Origin: a virus
Reading direction: 5' to 3' (one strand)
Virus record (IMG/VR): IMGVR_UViG_3300047476_001426
Coordinates: 32,001 to 96,000 of that record
DNA: 64,000 nucleotides
Shown here: positions 1 to 64,000 of the stretch, piece by piece
Numbering within the stretch: position 1 is the stretch's first letter
Layout of the letters: every line of letters starts with the position of its first letter
Program-made: the position numbers and the translations under genes
Notes under the pieces: generated by a model
Seen by the model: the letters and a program-made list of their open reading frames with translations, nothing else
Databases searched by the model: none
Told to the model about the DNA's origin: nothing

Positions 1-48
1 AAATAGCATATAACACATTAATAAAATACGAAATATTAATATCAGAAG

Positions 49-1122
49 ATGAATAACAAAGAAAACATAGAAAAACTGTCAGTGGCTTTAGAAAACCTAA
101 CCACTAAGACTAATAACATATACTTTTTGGTATATGACACAAAAAACAATCCAAGAGCTTCGGTTAAACATATCTATGATATGGCATTAACATTGAAACA
201 AAATGGGTATAACGCTAAATTACTTGTTGAGGACAAAACTTACACCGGAGTAAATTCTTGGTTAGGTGATACATACACTGAATTAGAAGTTGTCACCATT
301 AAGGATGACCGTGTTGAAATTAAAATTGAGGACGTAATTGTTGTTCCTGAATATTATTCAAATGTTTTGGAATCCATGGCAAACATAAGATGTGTGAAAG
401 TCATGTTAGTTCAACAAAAAGAATATATATTTGAGACCTTACCAATTGGAAGTAGATGGTCTGATTATGGATTTGATAGAGTAATCACAACTACTGAGTT
501 TTCAAAGAAATACATAGGTGAAATTTTTAACGAATCTTTAGTTCATATAATTCCACCAATCATTAGCGACGAGTTTAAGGTAACTGAAAAAAATACAAAA
601 CCTATTATTGCTATTCTGTGTAAAGATAGGTCAACAAATAAAAGAATTATCTCAGAATTTTATGTTCGTTATCCACATTTAAGATGGTTAACATTTAGAG
701 ACATGGTTAATATGTCCTATCAAGAATTTGCGGATAATTTGAGAGAATGTGTTGTTTCAGTTTGGGTAGATGATGACTCAACCTTTGGTACGTTCCCATT
801 AGAATCCATGAAATCGGGTGTACCTGTTATTGGAAAGATTCCTAAAAACGAACCTGATTGGTTAAGTGAAAATGGTATGTGGACATACGACGATTCAAAA
901 ATTGTTGAAATTCTTGGTACATACATCAATGCATGGTTAGAAGGTGTGGAGATTAATGATGAAGTAAAACAGAAAATGAAAGATACCCTTTTACCATACG
1001 AAACGGAAATCACAAAAAATAACATTTTGAATATTTTCGACTCATTCATTAATAAAAGAATTGAGGCAATCGAAAAGGCATTAAATAAAATAAAAGAAGA
1101 AACAAAAGAAGAAATCGCATGA
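49..1122 (+). CDS. Putative glycosyltransferase (GT-B/GT4-like)
   Basis: 357-aa ORF; C-terminal FGTFPLESMKSGVPVIG resembles the GT-B nucleotide-sugar-binding signature (E-x7-G-x-P-V). Confidence 0.6.
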   Translation: MNNKENIEKLSVALENLTTKTNNIYFLVYDTKNNPRASVKHIYDMALTLKQNGYNAKLLVEDKTYTGVNSWLGDTYTELEVVTIKDDRVEIKIEDVIVVPEYYSNVLESMANIRCVKVMLVQQKEYIFETLPIGSRWSDYGFDRVITTTEFSKKYIGEIFNESLVHIIPPIISDEFKVTEKNTKPIIAILCKDRSTNKRIISEFYVRYPHLRWLTFRDMVNMSYQEFADNLRECVVSVWVDDDSTFGTFPLESMKSGVPVIGKIPKNEPDWLSENGMWTYDDSKIVEILGTYINAWLEGVEINDEVKQKMKDTLLPYETEITKNNILNIFDSFINKRIEAIEKALNKIKEETKEEIA

Positions 1123-1898
1123 AAGACATATCAATAATTTTACCAATCCATAAATGGGATGAGGAATATGAAACAATGTTTAAGAACGCATTTAGTTCGG
1201 TAGAGCAATTTTATAATGACGTTAAATTATTAATTGTTGGACCATCTAATATCGTTTCCAAAATAAAAATAGACGAAACCAATTTAGAATACCACATTAT
1301 CGAAAACACAGGTAATCATGATTTTTGTTCACAAGTAAATTTGGGAATTGAAAAATGTGAAACAGAATGGTTTTCAATTTTGGAGGTTGATGATGAATAT
1401 CACAAAAACTGGTTGACGTTAGTAAATTCATATAGAAAAGAAAACCCAGAAGTTAGTGCGTTTTTGAGTTTAGTTAAAGACATTAACGTCGAGGGTAATT
1501 TCTTAAGTTATACCAACGAAGCAACTTGGGCATACGGATTTACAGATAAACAAGGGTTTTTAGATAATGAAGCTCTTTTAGAATATCAAAATTTCCAAAT
1601 CAATGGTGGTCTTTATAAAACATCGGTTATTACCGAATATGGTAAGTTAAAATCAAACATTAAGTTAACTTTTGGGTATGAATTCTTACTGAGATTAACC
1701 CACAATAATGTTATCGTAATGACTATCCCAAGATTAGGATACCAACACGTCAATTTCAGAGAAGACTCGTTATTTTGGAGTTACAAAAATTCCGATAGTA
1801 TGAAACTATCTCCTGAAGAGGTTAAATTTTGGTTGGATACAGCAAAAAAAGAATTTTTCTTTAAAAATAATAGAGACATAAACTATGTAGAAAATTAA
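1119..1898 (+). CDS. Glycosyltransferase family 2-like protein
   Basis: N-terminal ISIILPIH, NLGIEKCETEWFSILEVDD (GT-A DxD region); overlaps the upstream stop (ATGA). Confidence 0.7.
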   Translation: MKDISIILPIHKWDEEYETMFKNAFSSVEQFYNDVKLLIVGPSNIVSKIKIDETNLEYHIIENTGNHDFCSQVNLGIEKCETEWFSILEVDDEYHKNWLTLVNSYRKENPEVSAFLSLVKDINVEGNFLSYTNEATWAYGFTDKQGFLDNEALLEYQNFQINGGLYKTSVITEYGKLKSNIKLTFGYEFLLRLTHNNVIVMTIPRLGYQHVNFREDSLFWSYKNSDSMKLSPEEVKFWLDTAKKEFFFKNNRDINYVEN

Positions 1899-1900
1899 AT

Positions 1901-2599
1901 ATGCCGCGTAAACGAACCCAAAAAATTTATTTTGGGGAGGAACAAGAACAAGCGGTTGTAAGATATTTAGAATCCGACTCCGATAGCGAAAAGAATAAGA
2001 TATTCAATGAATATTTAAGAGAACCTCTCACAATAATGGTCGAAAGTATTATTCGACGTTATAAATTATATAGAAAAGACTTTGAATTCGTAGATATACA
2101 TGCGGATACGATGTCTTTTCTTATGACTAAGATTAACAAATTCGACCATACAAAAAACCATAAAGCTTATTCTTATTTCGGAACCATTTGTAAAAATTAC
2201 TTAATGGGTGCGATTCAAAAGGATGCTAAGGAAATGAACAGAAATGTGTCCTATGACGACATTTCATCCGATTTAGAAGAGAGTACGGAACATTCTTATT
2301 CTATAGACGAATATCATATTGATTATAAAGATGTGATAATAAAATTCATTATTGAGTTGGAGACGTTTATGGAGGAGGAAGAACTAAACGAAAATGAACA
2401 AAAATTAGGATATGCGTTAATTGAGATTTTTAGCAACTTTGAAAAAATCTTCCAAGTTGGTGAAGGTAATAAATTTAATAAGAACCTGATTTTATTGTCA
2501 TTACGTGAAATGACATCACTTTCAACTAAAGAAATAAGAATATCATTGAAAAGATATAAAAAAGTTTATGAAGGTATCATGATTGGATTCATAAATTAA
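1901..2599 (+). CDS. Phage sigma factor, gp55-like (late transcription)
   Basis: KFDHTKNHKAYSYFGTICKNYL resembles the region-2 motif of T4-like gp55 sigma factors (FDPxK..AYFT). Confidence 0.55.
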   Translation: MPRKRTQKIYFGEEQEQAVVRYLESDSDSEKNKIFNEYLREPLTIMVESIIRRYKLYRKDFEFVDIHADTMSFLMTKINKFDHTKNHKAYSYFGTICKNYLMGAIQKDAKEMNRNVSYDDISSDLEESTEHSYSIDEYHIDYKDVIIKFIIELETFMEEEELNENEQKLGYALIEIFSNFEKIFQVGEGNKFNKNLILLSLREMTSLSTKEIRISLKRYKKVYEGIMIGFIN

Positions 2600-2620
2600 T
2601 AATTTCTCTATTTATATATT

Positions 2621-2995
2621 ATGAGGGAAAAGAAAAACATTATCTCGTTAGATACTGATTCTGCATTAGCATTAATGCAAGAGATTTATAACGATATCGT
2701 TGAACAAAAAAACACCGCATCCATGATAACAAAAAAAATGTTAACATTCATGAAGGATGCTGAGGATATGAGTGTAATTGGTCCCGTCATTAAAGAACAA
2801 CAAAAAATACTAAACGATTGTACTGAAAAAAAGATTTCGTTAGTTAAGTTACAAAGTGCTCTATTAAAACAAACTCAAGGAAGTGGTCCTAACTCAGCTG
2901 GTGGTAAACTACAACTTACAGATGAAGATAGAGTCTTGTTAGAAAAACTGATGAATGATTCAGAAGGTGAATCGTCAGGAATATATAGAGACTAA
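2621..2995 (+). CDS. Hypothetical protein
   Basis: 124-aa ORF preceded by TATTTATA motif; tightly packed operon. Confidence 0.6.
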   Translation: MREKKNIISLDTDSALALMQEIYNDIVEQKNTASMITKKMLTFMKDAEDMSVIGPVIKEQQKILNDCTEKKISLVKLQSALLKQTQGSGPNSAGGKLQLTDEDRVLLEKLMNDSEGESSGIYRD

Positions 2996-4953
2996 TGAGT
3001 AATTCAAAAGAAACGAAAAAAAAACTTCAGGCACAGATTGAGTCAATCAAAAAAATTAACGATGACCCAAAAGGTGCCTCGAACTCTATTGCCGATTTAT
3101 ATCAAAATAATATACCTGACCCAAACGAATTATTTTCTAAAAAAAGTGATGATTTAAAAAATAAATTAAAATCTAAAGTAGAAAATAACAAAGACATCTT
3201 TAAAGATTTATTGGATGTTGCTGAGCAATTTATTACAAGCAACAAAAAGACAAAATCTGATACAACCTCAACTCAAAAAGAAAGTGTTCCTGTAAACGTA
3301 GATAAAAATCTTGTAAAGGGAAAAATAAAAAGATATGCGGTATCTTCTGCTAAGACCACTTTAAAATCAGCAAAACAAATTGCGGTAAAACATTTTTCCG
3401 AAGCTCTTTTTATGGGTGACGGTATTTGTGGTAGTCAATCCGTATTCAACATCGATTCTATTGCTTTAAAACCAGATGAATTTGATTTTTTAGATATATT
3501 CACACTTGACCCCGACTCTGATTGTGGTAATTTGGTTTATGAGAAAAAATCACCTGACAAGAACAAACAAAAAACAAATAGAAAACTCTACGATTTAATG
3601 TCGTCAGGTGGGTTATACACCTACTCATCTAATAATGGTAAAAATCTATTCACATCCCAATGGAGCGCATCAACACAACAATTCCTAATCACAGGTTTGA
3701 CTCAAGGAACCACAGGTGTGACAAAAGTTCAAGATTTTATTCAAGACTATTATGAATCTTTAGAATTCCCCGATATTGAAGAAATCATAAAGACATCCAT
3801 GATGTTAACAATACAAGGTGGGTCAAGTTGTAGTGATTCAAGTAAATTCACAATTTCACTGAATAAATCATTAAGACTTATTGATAAATTATTCAAAGTT
3901 TGTGGTTCAAGCACTCAAAAAGATGAATTAAAAAATCAAACTCCGGTTGATATGTTCAGTGAAAACGACCAAGATATTGAGTTTTATTTTGATTTCGACG
4001 ACGTGGAGGGTATTGATTTAGATGACGAACAAAACAGATTTAGAAGAGTATTAAAATTCAAAGATTGTTACAATTTTGAGGTTCCTGTTGATGATATGCA
4101 CATTGAAGATTTTATTTATTTAACTAACAATAAAAATATCGAACAGGCGGTTGATGATACTTTAGAAAATGTATCTAAAGATGCCTTATCAAAATCAGAT
4201 TCCTCATTTGATATTAGTGCGTTTTTAAATAATTTATTAAACAACTTCATTTTAAATCTACCGAAAGCTTTGGTAATGTCCATACTATCAGCCAAAATAT
4301 TTTTACCAATAATAATTTTATATAAAATATTTAAAACAGGTTTAACTAATGTCTATTTGAATAGTAAAGAACTGGCTAAGAAATTCTATAAAGCTTTGGG
4401 TAATATTATAAAAGATTTATTTTGGTTATTCATCAGAGAATTTTGGAAATTAATTAAAATTGATGTTTTATCATTTGTACAAACAATTGTACAAAGAATT
4501 ATTAAAAACAAATACAAAAGATACCTCCTAATCATAACATCATTAATAGTCTTATTAAAGAAATTATTACAAAATGAGATAAACAATTGTTACGATTTAT
4601 TCCAAACAATTTTATCGACTATAAACGCGGCACTTTCTCAAAGGGCACCAATAACAGTCCCTTCTATATTACTATTGTTTTCAGAATCCCTTCCAGGTTT
4701 TAGTCAAGATAGGGCGTTTATGAATGTGATGAATAAATTAGAAGCTTCAGGAGTACCAACAGGTCCACTTTATGGTGAATCAAATGACATTGGTAATTTG
4801 GTAAAATCCGTAATCGATGGATATACAGAAGAAAAAGATGCAAATGCGTTTGTAAAAATTGTATTAAAAGGTGGGGTTTTACCGGGACCACCATTAGCGG
4901 GAGGTGCGGTAATTCCACCGGGTTTAATATCAGGTGTAGGTAAAGAATTTTAA
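2995..4953 (+). CDS. Hypothetical protein, probably virion/baseplate-associated
   Basis: 652-aa ORF coupled to neighbours upstream of the gp5-like gene. Confidence 0.5.
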   Translation: MSNSKETKKKLQAQIESIKKINDDPKGASNSIADLYQNNIPDPNELFSKKSDDLKNKLKSKVENNKDIFKDLLDVAEQFITSNKKTKSDTTSTQKESVPVNVDKNLVKGKIKRYAVSSAKTTLKSAKQIAVKHFSEALFMGDGICGSQSVFNIDSIALKPDEFDFLDIFTLDPDSDCGNLVYEKKSPDKNKQKTNRKLYDLMSSGGLYTYSSNNGKNLFTSQWSASTQQFLITGLTQGTTGVTKVQDFIQDYYESLEFPDIEEIIKTSMMLTIQGGSSCSDSSKFTISLNKSLRLIDKLFKVCGSSTQKDELKNQTPVDMFSENDQDIEFYFDFDDVEGIDLDDEQNRFRRVLKFKDCYNFEVPVDDMHIEDFIYLTNNKNIEQAVDDTLENVSKDALSKSDSSFDISAFLNNLLNNFILNLPKALVMSILSAKIFLPIIILYKIFKTGLTNVYLNSKELAKKFYKALGNIIKDLFWLFIREFWKLIKIDVLSFVQTIVQRIIKNKYKRYLLIITSLIVLLKKLLQNEINNCYDLFQTILSTINAALSQRAPITVPSILLLFSESLPGFSQDRAFMNVMNKLEASGVPTGPLYGESNDIGNLVKSVIDGYTEEKDANAFVKIVLKGGVLPGPPLAGGAVIPPGLISGVGKEF

Positions 4954-4954
4954 A

Positions 4955-5152
4955 ATGGAATCAAATAGACTTAAAAATATTATAGAGAACGCTAAAGACA
5001 AATCAAATAAAGATTTATTTGAGGCGGAAGAATTTTTGTTTAAACAACACGAAGAACTTAAAACACACATAATTGATTTGACTCGTAAATTGGAATCTAT
5101 TGAAAATTTACATCAAGTAATAATTACTGAAATTGAAAATAGGAAAGTATAA
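4955..5152 (+). CDS. Small coiled-coil hypothetical protein
   Basis: 65-aa ORF with translational coupling on both sides. Confidence 0.55.
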   Translation: MESNRLKNIIENAKDKSNKDLFEAEEFLFKQHEELKTHIIDLTRKLESIENLHQVIITEIENRKV

Positions 5153-6711
5153 TGAAAATAATTGATTTAGGTGTTTGTATTGATAATAATGACCCAAAAG
5201 GATTAGGTAGAATTCGTGTGGTTGATTATGATGATTATATTGGTGGTAAATCTAATATAAAAGAAAACATACAACACTGGAGTAAAGATGACCCCTTTTT
5301 AGCTTCCCCATTTTTACCAAATAACATAAACTTTATTCCCGAACTTAAACAGGCGGTAAAAATAATCCGTTATGATACCGAAAAAACTACGGTAAACCAA
5401 GAATATATTGCGGGCCCGTTTTCAACTAGATATGATTTTAATTCTCAAGAATTTAACACACAAATATCTCAAACATCTTATGGGGTTTCGGTTGAAGATA
5501 AGGTTGATATAATAAAAAATGAACAAGGAAATTTACCCGAAAATTGTAAAGATGCCTTGTCAAAATATAAAGACTATTCTGTTGGAGGTAAATATGGGTC
5601 AGATGCTATTTTTACTCAGGACGGTTTAGTATTGAGGGGTGGTAAACTCGTTCAAAAAGATGTCACAAGTAATCAAAATAGAGAACTATTAACCAAAGGG
5701 TTCCCAATTGCTTCCGATAAAGTTGCTAAACTTCATTTGAAAAAATTTGGTCCTAAACAGTTTATTTCTGAAGAAACAAAAACAGAAGACATAACAGAAA
5801 ACTCAAATCTTAAATTTATCATTGAGTATGATATTAATGATTTAAGTAATCCTAATTATGTCAATTTTTATGTTTACCAAATAAAACCAAATGTTTCTAA
5901 AAAATATAACTCAAGTAATTTCACTGAATCAACACAAACCGTATCAGGGGAAACAATTTTTTTAACCGAATCGGGTAACACATATACTTTTAGAAGTGAC
6001 TTAAACTCAATTACAGATTATAGTGGTTCTACATTAACAAAGAAAGTTCAATTAATCTATCAAGAAATTAGAAATAAATTAAGTACAATTCAGAGTAATG
6101 GGTTCACAGGTATAGTATCGTTTAAAATTTTAACCGACCTAATAGTCACACAAAGTGATTCAAACGTGTATCCATTCTTCTTTAGACCCACAGATGAGTT
6201 TCAAAATCGAACTGTAACAACAACAGAAAGTGATAATAGATTAAAAATATTTAATAACGTTAAACTACCTGGCTCCACTTCAAAATCTAGCTTAGTCTAT
6301 AGTAAAGATAAGGTGAACCCCAACACAAGACGGGTTGAGAAATCTGTAAAAGTTTTAAAAAATGACAGTACATCGGTGGAACAAACTTTTGGGAATGTTA
6401 CCGCGGATAAAATTTTCCTTTTGTCAACAGATACAAATTTCACAGACAAAAAGATAGATTTCCCAACACTTAATTCATATGAATATGAACAATCTGATTA
6501 CATCGAAAAAATAGACCCAAATACCTATTCATTAGTTAGGGGGGAAATTTTATTGGATTTTATAGATGCCATGTACAATGTGCTCACAACACATGTACAC
6601 AATATCAACAAACCATATGTTAAATCGGATTACGACGCTCACACCAAATTGGATTTATTATACAACAAATTAAGAGATGAATTGATAAATAAATCAATTA
6701 AAATCAACTAA
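5152..6711 (+). CDS. Baseplate hub/central spike protein, gp5/VgrG-like
   Basis: N-terminal GVCIDNNDPKGLGRIRV (gp5 OB-fold signature) and C-terminal THVH (HxH metal-binding spike-tip motif). Confidence 0.6.
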   Translation: MKIIDLGVCIDNNDPKGLGRIRVVDYDDYIGGKSNIKENIQHWSKDDPFLASPFLPNNINFIPELKQAVKIIRYDTEKTTVNQEYIAGPFSTRYDFNSQEFNTQISQTSYGVSVEDKVDIIKNEQGNLPENCKDALSKYKDYSVGGKYGSDAIFTQDGLVLRGGKLVQKDVTSNQNRELLTKGFPIASDKVAKLHLKKFGPKQFISEETKTEDITENSNLKFIIEYDINDLSNPNYVNFYVYQIKPNVSKKYNSSNFTESTQTVSGETIFLTESGNTYTFRSDLNSITDYSGSTLTKKVQLIYQEIRNKLSTIQSNGFTGIVSFKILTDLIVTQSDSNVYPFFFRPTDEFQNRTVTTTESDNRLKIFNNVKLPGSTSKSSLVYSKDKVNPNTRRVEKSVKVLKNDSTSVEQTFGNVTADKIFLLSTDTNFTDKKIDFPTLNSYEYEQSDYIEKIDPNTYSLVRGEILLDFIDAMYNVLTTHVHNINKPYVKSDYDAHTKLDLLYNKLRDELINKSIKIN

Positions 6712-6735
6712 AATGATATTTATACTATAAAAGGA

Positions 6736-8109
6736 ATGTCATACTATCGCTCATATTTTTCTAAAAACAATACTATAATTGAAAATAGTAGGGTCAACAC
6801 CGCAAAAAATCCAACAACTGAGATTTATTATGGCGATGGATATTCAAGATATATTTTTAAAGTTGATTTTACTGATTTACAATCCAAAGTGACTAATGGT
6901 GATTTAGTAATCACATCAGGAACGACACACTACCTGAAAATGACTAATACGGTAACCGGTGACCCTAAATTGGTAGGAGACGGTAAATCTAACGGAAAAT
7001 ACCGTGCCACGTCATTTGATTTAATTCTTTTTACGATACCACAATCATGGGATGAGGGTGTTGGTTATGATTATGAGTTCACCACTTATGATGATAATTT
7101 GGGTAATAAATTATACGATACCCGAGCGTCAAATTGGTATGATAGAACAACAACATCAGGTTGGACATATCCGGGAATTTACACAGGCGCAACAATACTA
7201 CAAACAATACATTTTGATAATGGTAATGAAGACATCAATGTAAACATCACCAACTATGTTAATGGTATTATTGTTTCAGGTAACACAGACCATGGATTAG
7301 GTTTAGCATTTACATCTGCTTTTGAAACAATTACCACGGGAGAGACTCAACAATCAGTTGCGTTTTTCTCAAAATACACACAAACTTTTTTTGAACCATT
7401 CGTTGAATCTGTATTTGATGATAGAATAGACGATAATAGACATAATTTCATTGAAGAAAGATATAATAATTTATACCTGTATGTCACTAAGGGTTCCAAT
7501 TTTTATAATTTAGATAGTAACCCTACGGTTGATATTTTAAACTCAAGTAGTGTTGCAATTTCGGGTTTGACAGGTCTGACTACCACAAGGATTAAAAAAG
7601 GTGTCTATAAAGTTAGATTTGGTTTGACAGGTCAGTTATGTGACGGTAAAAGATTCTTTTATGATAAATGGAAAGGATTATCTTTAGATGGTATATCAAT
7701 AAGTAATGTGACTCAGAAATTTGTACCCAAACCGTTCACATCGGGATACAGTATTGGTGCAAATCCAACAGAAACACAAAACTATAAAATTCAATTCTCT
7801 GGCATAAAACAAAATGAAAAAATTATCAGAGGTGAATTGAAAAAGATTGTACTTTATTTAAAATCAATTGAACAATCACGAACCATATTATTTGATGATG
7901 TTTACTATAGAATTTTCATAAAGGAAGGAAAAACAAATGTAATAATCTATGATTGGACTAAGACCGATGTCACCAATGAAAATTCATTTTATTTGGACAC
8001 ATCTTATTTGATACCGAGAGAATATTTTATTGAATTTAAAGCTAAAACATACACAGAAGAAATATTTTATAATGACTATATAAAGTTTGAAATATTATCT
8101 GAAATATAA
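6736..8109 (+). CDS. Putative virion structural protein
   Basis: 457-aa beta-rich, Thr/Gly-rich ORF preceded by TATTTATA. Confidence 0.5.
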   Translation: MSYYRSYFSKNNTIIENSRVNTAKNPTTEIYYGDGYSRYIFKVDFTDLQSKVTNGDLVITSGTTHYLKMTNTVTGDPKLVGDGKSNGKYRATSFDLILFTIPQSWDEGVGYDYEFTTYDDNLGNKLYDTRASNWYDRTTTSGWTYPGIYTGATILQTIHFDNGNEDINVNITNYVNGIIVSGNTDHGLGLAFTSAFETITTGETQQSVAFFSKYTQTFFEPFVESVFDDRIDDNRHNFIEERYNNLYLYVTKGSNFYNLDSNPTVDILNSSSVAISGLTGLTTTRIKKGVYKVRFGLTGQLCDGKRFFYDKWKGLSLDGISISNVTQKFVPKPFTSGYSIGANPTETQNYKIQFSGIKQNEKIIRGELKKIVLYLKSIEQSRTILFDDVYYRIFIKEGKTNVIIYDWTKTDVTNENSFYLDTSYLIPREYFIEFKAKTYTEEIFYNDYIKFEILSEI

Positions 8110-8123
8110 AAATATTTATTATT

Positions 8124-8585
8124 ATGAATAATTTAGATGGAATCATCAAAAAACACCTGAAGACACTAACTGAGGGTCAAATGCCACAAGAAAACTACAT
8201 GTTCTTTGGTAATATCGAACAAATGAAGAGACAATGTGAGTTGTTGATGCAAGAAGATAAAAATCAAATCGATTCAATTCTTAAACAACACGATTGGGCG
8301 CAAGACCACATTGCTGAAGCTAAGAGTTTATTGGACCAAGTATTTGATTTTCTGATGAATCAAACCAAAGGTGATGACCAAGAAAATAATGTCGATGATG
8401 ACCTTTTGAATGAAGAATATCAAATAGACGAAAGTAAAAATTGTCCTACTGACCCCGCTAAATGGTCAGCATCAAAATCAGCTGCTAAAGCTAAATTTGA
8501 TGTATACCCAAGTGCATATGCAAATGGTTGGGCGGCAAAGAATTATAAATCTAAAGGCGGTAGATGGAAAAAATGTAAAAAATAA
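8124..8585 (+). CDS. Hypothetical phage protein with basic C-terminal module
   Basis: 153-aa ORF; acidic N-terminal part then KWSASKSAAKAKFDVYPSAYANGW basic module. Confidence 0.6.
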   Translation: MNNLDGIIKKHLKTLTEGQMPQENYMFFGNIEQMKRQCELLMQEDKNQIDSILKQHDWAQDHIAEAKSLLDQVFDFLMNQTKGDDQENNVDDDLLNEEYQIDESKNCPTDPAKWSASKSAAKAKFDVYPSAYANGWAAKNYKSKGGRWKKCKK

Positions 8586-8588
8586 CCC

Positions 8589-9560
8589 ATGAAAATTACA
8601 GTCAACGAAGAGGATAAAAAATACATCCAAGAATGTCTTGAATCAGGTGAGGTTTTAAAAGAAGACCTTAGAAGATGGTTCAAAGAAAAATGGGTGGACG
8701 TAAGTCGTAAGGTTGACGGTAAACACCCACCTTGTGGTAGAAAAGATGCTGATGGTAAGGCATATCCAAAATGTAGGCCATCTAAAAAAGTTTCCAAAGA
8801 AACACCCAAAGTCGCTTCTTCATATGATAAAAAAGAAAAGAAAGCAATGACACAACAAAAAAGGAGGGCTGAAAAGAAAGACCCAAAAATTGGTAAGGGT
8901 AACGCCCCGACATTTACAAGATTTGATGAAAATATGATTAAGAACATAACAATAAACGTAGATGAAATAATTGATACATACAATCCACCTAAATTATGGT
9001 TAGTATCTGAATCAACCAACTTATTAAGTGAAGGTTTAAAGTATCATATTGAAAAAGAAAAACCGTTAATTGAAAATATATACAGAATTTATTCTGAAAA
9101 CTTTTTTAGTTTATTTAACGAATCAAGAGATTTATATAACAAAGGTGTTCTCGTACTTGACGGTGATGACTTAGAATTAGTCAAGACTGATATTGGTTTA
9201 ACGGGTATCTATGAAGGTGAGGAGGTTTATTTAGATATTCCTTTCATCTTAAATGAAGAAGAATATCTTGTTGAGGCTAAACATAGAGGTAAAAACGTAA
9301 AATTAAATAGACCATTTAGAACTTCGGGTGGACCTAAAAAATTCGCGGTATACGTTAAAAACAACAGTGGTAATATTGTTAAAGTAACTTTCGGTGACCC
9401 AAATCTTAGAGTCAGAAACAATAATAGAGCAGCGGCAAAATCTTTTAGAGCACGTCACAAATGTGACCAAAAGAAAGATAGAACAACGGCTGGATATTGG
9501 AGTTGTAACATCTCAAGATATAGAAAGGCTCTCGGTATCAAATCATCAAACCCTTGGTAA
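8589..9560 (+). CDS. Hypothetical phage protein with two basic Cys-containing modules
   Basis: 323-aa ORF; LRRWFKEKWVD..CGR..YPKCRP and KSFRARHKC..AGYWSC modules typical of large-phage proteins. Confidence 0.6.
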   Translation: MKITVNEEDKKYIQECLESGEVLKEDLRRWFKEKWVDVSRKVDGKHPPCGRKDADGKAYPKCRPSKKVSKETPKVASSYDKKEKKAMTQQKRRAEKKDPKIGKGNAPTFTRFDENMIKNITINVDEIIDTYNPPKLWLVSESTNLLSEGLKYHIEKEKPLIENIYRIYSENFFSLFNESRDLYNKGVLVLDGDDLELVKTDIGLTGIYEGEEVYLDIPFILNEEEYLVEAKHRGKNVKLNRPFRTSGGPKKFAVYVKNNSGNIVKVTFGDPNLRVRNNNRAAAKSFRARHKCDQKKDRTTAGYWSCNISRYRKALGIKSSNPW

Positions 9561-9856
9561 TGGATTTCCCATTCAAAGAAGAATTAAAAGAAGGATTTCA
9601 TGTTAGAACATTCACCTCAGATTTAACTGAGATGGAATTGAAGTGGCATTTTGACGAAGAAGATAGGATTGTTATTTGTGAACATGAAACTGATTGGATG
9701 TTTCAAATGGATGATGAATTACCCACACAAATTAAAAAAAATACCCCCATTTTTATACATGAGGGTACTTATCATAGACTTATTAAAGGAACGGGTAACT
9801 TAATTATTAAAGTTAAAAAACTTAATAATAATACACCTGAACACCACACTCATTGA
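9560..9856 (+). CDS. Small cupin-like hypothetical protein
   Basis: ATG overlaps the upstream TAA (TAATG); WHFD...HEGTYHRLIKG cupin-like His pattern. Confidence 0.5.
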   Translation: MDFPFKEELKEGFHVRTFTSDLTEMELKWHFDEEDRIVICEHETDWMFQMDDELPTQIKKNTPIFIHEGTYHRLIKGTGNLIIKVKKLNNNTPEHHTH

Positions 9857-10262
9857 GAAGTTGTTGACTTTTCATCTGTGATTCCACCCATTTCTCTTTG
9901 TTTTTAGTGGTACACTCTGTTTTACACCAAACCACTTTAATTCCCGAATTAACAATACCTCTAGCACAATCCATACACGGTAATCCCGAAGTAAGGTATA
10001 TTGTGGAATTTTTCAGAGAAACACCAATACGTGCGGCGTTATAGATTGCATTACGTTCAGCGTGTTCAAACCAAAAGTATTTCTCAGGTCTTTCCTGACG
10101 TTCTTCTTTAGTATCGTCTAATCCCCTCGGGAATGAATTATAACCCGTAGAAAGTACCTCATTATCAATACCAACGATTACCGCACCAATCTGTGTAGAT
10201 TTATCTTTTGATTTAAGTTTTACTTGTTCTGCAATGTTTAAAAAATATTCTGTCCAGTTCAT
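9822..10262 (-). CDS. dCMP deaminase
   Basis: HAERNA and PCMDC zinc-binding motifs of the cytidine/dCMP deaminase family. Confidence 0.9.
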   Translation of the reverse strand: MNWTEYFLNIAEQVKLKSKDKSTQIGAVIVGIDNEVLSTGYNSFPRGLDDTKEERQERPEKYFWFEHAERNAIYNAARIGVSLKNSTIYLTSGLPCMDCARGIVNSGIKVVWCKTECTTKNKEKWVESQMKSQQLLNECGVQVYYY

Positions 10263-10612
10263 ATTAGTTTTTGATTTGAAATATAATGAATTCTATTGTT
10301 AGAGTAAATTGACATACTTTGAGCAATACCTTTTTCAACCAATTTACCCATTTCCCTACAACTATTTGAATCTCTTGTATCAATACCAACAATAAACTTA
10401 CCATCTGATTGTTTTTGATATGTTACAGGTCTGATATATTTTTCATTATCATCCATGATAAGATATTTTATCATTTCTTCTTTGGTTTGTTTACATTCAA
10501 TATTTCTAGTATCAACCAAATTCTTTAAAACATCTAACCGTAATTTATTATAGTCAATTGGTTCATCGGATTTTAAACTATTTGCAATTTGTTTTTTAGT
10601 CATTTTACCCAT
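10259..10612 (-). CDS. Hypothetical protein
   Basis: 117-aa ORF coupled to the dCMP deaminase gene. Confidence 0.55.
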   Translation of the reverse strand: MGKMTKKQIANSLKSDEPIDYNKLRLDVLKNLVDTRNIECKQTKEEMIKYLIMDDNEKYIRPVTYQKQSDGKFIVGIDTRDSNSCREMGKLVEKGIAQSMSIYSNNRIHYISNQKLI

Positions 10613-10644
10613 AGAATATAAATATAATTAAAATATTTGGCAAT

Positions 10645-10673
10645 AAAAAAGGGGGACTAATGTCCCCCTTTCT
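10645..10673 (-). terminator. Intrinsic terminator after the major capsid gene
   Basis: AAAGGGGGAC-TAAT-GTCCCCCTTT hairpin with a U-tract on the minus strand. Confidence 0.85.
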
Positions 10674-10691
10674 ATTATGAGATTGAAATGA

Positions 10692-12449
10692 TTATCTCAA
10701 GGTGTCAAGACTGAATGTAGTCAAACCACCAACGTTAATCACACCAAAGTAACGGTTGTTAACCATTTTCTTAGCGTATCTTGTCATGATACCTTTGATT
10801 GGTGTAAAGTTGAATGGGTTGTACATTGTAGGTGTCAATTGTAATGGAACGTATGGTGCGTAAATGTAACCAGCGTCCAACAATGATTTACCTTTGTGAC
10901 CGATGATGATTTTACCTGATGGTAAATAAGGGTCACGGTAAACTTGGTAACGACCTGCTAATGAACCGATTTTCTCGATACCCATGTTGTATTGGTCTTG
11001 CTCAGGGTTTGCGTTTGATACGTGGAAGTATTCCAAGTCATCAAATACTGCAGATACCTCAGAAGATACAACAATCCAGTTAGCTCCACCTCTTAAGGTA
11101 GTTTTGTGGATTTGAGCTGAGATTTGGTTAATCTTGGTAACCAAAGTTTGGTTCCAGTCTTTTTGAGTGTAACCAGCGAATGATGAACCACCATTACCGT
11201 ATCTCCACTCATTGTAGTCCCATTTAGCTGACCAAGCGGCACCTTTACGGATGTCACGAAGGATTTCACGGTCGATTTCTGCTGCGATTTGCTCAGACAA
11301 TAAAGCTGTCAATTCTGCTTCAGCATCGATGTTGTGGAATGCACTTACGTCTTGAGCCAATTCAGGAGACCAGCTAGCTCTTAACTTTCTTTCAGTTACA
11401 GAAACTGTTACTGATTGAAGGTCGAAAGATACTTCACCGATTTCTTCTTCGAATTCAAGTGAACTGTATTCTCTCCAAGAAACTTTAAGGTCAGTTGCTG
11501 CCAATGTAGAACCTGCAACTACGTAGTCTGTGTAACCAGTTGTTACACCGTTATATTTTTGTAAGTCAACTTGAAGGTAGATAACACCTTCAGCGTCACA
11601 AATGTTGTCATATTTACCTGTTCTACCAGTACCTTTGCTTCCGTATTCAACAATACCTTTACCGTATTTTTGAGTTACAACGTTGAAAGGGATGTTAGCG
11701 GCTACAGTTGCACCTAAGTGACTATATAGACCACTATCAATTCCTGATTGAGTAAATACTGTTAATGAAGCCAAGAATTCTTCAGTGTCCATAACTTGAC
11801 CGTTAGGACCTGCAAGTTTAGCCGCACCATCGTAAGTTGTGAAACCTGAAAGTTTTAAGATTACACTTGAAACTGAAGTACCTGAAGCGATTGCTGATTG
11901 TGTACTAGCAACACCGTTACTGAATGTTACGAATTCAATAGAAGTACCTGTGATAGTTGAATAGGTACCTTTTGAATAATCGAACAAACCTGAATCTACT
12001 GAATCACTTGACTCATAGAAACGGTCGTACAAGTTATTACCTGTGTAACCAGCAGCTGGGTCAGTCTCAGCACTTGGGAATCCGTAAGGTTGACGGTGAG
12101 CGTTGTCGCTTCTGTCTTGGATTTTAGGTACGAAGTAGAACAATTTACCGATAGGTAAGTTCATTGCTTGTACTGAAACGATGTCATTCGCTAATAATTT
12201 AGAGAATACACGACGGATGATAGGGAATACTACAGTTTCGAAAGAACCTGAAGCATCGGCTACAGCCGCTTCGTTGATTAGGTATGAAGCTTGGTTTTCA
12301 TACAATTGTGCGATGTTGTCTTTTTGGTGACCGTTAAGACCCTCAAGGAATCCTAAGTCGTCCCATTTTTTGATGGTATCTTCTTTGATAACACGAAGGT
12401 GCTTAAGACCGATGTTACCAACCATACCTGATTCTAATAATGCTCCCAT
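10692..12449 (-). CDS. gp23: Major capsid protein, T4 gp23-like
   Basis: LANDIVSVQAMNLPIGKLFY, RKLRASWSPELAQD, YAPYVPL and GIMTRYA motifs of the gp23 family. Confidence 0.95.
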   Translation of the reverse strand: MGALLESGMVGNIGLKHLRVIKEDTIKKWDDLGFLEGLNGHQKDNIAQLYENQASYLINEAAVADASGSFETVVFPIIRRVFSKLLANDIVSVQAMNLPIGKLFYFVPKIQDRSDNAHRQPYGFPSAETDPAAGYTGNNLYDRFYESSDSVDSGLFDYSKGTYSTITGTSIEFVTFSNGVASTQSAIASGTSVSSVILKLSGFTTYDGAAKLAGPNGQVMDTEEFLASLTVFTQSGIDSGLYSHLGATVAANIPFNVVTQKYGKGIVEYGSKGTGRTGKYDNICDAEGVIYLQVDLQKYNGVTTGYTDYVVAGSTLAATDLKVSWREYSSLEFEEEIGEVSFDLQSVTVSVTERKLRASWSPELAQDVSAFHNIDAEAELTALLSEQIAAEIDREILRDIRKGAAWSAKWDYNEWRYGNGGSSFAGYTQKDWNQTLVTKINQISAQIHKTTLRGGANWIVVSSEVSAVFDDLEYFHVSNANPEQDQYNMGIEKIGSLAGRYQVYRDPYLPSGKIIIGHKGKSLLDAGYIYAPYVPLQLTPTMYNPFNFTPIKGIMTRYAKKMVNNRYFGVINVGGLTTFSLDTLR

Positions 12450-12483
12450 TTTAGTATTGATTTTTAATTTTTAAGTTTATTGT

Positions 12484-13749
12484 TTATTTTAATTTCGACA
12501 TCAAATCTTTCATTCTCTTGAATTGTGGATTCTCATATGCTTTAGATTCCGACAATACTTTTTGAGATGAAGAAGAAGTTGGTGCCGTAGTTATTTTATC
12601 AACCACTGATTCAGTCACAGGTTTTTTAGTGTCTAATTCAGTTTTTATAGAACTATATAAGTTCTTAGACTCTTTCAAGGTTGAAATTGAATCGAATCTC
12701 TTTAAGATGTTTAACTTCTCTTGTTTGGTGGTTGAGTGTTCAGTAAACAAACGAGTGGCGTAAGCTAAGTTGGCGTTAAAGACAGCAACTTCATTCAACT
12801 TTTCTTTGAATAATACAAGAGCTTTCTTGTACTCATCATTTTGTTTTTTAAGTTTGCTAACTTCTTCGTTGATTTCTTCTCTCTTATTACCAGCTTGGAA
12901 TTTCTTTTTGGATTTAATTCCTCCATGATATCCATTACCCATAGTACGAGCAGATTCCTCAACATCACCTTCGATAGAATCATCACCTTCTTCGTAAGTT
13001 TCATCAACATATTCTTCTAATGATTCACCTCCTAAGGTTTCATCATCATCTTCATATGACATGTCTTCGTTTGTATCATCAAGTTCGATTTCGTAAACAG
13101 TTTCTTCAGTGTCATCCATCATTTCTTCTAAAGATTCATCTGAATATTCTGATTCATCACCTTCTCCCAAATTTTCATCGGAATATTCTGATTCATCACC
13201 TTCTTCTAAATCTTCTTCAGACATCATAGTTTCATCTAAGTCTTCTTCACCTAACTTAATGATATACTCATCATCACCGTCAGACAATTCAATGTGGTCA
13301 TCATCTTTTTTCACGATTACACCATCTTCAGGACTCATTGCTTTGAAAACTTTTAAAATTTCGTCTTCATCAGCACCTGTCATATCAACAACATCATCAT
13401 CATCGTTTCCGAATCCACCCATGTCAAGCATGTTGTCATCGTCTTCTTCAGATGAATCTTTGTCCTCAATACCTTTAGCTGGCTCATCAGATGAATCGTC
13501 ATCATCTTCGTCTGAGTTATCGTCCCCTATTTCATCATCAGCAACGGCTGACACATCATCTGTGGGGTCTTCGTCAGGAGTAGGTTGTTCTTTAACTTCC
13601 TTCTCCTCATCTTCCATTGATTCTTTCAACAAATCACCTAGTTCTTGCTTCATGGTAGATGCAAGTATACCTTTTGCGTTTGCCTTAACTGCCTCTTCAA
13701 GAGTCTGTACTTGAAGTAATGCTTGTTCTAGAATGGATTTTTCGCTCAT
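12484..13749 (-). CDS. gp22: Prohead core scaffolding protein, gp22-like
   Basis: Highly acidic, coiled-coil C-terminus; lies between protease and capsid genes as in T4. Confidence 0.75.
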   Translation of the reverse strand: MSEKSILEQALLQVQTLEEAVKANAKGILASTMKQELGDLLKESMEDEEKEVKEQPTPDEDPTDDVSAVADDEIGDDNSDEDDDDSSDEPAKGIEDKDSSEEDDDNMLDMGGFGNDDDDVVDMTGADEDEILKVFKAMSPEDGVIVKKDDDHIELSDGDDEYIIKLGEEDLDETMMSEEDLEEGDESEYSDENLGEGDESEYSDESLEEMMDDTEETVYEIELDDTNEDMSYEDDDETLGGESLEEYVDETYEEGDDSIEGDVEESARTMGNGYHGGIKSKKKFQAGNKREEINEEVSKLKKQNDEYKKALVLFKEKLNEVAVFNANLAYATRLFTEHSTTKQEKLNILKRFDSISTLKESKNLYSSIKTELDTKKPVTESVVDKITTAPTSSSSQKVLSESKAYENPQFKRMKDLMSKLK

Positions 13750-13829
13750 TTTATTAAATATATTTTCCTATAAATATGTCGATAATGTAAAAAAATACGG
13801 TTTATAGCGTGATAAACTATAATAAATTA

Positions 13830-14513
13830 TTATTTACCCAAATAAGTATCTAACTTGGACATTAGATTTTTCATCCTATCCGAGTCTACGGGTTTTTCTT
13901 GAATTGATTCTTGATATTGGTCTCTGTCCTTTAAATCGGCAAAAACATACGCACCTGGCGTACTTGGGGATGATACTAAGTCAAAACAAACTAATTCAAA
14001 ATCTTCTTGAACTATGTTTTGACCTTTGATGTTTTTTAATGAACCCACACCTCTTGAAGAAATACCAAGAGTTGCACCATTCATTAATAACATTGCAGCT
14101 TGGTCCCCTTTGGTACTAACTATACCCATTTTCTTCCAAGCGGGAGAAGTAAATAATTTAATCTTACCCATCAAGATTTTTCCATCCCACCATGTTTCTA
14201 ATATGGAATGTGAAACTCTATCTAAATCGATAAGGGAAGATGTTGGGTGATTTAATTCATTTAACGCACTACCTTTTTTAATTAAGGTTTGATATTTTTC
14301 GTTTTCTCTTTTTAAAATGCTTTCAGGATATATTCTACCGTTTTTATTTGGGGTATCATATTTTTGCAAAACTGCGTAAAGGATTATATCTTGTGAATAA
14401 TCCACATCCTTCATTTCAGAAATTATTTTCTGATTCTCTAATGGTGATATATAACCGGCATCGTATTCTATTAGTATACCTTTACCGGTTTCGTTTGGGC
14501 CGAGTATTTTCAT
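13830..14513 (-). CDS. gp21: Prohead protease, gp21-like
   Basis: NKNGRIYP, ELNHP, LGISSRGVGS and FDLVSSPS motifs. Confidence 0.93.
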   Translation of the reverse strand: MKILGPNETGKGILIEYDAGYISPLENQKIISEMKDVDYSQDIILYAVLQKYDTPNKNGRIYPESILKRENEKYQTLIKKGSALNELNHPTSSLIDLDRVSHSILETWWDGKILMGKIKLFTSPAWKKMGIVSTKGDQAAMLLMNGATLGISSRGVGSLKNIKGQNIVQEDFELVCFDLVSSPSTPGAYVFADLKDRDQYQESIQEKPVDSDRMKNLMSKLDTYLGK

Positions 14514-14548
14514 CCAACTTTTTTATAATAAATACCCCGAATACTGAA

Positions 14549-14974
14549 TTAATTCTTCTTTTCAAAGAAATTAAATAAAGTTTCGTCCGTTAAAACGGTA
14601 TCTACTATAGATTCTGATAAGTTGGATATAATGTTTCTAACCTCTTTTGACCTTACATCAAAAAATTTTTCTACATATAAAGTTATTTCAAGGTCCATGA
14701 ATGACCTTTTGTTTTCTTTTATACCATTGGTTTTAATATCTAAATCGACTATTGATTCTCTCTTGAATAGTTCAGAATTTAGAGAATAGATTTTCTCCTT
14801 AATCTGTCTTCTGGTTTTTGATATTAGTTTATCAAAGTCATGGTCGATTATTGTGGGTTGGGTCCATGAGTTTAGTTGAATGTAGACCGTTTTTAAGTTC
14901 TTGTAATCAACAGTGCCGTACCCAATCTTTACATTATTGTGTACACCGATTGAAATAAACTTTCCTTTTTTCAT
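14549..14974 (-). CDS. Hypothetical protein
   Basis: 141-aa ORF in the head module, divergent from rpsU. Confidence 0.6.
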   Translation of the reverse strand: MKKGKFISIGVHNNVKIGYGTVDYKNLKTVYIQLNSWTQPTIIDHDFDKLISKTRRQIKEKIYSLNSELFKRESIVDLDIKTNGIKENKRSFMDLEITLYVEKFFDVRSKEVRNIISNLSESIVDTVLTDETLFNFFEKKN

Positions 14975-15070
14975 TTAAATTTATCATACTTATATATTTT
15001 ATGGTGTATTTAAAATATACAGAATAAACTTAACAAATCAAAATATTTCAATTATATTTAAAAAAAACTT

Positions 15071-15271
15071 ATGATAATCGTAAACGTCAGTAAAGAGAAG
15101 AACCTTGAATCTGCATTAAAAAAATACAAATACAAGGTTCAAAAGACTAAACAAAATGATAAATTGAGGGAGAAACAGGAATATACCAAACCCTCAGTTG
15201 CTAAAAGAAGTAAAAAGTTAAAAGCCATCTACAAACAACAATTATTCACGAATCAAGAAAAATCAAATTAG
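15071..15271 (+). CDS. rpsU: Phage-encoded 30S ribosomal protein bS21
   Basis: 66 aa, basic; V..EKNLESALKKYK.K...LREKQEYTKPSVAKR matches the bS21 pattern. Confidence 0.9.
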   Translation: MIIVNVSKEKNLESALKKYKYKVQKTKQNDKLREKQEYTKPSVAKRSKKLKAIYKQQLFTNQEKSN

Positions 15272-16003
15272 ACCGTTTTTCAATTCAATCAATTTGTAGT
15301 AATTGTATTTAGTATTCTCTGATTTATCTACTTCAGATTTTACATTATTAAGTTTACTTACCACCGAATCCTCGGTCGATTCTTTTAAAAGTGAATCAAG
15401 TTTATTATTCAATTCTTTTTTAATACTTTCCATTTCAAGAACCAGTTCTTCATTTGTCATGGAAACAATCTTATTAAAAATTCCTTTTTGCTCTTCATTT
15501 AAAAAATCTGCGTATTTGATATTGAAATTATTTACCAAGACGGCATTTAATAAAGAATGGTTTTCAATTTGAATTGGGGAAGGTTCAACAACTTCTTGTT
15601 TCTTTTCAGAAACTAAGTGATTTATTAAGTTTTCTCTCGCGTCAATTTTAGATGCAATGTTATGCATGTTTGATTCTTCAGATAAAACATCTAAATCATT
15701 GTAAACCGAACTATTCTCCACAACAACATCTTTGAGAGATTTACCGAACTCTTTCATTTCTTTTTTCAAAGATTTCATCTTATCAATCAAAATAGGTTCA
15801 ATAGATTCCACATACAATTTTGCTTTATCCTTACTTTTAATATTGAGATTTTCTATGTTTTCATAAAACATATACATCTCAACCAAAGATTTATTTGATT
15901 TTAATTTTTTTACCAAATCTTTAATTTCACCTTTATTATTAGAGGTGTACGATTCGGTTAATTTTGTTAACAGTTTTGTTTTTAATTCACCAAAGTTTGT
16001 CAT
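15263..16003 (-). CDS. Hypothetical helical protein (head module)
   Basis: 246-aa ORF directly downstream of the portal gene. Confidence 0.6.
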   Translation of the reverse strand: MTNFGELKTKLLTKLTESYTSNNKGEIKDLVKKLKSNKSLVEMYMFYENIENLNIKSKDKAKLYVESIEPILIDKMKSLKKEMKEFGKSLKDVVVENSSVYNDLDVLSEESNMHNIASKIDARENLINHLVSEKKQEVVEPSPIQIENHSLLNAVLVNNFNIKYADFLNEEQKGIFNKIVSMTNEELVLEMESIKKELNNKLDSLLKESTEDSVVSKLNNVKSEVDKSENTKYNYYKLIELKNGLI

Positions 16004-16008
16004 TTTAG

Positions 16009-17817
16009 TTATTCGTTTAAGAAGTCTTTTAGTTTATTTTCTATTTCATAAATATTCTGTTGAGCTTTATCCATGTTAAATAAATCTTTTAAATTTTCAT
16101 CTTCACCTAACATGCTCAATATATTATGTTTTTTTGTTTCATTTTCACTCAATGGCGCTTCACCTCCAGCTGGTGGTGGCGGTGGTGGTGCGGATGCTCC
16201 CATGTCTCCACCCATTTCTCCTCCTCCTTCAGGTGCTTCACCACCTTCTTGTCTCTCTTCTTCAGGTACACCATACTTAGAATCTACATCATCAAATACT
16301 CCTGAACGTTTAATTACATTTTGGGTATTTGTTAATTCAAATCCTATCGCCCTTTCAAGTCTTTGTTGTTGTAAATCCAACACAACTTCACTATCACTCA
16401 TACCAAGAATGTTTTTCTTAGCCCATGTGTGAGAAACAGGGAGGATACCTATTTGAGATTGGTCTGATGTTGCATCTTTATATAGAGTAATTTTCTCTTT
16501 CCACTGTTCAATTCTTAATAAATCAGATTGTGCTGATGGATTGGTTAACGATAATGTGAAGTTATCCAATTCATCTTCTAAACCAAGTAAATAAAGATGG
16601 ATTAATGCAATCTTATTTAATTCTTGAATTATAGATTTTTGAATTCTATTGATTGTTCTCGCAAAACGTATATCCATTAATGCAAGAGTCTTACCATCAC
16701 CAACGACCTCTTCAAATCCTAAGAATGCTTTTGGGATACGAAGGGCCGCTAACATTTTCTTTTGGATGTACTCAATATCTGCGATTTCACCTAAGTTTTG
16801 TGCTCCCGCTAAAGTCTCGATTGGGTTTGTTTGTGCTGGGTCACGAACAGGTATGAAATAATCTTGGTCTACCGCCATTTGATTATATCTCATATCGACT
16901 TGACCGTTTCTCGAGTCCACTATTTGGTCTCTCTTGAATTTGTTTGCAACACGTTGTACATACGCTTCAATATCTTTGTCATCCATGTTACCAACAAAGA
17001 TTTTAAACACTCTTCTTTCAGGTGCTCTCGTTGTTCTATAAATCAACATCGCATCCTCCGCCAAAAGTAATTGTTTCCAAATCCTTCTTATTTTATCTAA
17101 CATAGAAGTACCGTAAGGTAATTTTCTATCATCCCCCAACAATCTAAAGTGTGCAATTTCCCAAGCTTGAAATTCCAAATCTTTATTCTTCCATTGAAAT
17201 CTTAATTCTCTGGTTGGTAATTGCATTGCATTTTGTTGGTTGGGTGTTTTACTTTCTTTACCCTCGTGTCTTTCTATTTCAATATTTGGTAATTGTTGAC
17301 AACCAATAATACCTCTCTCAGGGTCGATTTTTAAATAAACAAAGTTGTCTCCGTATTTACACACACCTCTTGTCCACATTTGTAGATTAGTGTTTAAATC
17401 TAATCTATTAATGAATAAATCTTCAAGAATACTTTTAATTCTTGTAGATTCTGAGAATATAGTTAAAATTTCACCCTTTTCTGATAGAGTTGTTGATTCT
17501 TCAGCATAAATGTCTAACGCCGCTGAAATCTCAGGAGTAAACTCCATTGATTCATAATCATAATACGCCGATAACCTGTTAGGTTCGTAGTATACTGATT
17601 GGTTATAAAGAGATTGGTCGAGTTTTGTCCATTTATCTGCGATGTATTGACTTTGTTGAGCTTGCAACATCGCTTTCTCATATTCTTCTCGACTATTTGT
17701 TTTTAAAATTTGCTCTTTATCAAAATTGAAAGACGGTGCTTCTTCAGGAGTCACCTTACCGGGAAACCCAAATACTTTTGTTAACCTCTGAAAAACCGTC
17801 AAATTACTTTCTGCCAT
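16009..17817 (-). CDS. gp20: Portal protein, T4 gp20-like
   Basis: EDAMLIYRTTRAPERRVF, DYFIPVR, IETLAG and ALRIPKAFL motifs. Confidence 0.95.
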   Translation of the reverse strand: MAESNLTVFQRLTKVFGFPGKVTPEEAPSFNFDKEQILKTNSREEYEKAMLQAQQSQYIADKWTKLDQSLYNQSVYYEPNRLSAYYDYESMEFTPEISAALDIYAEESTTLSEKGEILTIFSESTRIKSILEDLFINRLDLNTNLQMWTRGVCKYGDNFVYLKIDPERGIIGCQQLPNIEIERHEGKESKTPNQQNAMQLPTRELRFQWKNKDLEFQAWEIAHFRLLGDDRKLPYGTSMLDKIRRIWKQLLLAEDAMLIYRTTRAPERRVFKIFVGNMDDKDIEAYVQRVANKFKRDQIVDSRNGQVDMRYNQMAVDQDYFIPVRDPAQTNPIETLAGAQNLGEIADIEYIQKKMLAALRIPKAFLGFEEVVGDGKTLALMDIRFARTINRIQKSIIQELNKIALIHLYLLGLEDELDNFTLSLTNPSAQSDLLRIEQWKEKITLYKDATSDQSQIGILPVSHTWAKKNILGMSDSEVVLDLQQQRLERAIGFELTNTQNVIKRSGVFDDVDSKYGVPEEERQEGGEAPEGGGEMGGDMGASAPPPPPPAGGEAPLSENETKKHNILSMLGEDENLKDLFNMDKAQQNIYEIENKLKDFLNE

Positions 17818-17869
17818 GTATATAAATAGTTTATGAGAATATAATTAATTCTATTATGATAATAAAGGT

Positions 17870-19645
17870 TTATCTTTTTTTACCGAACAACCACGCGTAC
17901 TGTTGATAGTTTTCTTTTGTTGCATTGTTATTGTGTCTTGGGATACTTGGGTCATTATCCATAGACATCGAACCTATTTGGTCAAACGCGGTCCCATATG
18001 AATAAAATGATTTATTTGGTTCGTATGTTCTTTCAGATAGTGTCCATGACTCTAACATCGCTTTATTTGCGTTTTCATTTTTAGTCAATTGACTAAAGGA
18101 AATATCCCCAACATATAAAGCCATCGACATACTCATAATAGCATCATCATGAGCCCCTTTCATGTGGTCAGGTCTACCATTTATATAGACAAACGTATTT
18201 AATTCGTTCATCAATCTAGCGGACCTAACCTGAAAACCTTTCCTCAATTGTTCCTCAAATGCTGCAACGATTTGTGTTCGTTTATTATTGAAATTTAATC
18301 CAGGAATTTTTTCCATTGCTTTAGAATTATATTCCCAAATATTCTTGGTATTAATACCATCAATGTATAAATTCTTGTAGTTTAATTCTTGAAGTTTTCT
18401 TGATGTTGCAACACCCATACCTCCCGTAATATCGACAACAATAAACGCTTCATATAGAATACCCCATTTATATGCAATGGATGCTAAATCATCTGGTGGT
18501 ATTTTTCCAATATATTCCGCAACTTGTTCTCTCTCGTCGAAATCGATAATATTAATTGATGAGAAATCCTCACTATCACCACGGGATACGTCAACACCCA
18601 TAATATATTTGTGACCTTGTATTGGTTCTTTCCATTGCCAAAAGGTCCCCTGCATATATTTTTCCTTTGGGTCCCTCAACATATTTTTTACAATATTATC
18701 TTGAACCTCACTTGGGATTACACCATCACCTGAACCTAAGAAGTCACATTCTAACTCTTGTGCGATTTTACGTCTATCAAATTTGAATTTTTTAGACATT
18801 GCTTCAAACCATGAAGAAAGTGGTTTATAACCGTCTTCTTCATATTGTTTATAGTTGGCGATATCAAAATCGTACATAACAACTTCATCATCATCATATT
18901 GTTCCCTGTTCAACATATAGTGAACAATATCTGAACATTTAACCCATCTTAAATCTTTTGTATATCGAGGGTCTTTAAACCATCTTAAATCGGTAATGTG
19001 AAAATCGTTAACACCTCTGATTGCTTGGTCATATACACCATAATAAATTGGGTCAAATCCATTAGGTGTAGAAATCAAAATAATTTTACCACCCGTTGAT
19101 AATGACGCCATTGATGCTGCCCAAAAATCCTCACCAGCTTCAATATATGCAGCCTCGTCAAATACAAGTATTGTAGGGGTGTAACCACGTAAAGCATCCG
19201 CAGATGTTGCGACCGCTTTCACCTCACACCCATTGTTTAATCTAAATCTACTTTCAGAGTTTTTATCGGGAGAAAACCCAACATTTAACCAATCAGGCCA
19301 TTGGTCTAAAAAATGTCTAATTTTGTTAGCCATCTCCACCGCGGTATCCTTTTTGTTTGCGATGACAAGAACCCTTTCAGGGTTTTCGGGTTTTGCTAAT
19401 TGTAACTTTTTAGAAATCCAAGCAGCAGTTACTGTTGTAACACCGGCCTGTCTATATTTTCTAGTTATATTTTCGTTATAATGTTCGTAATCTTTGAGTA
19501 ACTGAATTTGGTCAGGAAACAACTCTAACGGCACATATCTTTTTTGAGTATTGTCATATGTTTGAAGATACGTTTTTAATGCGTAGGTAGTATCTTTCAT
19601 TATACGAGCATACTCTTTTAATTGTTCAATTTTTTGATTACTCAT
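17870..19645 (-). CDS. gp17: Terminase large subunit, gp17-like
   Basis: KYRQAGVTT Walker A, LVFDEAA Walker B, ISTPNG, nuclease GVDVSRG and HDDAIM. Confidence 0.95.
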   Translation of the reverse strand: MSNQKIEQLKEYARIMKDTTYALKTYLQTYDNTQKRYVPLELFPDQIQLLKDYEHYNENITRKYRQAGVTTVTAAWISKKLQLAKPENPERVLVIANKKDTAVEMANKIRHFLDQWPDWLNVGFSPDKNSESRFRLNNGCEVKAVATSADALRGYTPTILVFDEAAYIEAGEDFWAASMASLSTGGKIILISTPNGFDPIYYGVYDQAIRGVNDFHITDLRWFKDPRYTKDLRWVKCSDIVHYMLNREQYDDDEVVMYDFDIANYKQYEEDGYKPLSSWFEAMSKKFKFDRRKIAQELECDFLGSGDGVIPSEVQDNIVKNMLRDPKEKYMQGTFWQWKEPIQGHKYIMGVDVSRGDSEDFSSINIIDFDEREQVAEYIGKIPPDDLASIAYKWGILYEAFIVVDITGGMGVATSRKLQELNYKNLYIDGINTKNIWEYNSKAMEKIPGLNFNNKRTQIVAAFEEQLRKGFQVRSARLMNELNTFVYINGRPDHMKGAHDDAIMSMSMALYVGDISFSQLTKNENANKAMLESWTLSERTYEPNKSFYSYGTAFDQIGSMSMDNDPSIPRHNNNATKENYQQYAWLFGKKR

Positions 19646-19658
19646 ATATATAAATATG

Positions 19659-19684
19659 AAAAAGGGTGGTTAAAACCACCCTTC
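19659..19684 (-). terminator. Intrinsic terminator
   Basis: AAGGGTGGT-TAAA-ACCACCCTT hairpin with a minus-strand U-tract. Confidence 0.75.
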
Positions 19685-19693
19685 AGTATTATT

Positions 19694-21043
19694 TTAAGAA
19701 GTAGGACCCTCTGGGTCGTCGTCATCATCTGAGAACCTAATCCCGATGTCTCCTAAGAAATCTCTTAAATCATCATCATCGGTTTCGTCACTTACTTGCT
19801 CCAAATCTTCGTTAAATCTCGACATTGCATCTTGATAATCTTGATTTTTTAACATTTGGTCAATCCCTTGTAATAATTCACCCATAAATCTTTTTCCATT
19901 TTCAGAACCTGATAAAACCTCCTTGGTGAAAACCAAAAATTCTTTAGCTGGTAATCTAAAAATACTCACCAAAAGATAGTTTTGTAATTCAAATTTAGTT
20001 TCATCAACCAAAATTTCTTCAGGGAACTGTCTTCTCATTCTTTCCCAAATCGCTGGACCTAATCTCAAATCCCATACTTCTTTTTCTAAAGTATCTTCAG
20101 ATTGTTCAACTTCGGACCATCTTGGGTCTTCATTACCTTCTTCATCTTTAGGTCTACCTTGAATTGCGAACAATTCTAAAACCCCTTTTATTAATTCATG
20201 AACTAATATTGGGAAATTAATTCCTCTAGCAACAATAGTTGGGGGTGTGGTGTTTCTTCTAACTTCTTGTTTACCACCTACACTTCCACCTCCACCGGCT
20301 CCACCCATCATCATTTTCATGGTGTCATCACTCAATTGCCAATACAGTGTGTCATTTACTGACATTAATATTCCATATTGATTAAGTAACGTTTCTGAAC
20401 CAGTAATTTCTCTAATTTTATCCGCAACAAAATGATACATGTAGTGACCTTTTTTAGATGCCCCCTGTATCATACTATTGATTAATCTTCTTTTTGCTTT
20501 TTCCAAATTCAAAGTACTCAAGTCATCAGATAAATCTTGTTCAATGTCAACAGGTTCCATGTTAGGTTCTTCCTCCATTTCTCTATTGAAATTTGATGTA
20601 TCTATTTGACCCATACCAACAATCTTAGCATCAAACTGTAATCTACCCTCAGGTATAGACATTTCTTTTTTTACTAATTCGATTGCTAATTGTTCGAGAG
20701 CTTCTTTGTGTTCTGATTCAGTTTGAATAATTTCATTGTGGGCATTCATCATCATTTGAGCAAGTGGCATTACACCAGCTTCACCCGTCATAGGGGTTTG
20801 TATACCAGTGTATTCTCTTACTTTAGCAACAACTTGTCTATATCTTTCCGAAGCCAATAATTCTTGGAAATTTTTATTCGGTTCGTCACCTGTCTGAGGT
20901 AAAGGTACTTTTTTTAAAGGTGTGTCACCTTGAGATAACTTATCTTGTATTCCTTGATAAGGTCTATCTTCTGTATCAAAATCCATTGGCATTTCATTAA
21001 TATCTTCCATTAAAGATAATAAATCTTTTTTTGTAAATCTCAT
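19694..21043 (-). CDS. Hypothetical protein (probable virion/internal head protein)
   Basis: 449-aa acidic ORF in a late-motif operon. Confidence 0.55.
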   Translation of the reverse strand: MRFTKKDLLSLMEDINEMPMDFDTEDRPYQGIQDKLSQGDTPLKKVPLPQTGDEPNKNFQELLASERYRQVVAKVREYTGIQTPMTGEAGVMPLAQMMMNAHNEIIQTESEHKEALEQLAIELVKKEMSIPEGRLQFDAKIVGMGQIDTSNFNREMEEEPNMEPVDIEQDLSDDLSTLNLEKAKRRLINSMIQGASKKGHYMYHFVADKIREITGSETLLNQYGILMSVNDTLYWQLSDDTMKMMMGGAGGGGSVGGKQEVRRNTTPPTIVARGINFPILVHELIKGVLELFAIQGRPKDEEGNEDPRWSEVEQSEDTLEKEVWDLRLGPAIWERMRRQFPEEILVDETKFELQNYLLVSIFRLPAKEFLVFTKEVLSGSENGKRFMGELLQGIDQMLKNQDYQDAMSRFNEDLEQVSDETDDDDLRDFLGDIGIRFSDDDDDPEGPTS

Positions 21044-21660
21044 TTTGATATTTTTTTCTTTTCTGCTAATGCCTTTGGTTTTGGGTCAGTACCCGGTCCT
21101 GGCTCATACGGGTCAATAGTTGGTTTCTCAGGTGTCTTCGGTTTAGTTGGGGTATCAACATCAGGTTTTGTTGGTGCCGGTGCTGGTTGTGATGCTACGA
21201 TTGCATCATATGACATAAACTCAGGAACACCATTGTGACCTTTACGGGCTTTACTCTTTGGCATTGGTTGGAACGTTTCACCAACCTTCTCATTTATAAC
21301 ACCCATGATGTCTTTTTTTGATGTAAAATGAGAATATTTTGATTCTGCCAAATCTAAAACCCACTCCTCAATTTCTTGAGATTTGTTTTCTTTGTGTTTT
21401 TTGTCATCACACTTACAATCTTTCATTCCACAAACGGAACAAACTTTAGTCTTATTTTTTTCTGTTAATTGAACATTAAATCCGGCGTCCGTATATTTTT
21501 TAACTTCAGCTGGAGACGTTGTCTTTTTCATCATAACAGAACCCGCCTCTTTTAAAACGGTGTTTGAAAGTGTTATAAGCTCATTATCACTTAAACGAGA
21601 AAGAGTTTTATCCGAAAACCCTTCCATAACTAATTTTTCGATGATTAATTTTCTATTCAT
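21040..21660 (-). CDS. Hypothetical protein
   Basis: 206-aa ORF with CxxC-x3-C-x-C and a Pro/Thr/Lys-rich tail. Confidence 0.55.
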   Translation of the reverse strand: MNRKLIIEKLVMEGFSDKTLSRLSDNELITLSNTVLKEAGSVMMKKTTSPAEVKKYTDAGFNVQLTEKNKTKVCSVCGMKDCKCDDKKHKENKSQEIEEWVLDLAESKYSHFTSKKDIMGVINEKVGETFQPMPKSKARKGHNGVPEFMSYDAIVASQPAPAPTKPDVDTPTKPKTPEKPTIDPYEPGPGTDPKPKALAEKKKISK

Positions 21661-22058
21661 GATTCTTTGAATTTAATTGATTTTTTTTCAAGGGTGAAAT
21701 TTCTTTCTTTTAATTTTTTTGAAACATTTTCATATGATTCACCGAAACGGAAAAATAACCTATCCTCTTCCAAATCAAAATTTGATTTTTCCCAAGCCAT
21801 GGCGATTATTCCGTCCACAGCATCAATAACACCGAAATAGTCAGAATTTTGTATTAATTCAAAAACTATGTCGGTGTCTTTTAGGAGACCTACTTGGTCT
21901 ATATATTCTATGTTTGGTGATTTTGGTGTAGATGTTGAAGATGCTGGTACGTCAAACCATTCGTCCATGTCTATCTCAGTAGATTCACTAAAAATGAATT
22001 CATACTGTTTTTGACCCTTATAATCGGTTCCGATTTCGTTGACATATATCAGTCTCAT
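21657..22058 (-). CDS. Hypothetical protein
   Basis: 133-aa ORF coupled to neighbours. Confidence 0.55.
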   Translation of the reverse strand: MRLIYVNEIGTDYKGQKQYEFIFSESTEIDMDEWFDVPASSTSTPKSPNIEYIDQVGLLKDTDIVFELIQNSDYFGVIDAVDGIIAMAWEKSNFDLEEDRLFFRFGESYENVSKKLKERNFTLEKKSIKFKES

Positions 22059-23081
22059 TTACTTAAAGTATTTACCTAATGTTTCAGATATACTTTTGTG
22101 GATTTCATTTTTTATTTCGTCCAAATCAATTTCTTTAACATCATCATTACCTAAATCGGCATATTTTGATAAATCAATTTCTTCTTCAGTTGACATTGGG
22201 GTATTGATGAATGACTCAAGTTTATCCATTACATCCATCTCACCTAAATCTCCCTCGTCACCTGTCGGTTCCGCTGGTGTGGTGTCATCATCAGCTGGTA
22301 CGTCTGGCATATCATCAGACATTGCAGCGTCGTCTTCAATTTCTCTATCGAATTTTTTACCTATTTCTTCAATGTCCTCATCATCAAGTTTATCCAAGTC
22401 AACGGCGGAAATAATCATATTCAAAACATATTTGATATCATCACTTTCCATTTTTTCTTTTTGGTCTCTTAATTCTTGACCAAGTTTACCTGAATATTTT
22501 TGAATTTCAGACATGTAATCAGATGGTTTAGCACCACCCATATCTCCTTCATCACCCATATCTGTTTCATCTGATGGTGGAACATCACCACCCATTTCGG
22601 GAGCAGGAGGAACATCACCACCCATTTCGGGAGCAGGAGGAACATCACCACCCATTTCAGGTGCGGGAGGAACATCACCACCCATATCAGGTGCTGGTAC
22701 AGGAGCTTCATTTGCTTGTCCTGAATTTTGTTTTAAAACATATTTTGTTGCTTCATTAAGTTCACCACCAGATAATAGTTGTAATCTTTTTAATGCCTCA
22801 GCATATGAATTAAATCTATTTTTATTTTTCATAAAAAGACCACCAATGTAGTCTAATGAACTTTCATTTAATCCTTTTTTTACGTAATAACCATCTTTCT
22901 CTTTAACAATACCAAATACGGAACCATTTACTGATTCAGATAGATATTCGGTTTTTGATGTTAATGATTGATTTGATGTAGTTGATTTTTTATCACTACC
23001 GTAATAGGTTAACTCAAGGATACGCTTCAATTTGTCGTCTCCGTTAAGTTTTTCGCTTCCTAGTGGTTTTAAATCTGCCAT
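22059..23081 (-). CDS. Acidic hypothetical protein with GGDVPPAPEM repeats
   Basis: 340-aa ORF preceded by the TATTTATA motif. Confidence 0.6.
   Translation of the reverse strand: MADLKPLGSEKLNGDDKLKRILELTYYGSDKKSTTSNQSLTSKTEYLSESVNGSVFGIVKEKDGYYVKKGLNESSLDYIGGLFMKNKNRFNSYAEALKRLQLLSGGELNEATKYVLKQNSGQANEAPVPAPDMGGDVPPAPEMGGDVPPAPEMGGDVPPAPEMGGDVPPSDETDMGDEGDMGGAKPSDYMSEIQKYSGKLGQELRDQKEKMESDDIKYVLNMIISAVDLDKLDDEDIEEIGKKFDREIEDDAAMSDDMPDVPADDDTTPAEPTGDEGDLGEMDVMDKLESFINTPMSTEEEIDLSKYADLGNDDVKEIDLDEIKNEIHKSISETLGKYFK
22579..22698. repeat. 30-bp coding tandem repeat (about 4 copies)
   Basis: GGAACATCACCACCCATTTCGGGAGCAGGA unit repeated; encodes (P)APEMGGDVP. Confidence 0.9.
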
Positions 23082-23155
23082 TTGTTTAAATGTTGATAAT
23101 TATATTATTCTTGTATCCTATAAATACATGCATATAACAAAAAAAATTATTCTGT

Positions 23156-23941
23156 TTACTGCGGTAGGGACAATTTTTTATTTCTGACCTTGGTTTTTAT
23201 ATCAAATAACTTCTCGATATAACCATTTCTTCTTAATAACTTGAAAGTTAAGTTTTCGTAGGAGTATTCACCTCCCACCTCTAATCCTGTTTGTCTGAAC
23301 TTTTTTAACTTATTCTTTAGTTCATCAACTTGTTTAATAACATCCTTACCTTCTTCTGCTTCCTTATCCAATTTATCAATTAACTTACCATACTCCTCAC
23401 TCTTTTCGATTATTTTCTTATCGTCTAAGTCAAACGCAGATTCCACTTTTTTAGGTTCAACAACCCAATCATTATTTAATATGGAATAAACACCGGTGGA
23501 TATACCGGGTGAGTCAATATCTTGTACATAAAATTCCACCTCAAAACCTTTAACCCTAATGTCATTCGATGAAGACCATGCTTTTTTCTTTAATTCGAAA
23601 AATTCTTGGATTATTTCATGAAAAACAATAGAATTGGATTTAGCGGAATCAAATTCATCAATATCAATGATGATATGAATATCTAAATCAGAGTATTTCG
23701 ACCAATTGTAATTTGCTAAAGAACCTGTAAAATGGATGTCGTAAATAAAAAAATCAATACCAAGAAAATCAAGAAACGCGTTTGTGTTTTCTAAAAGTTT
23801 CTCTCTAATTTCTTCTTTTAAGATGTAAGAATTTTTTGTCTTATCAAAAATTTCCAATGAAAGAGAATCCTTAGGAATAAAGGATTTCATTATTTCTTTG
23901 TCTTTTTCAACGTCTTCAATAAATTCTCTATAATGTTTCAT
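23156..23941 (-). CDS. Pol-beta-superfamily nucleotidyltransferase
   Basis: TGSLANYNWSKYSDLDIH (GS-x8-DxD) plus a third acidic residue in EVEFY. Confidence 0.75.
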   Translation of the reverse strand: MKHYREFIEDVEKDKEIMKSFIPKDSLSLEIFDKTKNSYILKEEIREKLLENTNAFLDFLGIDFFIYDIHFTGSLANYNWSKYSDLDIHIIIDIDEFDSAKSNSIVFHEIIQEFFELKKKAWSSSNDIRVKGFEVEFYVQDIDSPGISTGVYSILNNDWVVEPKKVESAFDLDDKKIIEKSEEYGKLIDKLDKEAEEGKDVIKQVDELKNKLKKFRQTGLEVGGEYSYENLTFKLLRRNGYIEKLFDIKTKVRNKKLSLPQ

Positions 23942-24183
23942 TTTATTTTTTTGTATTTGAAAGTTTTTGAAATGTTTGCATTAAAATGTTTTCCTTGAGA
24001 TTCCGCTTTTTTAAAATCTGTAAACGTTTCTAATGGAACTTTCTCATACTCATAAATAGAGCCATTATTAAATTCAATCATAAGATTGTTATCGTCAGTA
24101 TTGAAAATTGCTCTACTGATGTTTGAAGATGTTACCACCACCTCAATTAAGTTACCTTCTGTCTTTTCTAAAATAATTGCCAT
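23938..24183 (-). CDS. KTSC domain protein
   Basis: SSNI...L.IEFNNGSIYEY..VP......F..AES.GKHFNANI pattern. Confidence 0.85.
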   Translation of the reverse strand: MAIILEKTEGNLIEVVVTSSNISRAIFNTDDNNLMIEFNNGSIYEYEKVPLETFTDFKKAESQGKHFNANISKTFKYKKIK

Positions 24184-24384
24184 AATTTTTTAGATGTTAT
24201 TATACATAATAAATATCAAATAAAAAACCCGAGACGAATAAGTGGTATTTTTTGATTATGTTTGTAATGACCATATTCCGTGAATGCGTTTTAGACAATA
24301 TATCATTTTTATTTTTATACATTGAAAATGTCATTGTTTGTTTTTACGGGATATATTTTGTATACTTAAAGAAAAATAATTCAG

Positions 24385-26403
24385 ATGTCAGTAGATTTTT
24401 TCGAAGAAGGAAATGTTTCCAACCCCAAAAAGACGAGAAAGGGTTCTACCACCCCTATCCTTGATAATTTTTCAAGGGATTTAAACAAAATGGTTGAAGA
24501 AGGTAAAATTGACCCCGTCATCGGTAGAGATGGTGAGGTTAAGAGAATCGCTCAAATTTTATCTCGTAAAAAGAAAAACAACGTAGTAATTGTTGGTGAC
24601 GCAGGTGTTGGTAAATCTGCTTTGGTTGAAAAGTTGGCCCAACTAATTGTTAAGGGTGACTGCCCTTCAAATCTTTTAGATAAAAGGATTGTGTCACTTG
24701 ATTTGACATCATTAGTTGCTGGTACCAAATATAGAGGTCAATTTGAAGAAAGGATTAAGGCCATACTAAATGAATTACAAAACGAACCCAATGTAATTGT
24801 GTTTATTGATGAAATACATACGATGGTTGGTGCGGGTAATGCTAGTGGTTCCATGGATGCTGCTAATATCATGAAACCAGCTTTGGCGAGAGGTGAAATC
24901 CAATGTATCGGTGCAACCACCTTTGATGAATTTAAGAAACACATTGAGAAGGACGGTGCGTTGGTAAGAAGATTCCAAAAAATAATTTTAAAGGAACCGA
25001 CTAAAGAAGAAACGGTACAAATTTTAAATAACTTGAAGGAGTCATATCAAAACTTCCATAAAGTATTTTATGAACCGAATGTGTTTGAAACGATTGTTAA
25101 TCTTTCATCTAGATTTATCACAGATAGACAATTTCCTGATAAGGCGATTGATGTTATGGATGAACTTGGTTCAGACAAAAAAATCAACACCAAAATCCCT
25201 GAAGTGTTGGAAAAACTCAAAAAAGATTCTGACGAGCTAAAGGAAAGAAAAATACAGGTTGTTAAAAGTCAAAATTATGAACAAGCAGCAAAATTGAGGG
25301 ATGAAGAAAGGAAGATATTGAGTAGGTTAGATGAAGAGAAGAAAAAATGGTTGGAAAAACAAAAGGACAATAAAACACCCGTAACTATAGACGATGTATA
25401 TGATATTATCTCGCAAATGACAGGTGTGCCACTCTCTAAAATTGACGAGAGGGAGACAACAAACTTATTAAGTTTAGAAGAAAAATTAAAATCAAAAGTG
25501 ATTGGACAAGATGAGGCCATCTCAATCATATCAAAATCTATCAGAAGAAATAGAGTTGGTATTAAAGATACCAACAAACCTATTGGTTCGTTTATATTCT
25601 TAGGTTCAACAGGTGTTGGTAAAACCTACTTAGCTAAATCAATTGCAGAAATTTTATTTGGTGACCCTGATAAAGTTATACGAGTTGATATGAGTGAGTA
25701 CATGGAAAAACACAATGTTGCTAAACTAATAGGTTCTCCTCCGGGTTATGTTGGGTATGATGAAGGTGGTCAATTGACTGAAAAAATAAAAAACAATCCA
25801 TTTTCAGTTGTCCTATTTGATGAGGTTGAAAAGGCACATAAAGATGTCTTCAATATCCTACTTCAAATTTTGGACGAAGGTCACCTAACAGACTCCTTTG
25901 GTAGGAAGGTAAACTTCACAAATACAATTGTGATTATGACATCAAACATTGGTGCAAAAAAGGTTTCCGAATTTGGTAGAGGAGTTGGTTTTGACTCATC
26001 ATCATCAAACACACAGAATTTTGAAGTTAAAAAATCAATTGTTCAAAAATCTTTGAAACAACATTTTAACCCCGAGTTTTTAAATAGGGTTGATGACATT
26101 ATCAGTTTCAATTCGTTAGATAAAGACGTTATTAAACAAATTATTGGAATTGAACTGAATAAATTGGTTGTGAGATTGAAAGACAAAAACTTCAAAATTT
26201 CATTTGATAAAACAATCATTGAAAGAATTTCAGAACTCAACACACAAGAAGATTATGGTGCTAGACCTATTAAAAGAATCATTCAAAACCTTTGTGAAGA
26301 CTTCTTAAGTGATTCAATTTTGAAAGGTGATATTAAAGAAAATGAAAACATTACTTTGAAATTTAAAGATGGTGAAATAAAAATTTTTAAAAAAAAGGTC
26401 TAA
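24385..26403 (+). CDS. clpC: ClpC/ClpA-like double-AAA+ ATPase lacking the N-terminal Clp domain
   Basis: GDAGVGKS and GSTGVGKT Walker A, FIDEIH and FDEVEKAH Walker B, GYVGY pore loop, UVR-like middle domain, VGF loop. Confidence 0.85.
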   Translation: MSVDFFEEGNVSNPKKTRKGSTTPILDNFSRDLNKMVEEGKIDPVIGRDGEVKRIAQILSRKKKNNVVIVGDAGVGKSALVEKLAQLIVKGDCPSNLLDKRIVSLDLTSLVAGTKYRGQFEERIKAILNELQNEPNVIVFIDEIHTMVGAGNASGSMDAANIMKPALARGEIQCIGATTFDEFKKHIEKDGALVRRFQKIILKEPTKEETVQILNNLKESYQNFHKVFYEPNVFETIVNLSSRFITDRQFPDKAIDVMDELGSDKKINTKIPEVLEKLKKDSDELKERKIQVVKSQNYEQAAKLRDEERKILSRLDEEKKKWLEKQKDNKTPVTIDDVYDIISQMTGVPLSKIDERETTNLLSLEEKLKSKVIGQDEAISIISKSIRRNRVGIKDTNKPIGSFIFLGSTGVGKTYLAKSIAEILFGDPDKVIRVDMSEYMEKHNVAKLIGSPPGYVGYDEGGQLTEKIKNNPFSVVLFDEVEKAHKDVFNILLQILDEGHLTDSFGRKVNFTNTIVIMTSNIGAKKVSEFGRGVGFDSSSSNTQNFEVKKSIVQKSLKQHFNPEFLNRVDDIISFNSLDKDVIKQIIGIELNKLVVRLKDKNFKISFDKTIIERISELNTQEDYGARPIKRIIQNLCEDFLSDSILKGDIKENENITLKFKDGEIKIFKKKV

Positions 26404-26511
26404 ATATTCAAGCTTTTTAAAAAAACATATATATTTATATTCACACAGGACATCTTTGCCGATTTCCTCTCGTTTTTATAGTCTGTGGTGTTGAAACCAC
26501 AAAATGACCAC

Positions 26512-26541
26512 AAACCCCCGACTCACCGTTGGGGGTTTTTT
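26512..26541 (+). terminator. Intrinsic terminator
   Basis: AAACCCCCGAC...GTTGGGGGTTT hairpin followed by a T-run. Confidence 0.8.
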
Positions 26542-26568
26542 ATTTTTGGTATTCTAAAAATAATTCAT

Positions 26569-26576
26569 TATATTTG
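26569..26576 (+). promoter_or_regulatory. Bacteroidota sigma70 -7 element
   Basis: TATATTTG (TAnnTTTG) 18 nt upstream of the kinase gene. Confidence 0.65.
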
Positions 26577-26594
26577 TGATAAAGTAACTTTAAC

Positions 26595-27008
26595 ATGGAA
26601 TATACAAAAGATTTGATACTTGTTCGTGGTATCCCGGGTTCTGGTAAATCGACTTTGGGTGAGGTAATATTATACACCCCAAATAATCCAATGAAACCTT
26701 TATCTGCGGATGATTACTTCATGGATAAAGAAGGTAATTACAACTTTGACCCCTCAAAAATAAGGGAGGCCCATAACGACTGCCAACAAAGATGTGCAAA
26801 CCTGATGATGAATTCAGTTGTCAGAGTTGTGGTTTCAAATACATTCACTCAAGAATGGGAAATGGAACCATATTTTGAAATGGGTCGTCGATATGGTTAT
26901 AGAGTCCATACAATCATTGTTGAAAATAGACACGGTGGTGAGAATGTTCATGGGGTCCCTGAAGACAAAATAGACATAATGAAAAACCGATTTGAAGTTA
27001 AGTTGTGA
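26595..27008 (+). CDS. P-loop polynucleotide-kinase-like protein (AAA_33)
   Basis: RGIPGSGKST Walker A, SADDYF, VVVSNTF...EMEPY, HGVPED. Confidence 0.8.
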   Translation: MEYTKDLILVRGIPGSGKSTLGEVILYTPNNPMKPLSADDYFMDKEGNYNFDPSKIREAHNDCQQRCANLMMNSVVRVVVSNTFTQEWEMEPYFEMGRRYGYRVHTIIVENRHGGENVHGVPEDKIDIMKNRFEVKL

Positions 27009-28075
27009 TAGATAGACTGAAAAAATATCATGAAGATGGGTTGTTAATGAGACAAACACACCCAACTAAAGATTTGTACATATGGAATTATACCCCAAGA
27101 GTACAGTATGAATCTTTATGGGATGATATTACTACGCAATGTCGTGGACTCATTACAACTCATTCAGGTGAAGTCATATCAAGACCATTCGGTAAGTTTT
27201 TTAACTATGAAGAGGTTATTGATAAGGATTTAATTCCATGGGACAGTGAGTATGCTCACGTTCAAACAAAAATGGATGGTTCTCTTGGTATATTGTTTTT
27301 TTATGATGGTGAATGGATTATGGCAACAAGAGGTTCATTTACATCTGAACAATCAATTCGAGGATTAGAGATTATAAAATCAAAATACGATTTGAGTAAG
27401 TTTTCTGAGAAATTCACTTATCTATGTGAAATAATTTATCCTGAGAATAGAATCGTGGTAAATTACGGTGAGGATAAAATCACATTCTTATCTATAACCA
27501 CTCCTGAATCAGAATTAAATTGGGCAACATCAATAGCAATATTCCATTCATCAGATATCAAAGAAGAGGACATTGTTGATAGTACTATGGTGACCTTCAA
27601 TAAAGAAACTTTTGAAACTTACAAAAATCTAAACATACCAAATGAAGAGGGATTTGTTATTAGGTTCTACCCTTCTAATTTTAGAATGAAAATAAAGTTT
27701 GAGGAGTATGTTCGTTTACATAGAATATTAACGAATGTGTCTAATAGAGATATATGGGAAGTGCTCCGTACCAATGGTGATATGAAGGAAATACTTGATG
27801 GTGTACCAGATGAATTTTACGATTGGGTTCGCAAAACTAAAGAAGATTTATTATTTCAATACAAACACTTGGAACGTGAATATCAATGGATTTTTAAAAT
27901 CATTAATAGAGCACCCAACATAGAAAATCGAGCGGTTTTCGCGGAATACGCAAAAAGATATAAACACCCTTCAATATTGTTTAATATGTTGGATAATAAG
28001 GATTACTCTCAACAAATTTGGAAGTTAATCTATCCTTCGTATTCGAAACCATTTAATACAAATGAAGATAATTAG
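27005..28075 (+). CDS. T4 Rnl1-like RNA ligase
   Basis: KMDGSLG adenylation motif, PFGKFFN, EGFV, FRMKIK. Confidence 0.88.
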   Translation: MIDRLKKYHEDGLLMRQTHPTKDLYIWNYTPRVQYESLWDDITTQCRGLITTHSGEVISRPFGKFFNYEEVIDKDLIPWDSEYAHVQTKMDGSLGILFFYDGEWIMATRGSFTSEQSIRGLEIIKSKYDLSKFSEKFTYLCEIIYPENRIVVNYGEDKITFLSITTPESELNWATSIAIFHSSDIKEEDIVDSTMVTFNKETFETYKNLNIPNEEGFVIRFYPSNFRMKIKFEEYVRLHRILTNVSNRDIWEVLRTNGDMKEILDGVPDEFYDWVRKTKEDLLFQYKHLEREYQWIFKIINRAPNIENRAVFAEYAKRYKHPSILFNMLDNKDYSQQIWKLIYPSYSKPFNTNEDN

Positions 28076-28502
28076 TAAGAAAAATTATTCAATGAAAACA
28101 AGAATTTATTTGGACGATGTGAGAACACCTGTTGAAAAAGACCAATGGGTTGTTGTTAGGAATTACGAGGAGTTCGTAAATAAAGTTAGTGAGATTGGTT
28201 TGGAGAACATCTCCTTAATATCGTTAGACCATGATTTAGGGGAAACCGCAATGGCGGAATGGCATCGTAATGTTTATCACAACTACGAGTTAGATTACGA
28301 TAATATCCTTGAGAAAACAGGAATGGATTGCACCAAATGGTTGGTTGAACAATGGATGGACGGTAAACCTGTTGTTGACGTTGTTGTCCACTCCGCGAAT
28401 GCGATTGGTAGTGGTAACATGATGGGTTATATTAACAATTATCGACATATTAATAGACTACCTCAGAATTGTATTAGGGTTCAGATTGAACACACTGTCT
28501 AA
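28062..28502 (+). CDS. Cyclic-phosphate-processing receiver-like domain protein
   Basis: IYLDDVR, ISLDHDLG, TGMDC, VHSAN motifs; start may be the ATG at 28092. Confidence 0.75.
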   Translation: MKIISKKNYSMKTRIYLDDVRTPVEKDQWVVVRNYEEFVNKVSEIGLENISLISLDHDLGETAMAEWHRNVYHNYELDYDNILEKTGMDCTKWLVEQWMDGKPVVDVVVHSANAIGSGNMMGYINNYRHINRLPQNCIRVQIEHTV

Positions 28503-28586
28503 AATTTCTCCGAACTTTTTGGTTAAAAGTTTGTTTGTGTCGGTTTTTATTGTCATATTTGTGATGAACCAAAAATTAAATCGACA

Positions 28587-28931
28587 ATGTCAACAAAAGA
28601 ACCGAACAAACCAAAAGACACGGTAATTAAAAAGCTAATACTAAAACAAGATTATAAAAACTTCAGTGATTTTTATAACATCAACAAAGAATCCATTTAC
28701 AGAACCTTAGCTAATCTTTTTAAAAGTTTGAAGAGAAAGGATAAACAAGTGGTTATTTTAGTTTTGGGAGCTAAAATTAATGGACTACAATGGGAGACCG
28801 AGCTAAAGTTTAAAAGACAAGAATCGGTTGTTTTAGTCAGAGATATTTTACCTTTCTTCGAACAAAATGAAGATTACGAAACTTGCGGTGAAATAACGGA
28901 AACCTACAATAAGATTTTAGAGATTCAATAA
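28587..28931 (+). CDS. Hypothetical protein with C-terminal UVR-like helix
   Basis: FFEQNEDYETCGEI resembles the UvrB/UvrC (E.YE.A..I) motif. Confidence 0.5.
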   Translation: MSTKEPNKPKDTVIKKLILKQDYKNFSDFYNINKESIYRTLANLFKSLKRKDKQVVILVLGAKINGLQWETELKFKRQESVVLVRDILPFFEQNEDYETCGEITETYNKILEIQ

Positions 28932-31219
28932 GACGAAGAGGATAAATTAGCATCTCCTTTTACAATATACTTAATATTGAAAATTATTGAGGTATTGGTA
29001 AAATTAATTGTGAAATTAGATACTGGTTGCACATTGTTGAAATTCGATAAAGTTATAGAATTAAAATCTGAAGATGTGTACCAATACACTTCGTTAAATG
29101 GTATCATTCCACTAATATTTGCACCCAATAGATAAGCATCAGAAATATTAATTTTACCGTCTTTATTTATATCACCCGCTTTCATTTTAGGACCATTGTT
29201 AAGAACTAAACCTGGTTGAAGTTGGGTTGGAGTATTTTCGTTTTGTGACTCATTAAAAACTTCATTAAAGTCACTCGATGTCAAAGATGGTGTGTACGTT
29301 GGTACTATCTTATAAGTTGAGTTGTATTTGGTTGGGTTAAATGTAAATGAACCTGTTGCACCAACTATTGCGGTCTGTAATAGAGTCTCGACCCCATTTT
29401 CAACCAAATAAAATTTTAATTCAGGTCTTACAGATAAACCTGAAGGGATAGTAACTGTTCCTGATATTGTTTCTGTTATTATTGTAACAGAACCTGAAGA
29501 ACTAAATGCAAATCCACACGTCCCACTCTGTAATTGTGCTCTGAATAGGGTTTTTACGGATATATTTGAATAAGACTGTGATGTGGTTGTATTGACAATA
29601 TCGGTCCACGTAACACCATCATTTGTCGACCTTTGCCATTTAACAATACTACCACTATAACCACTTAAAGTTACTGTTCCTGAGTTTGTTGTTGTGGTAT
29701 GAATCGATGATGATACCGAACCACCAACAGGAGGTGTACCTGATGTCACGGTAATCGTTTTTGAGTCTGAATTAACCGCACTACCACAGTTTGGTGTTTG
29801 TACTTGAACTCGATAATAATAAGTTCCAGCAGAGTTTAACGTTTCTATTAAACTTGTAGTTGTATTAGAAATATCAGTCCAATTTACATTGTCTGTTGAA
29901 CGTTGCCATTTATTGACATTACCTTGTTGACCCGATAATGTTAGTTCTACTTGACCACCGGCACATATTGAATTATTAACTGCAAATATTGTACCCGATT
30001 TTGTTGGTTTAACTGACAAGAACACACTTGATGTTGGTAAACTTGAGCAAGTTGTTGGACTGGTTGAATTTACAATTGCTCTATAGTATGTTGTTTTAGT
30101 TAGATTAGTTAAGGTAATAGTTGATGATGTGCTTGATATTGTTGTACCAGCGGTAAAAAAGTTATCAAATGAAGATTCCCATCTCACAATACTACCTGTA
30201 TATCCATTAAGTGTTAGTGTTGTACTATTACTACCTGAACAAACATTAATATCACCACCACTAATATACCCACTTGATGCCCCACTAATTTCTACGTTTC
30301 TTGTTAATATGGTTGTACTTGTGGTGATGTCACCTGGCATGTCACCATATTCACAAATATATCCGGGTAGAGATGTGTTTGGTAAATCATTCCATTGACC
30401 TAAATTACCTGAATAAAATTGACCGTAATGTTCTCCACCAGCATTATTAGGTTCCCCACCCGCCCATTTTGCATATTGACCTGTAACAGCAGTACTACCA
30501 TTGGAAAATTGAGTTCCCTTCTCAGGTCCTGTAACCCAATGCCACTTTTGTTCAACGGCTGCTTGTGATGCGAACGTAGTGGTACCTTTAGCGGTATTGA
30601 CCACACCCATTTCATCTGAAGCACCAAACCAACCATCTGATGACATTAATTTCCAAATAAAATTATTTTCCGCCTCAGATGACATTGTTGCCAAATAACC
30701 CGCTCTACCAAAATATGAACGATTTTCTGCGGATGTTTTTGAATTTGTCCATGTTGTTGAACCAGAAACATATTCATAAAAATGTTCAGTTAATGGGTTG
30801 TAAAATACAATTCCCGCAACAAATGTTACTCTTCTTTGTAGTGCATAACAGGTAGAGGTTGTTGACCTAAATTCAACTCCTCTTAAAACCGTTTCCCAAT
30901 TTGAAGCTGTTGTTGTTCCATTAAAAACTAACACCCCTGTGGTTGTATTGAATGCGGAAACAGTAATACCAGACGGTAAAGTTGCTGTTGACCTTAATTG
31001 GTCACCACTTACGCCACTTATGTAACTTTGAGATATTTGAACTCTAAACCCATTAATCGTACCATTCGCAGTCAAAGTAAGATTCGGGTCAACCTTTGTC
31101 CAAGTATTAAAACTTGCGGAAAGTGTACCCGTACTCGATGTACCTAAAGAAACTGATGTTGCTTGTGAGTAACCGAGAATCGGTAAAATTAAAAGTAATA
31201 TAAAAATTAAATTTCTCAT
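28925..31219 (-). CDS. Secreted protein: C-type lectin, Ig-like repeats and dockerin-like domain
   Basis: Signal peptide; YLAT..SEAEN, WFGASD, WAGGEPNN, WND, YICEY (CTL); repeated WQRST modules; GDINKDGKINISD dockerin-like loop. Confidence 0.75.
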   Translation of the reverse strand: MRNLIFILLLILPILGYSQATSVSLGTSSTGTLSASFNTWTKVDPNLTLTANGTINGFRVQISQSYISGVSGDQLRSTATLPSGITVSAFNTTTGVLVFNGTTTASNWETVLRGVEFRSTTSTCYALQRRVTFVAGIVFYNPLTEHFYEYVSGSTTWTNSKTSAENRSYFGRAGYLATMSSEAENNFIWKLMSSDGWFGASDEMGVVNTAKGTTTFASQAAVEQKWHWVTGPEKGTQFSNGSTAVTGQYAKWAGGEPNNAGGEHYGQFYSGNLGQWNDLPNTSLPGYICEYGDMPGDITTSTTILTRNVEISGASSGYISGGDINVCSGSNSTTLTLNGYTGSIVRWESSFDNFFTAGTTISSTSSTITLTNLTKTTYYRAIVNSTSPTTCSSLPTSSVFLSVKPTKSGTIFAVNNSICAGGQVELTLSGQQGNVNKWQRSTDNVNWTDISNTTTSLIETLNSAGTYYYRVQVQTPNCGSAVNSDSKTITVTSGTPPVGGSVSSSIHTTTTNSGTVTLSGYSGSIVKWQRSTNDGVTWTDIVNTTTSQSYSNISVKTLFRAQLQSGTCGFAFSSSGSVTIITETISGTVTIPSGLSVRPELKFYLVENGVETLLQTAIVGATGSFTFNPTKYNSTYKIVPTYTPSLTSSDFNEVFNESQNENTPTQLQPGLVLNNGPKMKAGDINKDGKINISDAYLLGANISGMIPFNEVYWYTSSDFNSITLSNFNNVQPVSNFTINFTNTSIIFNIKYIVKGDANLSSSSY

Positions 31220-32976
31220 AAATTTATCTTACTACCAACTAAGAAAAATGATAGAATTGGAAATTCAGGGTTTGTACTCATGTTCGCTTTATAGTTAACA
31301 TTTAACTTAAAACGCTTTGAGATTTGATAGTCAAAACCACTACCAATAAAACCACTCACATATCTATCAGTTATTGATACATTGTCTTTAGATGAATAAA
31401 CTAAGGGTGTTGAAATAACGTATAATTCGGGTGACACAATTAATTTTTTACCAACTTTAAATGGTCTTGTGTAAAAAGCGGTGATAGATGGTGAATAATA
31501 ACCATTCTTTTCTTCCGATATAATCGTTGCTGCTGCACTTACGTTAAAACCCGTAATACCATATTTCCCACCATTTAAAATACCACTATAACCAATAAAC
31601 CCTAAATAATTACCATAAGTGTAAACTCCTGTCAGGTTTATGTTATGAATGAACTTCAACTTTTTTGTTTTATTGTAATGTATTTTAGTATATTTTGTTG
31701 ACACAGCAAACTGTTTGAAATTTAACCAAACCATACCAGTTACACCATAACTTGATAAACCTGTCATTGACGATTTACTTGTTCCAATGTTTACTATTGG
31801 GGTGAAAGTTCTATTCAAATTTTGAGCGGAGGTAACATCAGAAGAAACAATGATAGGGTTAGACCTCGCACTACCCCCACCACCTGATTTACCTTTTCCA
31901 CCACTGTTTGAACCACCAGAACCACCGGCATTATTATCATTGTGAGCATCGTTGTTCATTTGTGTTGTTGCACCAACTTCTTCACCTTGTTGTTGGGTGT
32001 TGTTTTGATTATTATTTCCATTAGAGGTACCCGTTCCACCACTATTTGAGTTTCCTGAACCTCCGCTATTTCCTGTGGTAGTAGAACCTCCAGAACCCCC
32101 GTTATTACCTGAAGTTCCCGAACTTCCCGAACCATTATTTCCTGTGTTTGTTCCGTTGGTTGTTCCCGAACCACCTGTTGTGCTCGAACCATTTGAACCC
32201 CCGTTATTTGATGGAGACCCATTTCCGTTATTAGAACTACCTGTTGACCCTGAACCACCGTTGTTCGAACCAGAATTGTTTGATGGGGTTGACCCATTAG
32301 AGTTACCCGAACCTACAGATGGTTGAGTCGTTGAATTTCCCCCCTGAGTTGAGTTACCTGTACTTGATGACGTTCCTCCATTTGTTGAATTTCCACTTCC
32401 TTGAGTCGAGTTACTTCCTCCATTTGTTGAATTAGTTCCTGAATTCGATTGGGATTGTCCTCCATTTTGAGTTGTACTATTATTCGTAGTATTTGATTGA
32501 GATGAATTACTTCCATTTCCTTGATTATTATTGTTTTTCTTCTTATCAGAATTTTTATTATCCTTACCACCAGCATCACTACTACCCGAAGAACCAGTTT
32601 CTAAACTAGATGATTGTGCTTGACTACTTGACAATATCGAACTCACAACTGATTGAACCGTACTACCAATAATTTGTGCGGTTATTTGGTTTTGAGTTAC
32701 TTGACCCTGTTGTTGTGAACATGGGTTTGTTTGTCTGTATGTGGTATAAACCTGATTTACCCAATTGGAAAATGTTCCATTGGATAAATCGTTCGCGTCA
32801 AAACTACCAACATTATTTAAAAAAATAATCATCGTTTTACCCCCCTGTATTGGTACACTAAATATTGTGACTTCTTTTGTACAAGGGTCTATAAAAGTAT
32901 ACGTTGATACTTGTGCTTTCGATACATTATATACGAAAGTAAGAAAAAATGTTAATATTAATGTCTTAATGTTCAT
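31216..32976 (-). CDS. Secreted protein with G/S/N/T-rich linker and putative C-terminal beta-barrel
   Basis: Signal peptide; about 250-aa low-complexity linker; alternating-hydrophobic strands ending FFLVGSKINL. Confidence 0.6.
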   Translation of the reverse strand: MNIKTLILTFFLTFVYNVSKAQVSTYTFIDPCTKEVTIFSVPIQGGKTMIIFLNNVGSFDANDLSNGTFSNWVNQVYTTYRQTNPCSQQQGQVTQNQITAQIIGSTVQSVVSSILSSSQAQSSSLETGSSGSSDAGGKDNKNSDKKKNNNNQGNGSNSSQSNTTNNSTTQNGGQSQSNSGTNSTNGGSNSTQGSGNSTNGGTSSSTGNSTQGGNSTTQPSVGSGNSNGSTPSNNSGSNNGGSGSTGSSNNGNGSPSNNGGSNGSSTTGGSGTTNGTNTGNNGSGSSGTSGNNGGSGGSTTTGNSGGSGNSNSGGTGTSNGNNNQNNTQQQGEEVGATTQMNNDAHNDNNAGGSGGSNSGGKGKSGGGGSARSNPIIVSSDVTSAQNLNRTFTPIVNIGTSKSSMTGLSSYGVTGMVWLNFKQFAVSTKYTKIHYNKTKKLKFIHNINLTGVYTYGNYLGFIGYSGILNGGKYGITGFNVSAAATIISEEKNGYYSPSITAFYTRPFKVGKKLIVSPELYVISTPLVYSSKDNVSITDRYVSGFIGSGFDYQISKRFKLNVNYKANMSTNPEFPILSFFLVGSKINL

Positions 32977-32986
32977 GGTGTATATT

Positions 32987-33011
32987 AAAAAAGGGGTTTT
33001 ACCCCCTTTTT
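32987..33011. terminator. Bidirectional-looking intrinsic terminator
   Basis: AAAAAAGGGG-TTTTA-CCCCCTTTTT. Confidence 0.7.
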
Positions 33012-33035
33012 ATTAGTATTATCAAACATTATTAA

Positions 33036-33821
33036 TTATTTAGGGAATACACCCTTTTTTATCATTCTTAATAGAATTCTAGAACACGCAATATCTAATG
33101 CTTTTTTGGTGCTAATCCCTATTGTCGATTGATTAAATTTAACTTCACTTAAATTATCGTCATTTAGTAAACTTAATTCTCTAACGGTAACCGCTTCACC
33201 CAATCCACTAGCAGCAATTATTTGACCCGTTTCCGCATCGGTAAATCTAACTTGTAACCCTAATCTTGTAACAACAGTGTTTTTAACACCATTACTAAGA
33301 TTAACCGTCTCATCCTCACTCACTGAAAATTCATAAACTTCAATTGTAACAAAATAGTGTGCTAAACGTATTTTTCCTCTACCATCTAATGTGTCATAAC
33401 TAATACCCGCTTGAGAGGCTTGGTATTGTTTCACCATTCTATTTTTGATTTCGGTTTTGTCCTCAGTAAATGTGAATCTATTTAAATTCTCCAAATATTC
33501 TAATGTTATATTTGCCACACCTAAACCCACCTTCTTTTCTTTTAATTCAGGATATTGTTCGTATACCTCATCACTGATACCAATTTTTAAAATTTGTATT
33601 GGTATTTGGGGGCCATCGTAATCCATTAAAGAATCGATACTAACATTAGTCTCAAATGATGCTTTATATTGTTCTGTTTGAGTTTTACCAACAACCTGTG
33701 CACTTACAGTATTAGCAAAAACAAACATCAATACAAACCATAGTATTATCAGAATTACTGGTGATAATAGTTTTTCTATGACAAATTTTTTCATTTTACT
33801 CGGGGTCTTGTATTTTACCAC
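33036..33821 (-). CDS. CsgG/HfaB-like periplasmic or outer-membrane protein
   Basis: Signal peptide; LENLNRFTFTE, AHYFVTIEVYEF, LQVRFTDAETGQIIAASGLGEA resemble the CsgG fold. Confidence 0.6.
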   Translation of the reverse strand: MVKYKTPSKMKKFVIEKLLSPVILIILWFVLMFVFANTVSAQVVGKTQTEQYKASFETNVSIDSLMDYDGPQIPIQILKIGISDEVYEQYPELKEKKVGLGVANITLEYLENLNRFTFTEDKTEIKNRMVKQYQASQAGISYDTLDGRGKIRLAHYFVTIEVYEFSVSEDETVNLSNGVKNTVVTRLGLQVRFTDAETGQIIAASGLGEAVTVRELSLLNDDNLSEVKFNQSTIGISTKKALDIACSRILLRMIKKGVFPK

Positions 33822-34332
33822 ATTTTAAACATTCCAACTCACCGTCATTGTCTTGGTCGCCCCAAACATGTTCACATTGTCTATGTTCAAAATATTCATC
33901 AATTATACCGTCATTATCATAATCTAAACCATCCATAACACCATCACCATCTTCATCGATTTCAACACCGACCTTTGACGATGATTCTGTAATTACTTCA
34001 TTTTTAGTTTCATTGCTTGACGATTTCATGTCAGCAGTGTTTGAAAAAGAAACACCATCTTCCTCATCCATTTTTTGGACTAACATTTTATCCTTATCGG
34101 TATCACTGAACCAATAATCAATGATTTTACCATAAGAACCAATGAAAGCACCTAATAAAAGAAGTAGTAGTTCTTTCCATTCACCACCGATTTCATTTTT
34201 ACCTATAATCGCGGCGAAAATACCGGCCATAATAAACATAAAACCACCCAAGACGATAGCGGTAATAAACCACCTTCTTCTCATCATTGCGTTAAGAAGG
34301 TCTCTAAATCCGGTTGGTTGATTGTTTACCAT
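33796..34332 (-). CDS. Two-TM membrane protein with DxDxDG calcium-binding repeats
   Basis: Two hydrophobic helices; DEDGDG, DYDNDG, DQDNDG; terminal C..H/CxxC. Confidence 0.6.
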   Translation of the reverse strand: MVNNQPTGFRDLLNAMMRRRWFITAIVLGGFMFIMAGIFAAIIGKNEIGGEWKELLLLLLGAFIGSYGKIIDYWFSDTDKDKMLVQKMDEEDGVSFSNTADMKSSSNETKNEVITESSSKVGVEIDEDGDGVMDGLDYDNDGIIDEYFEHRQCEHVWGDQDNDGELECLKCGKIQDPE

Positions 34333-34667
34333 TGTGGCTCCTTTTCTTTAAATTCATCACCCTCTTTTTTAGGTTTTGCGGGTTCTGACTTAACCGGTTT
34401 TTCAACCACTCTTTCTTTTATTATGGTTGTGTTACCACCACCACTTGATGACGTATTCTTAGAAGAATTGTCAACATTCAAATTAATTACAGGTGCTGCT
34501 TGCTGTGTTTGAGTTGGTTCCTTTTCTTTGTCATCACCCCCACCAAATAAGGTGGTGGTAAAGTAAGTTCCACCCGCCATAACCGCAGTGGTAATAACCC
34601 CAATAATTGTTTTCTTAAGTCCTGACCATGTTCCGTCAGATTCTGGTACGTTTGTTTCTTCGCTCAT
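34326..34667 (-). CDS. Single-TM low-complexity protein
   Basis: One hydrophobic helix followed by a Thr/Gln/Lys/Pro-rich tail. Confidence 0.55.
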   Translation of the reverse strand: MSEETNVPESDGTWSGLKKTIIGVITTAVMAGGTYFTTTLFGGGDDKEKEPTQTQQAAPVINLNVDNSSKNTSSSGGGNTTIIKERVVEKPVKSEPAKPKKEGDEFKEKEPQW

Positions 34668-34671
34668 TGTT

Positions 34672-36585
34672 TTAAACTTTTACAAATTGTTTAGTTAATT
34701 GTTTATTATAATTATGCAAAACCAAGTAATAATTACCGGCTGCGGATGATGTCATATCGATTTGTTTATATGCAATTTTCTCTGATGAATTGGTTGTAAC
34801 AGAACCGATGTTTTTCACCAATTGACCTCTTACATCATAAATTGAACCGTTCATTTCCATGTTTGGATTTGGGAATCTAATTTCAATTTCAAACCATCCA
34901 CTTGTTGGGTTTGGTCTTATTGATGCTGTAATCTCATCAATTGATTGGTCTGTAGGTGGTGCCATTTTATACATGATAACCGCAACACTACTAACCAAAT
35001 CAATATTTAAATGGTCACCCTTCTCATCTGATGCATCCATTAATTGTCTCACATAAATGTTACTTACAATATCATTACCACCAATTGGTGAGAATTTAAG
35101 TTTAAATGGTGTTGATTGACCTATTAAACCATCTTTCATCTGATTGTTCATCCCACCGAATCTAATTGTACCATTAGAAGCATCGTGAGTAACATATTGT
35201 AACCATGGACCACCATTAAAATTTGATATAATCTCCTCAAACTTAACTTTAGTTTTATCGTATTTCATTTCAAACTGTAAACCATAATTGTTATCACCAT
35301 TTGTGTTAACATTGAATGGTACATATAATGGTTGACTTCCTGATGCTGAAGTATTAGGTATTTCAACATCTAATTTACCTTTAAACACCGCCTTAGCAAC
35401 TAATACCCCCGATGAGTTCCATACTCTTGATGAATACGTTCTGTCTACGTCACCTTGAATAAAGTACTTAATGTTTACTGTTTTATTAACTAAACCAACA
35501 CTATCCGTGATAAAATTGGTTGCGGTTAAATGGTTTGGCCAATCATTCCATTGAGTTGAACCTAAAACTAAAGAATCATAAACACTCGCGTGGAAAGTTC
35601 TAATCATTGTTGTGGTATCTATCTTTTTCATACCACTTACGTTCGCGTAAATTAGATATGGGTCACCACCATCCAATTTTCCGTTTTGGTTCATATCACC
35701 AATAAGGTATGCCAAACCATTTTTTAAGTATTGTTGTCCAAATCCTTGGTTAACGTCTGTAATTGTGTATTCATCATATGTCTTTACAGCGTCTGATATT
35801 GTAACCGCGTAATCTCTGAAGACTTCCATACTATCTGCTGGAAATCTAACCAATAATTTATATTTGGTATTTTTATCTACATTGTTTAATGAGTAGTTAC
35901 CAGCGGTGTCACATAAAGAAGATGAAACAAATGTGCCTGTATTATACTTTGTACATATTACTGTTGGTCTTCTACCGGCCAATTTCATTGTTGGAGGTAA
36001 TTCAACAACACCACTAATCACCAAGTTACCCAAAAGTTCAAGGTGCATATCTTGTACATTTAAGATTGCGATGTTATCACCAATTGTAGAACCGTCATAC
36101 TTAAACATTCTTGCCCAGTTAATTTCAACACTGTCAGCATCAAAGTTTGATTCTACGTCATTAATAATAAATTTGTTATGTATTAAAAATGTGTCTTGTG
36201 TTATTTGAGAACCACTTGAAAGTACCAAGAAATTTCTTGCCACAGTATAGTTGGTATCACTTGTGTATGAATACAAACCTGTACCTGAACTGTAACTTGA
36301 ATATTTGTAATTGTTAAAGAATTTTATCGAAAGTGCTGGAGTCATGGTACTCACAGTTGGGTCAACAGTAGTTGATACGTGAGTAAAAAGTTGTTTCCTA
36401 TATTGGAAATCAACTTGGAATGTTCTCACATCAACCGCGGATGCTGGTGTGTATTTAAACACAACATCTAAAGTATCACCTCTTTTGATAGTTTTATACG
36501 CAACGGGGTTACCTATTTCAGGTGTTTGTGAAAACGCCATTGTCGTGACAAATAAAGTAATTAGGGATAAAATTATTTTTTTCAT
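34672..36585 (-). CDS. T9SS-type cargo protein with cohesin-like and dockerin-like domains
   Basis: Signal peptide; cohesin-like FQVDFQY and LQFEMKYD...GTIRFGG; GDMNQNGKLDGGD; C-terminal IRPNPTSG..IYDVRGQLV..IDM...GNYYL..KQFVK (T9SS type A CTD). Confidence 0.8.
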   Translation of the reverse strand: MKKIILSLITLFVTTMAFSQTPEIGNPVAYKTIKRGDTLDVVFKYTPASAVDVRTFQVDFQYRKQLFTHVSTTVDPTVSTMTPALSIKFFNNYKYSSYSSGTGLYSYTSDTNYTVARNFLVLSSGSQITQDTFLIHNKFIINDVESNFDADSVEINWARMFKYDGSTIGDNIAILNVQDMHLELLGNLVISGVVELPPTMKLAGRRPTVICTKYNTGTFVSSSLCDTAGNYSLNNVDKNTKYKLLVRFPADSMEVFRDYAVTISDAVKTYDEYTITDVNQGFGQQYLKNGLAYLIGDMNQNGKLDGGDPYLIYANVSGMKKIDTTTMIRTFHASVYDSLVLGSTQWNDWPNHLTATNFITDSVGLVNKTVNIKYFIQGDVDRTYSSRVWNSSGVLVAKAVFKGKLDVEIPNTSASGSQPLYVPFNVNTNGDNNYGLQFEMKYDKTKVKFEEIISNFNGGPWLQYVTHDASNGTIRFGGMNNQMKDGLIGQSTPFKLKFSPIGGNDIVSNIYVRQLMDASDEKGDHLNIDLVSSVAVIMYKMAPPTDQSIDEITASIRPNPTSGWFEIEIRFPNPNMEMNGSIYDVRGQLVKNIGSVTTNSSEKIAYKQIDMTSSAAGNYYLVLHNYNKQLTKQFVKV

Positions 36586-37079
36586 AGTATTAATTTGTTA
36601 ATTAAGGTTTGAGTTGTTTTCTTTAATGCCGAACTAGCAGATTGTTGATTGAATTTACCACCCTCATCAATCATAATAGTTGAGGTTGAAATTTCAGTGG
36701 ATTTACCCTCTGAGAATTCCTGTTTAATTTTTTTATCACCTTTATATAGGACACCTTTCATTCTTATAACGGTAGTTGTCTTGTCTTCGTGAAAAATACT
36801 AACCCCCGAGTTAGTGGTTACAATATCAAAAAATATGAGCTCGACTTTAATTTTATAGTCCGCCTTATTTTTATCTGTAATCAGAATTAAACTGTCCTGT
36901 TCGTTTATGATTTCTTCTATTATATTTTTTACACCAAAAGCCAAATTTTTATTTTCGGTAAACGGACCAATCTTAATGTTGTTGATTACTGTGTCAACAA
37001 CAATAGTTTGTGCGTTCAGATTGGAAAACCCAAATGATATTAAAAAAAATAGTAATATGATTGGCAGTCTTGTCATCAC
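36582..37079 (-). CDS. Secreted protein, CsgG/LpoB-like fold candidate
   Basis: Signal peptide; LAFGVKNIIEE...KADYKIKVELIFF pattern similar to 33036-33821. Confidence 0.45.
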   Translation of the reverse strand: MMTRLPIILLFFLISFGFSNLNAQTIVVDTVINNIKIGPFTENKNLAFGVKNIIEEIINEQDSLILITDKNKADYKIKVELIFFDIVTTNSGVSIFHEDKTTTVIRMKGVLYKGDKKIKQEFSEGKSTEISTSTIMIDEGGKFNQQSASSALKKTTQTLINKLIL

Positions 37080-37116
37080 AAAAAAGAAAAAAACGGGGCA
37101 CTGAGCCCCGTATTAA

Positions 37117-37371
37117 TTACTCAGATACTGAATCGTCTGATTTTTTCTTATGTGAGAACTTGTCTAAAGTATCTGCACCCATTCCAATGGCAGTAATTAC
37201 CATTACCGCATTTACCAATTCTTCTGATGGTTTAATGTCACCATGTGTAAAAGAGTTTGCCATCATGGTTCCGCAAAGGAAAAGTGCACCTAATAGTGCG
37301 ATTACCGGTTTGATTGAAGTTGACCCTCTTTCATCTTTGAATAGGTCAATAATCCATTTTTTAAAGTTCAT
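37117..37371 (-). CDS. Small two-TM membrane protein (holin-like)
   Basis: 84 aa, two hydrophobic segments, charged C-terminus. Confidence 0.5.
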   Translation of the reverse strand: MNFKKWIIDLFKDERGSTSIKPVIALLGALFLCGTMMANSFTHGDIKPSEELVNAVMVITAIGMGADTLDKFSHKKKSDDSVSE

Positions 37372-37492
37372 AGTTGTAATTTAGTTTAGTTTTATTATTT
37401 GGTTTATTATAAATACCTCGGCAATCGAGATTGTCATATATATTATTTTAAAAAAAATTTTAACTTTTCTTGTTTTTTCGAATACTTATTAG

Positions 37493-37500
37493 TATCTTTG
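37493..37500 (+). promoter_or_regulatory. Bacteroidota sigma70 -7 element driving tRNA cluster 1
   Basis: TATCTTTG, 30 nt upstream of leader ORF 1. Confidence 0.75.
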
Positions 37501-37530
37501 TAAAAGATTTCAAAAATTAAATAAATTTCG

Positions 37531-37620
37531 ATGATACGTTCAACACATACAATGTCGTTTACAATCTGTTCAAAATGGGCGGAGGTAGCTGATATTTGCA
37601 TGTCCCGAGGTGTCTTCTAA
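37531..37620 (+). CDS. Leader peptide 1 (MIRSTHTMSFTICSKWAEVADICMSRGVF)
   Basis: 29-codon ORF between promoter and terminator; its 3' end carries a perfect antiterminator strand. Confidence 0.75.
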   Translation: MIRSTHTMSFTICSKWAEVADICMSRGVF

Positions 37621-37647
37621 GTTGTTTAATTTTAAAAACGATAAAAG

Positions 37648-37677
37648 AAACCTCGGGAGAAATCTCGAGGTTTTTTT
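37648..37677 (+). terminator. Attenuator terminator 1
   Basis: AAACCTCGGGA-GAAA-TCTCGAGGTTT followed by TTTT. Confidence 0.85.
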
Positions 37678-37684
37678 GTTTTAT

Positions 37685-37754
37685 GGGCCTGATGTCAACG
37701 GCAGACCGTCTGATTTGCAATCAGAACGATTGGGTTCGATTCCCACAGTGTCCA
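37685..37754 (+). tRNA. tRNA-Ala(TGC), irregular acceptor stem
   Basis: TCTGA-TTTGCAA-TCAGA anticodon arm, GGTTCGATTCC T arm, G3:U70-like pair; bulge in acceptor stem. Confidence 0.65.
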
Positions 37755-37760
37755 CAAAGA

Positions 37761-37783
37761 TGTTCTTTGACATATTGGTTTAA
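37761..37783 (+). promoter_or_regulatory. boxA-like antitermination element, copy 1
   Basis: TGTTCTTTGACATATTGGTTTAA, identical to 40682-40704. Confidence 0.6.
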
Positions 37784-37786
37784 TTT

Positions 37787-37860
37787 GGTACCGTAGCTCA
37801 GTTGGTAGAGCACCAGACTGAAAATCTGGGTTGTCACTGGTTCAAATCCAGTCGGTACCA
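37787..37860 (+). tRNA. tRNA-Phe(GAA)
   Basis: Full cloverleaf; CCAGA-CTGAAAA-TCTGG. Confidence 0.93.
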
Positions 37861-37962
37861 CATAGTGTTGGCTTCAAGTCCCATTAGGGAAGTACACTTA
37901 AATAAAACATACACGGGGAAAGTGTTGACTGCAGAAACAGCGAGTACCAACGAAGGGGTAAT

Positions 37963-38036
37963 GTCTTCGTAGCTCAGTTGGTTAGAGCACCTCACTTTTA
38001 ATGAGGGAGTCACGCGTTCGAGTCGCGTCGGGGACA
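37963..38036 (+). tRNA. tRNA-Lys(TTT)
   Basis: Full cloverleaf; CCTCA-CTTTTAA-TGAGG. Confidence 0.93.
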
Positions 38037-38178
38037 CAAAGGTTGATTGGGGAATGATTATGTCTATAGTTCGAGAGTGGATACTGACTGACATAATCGG
38101 AGTTTGGAGGTATTCACCGTAGTAATGCCAATCGTAAAAGGAGATGTCCACTGAACCATCTTCTCCTTTCCTTGACTT

Positions 38179-38252
38179 AGTTCCTTAGCTCAGTTGGTTA
38201 GAGCATCTGCCTTACATGCAGAGGGTCGTTGGTTCGAATCCGACAGGGACTA
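38179..38252 (+). tRNA. tRNA-Val(TAC)
   Basis: Full cloverleaf; TCTGC-CTTACAT-GCAGA. Confidence 0.93.
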
Positions 38253-38318
38253 CAATAAACTAAAAATTGCATCAATAAACAAGGTTAGTTTATCGTGGCA
38301 AAAACAAGTTTAATAAAC

Positions 38319-38389
38319 ACGGGTGTGGTGAAAGGGTATCATACCGGTCTCCAAAACCGTTGTTGGGAGTTCGAATCTCTCCACCCGTG
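38319..38389 (+). tRNA. tRNA-Trp(CCA)
   Basis: ACGGGTG/CACCCGT acceptor; CGGT-CTCCAAA-ACCG. Confidence 0.88.
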
Positions 38390-38410
38390 CAAACTTTAAA
38401 AATAAAAACA

Positions 38411-38842
38411 ATGAACAATCAAATAGGAATCGATGCCGCAAAAATAAAATTTGAGGCTGAGAAAATGAAACTAAAAGAAGAAAGGGAACGAAGGATTAAA
38501 GAGTTTTGGGAAAACGGTATACCCAAATTAAATAATCCTGAAGACGTACCAACACTTCCAAGGGTGGATGAAAAAGAATGGAAAGAATACTATGTACCAA
38601 GATTGATTGATGCTGGTGCAATCCCTAAAAAAGATTTAATCCATGGTCAGATTTATATCGGTGAACATAGAAATACAACCATAGCAAGATGGAATCAGGA
38701 AACAAACAAATTCGACCACATGAGATATAAGTTTGGTTGGGCGAAAGATGATTGTAACCATTTTGAAGATGATGATGGATTCGCATTGTTTGTCCCAATT
38801 AGATTAGGAACACAAGAAGAATGGGATGAAAGAATTAAATAA
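38411..38842 (+). CDS. Hypothetical protein in the tRNA array
   Basis: ATG at 38411 after an A-rich leader; 143 aa. Confidence 0.65.
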   Translation: MNNQIGIDAAKIKFEAEKMKLKEERERRIKEFWENGIPKLNNPEDVPTLPRVDEKEWKEYYVPRLIDAGAIPKKDLIHGQIYIGEHRNTTIARWNQETNKFDHMRYKFGWAKDDCNHFEDDDGFALFVPIRLGTQEEWDERIK

Positions 38843-38847
38843 ATGAT

Positions 38848-38921
38848 GCTCTCGTAGTTCAATGGATTAGAACATTTCACTACGGATGAAAGGGTTGGGA
38901 GTTCGAGTCTCTCCGAGAGTA
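38848..38921 (+). tRNA. tRNA-Arg(ACG)
   Basis: TTTCA-CTACGGA-TGAAA; full cloverleaf. Confidence 0.9.
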
Positions 38922-38926
38922 CAATA

Positions 38927-38998
38927 GGGTCAGTTTGGTCATGGAGGCCGGTTAGTCTGCAAAACTAACGGAGTTGGTTCGATTCCAACATTGACCTC
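38927..38998 (+). tRNA. tRNA-Cys(GCA)
   Basis: GTTAGT-CTGCAAA-ACTAAC; T arm GTTGG-TTCGATT-CCAAC; weak D arm. Confidence 0.8.
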
Positions 38999-39053
38999 AA
39001 TATAAGGTCTGAACCTAATAGTGGGGGATTATTAGGTGTGGACCTTATAATAT

Positions 39054-39128
39054 GGTAGATATAGTTCAGTTGGTTAGAACGTCTGATTGTGGTTCAGAAG
39101 GTCGTCGGTTCGAATCCGATTATTTACC
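39054..39128 (+). tRNA. tRNA-His(GTG)
   Basis: TCTGA-TTGTGGT-TCAGA; encoded G-1:C73. Confidence 0.92.
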
Positions 39129-39135
39129 CAAACAT

Positions 39136-39212
39136 TGGAATATAGCTCAATTGGTTAGAGCATTCGTCTGATACGCGAAAGGTTATAGGTTCGATTCCTA
39201 TTATTCCAACCA
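39136..39212 (+). tRNA. tRNA-Ile(GAT)
   Basis: TTCGT-CTGATAC-GCGAA; encoded CCA. Confidence 0.93.
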
Positions 39213-39217
39213 AACAT

Positions 39218-39291
39218 TGCGGGGTGGACTGGAGAGGTTCCAGCTCAGTCTCATAAGCTGAATGACGTGGGTTCGATTCCCACCCCCGCAA
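39218..39291 (+). tRNA. tRNA-Met(CAT), fMet-like body
   Basis: TGCGGGG/CCCCGCA acceptor; TCAGT-CTCATAA-GCTGA (lacks the three G-C pairs of classical initiators). Confidence 0.8.
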
Positions 39292-39460
39292 CTTTTTCAT
39301 TGAACATTTTGAAATATGGAATTTCATGTTTATATTTTAATTGTTCGTTTGTTCTTTGAAATAAAAATATGGATATAACTAGGGTCGAGCCAGATTTTGC
39401 CACGGTTATGTCAAGGGTTGGAAGGACCAGAGCTGGCCGTGACTACTCCAACCCACTATT

Positions 39461-39534
39461 GCCTCCTTAGCTCAGTTGGCCAGAGCGCCTCACTTGTAAT
39501 GAGGATGTCGTTGGTTCGAATCCGACAGGAGGCT
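39461..39534 (+). tRNA. tRNA-Thr(TGT)
   Basis: CCTCA-CTTGTAA-TGAGG. Confidence 0.93.
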
Positions 39535-39631
39535 CTGCAGGGTTTTCGGTGTAAAGGGTGTCAAAACCCACCTGAGCAAAACCTAACATATGTCCACTAT
39601 GTGTTAGGGTAATGTGGATAAAACCGAAATT

Positions 39632-39703
39632 GGTCTCATAGTTAAACGGCTATAATGCAGCCCTGTCACGGCTGAGTTCGGGGTTCGATTCCCCGTGGGA
39701 CCG
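39632..39703 (+). tRNA. tRNA-Asp(GTC)
   Basis: CAGCC-CTGTCAC-GGCTG. Confidence 0.93.
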
Positions 39704-39994
39704 CAATGAGTAAGAGATACTCAGGAAGATTGGCTACATTCTGTAAAAAAGTAGTGGTGGTAAAAAAATCCTCGACCTTAATGAGGTATCGATTTGGATA
39801 AAACGGTAGCAAGACTCTGCACCGCCGACGTATAGAGTTGACAGGTTTTTATGTGGTAAGACACTAATGAAAAAGACCCAATGAAGGAGGACGCTTTTAA
39901 GCAATATGTTCAGAGAGCGTTGGGGGATATGGTTCTCGAAACAGTGAGAGAAACCCGTTAAAATCTACTTATTGTAATCTCAGATAAGGAAATT

Positions 39995-40080
39995 GGAGAG
40001 TTGGCAGAGCTGGTTGAACGCGGCGGTCTTGAAAACCGTTTTACTGAAAGGTAACGGGGGTTCGAATCCCTCACTCTCCG
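39995..40080 (+). tRNA. tRNA-Ser(TGA)
   Basis: GCGGT-CTTGAAA-ACCGT with a long variable arm. Confidence 0.92.
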
Positions 40081-40088
40081 CAAATTAT

Positions 40089-40163
40089 GGCCCTTTCGTC
40101 TATCGGTTAGGACAGGTCCCTTTCACGGACCAGAGACGGGTTCGATTCCCGTAGGGGCTACCA
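40089..40163 (+). tRNA. tRNA-Glu(TTC)
   Basis: GGTCC-CTTTCAC-GGACC; encoded CCA. Confidence 0.92.
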
Positions 40164-40179
40164 AACAAAAAAAACCAAT

Positions 40180-40422
40180 ATGTTAGAGAAAATTTTAGAA
40201 CAATATGAGAGTGAGGAAATCTTAATTGCCGATGGATTTGATAATGCGGTTATAGGTATTGATGAATCCACAATGAGATTAATTTATTCCGTTGAGAAGT
40301 GTATAAACATCCTAATGGAACAAGGAATGGATATGACAGAAGCGGTTGAATACTTTGATTTCAACGTCTCAGGTTCATATGTTGGTGAGAAGACTCCAAT
40401 ATGGTGTGATGATTTATTTTAA
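40180..40422 (+). CDS. Small acidic hypothetical phage protein
   Basis: 80 aa; ADGFDNAVIG...YSVEKC..EAVEYFDFN..GSYVGE.TP pattern common in phages. Confidence 0.7.
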   Translation: MLEKILEQYESEEILIADGFDNAVIGIDESTMRLIYSVEKCINILMEQGMDMTEAVEYFDFNVSGSYVGEKTPIWCDDLF

Positions 40423-40462
40423 AAAAAAATTTAAAATTATTTGTAAATAAAAAAACTTTTCG

Positions 40463-40470
40463 TATCTTTG
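40463..40470 (+). promoter_or_regulatory. Bacteroidota sigma70 -7 element driving tRNA cluster 2
   Basis: TATCTTTG with upstream TTTG (-33 element). Confidence 0.8.
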
Positions 40471-40487
40471 TGATAGTTATTTAAGAA

Positions 40488-40592
40488 ATGATGAACTTGG
40501 TATACATACAACAACCGTTGAACAATCCACTTAGTGGTAATGGGAGAGGTATATATTTATGTGACCCAAGTTCGGAGTTAGTCAAATTATAA
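40488..40592 (+). CDS. Leader peptide 2 (MMNLVYIQQPLNNPLSGNGRGIYLCDPSSELVKL)
   Basis: 34-codon ORF between promoter and terminator; carries antiterminator strand AAGTTCGG. Confidence 0.75.
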   Translation: MMNLVYIQQPLNNPLSGNGRGIYLCDPSSELVKL

Positions 40593-40616
40593 GGATAAGA
40601 TAACCTACTATAGATG

Positions 40617-40649
40617 ACCCGAACTTAAATAAAAAAGTTCGGGTTTTTT
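40617..40649 (+). terminator. Attenuator terminator 2
   Basis: ACCCGAACTT-loop-AAGTTCGGGT followed by TTTTT. Confidence 0.85.
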
Positions 40650-40681
40650 GTTTTTAGAGTTTTTTGTTTTTATATTTGAAG

Positions 40682-40704
40682 TGTTCTTTGACATATTGGT
40701 TTAA
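40682..40704 (+). promoter_or_regulatory. boxA-like antitermination element, copy 2
   Basis: Exact 23-nt repeat of 37761-37783. Confidence 0.6.
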
Positions 40705-40710
40705 GTAGTT

Positions 40711-40795
40711 GCCGAGGTGATGGAATGGTAGACATGAGGGACTTAAAATCCCTTGGACAGTAATGTTCGTGTGGGTTCGACTCCCATCCTCGGTA
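40711..40795 (+). tRNA. tRNA-Leu(TAA)
   Basis: AGGGA-CTTAAAA-TCCCT, long variable arm. Confidence 0.92.
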
Positions 40796-40800
40796 CAAAA

Positions 40801-40999
40801 GAAACTTCCTTACAGAAGGTGATAATGCTTCACTGAAAGGACTACTGACTTCCAAGTGGGTCGCAACCACAATCGGAAGGTACGACACGGCTCAGTAGAC
40901 TCTGTAACGGACCCTGCTCTATGGTGCACACATAACAGGTGATGGGGAACAAACCATCGGTAAAATCTAAACCCACGGTGAGCGTGGAAGGAATGTTTC
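40801..40999 (+). ncRNA. Unclassified multibranch structured RNA
   Basis: End-to-end stem GAAAC.TTCCTT/AAGGAA.GTTTC; internal TTACAGA/TCTGTAA, CTACTGA/TCAGTAG and several hairpins. Confidence 0.55.
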
Positions 41000-41009
41000 T
41001 TTTTTTAAT

Positions 41010-41083
41010 GTCTCCGTAGCTCAGCTGGATAGAGCAACAGCCTTCTAAGCTGTGGGTCATTGGTTCGAATCCAATCGGGGATA
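41010..41083 (+). tRNA. tRNA-Arg(TCT)
   Basis: ACAGC-CTTCTAA-GCTGT. Confidence 0.93.
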
Positions 41084-41085
41084 CT

Positions 41086-41225
41086 AAGATAGTGGTCACT
41101 CTCACAATGAAAGTCGACAAAGTAGTTGTGAGGTTCATAGTGTTCAGCACCCTCGGCCAGTGCACTGATAAAACTCAGAAGAAGCCGTTAAGATTGGAGC
41201 GAGACGGGTACTCCATCACTATCTT
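41086..41225 (+). ncRNA. Unclassified structured RNA
   Basis: Closing stem AAGATAGTG/CACTATCTT; internal CTCACAA/TTGTGAG and TGGAG/CTCCA hairpins. Confidence 0.5.
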
Positions 41226-41230
41226 TTTTT

Positions 41231-41305
41231 CGGGATGTAGCGTAGTCCGGTTATCGCGCATGGTTTGGGACCATGAGGTCGCAGGTTCGAATCCTGCTAT
41301 CCCGA
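41231..41305 (+). tRNA. tRNA-Pro(TGG)
   Basis: CATGG-TTTGGGA-CCATG. Confidence 0.93.
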
Positions 41306-41355
41306 CAAAGTCCGAGAGTAATTAACTCGGTACCTGAGAGGTTCGAAACTCTCGA

Positions 41356-41449
41356 TTGATTATGGTGTAATGGCGCACAGCAGAACGGAGTACGGGCATC
41401 GGCCTCGAAAGGGGACGCAGGATTAAGGTTCGAATCCTTATTAATCAGC
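41356..41449 (+). ncRNA. tRNA-like RNA with anticodon arm replaced
   Basis: Acceptor TTGATTA/TAATCAG, D arm GTGT/GCAC, T arm TAAGG-TTCGAAT-CCTTA; about 45-nt non-canonical middle. Confidence 0.6.
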
Positions 41450-41651
41450 AAGCCGTCTTTTTTCATACTCGCACCGATGAGGGGGACTGTTGAGACGTTA
41501 AAGTAACAGTGTAAAGCAATCGGGGGTTTATCCAAGTTACCCACAAACTGGGGTCGTTTTCCTTACCGAAGGAGTTTCCCGACCAATAAACTGAAACTCA
41601 AACGATAGAAAAAAGTAGGGACACATGGGGAAGCTTTAACCCGTCCCGAAA

Positions 41652-41750
41652 TAGTCAGGTGAGTTGGTACTCACGGAGGGTCGTTAAATGGAAAGATACC
41701 ACATCGACGAGGTGGTAAATGCCGAACAGGTTCGAGTCCTGTCCTGACTA
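41652..41750 (+). ncRNA. tRNA-like RNA, TAGTCAGG class, copy 1
   Basis: TAGTCAGG/CCTGACTA stem, GTGAG/CTCAC arm, ACAGG-TTCGAGT-CCTGT; no 7-nt anticodon loop. Confidence 0.6.
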
Positions 41751-41823
41751 CTAAGTAGAGAGAACCGTGAGTTTGCGGATGGAAACAACCATAAAACGAG
41801 CATACGTCATACTCTACTTAACA

Positions 41824-41918
41824 TAGTCAGGTTTGGTACAAGGTCGGTTCGAGTCCGATGGAAGGTCATGGATGTCGGGTAGCTCCCTGTAGAGAGGTTC
41901 GATTCCTCTCCTGACTAC
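41824..41918 (+). ncRNA. tRNA-like RNA, TAGTCAGG class, copy 2 (two T arms)
   Basis: Same terminal stem; TCGG-TTCGAGT-CCGA and AGAGG-TTCGATT-CCTCT. Confidence 0.6.
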
Positions 41919-41995
41919 GATACGGTGTTGACCTGTCCGCGACCGAAATGTATACAAAACAGTGGAGGGTGACAAATAGGGAGAGACCTGTACAT

Positions 41996-42136
41996 GATTA
42001 AGTGGCGAAATTGGTTTACGCGCTGGTCAGTACCCAAAAGAGTGTTGAATGGGGAAAACTGGTGGACATACTACAGACACGAGTAGTAGGAGATTATGTC
42101 TTTAAATCCGTACAGGTTCGAATCCTGTCTTAATCT
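41996..42136 (+). ncRNA. tRNA-like RNA with a long insertion in place of the anticodon arm
   Basis: GATTAAG/CTTAATC acceptor, Leu-type D arm GCGAAATTGGTTTACGC, ACAGG-TTCGAAT-CCTGT. Confidence 0.6.
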
Positions 42137-42263
42137 CGAATGTGGTTCGATTCCACTCGTTAACTGAGGTTTTGGAAAGTAGTCCAATGGAGGTACACAC
42201 TCCACTTAGAAATAAGGTAGAATGATGGAGAACAGTTTGGAGGTGTGGGAAGACACACAAAAT

Positions 42264-42335
42264 TCCTCGATAGCTCAGCGGTAGAGCAAACGGCTGTTAA
42301 CCGTTAGGTCCCAAGTTCGAATCTTGGTCGGGGAG
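42264..42335 (+). tRNA. tRNA-Asn(GTT)
   Basis: AACGG-CTGTTAA-CCGTT. Confidence 0.93.
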
Positions 42336-42411
42336 CAAAAAAATCGTTGATGGAAACATCGAAGGTGTACAATACTAGTAACACCGTAGGTTTGGCGATG
42401 TCCTACAATAG

Positions 42412-42492
42412 GCCTTGGTGGTGGAATGGTAGACACGCTAGTCTTAGGAACTAGTGGCGAAAGTCGTGTCGGTTCGAGTCCGACCTGAGGTA
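42412..42492 (+). tRNA. tRNA-Leu(TAG)
   Basis: CTAGT-CTTAGGA-ACTAG. Confidence 0.92.
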
Positions 42493-42497
42493 CAAAT

Positions 42498-42601
42498 TCA
42501 TTCTTAGTGTTATGAGGTAAAACACTTTGACTCTCACATCGCCTGGTTAGTACTGACCCGAATGTGAGACGAGTAAGTTGGTTCGAATCCAACAGAATGG
42601 A
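42498..42601 (+). ncRNA. tRNA-like RNA with an extended hairpin replacing the anticodon arm
   Basis: TCATTCT/AGAATGG acceptor, GTGTT/AACAC D arm, TCTCACAT/ATGTGAGA hairpin, GTTGG-TTCGAAT-CCAAC. Confidence 0.65.
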
Positions 42602-42663
42602 CAACCCGTCGAAAGCTCATGTTGGTCCGAGTGAGATGGAAACGCGGATATCGGACCCGTTAT

Positions 42664-42745
42664 TGGAAGGTGGGTGAGTGGTTAAAACCGGCAGACTGTA
42701 AATCTGCTCCCATTGGGTACGGGGGTTCGAATCCCTCCCTTCCAA
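42664..42745 (+). tRNA. tRNA-Tyr(GTA)
   Basis: GCAGA-CTGTAAA-TCTGC, variable arm. Confidence 0.92.
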
Positions 42746-42758
42746 CAAAAATATCATT

Positions 42759-43310
42759 ATGAAAAAAAATAAAATAATTTCAGAGATGTTATCAAACATC
42801 ACACCTGAAATGAAAGAAAAATGGAAACAAGAGAGAATTGAACGTAAAAACAAATTAACACCCGAATATCAACTCGGATATTATGTTGGTTTGGAAATTG
42901 TTCACAGATATCTACCAACTCTTTCTACTGATATGATACAATCTCGCACCGTGATTGAAGTTTCTGAAGAAGATACTTTAGAAAATGAAAGATTGGATAC
43001 CGAATGGTATACAACAACAAAACACGGTGGAGAATGGAATGGTGTTGATGAAAACGGCAATAAAGAGAAATGGGATTTATACCATCAACACAATAAAATG
43101 TTGGGAAGGAAATACCTACCAAATCCATTGGAGTGTTACATGAGTTTGTTAAATGTTCAAAACATGGATGAATTTAAAAAAGGTTTAAGGTTCGCATTGT
43201 GGGATTGTGATATGTGTTCATACAATATTGAACCTGAAAACATAAAAATTTACGATGATGAACAAGCCATGTTTACTATTATCGAATTTCAATTAGATTC
43301 AGTGGTGTAG
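42759..43310 (+). CDS. Hypothetical protein in the tRNA array
   Basis: 183-aa ORF; its TAG stop overlaps the 5' end of tRNA-Ile(TAT). Confidence 0.65.
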   Translation: MKKNKIISEMLSNITPEMKEKWKQERIERKNKLTPEYQLGYYVGLEIVHRYLPTLSTDMIQSRTVIEVSEEDTLENERLDTEWYTTTKHGGEWNGVDENGNKEKWDLYHQHNKMLGRKYLPNPLECYMSLLNVQNMDEFKKGLRFALWDCDMCSYNIEPENIKIYDDEQAMFTIIEFQLDSVV

Positions 43311-43377
43311 CTCAATTGGTGAGAGCAGGACTCTTATACAGTCAAGGTTATGGGTTCAAATCCCGTCATCACTACCA
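43301..43377 (+). tRNA. tRNA-Ile(TAT)
   Basis: GACT-CTTATAC-AGTC anticodon arm; encoded CCA. Confidence 0.85.
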
Positions 43378-43428
43378 ATTATCGGTTAAATAACCGATAA
43401 AATAAATTATCGTCGATTTGAACGATAT

Positions 43429-43502
43429 GGTCCCTTAGCTCAGTTGGTTAGAGCAACTGACTCATAATCAGTAGGCCCACGGTTCAAGCCCGTGAGGGAC
43501 CA
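43429..43502 (+). tRNA. tRNA-Ile2 or Met (CAT)
   Basis: ACTGA-CTCATAA-TCAGT; body resembles bacterial lysidine-type Ile2. Confidence 0.85.
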
Positions 43503-43527
43503 CAGAGATATTTATATATAAAAAACT

Positions 43528-43980
43528 ATGGGAATAGAATTAAAAAAGAAAAAACAACTTATCGAAAGATTAAATAAAAGGTTGTTATCGGAAGCCGAAA
43601 TGGAATGTCCAAAACCAACTCAAGATTTGGAATTAAACACCAAAAACAGAGATAAATCAATAAAGGCAGATTATATTAAATATGGTCCACTTAATATTGA
43701 TGAACCGGGAGATTATTGGGAAATGGTTGCATCCGATTGGGATACAACTGTTGAGGCAGCAAAAAAATCACTATGTGGTAATTGTGTTGCTTTTGATATT
43801 TCACCAAGAATGGATGAATGTATGCCGGGTTCTGTTTCTGATGACAGCGGTAGATTAGGTTACTGTTGGATGCATCATTTTAAATGTCATTCAGCAAGAA
43901 CATGTAAAACATGGGCTAAAGGTGGACCTATTACCGAAGACACGGTTTCATACGAATGGCAAGAAAAAAATAAAGAATAA
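43528..43980 (+). CDS. Cys-rich hypothetical phage protein
   Basis: 150 aa; CGNCVAF, GYCWMHHFKCHSARTC; preceded by TATTTATA. Confidence 0.7.
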   Translation: MGIELKKKKQLIERLNKRLLSEAEMECPKPTQDLELNTKNRDKSIKADYIKYGPLNIDEPGDYWEMVASDWDTTVEAAKKSLCGNCVAFDISPRMDECMPGSVSDDSGRLGYCWMHHFKCHSARTCKTWAKGGPITEDTVSYEWQEKNKE

Positions 43981-44043
43981 ATGTAGTCGTACCCTTAACT
44001 CCAAAACTCACAACTGAGTCTCTGTTATGGGAAGGCTACTCCC

Positions 44044-44116
44044 GCGGAAATAGCTCAGTTGGTAGAGCATCACCTTGCCAAGGTGAGGGTCGCGAGTTCG
44101 AGTCTCGTTTTCTGCT
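44044..44116 (+). tRNA. tRNA-Gly(GCC)
   Basis: TCACC-TTGCCAA-GGTGA. Confidence 0.93.
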
Positions 44117-44185
44117 CTAAGTAAACCTTAAAAAGGGCCCTTCCGTTGGTACGACAACGGCTTGTTGAGCCCGGGTTTACTTTTT

Positions 44186-44257
44186 GCGAATATCGTATAA
44201 TGGTCATTACTTCAGACTTCCAATCTGAAGATGTCAGTTCGATTCTGACTATTCGCT
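44186..44257 (+). tRNA. tRNA-Gly(TCC)
   Basis: TCAGA-CTTCCAA-TCTGA. Confidence 0.92.
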
Positions 44258-44310
44258 CAATCATTATAGTGGTCACTAAATCGGGTTAGTGAAAATCTAT
44301 TTGATATTAT

Positions 44311-44381
44311 TGTCCTGTGGTGTAACGGCAGCACATCTGGTTTTGGTCCAGAGAATTGAGGTTCGAATCCTTGCGGGACAA
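44311..44381 (+). tRNA. tRNA-Gln(TTG)
   Basis: TCTGG-TTTTGGT-CCAGA. Confidence 0.92.
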
Positions 44382-44439
44382 CAAAATTTTTAAATTATGA
44401 AAAAAGAAAGAGACTTCTATTAGGTAACACTAATAGAAT

Positions 44440-44709
44440 ATGTCAAAACACAGAAACAGAGCTAAGCTCAAAAACGCAGAATGTGGTAGGGATTACCACC
44501 TAATTTCTTTAAACGAATGGTATCCCCTTTATTGGGATGAGGGGTACAACTTCTATCCACGATGGAGAAGAGGTTACAAAAATCCCAACAAGACAATTCC
44601 AATCTTTAAAGTACGTGAGTACAGAACTTGGAAGTACAACAGAAAAAACCAATATGTTGAGAGGAAAGTTACCCAAGTTGGTGAAGGGGACGGTTTGCTA
44701 AACCGTTAG
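44440..44709 (+). CDS. Small basic hypothetical protein (3' end overlaps tRNA-Ser)
   Basis: Arg/Lys/Trp-rich ORF ending in YRTWKYNRKNQY-type motif common in phages. Confidence 0.5.
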   Translation: MSKHRNRAKLKNAECGRDYHLISLNEWYPLYWDEGYNFYPRWRRGYKNPNKTIPIFKVREYRTWKYNRKNQYVERKVTQVGEGDGLLNR

Positions 44710-44750
44710 GTCGAGTAATCGGCGCGAGGGTTCGAGCCCCTCACTTTCCG
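44663..44750 (+). tRNA. tRNA-Ser(GCT)
   Basis: ACGGT-TTGCTAA-ACCGT, long variable arm. Confidence 0.92.
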
Positions 44751-44781
44751 CAAAATACTTATAAGTAGAATAATATGTAAT

Positions 44782-45243
44782 ATGACAAAATTTAGAACAT
44801 TGTACGGAACACCCATAACTGACGTTATTGGTTACATCAAAGATTATTTGGTTGATAAAACTGATGTTGAGATATTAATTGGTTCGGATTCACAATCATT
44901 TAGTAATTCAAAAACAGTTTACGGGGTGGTTATTGCTCTTTACACAACAGGTAAAGGTGCACACGTACTATGTACTAAAGATATCACACCATTTGAAAAA
45001 GACACATCAAGTAGATTAATGACCGAAGTTTGGAAAGCTGTTGAAGTTGCCGAACATTTGAGAAATAATGGTTTACCAAAAGCCACATGGATTGATATAG
45101 ATTTAAATCCCGACCCAAGATATAAATCAAACAAAGTTTTGAGACAAGCAGTTGGTTTGGTTGAAGGTATGGGATACAAGGTAAGATACAAACACGCAGG
45201 TGCTATGGTGACTTACAGTGCAAACCATTTGGTAAGAATTTAA
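44782..45243 (+). CDS. YkuK-like RNase H-fold protein
   Basis: ILIGSDSQ, RLMTEV, WIDIDLN..SN..GLVEGMGY pattern. Confidence 0.7.
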   Translation: MTKFRTLYGTPITDVIGYIKDYLVDKTDVEILIGSDSQSFSNSKTVYGVVIALYTTGKGAHVLCTKDITPFEKDTSSRLMTEVWKAVEVAEHLRNNGLPKATWIDIDLNPDPRYKSNKVLRQAVGLVEGMGYKVRYKHAGAMVTYSANHLVRI

Positions 45244-45310
45244 AAAAAAGATAAGAGGGCTTGTTTTTTTAAAAAAGTCCTTTTATCTTTGTAATGTAAT
45301 ATTTATAGTC

Positions 45311-45652
45311 ATGAGAAAAAACTAGATTAACAGACTTGTAGTCGTAACCCGTAAAGACTTAAAACCCGGGTACCAAATTGCACAATCGGGACATGCAATC
45401 TCTCAGTTCATTTTAGAACACCCCGAATTGTCGAAACGATGGAACAACAGTTATCTGATTTCATTATCCATCGATTCAGAAGAAAAATTACAACAATTAC
45501 TTTTTAGGTTAGAAGATTCAGGAATACCTGTATCTCATTTCATTGAACCCGATATCGGGAATCAATTAACATCTATTTGCTTTCTCGAAACCGAGGAAAC
45601 AAAAAGATTCACATCATCATTGCCTTTATCCTTAAAGGAATATAATAAATAA
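45311..45652 (+). CDS. Pth2-like peptidyl-tRNA hydrolase with in-frame TAG at codon 5
   Basis: MRKN*INRLVVVTRKDLKPGYQIAQSGHA...EPDIGNQLTSI; VVVTRKDL..G..IAQ..HA is the Pth2 N-terminal catalytic motif. Confidence 0.75.
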
Positions 45653-45672
45653 ACAATTTAATCTTAAAAATT

Positions 45673-45927
45673 ATGAAGTAGATTAACAAAAAATGTGAAA
45701 TTATTTTTCACTTCAACAAGAAACACTTGGAAAATCCGACGATTCCAATGTGGGTTGTGAAATGTCGGGGCGACACTTATTATGTTCATCATGTTGATGT
45801 CTCACCGGGTGTGGGATTCTCAACAAAAGAAACTCCCGATAACCCTCATACCAAAGGGAGTATAAAATTCAAAGCAAATTTGGAAATTGAGGAAAACAAT
45901 AACATAATAACAGCTAAAATTTTTTAA
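45673..45927 (+). CDS. Hypothetical protein with in-frame TAG at codon 3
   Basis: MK*INKKCEIIFHFNKKHLENPTIPMWVVK...; A-rich leader before the ATG; frame continuous with ORF 45727-45927. Confidence 0.65.
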
Positions 45928-45929
45928 AA

Positions 45930-46268
45930 ATGAAAAATACAAAACACAACCCAACAATGATGATTAAATCATCTTTCTCGAACAAGATTCATAATCTTTT
46001 AGGTATCAAACACAAACCATATTCAAAAGAGTGGTTTGAAGGTATGAAACAAAGAAGAGAATTGACTAATGAAGAAAAGTCTAAACTTTTTGATGAAATT
46101 ATGAAGGTGTATGTTGAAACATCCGACGAATTGGTAAACTATCGTAAAGATAGGAGATTAAAAAAATGGGTCAACAAAAAACGTTTAGAAAGAGGATATG
46201 TCCCAAAGAAAAAAACAAAAAAAGAAGATTATGAAAAAAATCTTCAAAATGATTTGGAGATATCTTAA
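45930..46268 (+). CDS. Basic hypothetical protein
   Basis: 112-aa ORF coupled to the previous gene. Confidence 0.55.
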   Translation: MKNTKHNPTMMIKSSFSNKIHNLLGIKHKPYSKEWFEGMKQRRELTNEEKSKLFDEIMKVYVETSDELVNYRKDRRLKKWVNKKRLERGYVPKKKTKKEDYEKNLQNDLEIS

Positions 46269-46385
46269 TTAATATCTACTTTTGAATTGTGATTGAAAAG
46301 TGACAGTGACAAATAGACCAAGTGGGGCACACGTAAAATTGTATCAGTCGAAAGTCGAGGTGATAGACCACCATCAATCACAAAC

Positions 46386-46457
46386 GGTCTCGTGGTGTAG
46401 CGGTAACATTACGGTCTCTAAAACCGATAGTCACGGGTTCAAATCCCGTCGGGACCA
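46386..46457 (+). tRNA. Amber suppressor tRNA (anticodon CTA)
   Basis: GGTCTCG/CGGGACC acceptor; CGGT-CTCTAAA-ACCG anticodon arm (CTA at 46418-46420); ACGGG-TTCAAAT-CCCGT. Confidence 0.88.
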
Positions 46458-46564
46458 CAACAAAAAAAAATATTTTTAAAAAAAATTACAAAAATACTTG
46501 TTTTTTAAAAAAAGTTTTGTATCTTTGTACCACAACAATAAATAATACATTTAATACGACATTT

Positions 46565-48637
46565 ATGACAACAAGAAATTTAGTTGCATTTCAAAAGAAT
46601 TTGGTGTGTTCACCAAACGACGGTCAAGATAACAGAATCGCTGTAGCAACCGTACAATCCCACCTAATGCAATGGGGTTACATGTTAGACGAAGACGCTT
46701 TCTTCGCATTAGCCAAATCAGATTTATCGTTTATTCAAAACTTCAATGATGAAGTGTTGAATCATTTGAAAAATGTAATGGGAGGTAAACGTAATTACCA
46801 ACCTTTATATAAAAACTTCCCACAAGAAGTGATGGTTATGTCCGACTTCGAATTGTACATGAATGCAATCATTCATTATTGGAGTAACGGTCAATGGGAA
46901 CCATCTACCCATACTTACGAAAAAGAAATCAAGTTTGAGAAAATCAAATACAACTTGATTAAGTATGGTACTTCGGAAAGATTCTCAAAAATCTTCACTG
47001 ACTTAGTGTCAATAAACACATCGTTAACTCCTCAAGACCTTGAGATTGTTAAATGGTTTGTTGAGAGCGGTGAAACATTAGTCTTCCCTGACACAATTCC
47101 ATTCAAAGAGAATTTGTGTACATTGGCGGCAATGGGAATCTCGGGATTACCAGTTAAGACTTCAACCGATGTGTTAAGAATCGCCGTTCATCTTTCAGGT
47201 GGTGATATTAGTTTACCAAAAGTTCCTCAAAAGGAAATTAGGGCAAGTGTATGGACCACCCAAAGGATTACGAATCCTGAAAGAGAAAAGTTTAAATTCA
47301 AGAAATTCTCTCGTAAAGAGAGAAAATACATCTTGGGTTTACTGGAGAACACAAACTGTGACCCACGTGAAATGGTTTTAAGAGACCAACGTTGGGTACG
47401 TTTAGGTGAAATATTACACCCGGGTGAATATAAAAACCAATTCCCTAAGTCTTTCGAGGCCTTCAACAAAATCCGAAACGAGAAAGTTAAATCTTGGTTC
47501 GCACTTGTTAACGAAGGTTTCAATAAAGGATTAGAGAATGGTTTGAGAGTTTTGTCTCAAAGACCTGGTGAGTTCTCTCGTAGAATGGATTGGTTGGTTC
47601 GTACATATCCAAAAGATATTGAACTGATTATGAAGTTCTTCGGAGAAGCGGTAAAAGGTACATCAAACAAAGTATTGTTTGAAGTTTACACTCACTTTGA
47701 AAATCGTACTGAACCTATGGATAATAGGTCTATTATGATAAAAGGGGCGAGAAAACGTACCACATTACCATCACTACCAGCAATCCCTAAAGAGATTGTG
47801 GAAACCATCCACTCTAAATTATTCGAAACACTTAGAGATAAGTTTTCGGTAATGGAATCTTTAGGTAACTGTTGGATTGATGAGGAATTGAAAAAAATTC
47901 CTTTACCAACCAACATGAGAAGTATGAACTTCTCAACTAAACCAACAATCAGAGGTCAAAGAGTTCCACTCGATAACCCTGATGCAAAAGTTATCAGACC
48001 GTTTGTTCATTGGATGGATAAACGTGGTAGCGAAGACTTGGATTTAAGTGTTACGTTTGTTGGTGAAAAGGTGTCAGAAGTACTATCTTTCAGTAACTTG
48101 AGAGTTGGTAAATCTTGTCACTCAGGGGATGTGAGACATAGACAGGGTCCTTGTGCCGAGTACATCGACATTGATATTCAAGATGCATTGAAAAGAGGAT
48201 TCAAATATGCAGTCATTGATGTGAGAAACTTCAATGGAGGTACTTTGAGTTCACTTGAAACGTCTTTTGGTATCATGGAACGAGAACACCCTGAATCAAA
48301 CAAAACATGGTTACCTGAAACAATTTCAAATTGTCAATCATTGGAATCAGCGTCGTCAAACACATTGATTTCTATTATTGACCTTGAAACTAAGGAGTAC
48401 ATCATGTTGGATATTGATTCATCAGGTTTCGTTACCGCAAGAGGTGACTTCAAACACACTCTTAAAGTGATTCAACAATACGCTGAATTACCAAAAGTAA
48501 GTGTTTATGACCTTATTCTTCTACACGTAGAAGGTCGAGGAAAACAAGTTACCCTTGATGAAAATGTCGACGTACACTTCAAGTACGAGGACTTCTGTTA
48601 CTCTTATGAGGAAACAGGAAAATTAATGGGTGTGTAA
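46565..48637 (+). CDS. Large alpha-helical protein with C-terminal TerD-like domain (Ro/TROVE-like candidate)
   Basis: ATG at 46565 after a TATCTTTG promoter (46520); EDLDLSV..HSGDV..AEYIDID TerD-type motifs; N-terminal helical region unassigned. Confidence 0.6.
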   Translation: MTTRNLVAFQKNLVCSPNDGQDNRIAVATVQSHLMQWGYMLDEDAFFALAKSDLSFIQNFNDEVLNHLKNVMGGKRNYQPLYKNFPQEVMVMSDFELYMNAIIHYWSNGQWEPSTHTYEKEIKFEKIKYNLIKYGTSERFSKIFTDLVSINTSLTPQDLEIVKWFVESGETLVFPDTIPFKENLCTLAAMGISGLPVKTSTDVLRIAVHLSGGDISLPKVPQKEIRASVWTTQRITNPEREKFKFKKFSRKERKYILGLLENTNCDPREMVLRDQRWVRLGEILHPGEYKNQFPKSFEAFNKIRNEKVKSWFALVNEGFNKGLENGLRVLSQRPGEFSRRMDWLVRTYPKDIELIMKFFGEAVKGTSNKVLFEVYTHFENRTEPMDNRSIMIKGARKRTTLPSLPAIPKEIVETIHSKLFETLRDKFSVMESLGNCWIDEELKKIPLPTNMRSMNFSTKPTIRGQRVPLDNPDAKVIRPFVHWMDKRGSEDLDLSVTFVGEKVSEVLSFSNLRVGKSCHSGDVRHRQGPCAEYIDIDIQDALKRGFKYAVIDVRNFNGGTLSSLETSFGIMEREHPESNKTWLPETISNCQSLESASSNTLISIIDLETKEYIMLDIDSSGFVTARGDFKHTLKVIQQYAELPKVSVYDLILLHVEGRGKQVTLDENVDVHFKYEDFCYSYEETGKLMGV

Positions 48638-48744
48638 TATCACCCACTAAGTTCTTTGAAATTTTGTAATAGGGGTTAATCAGGCGTAAATGGTTAACAT
48701 AAAAATGTAGTGAAGCTCGTTCCCTTCCTTACTAAAAAATATTA

Positions 48745-49257
48745 TATGTGGCTATGTGAGTCACTGAGAGGATAACGTTTACCTACTATAGAAATCACGG
48801 AGTGGTACTATTTTAGGTCTTAGAGAAGGTGAAAGTATCGGTGCAAACGTCTTACTTCTAACATACAACTATCAGATACAACGTTAGACACACAATCTCC
48901 ACATAACTTCTTAGACGGCTATGTATTGGGTTACTTCTATAAAATACAATTGGATGTAAAACCACCCGTACTCTTTCCGTCAACCATTTTAATGGCTACG
49001 TATTCAGTTACTTCTATCTTTGACTTCAACTCAAAACCGATTACTGATACATTTTCCATTTACTTTAGTTCTTTGATAAAAACATTGATGGCTATTGACC
49101 TTGTTACTTCTAGCTGGTTAACTCAGGTTCGATTCCTGAATTATCCTCGAAAGAGGGTGATTTATTACAAGTCATATTTCCATCTAACTTCTTTACCGGC
49201 TATGAGTGTAGTTACTTCTATCCTTTATTATACGATTTTACTCATTCAATTTCTGGT
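48745..49257 (+). ncRNA. Array of five Y-RNA-like RNAs sharing a GGCTAY...GTTACTTCT module
   Basis: Units 48745-48905, 48914-48981, 48991-49060, 49087-49184, 49195-49257, each closed by its own terminal stem. Confidence 0.75.
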
Positions 49258-49265
49258 TTTTATAT

Positions 49266-49389
49266 GAGGGGTGTAGCTCAGTTGGTAGAGCACGTATTAC
49301 TGGTTTAATTTCTGTTAATACGGCTATAAGCTAAGTTACTTCTTAGGCTGTTAACCTCGTGGTCGTAGGTTCGAATCCTACCACCCCTC
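49266..49389 (+). ncRNA. tRNA-Asn(GTT)-like RNA with the array module inserted in the anticodon stem
   Basis: AGGGGTG/CACCCCT acceptor, canonical D and T arms, CG[50 nt]AGG-CTGTTAA-CCTCG. Confidence 0.75.
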
Positions 49390-49450
49390 CTAATTGTTTC
49401 ATGTGAAACAATGATAAACAACAAATTAACAACATTTTAAAACAACAAAA

Positions 49451-49897
49451 ATGGCAAAAACAACAACCGACGAAAAAGTTAAACAATTGTTTGACCTCGT
49501 ACAAGAAAAAAAATTAGCAATCGAAAAGGCGGAAAGACCTTGTTGGAAAACAAGTTGTAATTTCGGATTCTCAGCAAATTCTGCACATGACAGGACATCA
49601 ATTCCATTAGTGACTGATGTTCGTAAACTCGTAGAAATGTACGCTTTCTTAATGGAAAGACGTGATAAATCTGAAAGTGCTGCGAAAGAGCTTGGAGTTG
49701 ATTACAATTTCACTTGGTTAGGATTTACAGTAGAGGAATGGAAAGACGATTTTCAAACTCGAGTGAATCAAATTTCAGTTCAAGAAAAACGTAAAGAACT
49801 CGCCGAATTAGAATCTCGTTTGAACGCAATTATTTCACCTGAATTAAGAGCACAAATGGAATTAGAGGCAATTGAAAAATTACTCAGTTCTAAGTAA
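49451..49897 (+). CDS. Coiled-coil hypothetical protein
   Basis: 148-aa ORF with an A-rich leader. Confidence 0.65.
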   Translation: MAKTTTDEKVKQLFDLVQEKKLAIEKAERPCWKTSCNFGFSANSAHDRTSIPLVTDVRKLVEMYAFLMERRDKSESAAKELGVDYNFTWLGFTVEEWKDDFQTRVNQISVQEKRKELAELESRLNAIISPELRAQMELEAIEKLLSSK

Positions 49898-49964
49898 AAA
49901 CTTTTCTTAGTTTTAAAAAACTAAGTGGTGGAGTCGTACCGAAAAACCGGTCGTCCTATTAAGT

Positions 49965-49992
49965 AAGGGGTTGGGAAACTGACCCCTTTTTT
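49965..49992 (+). terminator. Intrinsic terminator
   Basis: AAGGGGTT...GACCCCTT followed by TTTT. Confidence 0.75.
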
Positions 49993-50023
49993 AAATAAAA
50001 TAATTTATATATATTTACAATAT

Positions 50024-50743
50024 ATGAGAATAGTTTGTATATCCGATACCCACTCTTTACATCCGTATATGTCACACGACATACCGAATGGTGATATATT
50101 AATACATTCTGGTGATTGTACAAATATTGGTGAAGAAAATGATGTTCGCGAGTTTATTACTTGGTTCCAAAATATTCGGGGATTTAGTCATAAAATTTTT
50201 ATTGCAGGAAATCATGATTTTGCATTTGAAAGAGAACCTTCATGGTTGAATCTTTATACCGACCCAAATATTTTAACAGAACACAATGTGACATATTTGG
50301 AAGATAGTGAATTAGAGATTGTGAGTTCTGAATTTTCAAGACCAATAAAAATATACGGTAGTCCGTGGCAACCCGAATTTTACGATTGGGCTTTTAACTT
50401 ACCGAGAAATGGTGAAGTTTTGGCATCAAGATGGGCGGATATACCTGATAATACGGATATTTTAATTACCCATGGACCTCCACACGGTATTAGAGACTTT
50501 ACTCCCACAAATTTACAAGTAGGATGTGAATTACTAAGAAGTAGAGTTTTTGAAATAAGACCGTTATTACATGTTTTTGGACATATACACGGTGCTTATG
50601 GTGGTGTTGAGGTAGATGGTATTACTTTTGCAAATGCATCAATTTGTACTGAAAGATATAAACCAACAAATAAACCATTAGTTTTTGATTTAACAGAAAA
50701 TAATGGTAATTTTACAATTACATACGTAGACGAAGAAAATTAA
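50024..50743 (+). CDS. Calcineurin-like metallophosphoesterase (MPPED-like)
   Basis: ISDTH, HSGD, AGNHD, THGPP, FGHIH motifs. Confidence 0.88.
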   Translation: MRIVCISDTHSLHPYMSHDIPNGDILIHSGDCTNIGEENDVREFITWFQNIRGFSHKIFIAGNHDFAFEREPSWLNLYTDPNILTEHNVTYLEDSELEIVSSEFSRPIKIYGSPWQPEFYDWAFNLPRNGEVLASRWADIPDNTDILITHGPPHGIRDFTPTNLQVGCELLRSRVFEIRPLLHVFGHIHGAYGGVEVDGITFANASICTERYKPTNKPLVFDLTENNGNFTITYVDEEN

Positions 50744-50770
50744 TTATCTTTGTTTCGTTCTTTGATTTAT

Positions 50771-51167
50771 GGGGGTGTATGGAATCGATTGGCATTGATA
50801 TCCTAAATGGGCACGTAGTCGGACTTCATCTACGACTTAAATCTACGGTGGAAAAATTCAAACGGCAACGTTTACAACAACATGGAAGTAGCAGGTCTTC
50901 TTGCAACTTCTAAAGTTGCTGCCTAATCGGCAGTAACTAACGGGTCGGTGGACACATAACCTTGGAACAGAAGTCCTTACAGTGTAATACCACTTAGAGT
51001 GTTAGGAGAATGGCCTGACTGTCTCTTTAAATTATAGTCAGGAACAGGTTTGTTGTTTTTCTGTGTATGAAATCAAATATTTGTTGGTTGTGAATAACCA
51101 AATAAACGTGTAGTCCATTTATGGTATGATGAGCAAGACGCGGGTTCGAAACCCGCCACCTCCACCA
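50771..51167 (+). ncRNA. ssrA: tmRNA
   Basis: GGGGGTG/CACCTCC-A-CCA acceptor with G3:U70, T arm GCGGG-TTCGAAA-CCCGC, tag ORF 50864-50926 GNVYNNMEVAGLLATSKVAA*. Confidence 0.92.
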
Positions 51168-51170
51168 AAT

Positions 51171-51200
51171 AAGAAGGGGACCCTAAAGGTCCCCTTTTTT
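51171..51200. terminator. Bidirectional terminator between ssrA and the DUF2589-like genes
   Basis: AAGGGGACC-CTAAA-GGTCCCCTT with a T-run. Confidence 0.85.
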
Positions 51201-51687
51201 ATTGTTTTGTTGGATTAATATTTGGTTCAGACATATTTTGAATGTAACCATCTATGATTCTACTGACCGCTTCAGGTTTGTCATCTGATTTAAATTTTAC
51301 TTTAATCTTAGCCATTCCATAGTCGTCAATATTTTTACCTGAGTCAACTTTTATTCCTCTGATATTGTGTTTGTAATCTTTTTTCTTAAAAATCCCTAAA
51401 AGTGATTTTTTTAAATTTGATACATCACATGAATCATCGTCAAAAAGAAGTCTGGCGTCAAATTCGACATCCAATTCGTTTAACCCAATTGAAGAATGGT
51501 CCGCTAAAATATAATAAGGAACCACTATTTCTTTTTCCCCAACTTTAAAAGTTGTTGTTATTGGTGTACCATCTTCATTGAAATAATTTTTTAAATTATC
51601 AATGTGTTGTCTTTCACTAATACTTTGGGCAACCATAGCCGCCTCTAAAAGACCACCAATAAGTTCTTCAATATTTAATTTTGACAT
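51199..51687 (-). CDS. DUF2589-like protein
   Basis: LIGGLLEAAMVAQ..., VPYYILADHSSIGLNELDVEF pattern. Confidence 0.55.
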   Translation of the reverse strand: MSKLNIEELIGGLLEAAMVAQSISERQHIDNLKNYFNEDGTPITTTFKVGEKEIVVPYYILADHSSIGLNELDVEFDARLLFDDDSCDVSNLKKSLLGIFKKKDYKHNIRGIKVDSGKNIDDYGMAKIKVKFKSDDKPEAVSRIIDGYIQNMSEPNINPTKQ

Positions 51688-51742
51688 TATTAAAAATTAT
51701 GTTAATTAAATATAACACAATTTTTTGACAAAATCAAATACC

Positions 51743-52339
51743 TTATTTACTTGGGTCTGCCGTTAAAGGAATCAAAGATGGTTCTAACATCTGAGTAAGA
51801 TAATCAGACAACTTTAACATACCCTCAGTTGGTGGTAATTGTTCTGCGTGAACTTTAACTTCATATTTAGCTGAGTTATCTGTACTTCTTGTGTTTTCCT
51901 TATGAGTGGCAACTTTACCTGCAACAGTTGCTGAGAATTTCATACCCCACCAACTAGCAGATGCTGTCGCAGAATATGATGATTCACTATCAGAACTCTC
52001 TTGAGATGTTTCTGAAGTTTTAACTTCCATTGTAAATCCAATGTCGGCAGAAGTGATTGCTAAAGCCGGAAGTGGAACCAATGGTAACATTGGAACTTTA
52101 TTGTATAATTTTTGAATTTCTTGTTGACCTGTATCACCGTTTGTTACAACTCTATTCATTTCAACATCCAATGAACGAGCGGTAGTGTTACCGTCCTTAT
52201 CTTTTTCAAATGCAACTTCAGAGATGTATCTCCAAGTAACTTCATTTAATTTCGCTTGTCCTTTAGCCATACCGACAATTGGGGACACGATTAAGTCTTC
52301 AATAGGAAGACCCACAAATTGGTCTGCAATTCCTGCCAT
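51743..52339 (-). CDS. DUF2589-like protein
   Basis: FVGLPIEDLIVSPIVGMAKGQAKL, VPMLPLVPLPALAITSADIGF pattern. Confidence 0.65.
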   Translation of the reverse strand: MAGIADQFVGLPIEDLIVSPIVGMAKGQAKLNEVTWRYISEVAFEKDKDGNTTARSLDVEMNRVVTNGDTGQQEIQKLYNKVPMLPLVPLPALAITSADIGFTMEVKTSETSQESSDSESSYSATASASWWGMKFSATVAGKVATHKENTRSTDNSAKYEVKVHAEQLPPTEGMLKLSDYLTQMLEPSLIPLTADPSK

Positions 52340-52399
52340 AATTTTGTTTTTTTAGTTAATTTATATAACAATAAATATCATGAGTAATGGTAAAATCGT

Positions 52400-52603
52400 T
52401 TACCCAAATTTGACCAAACCTTTATATTGTTTTTTGATTTTATCAATTTCGTTCATCGCTTCAGTGTATGTTTTTTTAATCTCTTCATTCACTGTAAAAT
52501 CTAAAATTGTTTTACAATGTGGACAAGCGGAAACAGGATGTTTAATAATAAACTCTAAAGTTAATCCGAGTGGATTTTTACACATTGGACAAGGAAGTGC
52601 CAT
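52400..52603 (-). CDS. Zinc-ribbon protein
   Basis: CPMC and CPHC pairs. Confidence 0.7.
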   Translation of the reverse strand: MALPCPMCKNPLGLTLEFIIKHPVSACPHCKTILDFTVNEEIKKTYTEAMNEIDKIKKQYKGLVKFG

Positions 52604-52788
52604 GATATAATATATGAATGGAGATATTATTTATCAAGGATAAATAAATGAGGGGTATATAACGAACAAAGGAGTCGATTAAGACCCCCTTGCCGAGATG
52701 TGGATACCTCCTTTCGTTTTTAGTCTGATTATCATCTCATGGCGACCAAACCATTTGACTCTAATTATAAATATCTCGTAATCTTAAA

Positions 52789-53739
52789 TTATACGTATCT
52801 TTTGGCTAAAGTTTTTAACAAACCTATACCAATAACACCTGAAAGTGGGTTGAATCCTGAACCTTGTTCTTGTGATTCAATTTGACTTAAATCTTGGGGA
52901 TTTGTATTCTGAGCAATGTATTGACTGACTTGAGGGTCATTAGCCAACGCGGTTCTAAATTGTTCATTGTTCATCATATCATCTAATTGATTCATACTTA
53001 AATCAGGTAACCCGAACATTTTAGCAACTTCACTCGAAGCAACTATCGACCTAAACATGTCTCGTCTTGATTGTCTACCCGCTCTTGTTACATTCCACCA
53101 TTTACTCAACCAATTGCTTGGTTCCATACCTTTTTTTGCAACATATTGAGCCAATTTTTCATCTCTAAAAAAAGATTTCATTCCTGTTGCAACTGGTCCC
53201 TTACCTGTTAACATTTTAAGGTACCCTGCAGGTTGTTGACTTGCAATTTCTTTACCAATTCTCTGTGTTAACTGTACGGGTCTTAATTTTGATGCGGTTT
53301 GTTTTAATGAACCAATACCATCTGACATTTTTTGTGCCCATGACTTATTAATACCACCAACCGCATTGATGGTTTGTTTTACACCGGCATCATCAAAGTG
53401 TTTTGACATCTTTAAAAATTGTTCTTTTGCACTTGGATTTTGCATCAAATATTTTACTAAATCATCACTACTTCTCATTGCGGTTTTTCCAGCAACACCA
53501 GCACCTTTTAATACTCTGATAAATGGTTTTACAATGAAATCACCAACTGTTGGTATTAAAGCGATTAACATAAGTCCTGCGTAGATATACTCTTTTTTGT
53601 AGATATATCTAATGATTAGAATTATATCGGCGATTTCACCGATAATAGGGACAAAACCTGCAACCATTAAAATATTTTCAAGAGTGTCCTCCTTCAATAC
53701 TTGTCTATTTTCTAATATTTGTTTTTTAGTAAGTTTCAT
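52789..53739 (-). CDS. Probable virion protein with hydrophobic pre-toxin-TG-like segment
   Basis: LMVAGFVPIIGEIAD...ALIPTVGD repeats. Confidence 0.5.
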   Translation of the reverse strand: MKLTKKQILENRQVLKEDTLENILMVAGFVPIIGEIADIILIIRYIYKKEYIYAGLMLIALIPTVGDFIVKPFIRVLKGAGVAGKTAMRSSDDLVKYLMQNPSAKEQFLKMSKHFDDAGVKQTINAVGGINKSWAQKMSDGIGSLKQTASKLRPVQLTQRIGKEIASQQPAGYLKMLTGKGPVATGMKSFFRDEKLAQYVAKKGMEPSNWLSKWWNVTRAGRQSRRDMFRSIVASSEVAKMFGLPDLSMNQLDDMMNNEQFRTALANDPQVSQYIAQNTNPQDLSQIESQEQGSGFNPLSGVIGIGLLKTLAKRYV

Positions 53740-54338
53740 TAGTGAATAAATTTACAAAGTTTGTCTGCAATGGTCTCTCCCATGTTGGAATCTCTAATTA
53801 CTTCCCCGAACATGTTACCCGCGTATCCCGAAGCAATACCACCTAAGTCAAGACCATAATTATTTCTATCAACACCAATGGTACTACCAGCAATGTATCT
53901 TGATAACGCTTCTAAAACACTATCAATCATTTTTGGCATATGAGTTGAGCAATTTGACATGTCCTTGAATGGTAATAATATATCTCTCACATCGTAATCA
54001 GCGAACACTACCGATATTGTCGTTATTATTCCCTGATTTTTCCCACCAAAAACATATGTTAATAATACATTAATCACATATTCTTTAATTTGAGAACCAC
54101 CAGCACTTAATAAATTACCACTAATATCTACATTCGAAAGAGGATTCTCAACTCCCTGAATCGCAGATTCAACTTCTTCAATTGAATAACCTTCATTCAA
54201 AAGATTTGATGTGATGAAAAAATAACGTTCAAGAAAATACTCTTTATCTCTGATGTCATTTAACTCATCATACGAAGAATGTAATTTTCTTTCTCTTTCC
54301 TCAAGTAAAGTTTCGTTTATGTATTTTCTTAATTCCAT
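53739..54338 (-). CDS. Hypothetical protein
   Basis: 199-aa ORF coupled to neighbours. Confidence 0.55.
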   Translation of the reverse strand: MELRKYINETLLEERERKLHSSYDELNDIRDKEYFLERYFFITSNLLNEGYSIEEVESAIQGVENPLSNVDISGNLLSAGGSQIKEYVINVLLTYVFGGKNQGIITTISVVFADYDVRDILLPFKDMSNCSTHMPKMIDSVLEALSRYIAGSTIGVDRNNYGLDLGGIASGYAGNMFGEVIRDSNMGETIADKLCKFIH

Positions 54339-54349
54339 TGTTAATTATT

Positions 54350-56404
54350 TTATCTAATACCTCTATCACCACCTGACGGGGTTAAACCATATCTACTTTT
54401 CATTCTATTGGCCCCCGTACCTATACCAAAATTATATTGTTGTAAACAGAATTGTAATTGTTGTCTTTCAGTTTTTGATGCTGTTGCAACACCTTGTTGT
54501 TGGTCTCTCTCATCGATAGTTTTAAATAAAGATTTACAAGACTCACGATTTAAAGTTGTTGTTTTTGTTGCACTAGCCACTTTAGCGGGTTCGGTCTGAG
54601 TTGGTTCAGTTGGTTTGGTTGGTTCAGCTGGTTTTGGTGGGGTTATTGTTGAACCTGTGGTCGTTGTGGTGCCTGTTGTAGGGGTTGGTGTACCACCCTT
54701 ACATTTAGTCATTATACCATTATAAGTAAGTTCGTCGATAACGTCCATACCAAATTTATTTCTCATTACAGATAAGGTCAATGGACCAAAGTTACCTGTT
54801 TGATATTTTGATTCCATACCTAAACATCTTTGTACGTCTTGGATTTTTGGGTTTTTACAACCAAATGTGAATGGGAATTTATCACAATATCTATATTTTT
54901 CAGGTTGTGGTACAGGTGGAACTGGTACAGGTGGAACTGGTACAGGGGGTTTATCACCATCCCATGTAATTGAAATACCTGATAAGTCAGCGGTACCACC
55001 ACCTTGTTCACCACCACCTTTACCTGATTCAATTTTTTTAATCATATCATACATGTCTTGTTTTGCTTCAACTGATGAAGCTTTAAATGTTGCGATATAA
55101 TCTAAAGTAGTTTTTAATGGATAATCCATTAATCCCGACCTATTATAAATTTCTAAAAATTTCTTACCTTGACCATTATTTACGTATTTCTGTAATAAAT
55201 TTTTTGCATTTTGTAAATCATCACCTGATACTGGAAAATCCAAATAATCAATCATTCTATCAACGTCATTTGCTAATTCAGATGGTGCTTCATTCATTTC
55301 CATTTCAGGAATTGGTTGAACCACATTATTTTTACATGTCCATGAACCTCTTTTTGTTTTGAAGTCAAGGGTCCATACTCTACCATTCATAAAGAATCCT
55401 AAACCACCTAAATTGTCATATTCGGGATTACCAGTTTTTTTAACAACTACGACAGGACCTCCACTACCACTTGTAGTTAATTGTCCCATACCTTTATCCA
55501 CTAAGTTTCTCAAACAATCCGCCATTCCGTCTGTTAGATTTGGGTCCACTACGTTTCCACCCTCGTCTTCAACGATAACATCACTACCATCAGAATCGGT
55601 AAAATATGAGTATAACATATAAGCACCACCAGCCAATAATGCCCATTGGATTAATTGTTTAGAAACACGGACTTTTTTAATACCGTTTTCAATAACAATT
55701 TTAGTGGTTTTTTTACCTTGGTCCATAATCTTTTTTAACCATTCATGATATTTTTTACCACCACCCACTATTAATTTTTGACCTTGTTCAATTTTCGCAA
55801 TTTCAGCTGCCGTTTTTTCAGCATCTTTAACTGTAGTGGTTGCCGCTTTACCAGCCTCGGCACCCGTTTTAACGGTTTTACTAGCATCCGCAACACCTTT
55901 ATTTAAAAGATTTGTTATTTCTGCGGTCTTTCTACCTGTGGCTTTAGAGGCTAATTCGGCAAATTCTTTACCGGTAATACCCATTTCCGTATAATATTTA
56001 GAAACCGCTTTAAGGGCTTCAGGATTACCTTTTTGGGCCAATGACAATGCTCTCTCAATATTTTTTGCAAAATTTCCTTTAACAATTGAATTGATAAATT
56101 TAATTCTATTTGAACCCTTTAATGAGGGAATAAATTCTTTCATTGCAACTTTTAATTCTTGTTGAGATGCTTTATTTATTAAAGCGATTGCCTCATCAAC
56201 AGATTTTGCGTTTTTTAAGAATTTTATGTTACGTAGTACACCTAAAGCTTCTTCTCCTGATTTGGTAAAGGCCATTAATAATTCCTTAAAACCTTGTTCT
56301 CTACCTTCTTCTAATGAGGTTTCCTCTTCGATGTTATCTTTTACTTCATAAGACTCAACAAGATTTATGAACTTTCTAATCAGTAATGTGTCTTTGTTTT
56401 CCAT
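54350..56404 (-). CDS. Large probable virion protein with PVP repeat and peptidoglycan-binding-like motif
   Basis: IQDVQRCLG...TGNFGPLT resembles PG_binding_1; PPVPV repeats. Confidence 0.5.
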   Translation of the reverse strand: MENKDTLLIRKFINLVESYEVKDNIEEETSLEEGREQGFKELLMAFTKSGEEALGVLRNIKFLKNAKSVDEAIALINKASQQELKVAMKEFIPSLKGSNRIKFINSIVKGNFAKNIERALSLAQKGNPEALKAVSKYYTEMGITGKEFAELASKATGRKTAEITNLLNKGVADASKTVKTGAEAGKAATTTVKDAEKTAAEIAKIEQGQKLIVGGGKKYHEWLKKIMDQGKKTTKIVIENGIKKVRVSKQLIQWALLAGGAYMLYSYFTDSDGSDVIVEDEGGNVVDPNLTDGMADCLRNLVDKGMGQLTTSGSGGPVVVVKKTGNPEYDNLGGLGFFMNGRVWTLDFKTKRGSWTCKNNVVQPIPEMEMNEAPSELANDVDRMIDYLDFPVSGDDLQNAKNLLQKYVNNGQGKKFLEIYNRSGLMDYPLKTTLDYIATFKASSVEAKQDMYDMIKKIESGKGGGEQGGGTADLSGISITWDGDKPPVPVPPVPVPPVPQPEKYRYCDKFPFTFGCKNPKIQDVQRCLGMESKYQTGNFGPLTLSVMRNKFGMDVIDELTYNGIMTKCKGGTPTPTTGTTTTTGSTITPPKPAEPTKPTEPTQTEPAKVASATKTTTLNRESCKSLFKTIDERDQQQGVATASKTERQQLQFCLQQYNFGIGTGANRMKSRYGLTPSGGDRGIR

Positions 56405-56424
56405 TTTTTAATTTTTCTTATTTT

Positions 56425-57687
56425 TTATTTTGGTTGATTTTCATATTGTTTAATTATTTGGTCAACATCACCGTCTATTCTTGTAGACATTGCTGTACCT
56501 AATTGTTGGACATTTTCTCCTTCTTTTTTTCCCGCGTAGTAGTTACCTAATTTTTCCGCCCCACCGAATAAACCATAAGACCCAACTCCCCACTTAGCAC
56601 CTTTAAATGCCGCCCTTTCGAGCTCTGCAGCTGTTTTACCACCTTTAAATGCGGTTTTTAAAGGATTTACAATATCTGTTTTTACACCCTGTTTAGCGGT
56701 TTTAATGATTCCAGGTCCCTTTGTTGCGGTATTAAAAGTGTTTGTCAATGTTTCAACAATTTTATCTAATTTGCTTTTAGCTGTGTTTACCATTTGATTA
56801 ATTTTAGGTCCACCAAAAGTTTTTGTTAACCATTGAATTGGTTTCATTATCATGTTACCAATGAAACTAACACCTTTAGCCAATAATTGTATTAATTGTT
56901 TAATACCTGGTAGTTTTGCTAATTTTGCAATACTTCTACCCGTTGATTTAATTCCTGCTTTAAGTGCCTTAGCAGCACCACCTGTAGCGAGTAATCCAAG
57001 TAAACAAACGCCGATATCTAAATAACTCCAAATATCGTCTTTAAGTTTTCCTGTAGCTAACTGATATATTTTCCAAATACCAAGAGCACCCCATAAGATT
57101 GCCCCCGCGATTTTACCAACACCGATAGCACTTAACGCTACTTCAATACCGATGGTGACTGGATTTAATAAGAATCCTTCTAGTTGTTCGAAAAACCATG
57201 GTAAACCTTTATTTAAAACCCAACTAGCGGCATCCTTAACACTGTCCCAAACTTTACCCGCAACTGATTTAATTCCATCCCAAGTATCTCCAAGCCAACC
57301 TTCCACCAAATCATTTGGTGTTATTGGTAACATGTCTAACATTTTGGTTTTTACGAAATCCCAAGACTCTATTATTGTTTTATACGTAGATAAACTAAAA
57401 GTTTCTGAAGATTCATAGATTAAATTCATTCCATATCTAACTTCATACTCCGAAACTATACCTTTATCGTGGCTTATTAACGGGTAAATTAATTGTTTCA
57501 TCTTACGAAACAATTCATTATTTTCTATTAATTTGTGTTTGTAACTGTACGCGAATTGACTCTTAAACATTTCACAAATAAATGCCGGATGTGCAGAATC
57601 TAAAGTAAACTTTAGACCCGTTTCTAAATCCACAACCATATTTTCTAGTTGTAGGTATCTTTTATCTTTACTTACATCAAAAACCAT
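56425..57687 (-). CDS. Probable virion protein with glycine-rich hydrophobic hairpin
   Basis: 420 aa; EGWLGD cleavage-like site then two Gly/Ala-rich hydrophobic helices. Confidence 0.5.
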   Translation of the reverse strand: MVFDVSKDKRYLQLENMVVDLETGLKFTLDSAHPAFICEMFKSQFAYSYKHKLIENNELFRKMKQLIYPLISHDKGIVSEYEVRYGMNLIYESSETFSLSTYKTIIESWDFVKTKMLDMLPITPNDLVEGWLGDTWDGIKSVAGKVWDSVKDAASWVLNKGLPWFFEQLEGFLLNPVTIGIEVALSAIGVGKIAGAILWGALGIWKIYQLATGKLKDDIWSYLDIGVCLLGLLATGGAAKALKAGIKSTGRSIAKLAKLPGIKQLIQLLAKGVSFIGNMIMKPIQWLTKTFGGPKINQMVNTAKSKLDKIVETLTNTFNTATKGPGIIKTAKQGVKTDIVNPLKTAFKGGKTAAELERAAFKGAKWGVGSYGLFGGAEKLGNYYAGKKEGENVQQLGTAMSTRIDGDVDQIIKQYENQPK

Positions 57688-57728
57688 TTATTTTGAACTT
57701 TATAATATAAATATCACAGATATTTGAT

Positions 57729-57983
57729 TTATTTAAGTGGATTACCTTTACTTCTTTTCAAAAGTGAACCAACAACATCTGACCATTTGGTCACACCAAC
57801 TTGATTACCTGGCCCTCTTGTCACACCACTTTCCCATTTACCCACTTCAGGATATCCTTGTTTACTACCTGAACTACCAACACCACTTGTTGGTTGTGCT
57901 GCAGATGGGTCGTCACCTTGTTCATCCAATTGATTATCCCCAAATATTAATTTGTATTGTTTTTCAGAAATTATGATTTTCAT
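57729..57983 (-). CDS. Small hypothetical protein (MKIIISEKQYKLI N-terminus)
   Basis: Likely ATG at 57983, immediately after the upstream stop. Confidence 0.6.
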   Translation of the reverse strand: MKIIISEKQYKLIFGDNQLDEQGDDPSAAQPTSGVGSSGSKQGYPEVGKWESGVTRGPGNQVGVTKWSDVVGSLLKRSKGNPLK

Positions 57984-57984
57984 T

Positions 57985-58353
57985 TTATTCGTCGTATATG
58001 GTGTTGTCCTTTTTTGAGAACATTTTAATGAATTGTCCAGCTTTAGAGTTTGCTTCATCTTCAATTTCACCTCCAATATCGGGTGGTTGTACTTTCAATC
58101 TACCCTGTTCATATTGTTTATGGTGTACCATTTCGTGTGCTATACTTCTTAAAATATCCACAAGGGCTCTGTTTTTAACGTTGATACGAACCACTTGAGG
58201 TTCTTTAGAGTGATTATAACTTGCGGTAGTTTTTAATTTACCTCTTCCATTTTGTAGGACGATAACGGGACATTTTTCTAAGTCAAGTTCTTCTTTAACG
58301 AATTTGACAAAGTCCGAAATTTTTTCTTTTTTATTATCACCTAAAAAATCCAT
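57985..58353 (-). CDS. HExxH zincin-like protein
   Basis: LRSIAHEMVHHKQY. Confidence 0.65.
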   Translation of the reverse strand: MDFLGDNKKEKISDFVKFVKEELDLEKCPVIVLQNGRGKLKTTASYNHSKEPQVVRINVKNRALVDILRSIAHEMVHHKQYEQGRLKVQPPDIGGEIEDEANSKAGQFIKMFSKKDNTIYDE

Positions 58354-58431
58354 ACTTATAAATATTCTCTTCTCTTTAATTTATCCTATACTATATATAC
58401 AAATAACTTATTAATTGATATAATTACTGGT

Positions 58432-58761
58432 ATGATGGATTGGTATACTATAGAATATTTGTACCCGAGAGCACTGGATGTCTTCGCAAAAATGATGTTC
58501 CCAAATGTGGGTTTACCGTGTTTATCCATATTGCATTACTATGATATTAAAAAATTATACAAATTTTTTGATAAAAACGGTATCTATTTGACTGTTGAAA
58601 TGATGACTAAAAACAACTGGGTTTACAGTGTTTCATTAAATGAGGGTAAAATATTTTACCCGTGCCAAGATTCCCAAACAAATAGAGAATCAATAGAAGA
58701 ACAAGGATTTATGGAGTGTTTTAGGTTGTTAGAAATGAAACTAAAACCTGATGAGGATTAA
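58432..58761 (+). CDS. Hypothetical protein
   Basis: 109-aa ORF. Confidence 0.55.
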   Translation: MMDWYTIEYLYPRALDVFAKMMFPNVGLPCLSILHYYDIKKLYKFFDKNGIYLTVEMMTKNNWVYSVSLNEGKIFYPCQDSQTNRESIEEQGFMECFRLLEMKLKPDED

Positions 58762-58982
58762 ATTTTATTTTTAACTTTTCGTGAAAATAAAATATAGGAT
58801 AACCAAAAACATCCTGAAATGCAGTAAAAAATTATATCTGCAACCCAATACGAACCAGTGACCTCCATCAATAACTTGAATAAAGCGTCGTACCCGAATG
58901 GGAGAAAAAACATCGCTAGCATTAGTGATGTATCTCGATAAAGGGTCAATCTCGTCTCCTTGTGTCTCAGTTTTCGTATCAC
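58758..58982 (-). CDS. Small membrane protein
   Basis: Two hydrophobic segments. Confidence 0.4.
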   Translation of the reverse strand: MIRKLRHKETRLTLYRDTSLMLAMFFLPFGYDALFKLLMEVTGSYWVADIIFYCISGCFWLSYILFSRKVKNKI

Positions 58983-59048
58983 TATCGGGGTCCATAAGGG
59001 TGTATTAAAATACTTATGACTTAAAGTCTGTTTTTATTAAATATTAGA

Positions 59049-59969
59049 TTACTCTAACATTTTTTTAATTCCGTCCCTCAAAATTACAAAATTATTGTAA
59101 TTTGTACAGTTTTTTAATTCAGTTAAATCGGGTTTTCTCCACTTTGTATCGTTTTTCCACGCCTCCTTATATGAAACATTAAATTCAACACCCATGATTT
59201 CATGAATAATTTTGGATAGTTCTCCAATTGTTATTTCTTCATCAAAACCGATATTTAAAATTTTATTGTTGGTGTTTTCAATTAATTGTGTCATGATTTC
59301 AGCGTGGTCACTTACATAACAAAAAGAACGAGTTTGTTTACCATCCCCAAACAAATAAAAAGGTTCACCTGATTTAATTCTTTCGATAAATTCGGGTATT
59401 ACTTGACCATAACCATTTGTTGCCATTCTTGGGCCATATGTGTTAAATGGACGGACAATTAAATAATCTTTATCGTTTTCCTTAGCCCATAATCTAACCA
59501 AATATTCGCCTATGGCTTTAGATGATGCGTAAGAATCTCTATCGGCCATAGAATCTAAAATAATATATTCACTCTCTTTAGTTGGTACCTTGGGTTCTGG
59601 TCCATATACTTCTGAAGATGATGCATATACCACTTTTTTAACAGAACTACCACAAGAACTTAGTATATTCTGAGTTAAAACGATATTGTCATTACAAACT
59701 TTATATGGAATATCGTAAAAATATTTTGTACCATTTATTGCGGCATAATGAACAACAATCTCGGGATACTCAATATCCATAATAATTTTTGTCTGACTTA
59801 AATTCCTTAAATCTAATTCATAAAATCTAAAATTTTCGTGGATTGGTATATTAGACTTCTTACCTCTAAAAAAATTATCGACACCAACAACTTGATGTCC
59901 ATTGGAAAGAAGTGAATCACATAAATGAGAACCTAAAAAACCTGCAGCCCCTGTTACTAATATTTTCAC
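59049..59969 (-). CDS. NAD-dependent nucleotide-sugar epimerase/decarboxylase (extended SDR)
   Basis: GAAGFLG, ASSSEVYG, YASSK, RPFNTYGP, GKQTRSFCYV. Confidence 0.9.
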   Translation of the reverse strand: MKILVTGAAGFLGSHLCDSLLSNGHQVVGVDNFFRGKKSNIPIHENFRFYELDLRNLSQTKIIMDIEYPEIVVHYAAINGTKYFYDIPYKVCNDNIVLTQNILSSCGSSVKKVVYASSSEVYGPEPKVPTKESEYIILDSMADRDSYASSKAIGEYLVRLWAKENDKDYLIVRPFNTYGPRMATNGYGQVIPEFIERIKSGEPFYLFGDGKQTRSFCYVSDHAEIMTQLIENTNNKILNIGFDEEITIGELSKIIHEIMGVEFNVSYKEAWKNDTKWRKPDLTELKNCTNYNNFVILRDGIKKMLE

Positions 59970-59970
59970 T

Positions 59971-60768
59971 TTACTTTCTCATCCCTTTTGGGACTTTTTT
60001 TATGAATTTATCATTTTCTTTATCTATGAATTTGAAAATTTCTACATCGATATTGTACTTATCACACAAAACCTTCATTGCCTTTGTGTCTTTAGGTAAA
60101 CATACACCAGCATATCCACCAAATTCGTCATTAACATTCAAATAATGACTTTCTCCAACACCATGAAATAAAAACGCATCTTTTATTGCTCCGTAATTTG
60201 CACCAAAGTGTTGACACACTCGGTGAAATGAATTTGCAAATGTTATTTTAGTTGCTTTATAGGTGTTTGAGAAATATTTCATTAACTCGGCTTCAACAGT
60301 TTTCATTTTGACTCTATGTACAGGAAGAGTACCATGACTTTCAACTATTAAATCATAATCCGAGTCATTATCTACACCAACAACAAGAATATTATTGTTA
60401 AAAACAAAATCATTGAATGCACAACGTTCTTTCAAAAACTCAGGTACAAATGCAAACCTCAAATTTGAATATTGTAGTTTTAGTTTATCCGTGGTTCCCG
60501 GTTCTACCGTGCTTTTAATTGCAATTAATCCTGTGTAGTTTAAATCATTCAATTGACCAACAACACTATTCACTGCTGTCAAATCACATTCCTCATTTAA
60601 ACCGATTAATGTGCTCACTGTTAAATAAGTGATTTCACAACCTAAAACATCTTCTATTTTTGTCTCAGGCATTTTTATATCATATGCAGATACTTCATGT
60701 CCTATGTATTCAAAACCATCTTTGATGGCTTGACCTACAACACCGATACCTATGACTCCAATTTTCAT
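59971..60768 (-). CDS. UDP-glucose/GDP-mannose dehydrogenase family protein (short form)
   Basis: GIGVVG, KSTVEPGT, PEFLKE, AELMKY, GYAGVCLPKD. Confidence 0.88.
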   Translation of the reverse strand: MKIGVIGIGVVGQAIKDGFEYIGHEVSAYDIKMPETKIEDVLGCEITYLTVSTLIGLNEECDLTAVNSVVGQLNDLNYTGLIAIKSTVEPGTTDKLKLQYSNLRFAFVPEFLKERCAFNDFVFNNNILVVGVDNDSDYDLIVESHGTLPVHRVKMKTVEAELMKYFSNTYKATKITFANSFHRVCQHFGANYGAIKDAFLFHGVGESHYLNVNDEFGGYAGVCLPKDTKAMKVLCDKYNIDVEIFKFIDKENDKFIKKVPKGMRK

Positions 60769-60772
60769 AAAA

Positions 60773-62464
60773 TTAATTTTCTCTTCTTTCGTTGGGTTGA
60801 TAGTGTTTAATTCTATCGTGCCAAATCGGAGATGCTAATAACACCGCCGGTTTTAGTTTATTTTCTTTTGTTAATTGATACATATACGACATCCAAGTTT
60901 GTTCATACGGATGTGCCCATGTGGTTTCAATAAACATTTTATAATTACCTTCTTTGCTAACAATCATTGGCCAGTTTGCGTAATAGATTTCACCATCTAT
61001 ATACGATAAACCATCCATACTTCTAATATTCTTAAACTCTGTTAATGGTACATTAGGGTCCAAACCTGTTACGGGTAATTTGTCATAATGTGGCCAATCT
61101 CTTGTTCTAATATGTTGAGGTACGTTGTACCAAGAACATTGTTTATCATTATCAAAATACACCTCAGTGAAGGATAATTTTAAGAAATCAAATTGTTCCT
61201 TCAACATTATTCTGTGAACCAAATTATATAGATTTGGGATGTATTTTCTAAAACCATTTCTACAGAATTGACCTTCAATTTCAGGAGGATTAACCGTCAT
61301 ATCATCTTCAAAGAAGAACATAAAATCGGCATCAGAATTATGAAAATGTTCTGCGGCTGCTTGTCTACCACCACAAATTCCGGTGTTACCACCTAAACTA
61401 ATGTACTCAAATTTATAATGCTCCGCAATCTCTCTATTATTGTCTCGAGCTTCTTCGGTTGTTGAATTATCAAGTAAAACCAAATGAGGTCTATTCAACC
61501 AATCAGGTGTCTTTTCCATTGACGCAATGGTGTGTAGAACCTGTTCAGCGAAATTAAATGTTAAGACATATAGGTTTGTTTTAACCTTTTCAACATCCCT
61601 ATCTGTGTACTTAATAAATTTTTGGGATTCAGTTATTTTAGGTGCAACAATATCTACTTTTTCATCAATAACCGCTTGAGTGAATTTAACAATCAAACCA
61701 TTACCATCCAACTCAAACCTTTTATACAAATGAGGTTCATTATATGACATCAAAGTGAAGATACTTTCCTCTGTACCCATGTAACCAGTATTCAATGTAT
61801 TAGTCAACATTGAATAATATGTTGCATTTGCTTCGTGTATTTGTTGTTTGTGTCCACCGAATAAACCACCTCGACAAACGTATTCTACGTTCGCACGTGC
61901 AATCTTATTCATCTCACTAAAAGTAAATCCGTGGATTTCAGTTTCGGCTTGATATGGGTAACTTAAAAACAAGAAAGGATTACCATATTGTGGTAACTTA
62001 TCTAAAATGTTATTTTCAGTTATATGGGTATGTGGAACAGTATTTGTTATTCCCGCATCCAACCAAAAGAAATACTCAGTGTCAAACGGATTCCAAATGG
62101 ATGCGTCGTTTAACATGAACATTTTTGATTGTACAATTGGATTATAATACTCCAATACCGCTTGGGGTGAACCCGATAACCAACCAGCTTGATTTAACCA
62201 ATCAGGGTTTGTTCTAATTTGTTGTGTTTTATCCCAAAAAGGACTATATAAATTCTTAACGTCCTCAAGTTCTGTTATCCTAACATAGGTGTTTTCTCTT
62301 GTCCTTTTTTCCCAAACCAAATATTCATATTCCGCGGGAATGTAAATAAATAAGTTTTGAGGAATATCCAAGAACATTTTAAAGTGTTCTATATAGTGAG
62401 AGAAATCCCTACCGGGTCTACCTATATTCCACAATCCTGTTACTATGGTTAAATTATTGTTCAT
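60773..62464 (-). CDS. HtrL/YibB-like glycosyltransferase fused to a GT2-like domain
   Basis: TIVTGLWNIGR...FFWLDAG..GGLFGG (HtrL-like); C-terminal LLDNS..FFFEDD. Confidence 0.65.
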   Translation of the reverse strand: MNNNLTIVTGLWNIGRPGRDFSHYIEHFKMFLDIPQNLFIYIPAEYEYLVWEKRTRENTYVRITELEDVKNLYSPFWDKTQQIRTNPDWLNQAGWLSGSPQAVLEYYNPIVQSKMFMLNDASIWNPFDTEYFFWLDAGITNTVPHTHITENNILDKLPQYGNPFLFLSYPYQAETEIHGFTFSEMNKIARANVEYVCRGGLFGGHKQQIHEANATYYSMLTNTLNTGYMGTEESIFTLMSYNEPHLYKRFELDGNGLIVKFTQAVIDEKVDIVAPKITESQKFIKYTDRDVEKVKTNLYVLTFNFAEQVLHTIASMEKTPDWLNRPHLVLLDNSTTEEARDNNREIAEHYKFEYISLGGNTGICGGRQAAAEHFHNSDADFMFFFEDDMTVNPPEIEGQFCRNGFRKYIPNLYNLVHRIMLKEQFDFLKLSFTEVYFDNDKQCSWYNVPQHIRTRDWPHYDKLPVTGLDPNVPLTEFKNIRSMDGLSYIDGEIYYANWPMIVSKEGNYKMFIETTWAHPYEQTWMSYMYQLTKENKLKPAVLLASPIWHDRIKHYQPNERREN

Positions 62465-63239
62465 CTTTATTTTTTAATTTCTCATATACTTTGTTTATAC
62501 CTCTTTCTAAACCAACATATTCAATACCCAAATCAACAAACTGACCTTTATATGGTGTCGAATTTTCACCATCAATCACAATGGGTAATGAATAACTACT
62601 TAGATTATTTATCATCTCAGCAATCTCAATTGTTTTATATGTTTTATCATATGTGCATTCATATGTCTTTGGTAATTTATTACTATCACTAAAAATATAA
62701 TGTTTTACTAACGTTGTAAAGTCTTCCGAATAAAAAAAATCCATTTCTTTATTATCGAAAACTTTTAAAGGTTCTTTTTTGATGTATCTCAGAATGTTTG
62801 ATTTTATAAATCGAGTCTCCATTTCGTTTTCATCAAATACCGCAAATATTCTAATGTCAAAGAAATTTTCTTTTTCTTTTATAGAATTATGAATAACTTT
62901 TTTACTTAAACCATATGGTGAATCAGATTTATATATTTCCGCACCTGAACCAAAATGAATAAATCGACCATACTTATTTTGACAATTTAATAAATTATAA
63001 TACATTTTTAAATTGTCGTCCATCACCGTAAAATCATCCATTTTTAATCTACTACCACCCACAACAGCACAATGAATAACAACATCAAAATATCTATTTG
63101 AGAAAAATTTTAACGTTTCAAACGAATCAGTTAAATCAAAATCCTTTCTTGAAATTTTGGTGATTTCCAAAGAATTTTTAAAATTTTCAAAAATAATTTT
63201 TGAAATATATCCTTCTCCACCTGTTAATAAAATTTTCAT
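62454..63239 (-). CDS. NAD-dependent epimerase/dehydratase
   Basis: LLTGGEGYIS, HFGSGAE, YGLSK. Confidence 0.8.
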   Translation of the reverse strand: MKILLTGGEGYISKIIFENFKNSLEITKISRKDFDLTDSFETLKFFSNRYFDVVIHCAVVGGSRLKMDDFTVMDDNLKMYYNLLNCQNKYGRFIHFGSGAEIYKSDSPYGLSKKVIHNSIKEKENFFDIRIFAVFDENEMETRFIKSNILRYIKKEPLKVFDNKEMDFFYSEDFTTLVKHYIFSDSNKLPKTYECTYDKTYKTIEIAEMINNLSSYSLPIVIDGENSTPYKGQFVDLGIEYVGLERGINKVYEKLKNKDEQ

Positions 63240-64000
63240 TCCATTATTTGTTTCATTTGTTCTTCTGACAAATACGGATACATATTTTCTAAAGAATTGG
63301 ATATTATTTTTCCGTCTTCAGTTTTGGAACTTTGGACTCTTGGTATCAATAATTGATTCTCATTCATCATAATTTCACAAATAATTGGTCCGTCGTAATT
63401 CAAAACTTTATCAATACTATTTGAAAGTTCTATTTCATCCTTAAACCGAATAGATTTAATACCATACGCATCTGAAACTTTTAAAAAATCTGGTGAACTA
63501 ACTCCTGATTCCTTATTTGACCCAACATAATTACCATTAAACAAATTTTCTTGCATTAATGAGATGGCTAAATACCCATTATTATTTAAAATGAATATTT
63601 TGATTGGAATTTTATAATGGACAATTGTTTGTAGTTCTTGAATGTTCATTTGAAATCCACCATCACCCGCAATTAAAATCACATTTTTTGTTTTATCACC
63701 GTAATAAGCACCGATTGAGCCAGGTAATCCAAAACCCATAGAACAACACGCACTTGATGTGAATAATCTATTTTTACCATTCGTTTTTAATGATTGCATC
63801 GTACAAGTGTAACTCGTACCCATATCGGTCACTACGACATCATTATCTTTTAATTTTTTGGATAATATTTCCATAAAAGTAAAAGAATTAATTTTATCTT
63901 TAATTTTTACGTGAGGTTCTTTAAAAACTGGATAATCCCTTTTCCAATCCAGTGTTTTTTTAATCCATGAATCAAATTTTGGAATTTCTTTATATGATAA
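63236..64000 (-). CDS. Thiamine-pyrophosphate enzyme (acetolactate-synthase-like), 5'-truncated by the window edge
   Basis: SMGFGLPGSIGA, GDGGFQMNIQEL, LNNNGY TPP-binding motif; frame stays open to 64000. Confidence 0.85.
   Translation of the reverse strand, partial: LSYKEIPKFDSWIKKTLDWKRDYPVFKEPHVKIKDKINSFTFMEILSKKLKDNDVVVTDMGTSYTCTMQSLKTNGKNRLFTSSACCSMGFGLPGSIGAYYGDKTKNVILIAGDGGFQMNIQELQTIVHYKIPIKIFILNNNGYLAISLMQENLFNGNYVGSNKESGVSSPDFLKVSDAYGIKSIRFKDEIELSNSIDKVLNYDGPIICEIMMNENQLLIPRVQSSKTEDGKIISNSLENMYPYLSEEQMKQIME

What the first reader, a model, noticed from the sequence alone, without database searches (positions are those of the whole stretch)
49266..49389. tRNA-Asn chimera carrying a circularly permuted copy of the array module
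Seen: normal acceptor, D and T arms. The anticodon-stem 5' strand CGAGG is split after CG by about 50 nt. The insert contains the module in permuted order: 3' strand first (ACTGGTTT-AATTT-CTGT), a TAAT loop, then the 5' strand (ACGG-CTAT-AAGCTAAGT-TACTTCT). An intact GTT anticodon loop remains. The ends show G-1:C73 (His-like) rather than the Asn G73. A normal tRNA-Asn exists at 42264. Inference: a protein-tethered tRNA mimic, possibly bait for anticodon nucleases or an adaptor that brings the RNP to tRNA-handling enzymes. The permutation independently supports the module structure.
Basis: partly seen in the sequence, partly recalled or inferred. Interest (0 to 1): 0.86.

Follow-up and report, generated by a model that had tools for sequence, protein, structure and literature searches.

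The report
tRNA-shaped RNA carrying a protein-docking handle
A giant freshwater phage encodes a complete tRNA shape with a 50-base folded "handle" grafted into its anticodon stem; the handle also builds the small RNAs beside one uncharacterised protein gene in many phages and bacteria, so it is probably a tRNA-mimicking partner RNA, not a working or broken tRNA.

Summary
Positions 49267-49389 form a cloverleaf with a GUU anticodon hairpin. A 50-nt insert (49295-49344) splits the anticodon stem between nt 28 and 29. The insert is the array module in circularly permuted order.

It is a conserved RNA family, not decay:
- 13 relatives keep all helices (93.7% of cells paired, 19 of 33 pairs with compensatory changes, 0 of 500 shuffles as good).
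- One constant scaffold carries different canonical anticodon loops: Asn, Tyr, Ile, Lys, Asp, Glu.
- A second layout has the module closed by the whole anticodon stem.

Every chimera with enough flank lies 450-830 nt downstream of the same 690-aa protein gene (helical repeats plus a TerD fold; not detectably TROVE). Free-standing modules accompany that gene down to about 23% identity, in Bacteroidaceae genomes and in cultured phages. In Weasels2 and RcXuper the same junction occurs with the tRNA part permuted instead, as in YrlA, and neither genome has Ro60.

Best reading (0.6): a non-decoding tRNA mimic that docks the neighbouring protein, analogous to Ro60/Y RNA. Binding and any bait or adaptor role are untested. 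An intron is unlikely but not excluded.

Earlier notes of this scan reached the same reading on other genomes. I found no paper describing it.

The parts
46565..48637 (+). Gene of the 690-aa putative partner protein: N-terminal alpha-helical repeats (about residues 1-460), then a TerD-fold beta-sandwich (473-639), then C-terminal helices.
   Evidence: No Pfam hit; phrog_33734, function unknown. AF2 model pLDDT 91. TerD fold: 2qz7_B Z 13.1, rmsd 2.5, 150 residues aligned; Foldseek E 1e-4. Family of 2417 clusters at 50% identity.
48747..48903 (+). Array unit 0: module with a long (about 120 nt) apical domain. Stem TGTGG/CCACA, internal loops CTAT/AATCT.
   Evidence: Read directly. Not tested by covariation.
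48914..48981 (+). Array unit 1: free-standing module hairpin in normal strand order.
   Evidence: 13 of 13 module pairs; coordinates checked.
48991..49060 (+). Array unit 2: free-standing module hairpin.
   Evidence: 13 of 13 pairs.
49087..49184 (+). Array unit 3: module whose apical domain holds a T-arm look-alike (TCAGG-TTCGATT-CCTGA) and a GAAA-capped hairpin. This is a partial tRNA-like domain in normal module order.
   Evidence: 13 of 13 pairs; T-arm repeat families.
49195..49257 (+). Array unit 4: free-standing module hairpin.
   Evidence: 13 of 13 pairs.
49266..49389 (+). The finding itself: a tRNA-ordered cloverleaf (G-1, acceptor, D arm, split anticodon stem with CTGTTAA loop, T arm, C73) carrying the module.
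   Evidence: Covariation in 13 relatives.
49295..49344 (+). The 50-nt insert, which is the module in permuted order. Linker TATT; stem-2 3' strand 49299-306; AATTT 49307-11; stem-1 CTGT/ACGG capped by TAAT (49312-23); CTAT 49324-27; stem-2 5' strand 49328-36; TACTTCT 49337-43; T 49344.
   Evidence: 12 of 13 pairs in the permuted ('UP') orientation here and 10-13 of 13 in the relatives' chimeras. Stem 2 has compensatory changes at 5 of 8 pairs.
49345..49359 (+). Retained anticodon hairpin AGG-CTGTTAA-CCT, plus the CG that pairs with 49293-94.
   Evidence: Compensatory changes at 3 of 3 pairs. U33 and A37 invariant in 13 sequences while nt 34-36 vary.
49394..49411 (+). Hairpin TTGTTTCA-TG-TGAAACAA directly 3' of the chimera. 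Relatives have a hairpin of different sequence at the same place. Possibly a terminator or a processing site.
   Evidence: Read. Not tested further.

Best explanation
The element is a stable, non-decoding, tRNA-shaped small RNA. It belongs to the RNA family encoded next to the 690-aa helical-repeat/TerD protein gene.

Proposed mechanism:
- Its tRNA body keeps the acceptor, D and T arms, the elbow nucleotides and an authentic anticodon hairpin, so it folds as an L-shape.
- It is probably cut out of the array transcript by the tRNA end-processing enzymes.
- The 50-nt module projects from the anticodon stem at a three-way junction. It is the docking site for the neighbouring protein.
- The RNA would therefore join that protein to whatever recognises a tRNA with that anticodon loop. 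This resembles YrlA-type Y RNAs, which join Ro60 to tRNA-binding partners.

Shown here:
- The fold and its conservation.
- The permutation.
- Anticodon diversity on a constant scaffold.
- Strict gene linkage with the protein family.
- The same junction in the opposite permutation in distant phages.

Inferred, not shown:
- Protein binding.
- Processing.
- Retention of the insert.
- The downstream partner (an anticodon nuclease, a synthetase, a modification or repair enzyme).
For: 1. Structure under selection. In 13 type-1 relatives 93.7% of cells are paired and 19 of 33 pairs show double changes. These lie in the acceptor (6 of 7), T arm (4 of 5), anticodon hairpin (3 of 3) and module stem 2 (5 of 8). 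No shuffle of 500 reaches the observed values, and slid controls give 34-49% paired.

2. The module is an independent RNA unit. It forms free-standing hairpins with 12-13 of 13 pairs and different stem sequences. It occurs only at this locus in the 136-kb record.

3. Linkage to the protein.
- A DNA pattern containing no protein sequence recovered chimeras.
- All 16 loci with about 1 kb or more of upstream sequence have the protein gene on the same strand. In the 15 where the gap could be computed, it ends 449-832 nt upstream of the chimera.
- Modules flank homologues at 45%, 37%, 42% and 31% identity, either upstream or downstream of the gene. This includes Bacteroidaceae and Barnesiella genomes.
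- Modules also flank homologues at about 23-27% identity in the cultured phages XacN1, Weasels2 and RcXuper.

4. Same architecture in the opposite permutation. In Weasels2 and RcXuper a module in normal order encloses this series: anticodon hairpin, variable loop, T arm, closed acceptor hairpin, D arm. In Weasels2 the anticodon stem is split after nt 29. Rfam YrlA matches only the tRNA-like core, below threshold (40.7 and 26.4 bits against 69).

5. One scaffold, many anticodon loops. The D arm is always GCTCAG(T)(T)GGTAGAGC. The canonical loops seen are Asn, Tyr, Ile, Lys, Asp and Glu. By contrast, the phage's real tRNAs have isoacceptor-specific bodies.

6. The chimera is redundant for decoding. 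A normal tRNA-Asn and a near-full tRNA set are present.
Against: - No experiment shows that the insert is retained, that the protein binds the module, or that the RNA is made at all.
- With the insert removed, 24 of 25 sequences give a canonical tRNA by default ARAGORN. That is also what an intron would predict.
- The discriminator base partly matches the anticodon identity: G73 with Asp and Glu, A73 with Lys and Ile, U73 with Gly.
- The protein has no demonstrated RNA-binding domain. Its helical part matches only generic repeat proteins.
- A competing hairpin (CGTATTA/TAATACG) is conserved and overlaps module stem 1, so the exact junction fold is unsettled.
- Close relatives of the phage lack the chimera (L001-L006, 92-98% protein identity), so it is dispensable.
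Confidence: 0.6

Rival explanations
1. It is a true tRNA-Asn gene with a new kind of short, protein-dependent intron. The module is removed, perhaps with help from the neighbouring protein, to give a working tRNA.
For: - In-silico removal restores a perfect 5-bp stem and a 7-nt loop with U33 and A37 in all type-1 sequences, and default ARAGORN then calls tRNAs.
- Type-2 relatives carry the insert in or near the anticodon loop. The one scanned against Rfam scores as a full tRNA with an insertion (L138, 58.1 bits).
- Some discriminator bases fit the anticodon.
Against: - At 50 nt it is far too short for a group I core, and no Rfam intron or ribozyme hit was found.
- No bulge-helix-bulge motif is present at the junctions (read directly).
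- The insertion point lies inside the stem (28/29 or 29/30) and its 3' boundary varies from -2 to +7 nt relative to TACTTCT. That does not fit a ruler-type endonuclease.
- The same module exists as free-standing RNAs with no tRNA, including in bacteria.
- The same junction exists with a permuted tRNA part whose acceptor stem is closed, so removing the module cannot yield a tRNA.
- Tyr, Glu and Asp anticodon loops sit on a class-I Asn-like body that lacks the body features of those tRNAs.
- Several relatives have a bulged T stem.
- A normal tRNA-Asn is already encoded.
Confidence: 0.12
2. The tRNA body is only a biogenesis and stability scaffold. RNase P and RNase Z would release and protect the module RNA, as in engineered tRNA scaffolds. 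The tRNA-likeness would have no role of its own.
For: - The chimera is the last unit of an array with no evident promoter of its own.
- Its 3' trailer (N73 followed by CAA or CTA) resembles that of the phage's normal tRNAs.
- In type-2 relatives the module simply replaces the anticodon loop. Engineered tRNA scaffolds are built the same way (my own knowledge).
Against: - A pure scaffold gives no reason to keep the anticodon hairpin. Yet all 3 of its pairs show compensatory changes, and U33 and A37 are invariant while nt 34-36 switch between canonical anticodons.
- Free-standing units lack any tRNA body.
- The permuted tRNA-like forms in Weasels2 and RcXuper have a closed acceptor stem, so they are not conventional RNase P/Z substrates.
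Confidence: 0.15
3. It is a tRNA-Asn pseudogene disrupted by insertion of a mobile repeat from the neighbouring array, and it is decaying.
For: - The chimera is absent from the closest relatives.
- The discriminator is not Asn-like here (C73).
- Some relatives have a bulged T stem.
Against: - The helices are kept by compensatory changes across lineages whose partner protein differs by up to about 55%.
- The position in the locus is always the same.
- The insert is always in the same orientation and at the same junction.
- The anticodon loops remain canonical.
Confidence: 0.03

Closest known systems
YrlA-type Y RNAs with Ro60/Rsr (Rfam RF02553; Chen et al. 2014, PMC4201824; bioRxiv 10.1101/312249)
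   Same: - One or several small RNA genes lie beside the gene of their partner protein, and at least one of them has a tRNA-like domain with D and T arms.
- A bulged conserved stem serves as the presumed protein handle.
- The system occurs in bacteria and phages.
- In Weasels2 and RcXuper the strand order (T arm, closed acceptor, D arm) is that of YrlA. The YrlA model hits that core below threshold.
   Different: - The neighbouring protein is not detectably TROVE. There is no Pfam hit, hhalign against a two-sequence TROVE profile gives probability 0.2%, and Ro60 appears only at Z 5.8 among generic helical matches.
- It has a TerD domain where Ro60 has vWA.
- XacN1, Weasels2 and RcXuper have no TROVE gene at all.
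- The handle differs in sequence: GG-CUAY ... UACUUCU ... WWUUU-CC, not GNCGAAN0-1G.
- In the window the RNA runs in normal tRNA order with free acceptor ends, and it keeps a real anticodon hairpin.
Non-canonical tRNA introns of archaea, and bacterial group I tRNA introns
   Same: An insertion in the anticodon arm whose removal would restore a canonical cloverleaf. Archaeal introns can also sit inside stems (my own knowledge).
   Different: - No bulge-helix-bulge motif and no group I core are present (direct reading).
- The insert is itself a conserved, covarying module that also exists free-standing and in the opposite permutation.
One-piece and two-piece (circularly permuted) tmRNA
   Same: A tRNA-like RNA in which the anticodon arm is given over to another functional domain with a dedicated protein partner. 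Both strand orders occur in nature. The RcXuper locus itself holds a permuted tmRNA, and the window holds a tmRNA at 50771-51167.
   Different: The chimera has no mRNA-like reading frame, no pseudoknots and no match to the tmRNA model. Unlike tmRNA, it keeps its D arm and an anticodon loop.
Phage tRNAs that counter tRNA-targeting host defences (PMC10264068, PMC11464382, PMC11555353)
   Same: - These are phage-encoded, tRNA-shaped molecules whose anticodon loop is the feature that matters.
- The anticodons on the type-1 scaffold (Asn, Tyr, Asp, Lys, Glu) belong to classes known as anticodon-nuclease targets (my own knowledge).
   Different: Those are functional decoding tRNAs that replace cleaved host tRNAs. 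This RNA carries a bulky arm in the anticodon stem, is linked to a protein gene, and very likely cannot decode.
TerD family proteins (PDB 2qz7, 3ibz, 2kxt)
   Same: Residues 473-639 adopt the TerD beta-sandwich (Z 13.1 and 11.6). The alignment keeps acidic and SGD positions invariant (D491, D493, S520, G521, D522, E532).
   Different: It is below every Pfam threshold. It is fused to a 460-residue helical-repeat domain. It is encoded next to structured RNAs and not in a ter operon.

Membership tests
Canonical decoding tRNA (Rfam RF00005) | 7-bp acceptor stem, D and T arms with the conserved elbow nucleotides, short variable loop | tested here: met
   Read directly: U8, A14, G18 G19, TTCGAAT T loop, G15 and C48. 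The arms covary in relatives.
Canonical decoding tRNA (Rfam RF00005) | Continuous 5-bp anticodon stem; detection at the family's gathering score | tested here: not met
   A 50-nt insert lies between nt 28 and 29. Default ARAGORN makes no call. The Rfam tRNA model gives 16.7 bits against a gathering score of 29.
Canonical decoding tRNA (Rfam RF00005) | Identity set matching the anticodon (for Asn: GUU plus G73; my own knowledge of E. coli rules) | tested here: not met
   N73 is C in the window. In relatives with GUU it is G, A or C.
YrlA / Y RNA (RF02553) | Score at or above the Rfam gathering threshold | tested here: not met
   No YrlA match in 48600-49450 even at E up to 10. The distant relatives' RNAs reach 40.7 and 26.4 bits against 69, over the tRNA-like core only.
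YrlA / Y RNA (RF02553) | Encoded beside a Ro60/TROVE protein gene | tested here: not met
   No TROVE match in the 136-kb record, which is a fragment estimated 41% complete. None in the complete genomes of XacN1, Weasels2 or RcXuper. The neighbouring protein has no Pfam TROVE hit and hhalign gives probability 0.2%.
YrlA / Y RNA (RF02553) | tRNA-like domain in the order T arm, closed acceptor-like stem, D arm, with the RNA ends at the protein-binding stem | tested here: not met
   The window element has normal tRNA order with open acceptor ends. The YrlA order is met in the homologous loci of Weasels2 and RcXuper.
YrlA / Y RNA (RF02553) | Ro60-binding motif GNCGAAN0-1G on the 5' strand (PMC4201824) | tested here: not met
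   The motif is absent from the module. Its conserved letters are GG-CTAY, TACTTCT and WWTTT-CC.
Ro60 / TROVE protein family (for the 690-aa neighbour) | TROVE helical ring plus a vWA domain | tested here: inconclusive
   Long but weak structural alignments: 1yvp_A Z 5.8, rmsd 4.9, 300 residues; 9l5y_B Z 5.8, rmsd 6.3, 286 residues. Ro60 is not among the top 50 when the N-terminal part is searched alone. The C-terminal domain is TerD, not vWA. Sequence tests are negative.
tRNA intron (archaeal BHB type or bacterial group I) | Bulge-helix-bulge at the exon-intron junctions, or a group I catalytic core | tested here: not met
   The junction linkers are TATT and TACTTCTT, flanking an 8-bp bulged helix. 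The insert is only 50 nt. No intron or ribozyme family is matched.
tRNA intron (archaeal BHB type or bacterial group I) | Precise excision and ligation in vivo | not testable with these tools
   This needs RNA data from infected cells.
TerD domain (PF02342) for the neighbour's C-terminal part | TerD beta-sandwich fold | tested here: met
   2qz7_B Z 13.1, rmsd 2.5, 150 of 169 residues; 2kxt Z 11.6. Foldseek E 1e-4 to 1e-3, probability 1.0. Only 1 of 50 family members reaches even E 0.002 against the Pfam model.

The most novel reading that the evidence does not exclude
The chimeras are specificity cassettes of an undescribed ribonucleoprotein. Each would present an authentic anticodon loop (Asn, Tyr, Asp, Glu, Lys, Ile and others) on a constant tRNA body, tethered to a helical-repeat/TerD protein. 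The particle would then capture, sense or neutralise factors that read particular anticodon loops, such as host anticodon nucleases. The rapid swapping of anticodons and of whole chimeras between near-identical phages would be the trace of an arms race.
Probability: 0.25. Interest if true: 0.92.

Novelty: new variant of a known kind. Interest (0 to 1): 0.78.

Why it matters
If the reading holds, three things follow.

1. Ro60/Y RNA would no longer be the only system that pairs a protein with tRNA-mimicking small RNAs. A second, apparently unrelated protein family would use the same principle. That family has 2417 sequence clusters and occurs in Bacteroidota genomes and in large phages of several phyla.

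2. tRNA mimics would be shown to come in both circular permutations of one fold. The window form has free acceptor ends and a genuine anticodon hairpin, so it could in principle be processed, given a CCA end, charged or cleaved like a tRNA.

3. Different anticodons on one scaffold make a concrete hypothesis testable: the anticodon loop is the specificity element of the particle. This bears on the open question of why large phages carry so many tRNA-like genes, and on how they cope with tRNA-targeting defences.

There is also a practical point. Such genes are missed by default tRNA finders, or are called intron-bearing tRNAs of the wrong identity.

Tried and rejected
- **Rfam.** No family matches the module or the chimera at gathering or at E-value thresholds, in the window or in relatives. 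The exceptions are sub-threshold tRNA and YrlA core hits.
- **Ro60 homology of the protein.**
  - Pfam, PHROGs and PDB sequence searches gave nothing useful.
  - The whole-model fold search gave only long, weak Ro60 alignments.
  - The N-terminal domain folded alone (pLDDT 80) gave only generic helical-repeat matches.
  - hhalign against a two-sequence TROVE profile gave probability 0.2%. That profile is thin, so this is a weak test.
- **The search for related loci with the 50-sequence alignment** failed because no stretch was conserved enough.
- **The 14-base module pattern scanned in viral contigs** returned mostly single hits, probably chance. Only multi-hit loci were used.
- **Alternative hairpin CGTATTA/TAATACG,** which RNAfold prefers. 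It is conserved but shows almost no covariation, and it clashes with module stem 1. It is left open as a possible alternative conformer.
- **General TAG recoding of the phage.** Rejected, because the window is densely coded with long ORFs under table 11.
- **The His-like G-1:C73 as an identity signal.** Rejected as a conserved feature.
- **Anticodon loops of the type-2 relatives.** The 7 nt before the 3' strand usually have U33 and a purine at 37, but the boundaries are ambiguous. I treat those anticodon calls as tentative.
- **Literature searches** for TerD with ncRNA or tRNA-like RNA, and for phage tRNA insertions, found no description.

Full report
**1. Observation**

- The tRNA parts are a 7-bp acceptor stem (AGGGGTG/CACCCCT), U8 A9, the D arm GCTC-AGTTGGTA-GAGC, A26, and then C27 G28.
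- A 50-nt insert follows (49295-49344).
- After it come AGG, the loop CTGTTAA, CCTCG, the variable loop TGGTC, the T arm GTAGG-TTCGAAT-CCTAC, and C73. G-1 can pair with C73.
- The insert holds the array module in reversed strand order: linker TATT, ACTGGTTT, AATTT, CTGT, cap TAAT, ACGG, CTAT, AAGCTAAGT, TACTTCT, T.
- Default ARAGORN and Rfam do not call it. ARAGORN with introns allowed does. After in-silico removal of the insert, default ARAGORN calls tRNA-Asn(GTT).
- The signature GGCTAY-N9-TACTTCT occurs five times in the window, all within 48917-49343, against 0.12 expected. It occurs nowhere else in the 136-kb virus record.
- A canonical tRNA-Asn and a nearly complete tRNA set lie upstream.

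**2. The module**

Downstream of a 690-aa ORF (46565-48637) lie five free-standing units: 48747-48903, 48914-48981, 48991-49060, 49087-49184 and 49195-49257.
- They share the frame stem 1 (ending GG), CTAY, stem 2 (9 nt against 8 nt, with one bulge), TACTTCT, a variable apical part, stem 2', WWTTT, and stem 1' (starting CC).
- Across the window and 23 related loci, nearly every unit forms 12-13 of the 13 module pairs with different stem sequences.
- In free-standing units the 5' strand pairs with the strand downstream of it. In every tRNA chimera it pairs with the strand upstream. The permutation is therefore real, and it corroborates the fold.
- Unit 3 carries a T-arm look-alike and a GAAA-capped hairpin in its apical part.

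**3. Relatives of the chimera**

The partner protein retrieved 24 viral loci at 67-98% identity.
- The number of array units varies. The chimera is present in some loci and absent in others, including the closest relatives (L001-L006).
- A pattern made only of RNA letters (the 3' half of the D arm, a gap, then the module's 5' strand) found 14 viral and 31 metagenomic stretches. About 25 of them are distinct genuine chimeras.

There are two layouts.
- Type 1, as in the window, has the insert (49-53 nt) inside the 5' strand of the anticodon stem, after nt 28 or 29. An intact small hairpin carries a canonical 7-nt loop. The loops seen are GUU (Asn), GUA (Tyr), UAU (Ile), UUU (Lys), GUC (Asp, CTGTCAC) and UUC (Glu, CTTTCAC).
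- Type 2 has the 5-bp anticodon stem closing the whole module. The 7 nt before the 3' strand usually still look like an anticodon loop (GAA, UUG, UGC, UCC, GUA and others). Their boundaries are ambiguous, so I treat these calls as tentative.

Covariation in the 13 type-1 sequences (alignment A3):
- The cloverleaf-plus-module structure has 93.7% of cells paired.
- 19 of 33 pairs carry compensatory changes.
- No shuffle of 500 reaches the observed values, and slid controls give 34-49% paired.
- All three pairs of the retained anticodon hairpin covary. U33 and A37 never change, while nt 34-36 do.

The scaffold is constant. The D arm is always GCTCAG(T)(T)GGTAGAGC, whatever the anticodon. The phage's own Asp, Glu and Tyr tRNAs, by contrast, have the usual isoacceptor-specific bodies. 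Several relatives have a one-base bulge in the T stem. N73 and the -1 base vary.

**4. Linkage to a protein**

All 16 chimera loci that hold about 1 kb or more of upstream sequence carry the homologous protein gene on the same strand. In the 15 loci where the gap could be computed, the gene ends 449-832 nt before the chimera. The eight loci without a hit have at most 939 nt of upstream flank.

The protein family:
- It is large: 2417 clusters at 50% identity.
- It has no Pfam domain.
- A confident AlphaFold model (pLDDT 91) shows helical repeats followed by a TerD beta-sandwich (2qz7_B Z 13.1).
- Ro60 appears only as a long, weak alignment (Z 5.8). It is not recovered when the N-terminal part is searched alone. 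hhalign against a two-sequence TROVE profile gives probability 0.2%.
- I therefore do not file it as TROVE.

**5. Distant relatives**

Modules accompany the gene in all of the following.
- At 45% identity (L138, which also has a chimera).
- At 37% (L139, three units upstream of the gene).
- At 31% (L143, three units with TCCTTCT, next to a Thg1 gene and metallophosphatase genes).
- At 42% in Bacteroidaceae and Barnesiella genomes. There, one module with a T-run follows the gene and precedes a gene with a class Ib aminoacyl-tRNA synthetase domain (PF00579), which by its sequence looks like TrpRS.
- At about 23-27% identity in the cultured phages Xanthomonas XacN1, Rhodococcus Weasels2 and Rhodobacter RcXuper. 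The unannotated gaps beside the 'hypothetical protein' gene contain modules with the same UNCUUCU hallmark. The neighbours are tRNA genes in Weasels2 and RcXuper, and nucleotidyltransferase genes in XacN1 and RcXuper.

In Weasels2 and RcXuper one module, in normal order, encloses this series: an anticodon-like hairpin, a variable loop, a T arm, a closed 7-8-bp acceptor hairpin, and a D arm.
- In Weasels2 the anticodon stem is split after nt 29 and the loop is CTCTTAA.
- This is the same three-way junction as in the window. The difference is that the chain ends lie at the module and not at the acceptor stem.
- Rfam's YrlA model hits just this tRNA-like core, below threshold.
- None of the three complete genomes encodes a TROVE protein.

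**6. Interpretation**

The element is a conserved, selected RNA in which a tRNA body and the module form one architecture. That architecture occurs in both circular permutations and always sits beside one protein family.

The most economical mechanism is a Y-RNA-like particle.
- The module would dock the helical-repeat/TerD protein.
- The tRNA part would engage tRNA-recognising machinery.
- The window form has free ends, so it could be released by RNase P and RNase Z and receive a CCA end.
- The conserved but switchable anticodon loop would be the specificity element.

Binding, processing and function are all inferences. The bait-for-anticodon-nuclease idea fits the anticodon spectrum (Asn, Tyr, Asp, Lys, Glu) and the rapid turnover among close relatives, but nothing here tests it.

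**7. Rivals**

- An intron remains possible, because removal restores a canonical tRNA. Against it:
  - there is no known splicing signal;
  - the 3' boundary of the insert varies;
  - the module exists free-standing;
  - it occurs in the opposite permutation with a closed acceptor stem;
  - the scaffold is uniform whatever the anticodon;
  - the chimera is redundant with a normal tRNA-Asn.
- A pure processing scaffold does not explain selection on the anticodon hairpin.
- Decay of a disrupted tRNA is contradicted by the covariation.
- A conserved competing hairpin (CGTATTA/TAATACG) leaves the exact junction fold open.

**8. Novelty**

Rfam 15 has no family for the module. Full-text searches found no description.

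Earlier AI notes of this scan reached the same reading on other genomes.
- They reported the same protein-array pair and the same kind of tRNA-Asn chimera. One also reported the permuted tRNA-Asn form.
- They reported analogous tRNA-ordered chimeras beside true Ro60 genes.
- These notes are not independent evidence. I had reached the array, linkage and permutation results on my own data before reading them. I did not test their claims about Ro60-adjacent chimeras or RNA-repair operons.

- Anticodon diversity on one scaffold.
- The covariation statistics.
- The turnover of the chimera among near-identical phages.
- The demonstration in three cultured phages that lack Ro60.

Noticed in passing
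window 45311-45652 and 45673-45927; tRNA at 46386-46458: Two adjacent small genes begin ATG...TAG ATT AAC, with an in-frame TAG at codon 5 and codon 3. Read through, the first matches Pfam PTH2 from residue 9, upstream of the first table-11 start. A suppressor-type tRNA(CTA) is encoded about 700 nt downstream. The rest of the window is normally coded under table 11. These may therefore be a few suppressor-dependent genes and not a recoded genome.
   Followed up: partly
window 41320-42650: A gene-free stretch holds several T-arm look-alikes and long tRNA-like elements that only relaxed or intron-permitting ARAGORN settings call: 41653-41751, 41825-41918, 41996-42137 and 42498-42602. None carries the TACTTCT module. 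They may be further tRNA-like ncRNAs of another kind.
   Followed up: no
window 50771-51167 and 40903-40965: A phage-encoded tmRNA (98 bits) lies 1.4 kb downstream of the chimera. A freshwater-1 RNA (72.5 bits) sits inside the tRNA cluster. The homologous RcXuper locus also holds a (permuted) tmRNA beside the modules.
   Followed up: no
window 49394-49411 and the same place in relatives: A hairpin directly follows the chimera. Relatives have a hairpin of different sequence there, followed by TATAAAC or TAATAAAC. It is possibly a terminator without a U-tract, or a processing site.
   Followed up: no
L143 390-1872; L142 4309-5007; window 50024-50743; L196 140-1003; L198 4958-5947; L186 about 3790 onward: The same kinds of neighbour recur around the protein-RNA pair. 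They are calcineurin-type metallophosphatases (window, L142, L143), a Thg1-like gene (L143), nucleotidyltransferases (XacN1, RcXuper), a gene with a class Ib aminoacyl-tRNA synthetase domain that by sequence looks like TrpRS (Bacteroidaceae), and tRNA genes. This hints at a tRNA end-processing or repair context.
   Followed up: partly
L007 versus L008 (both 90% protein identity to the window); L166 versus L171: Near-identical arrays carry different chimeras. L007 is type 1 with GUU and L008 is type 2 with a GAA-like loop, and their acceptor stems differ. Two close relatives differ at nt 34 only, giving GUC against UUC. This suggests both cassette-like exchange and point switching of anticodons.
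   Followed up: partly
window 34675-36585 (-): An ORF with a Por_Secre_tail (T9SS sorting) domain, together with TAnnTTTG-type promoter repeats (family D8), points to a Bacteroidota host.
   Followed up: no
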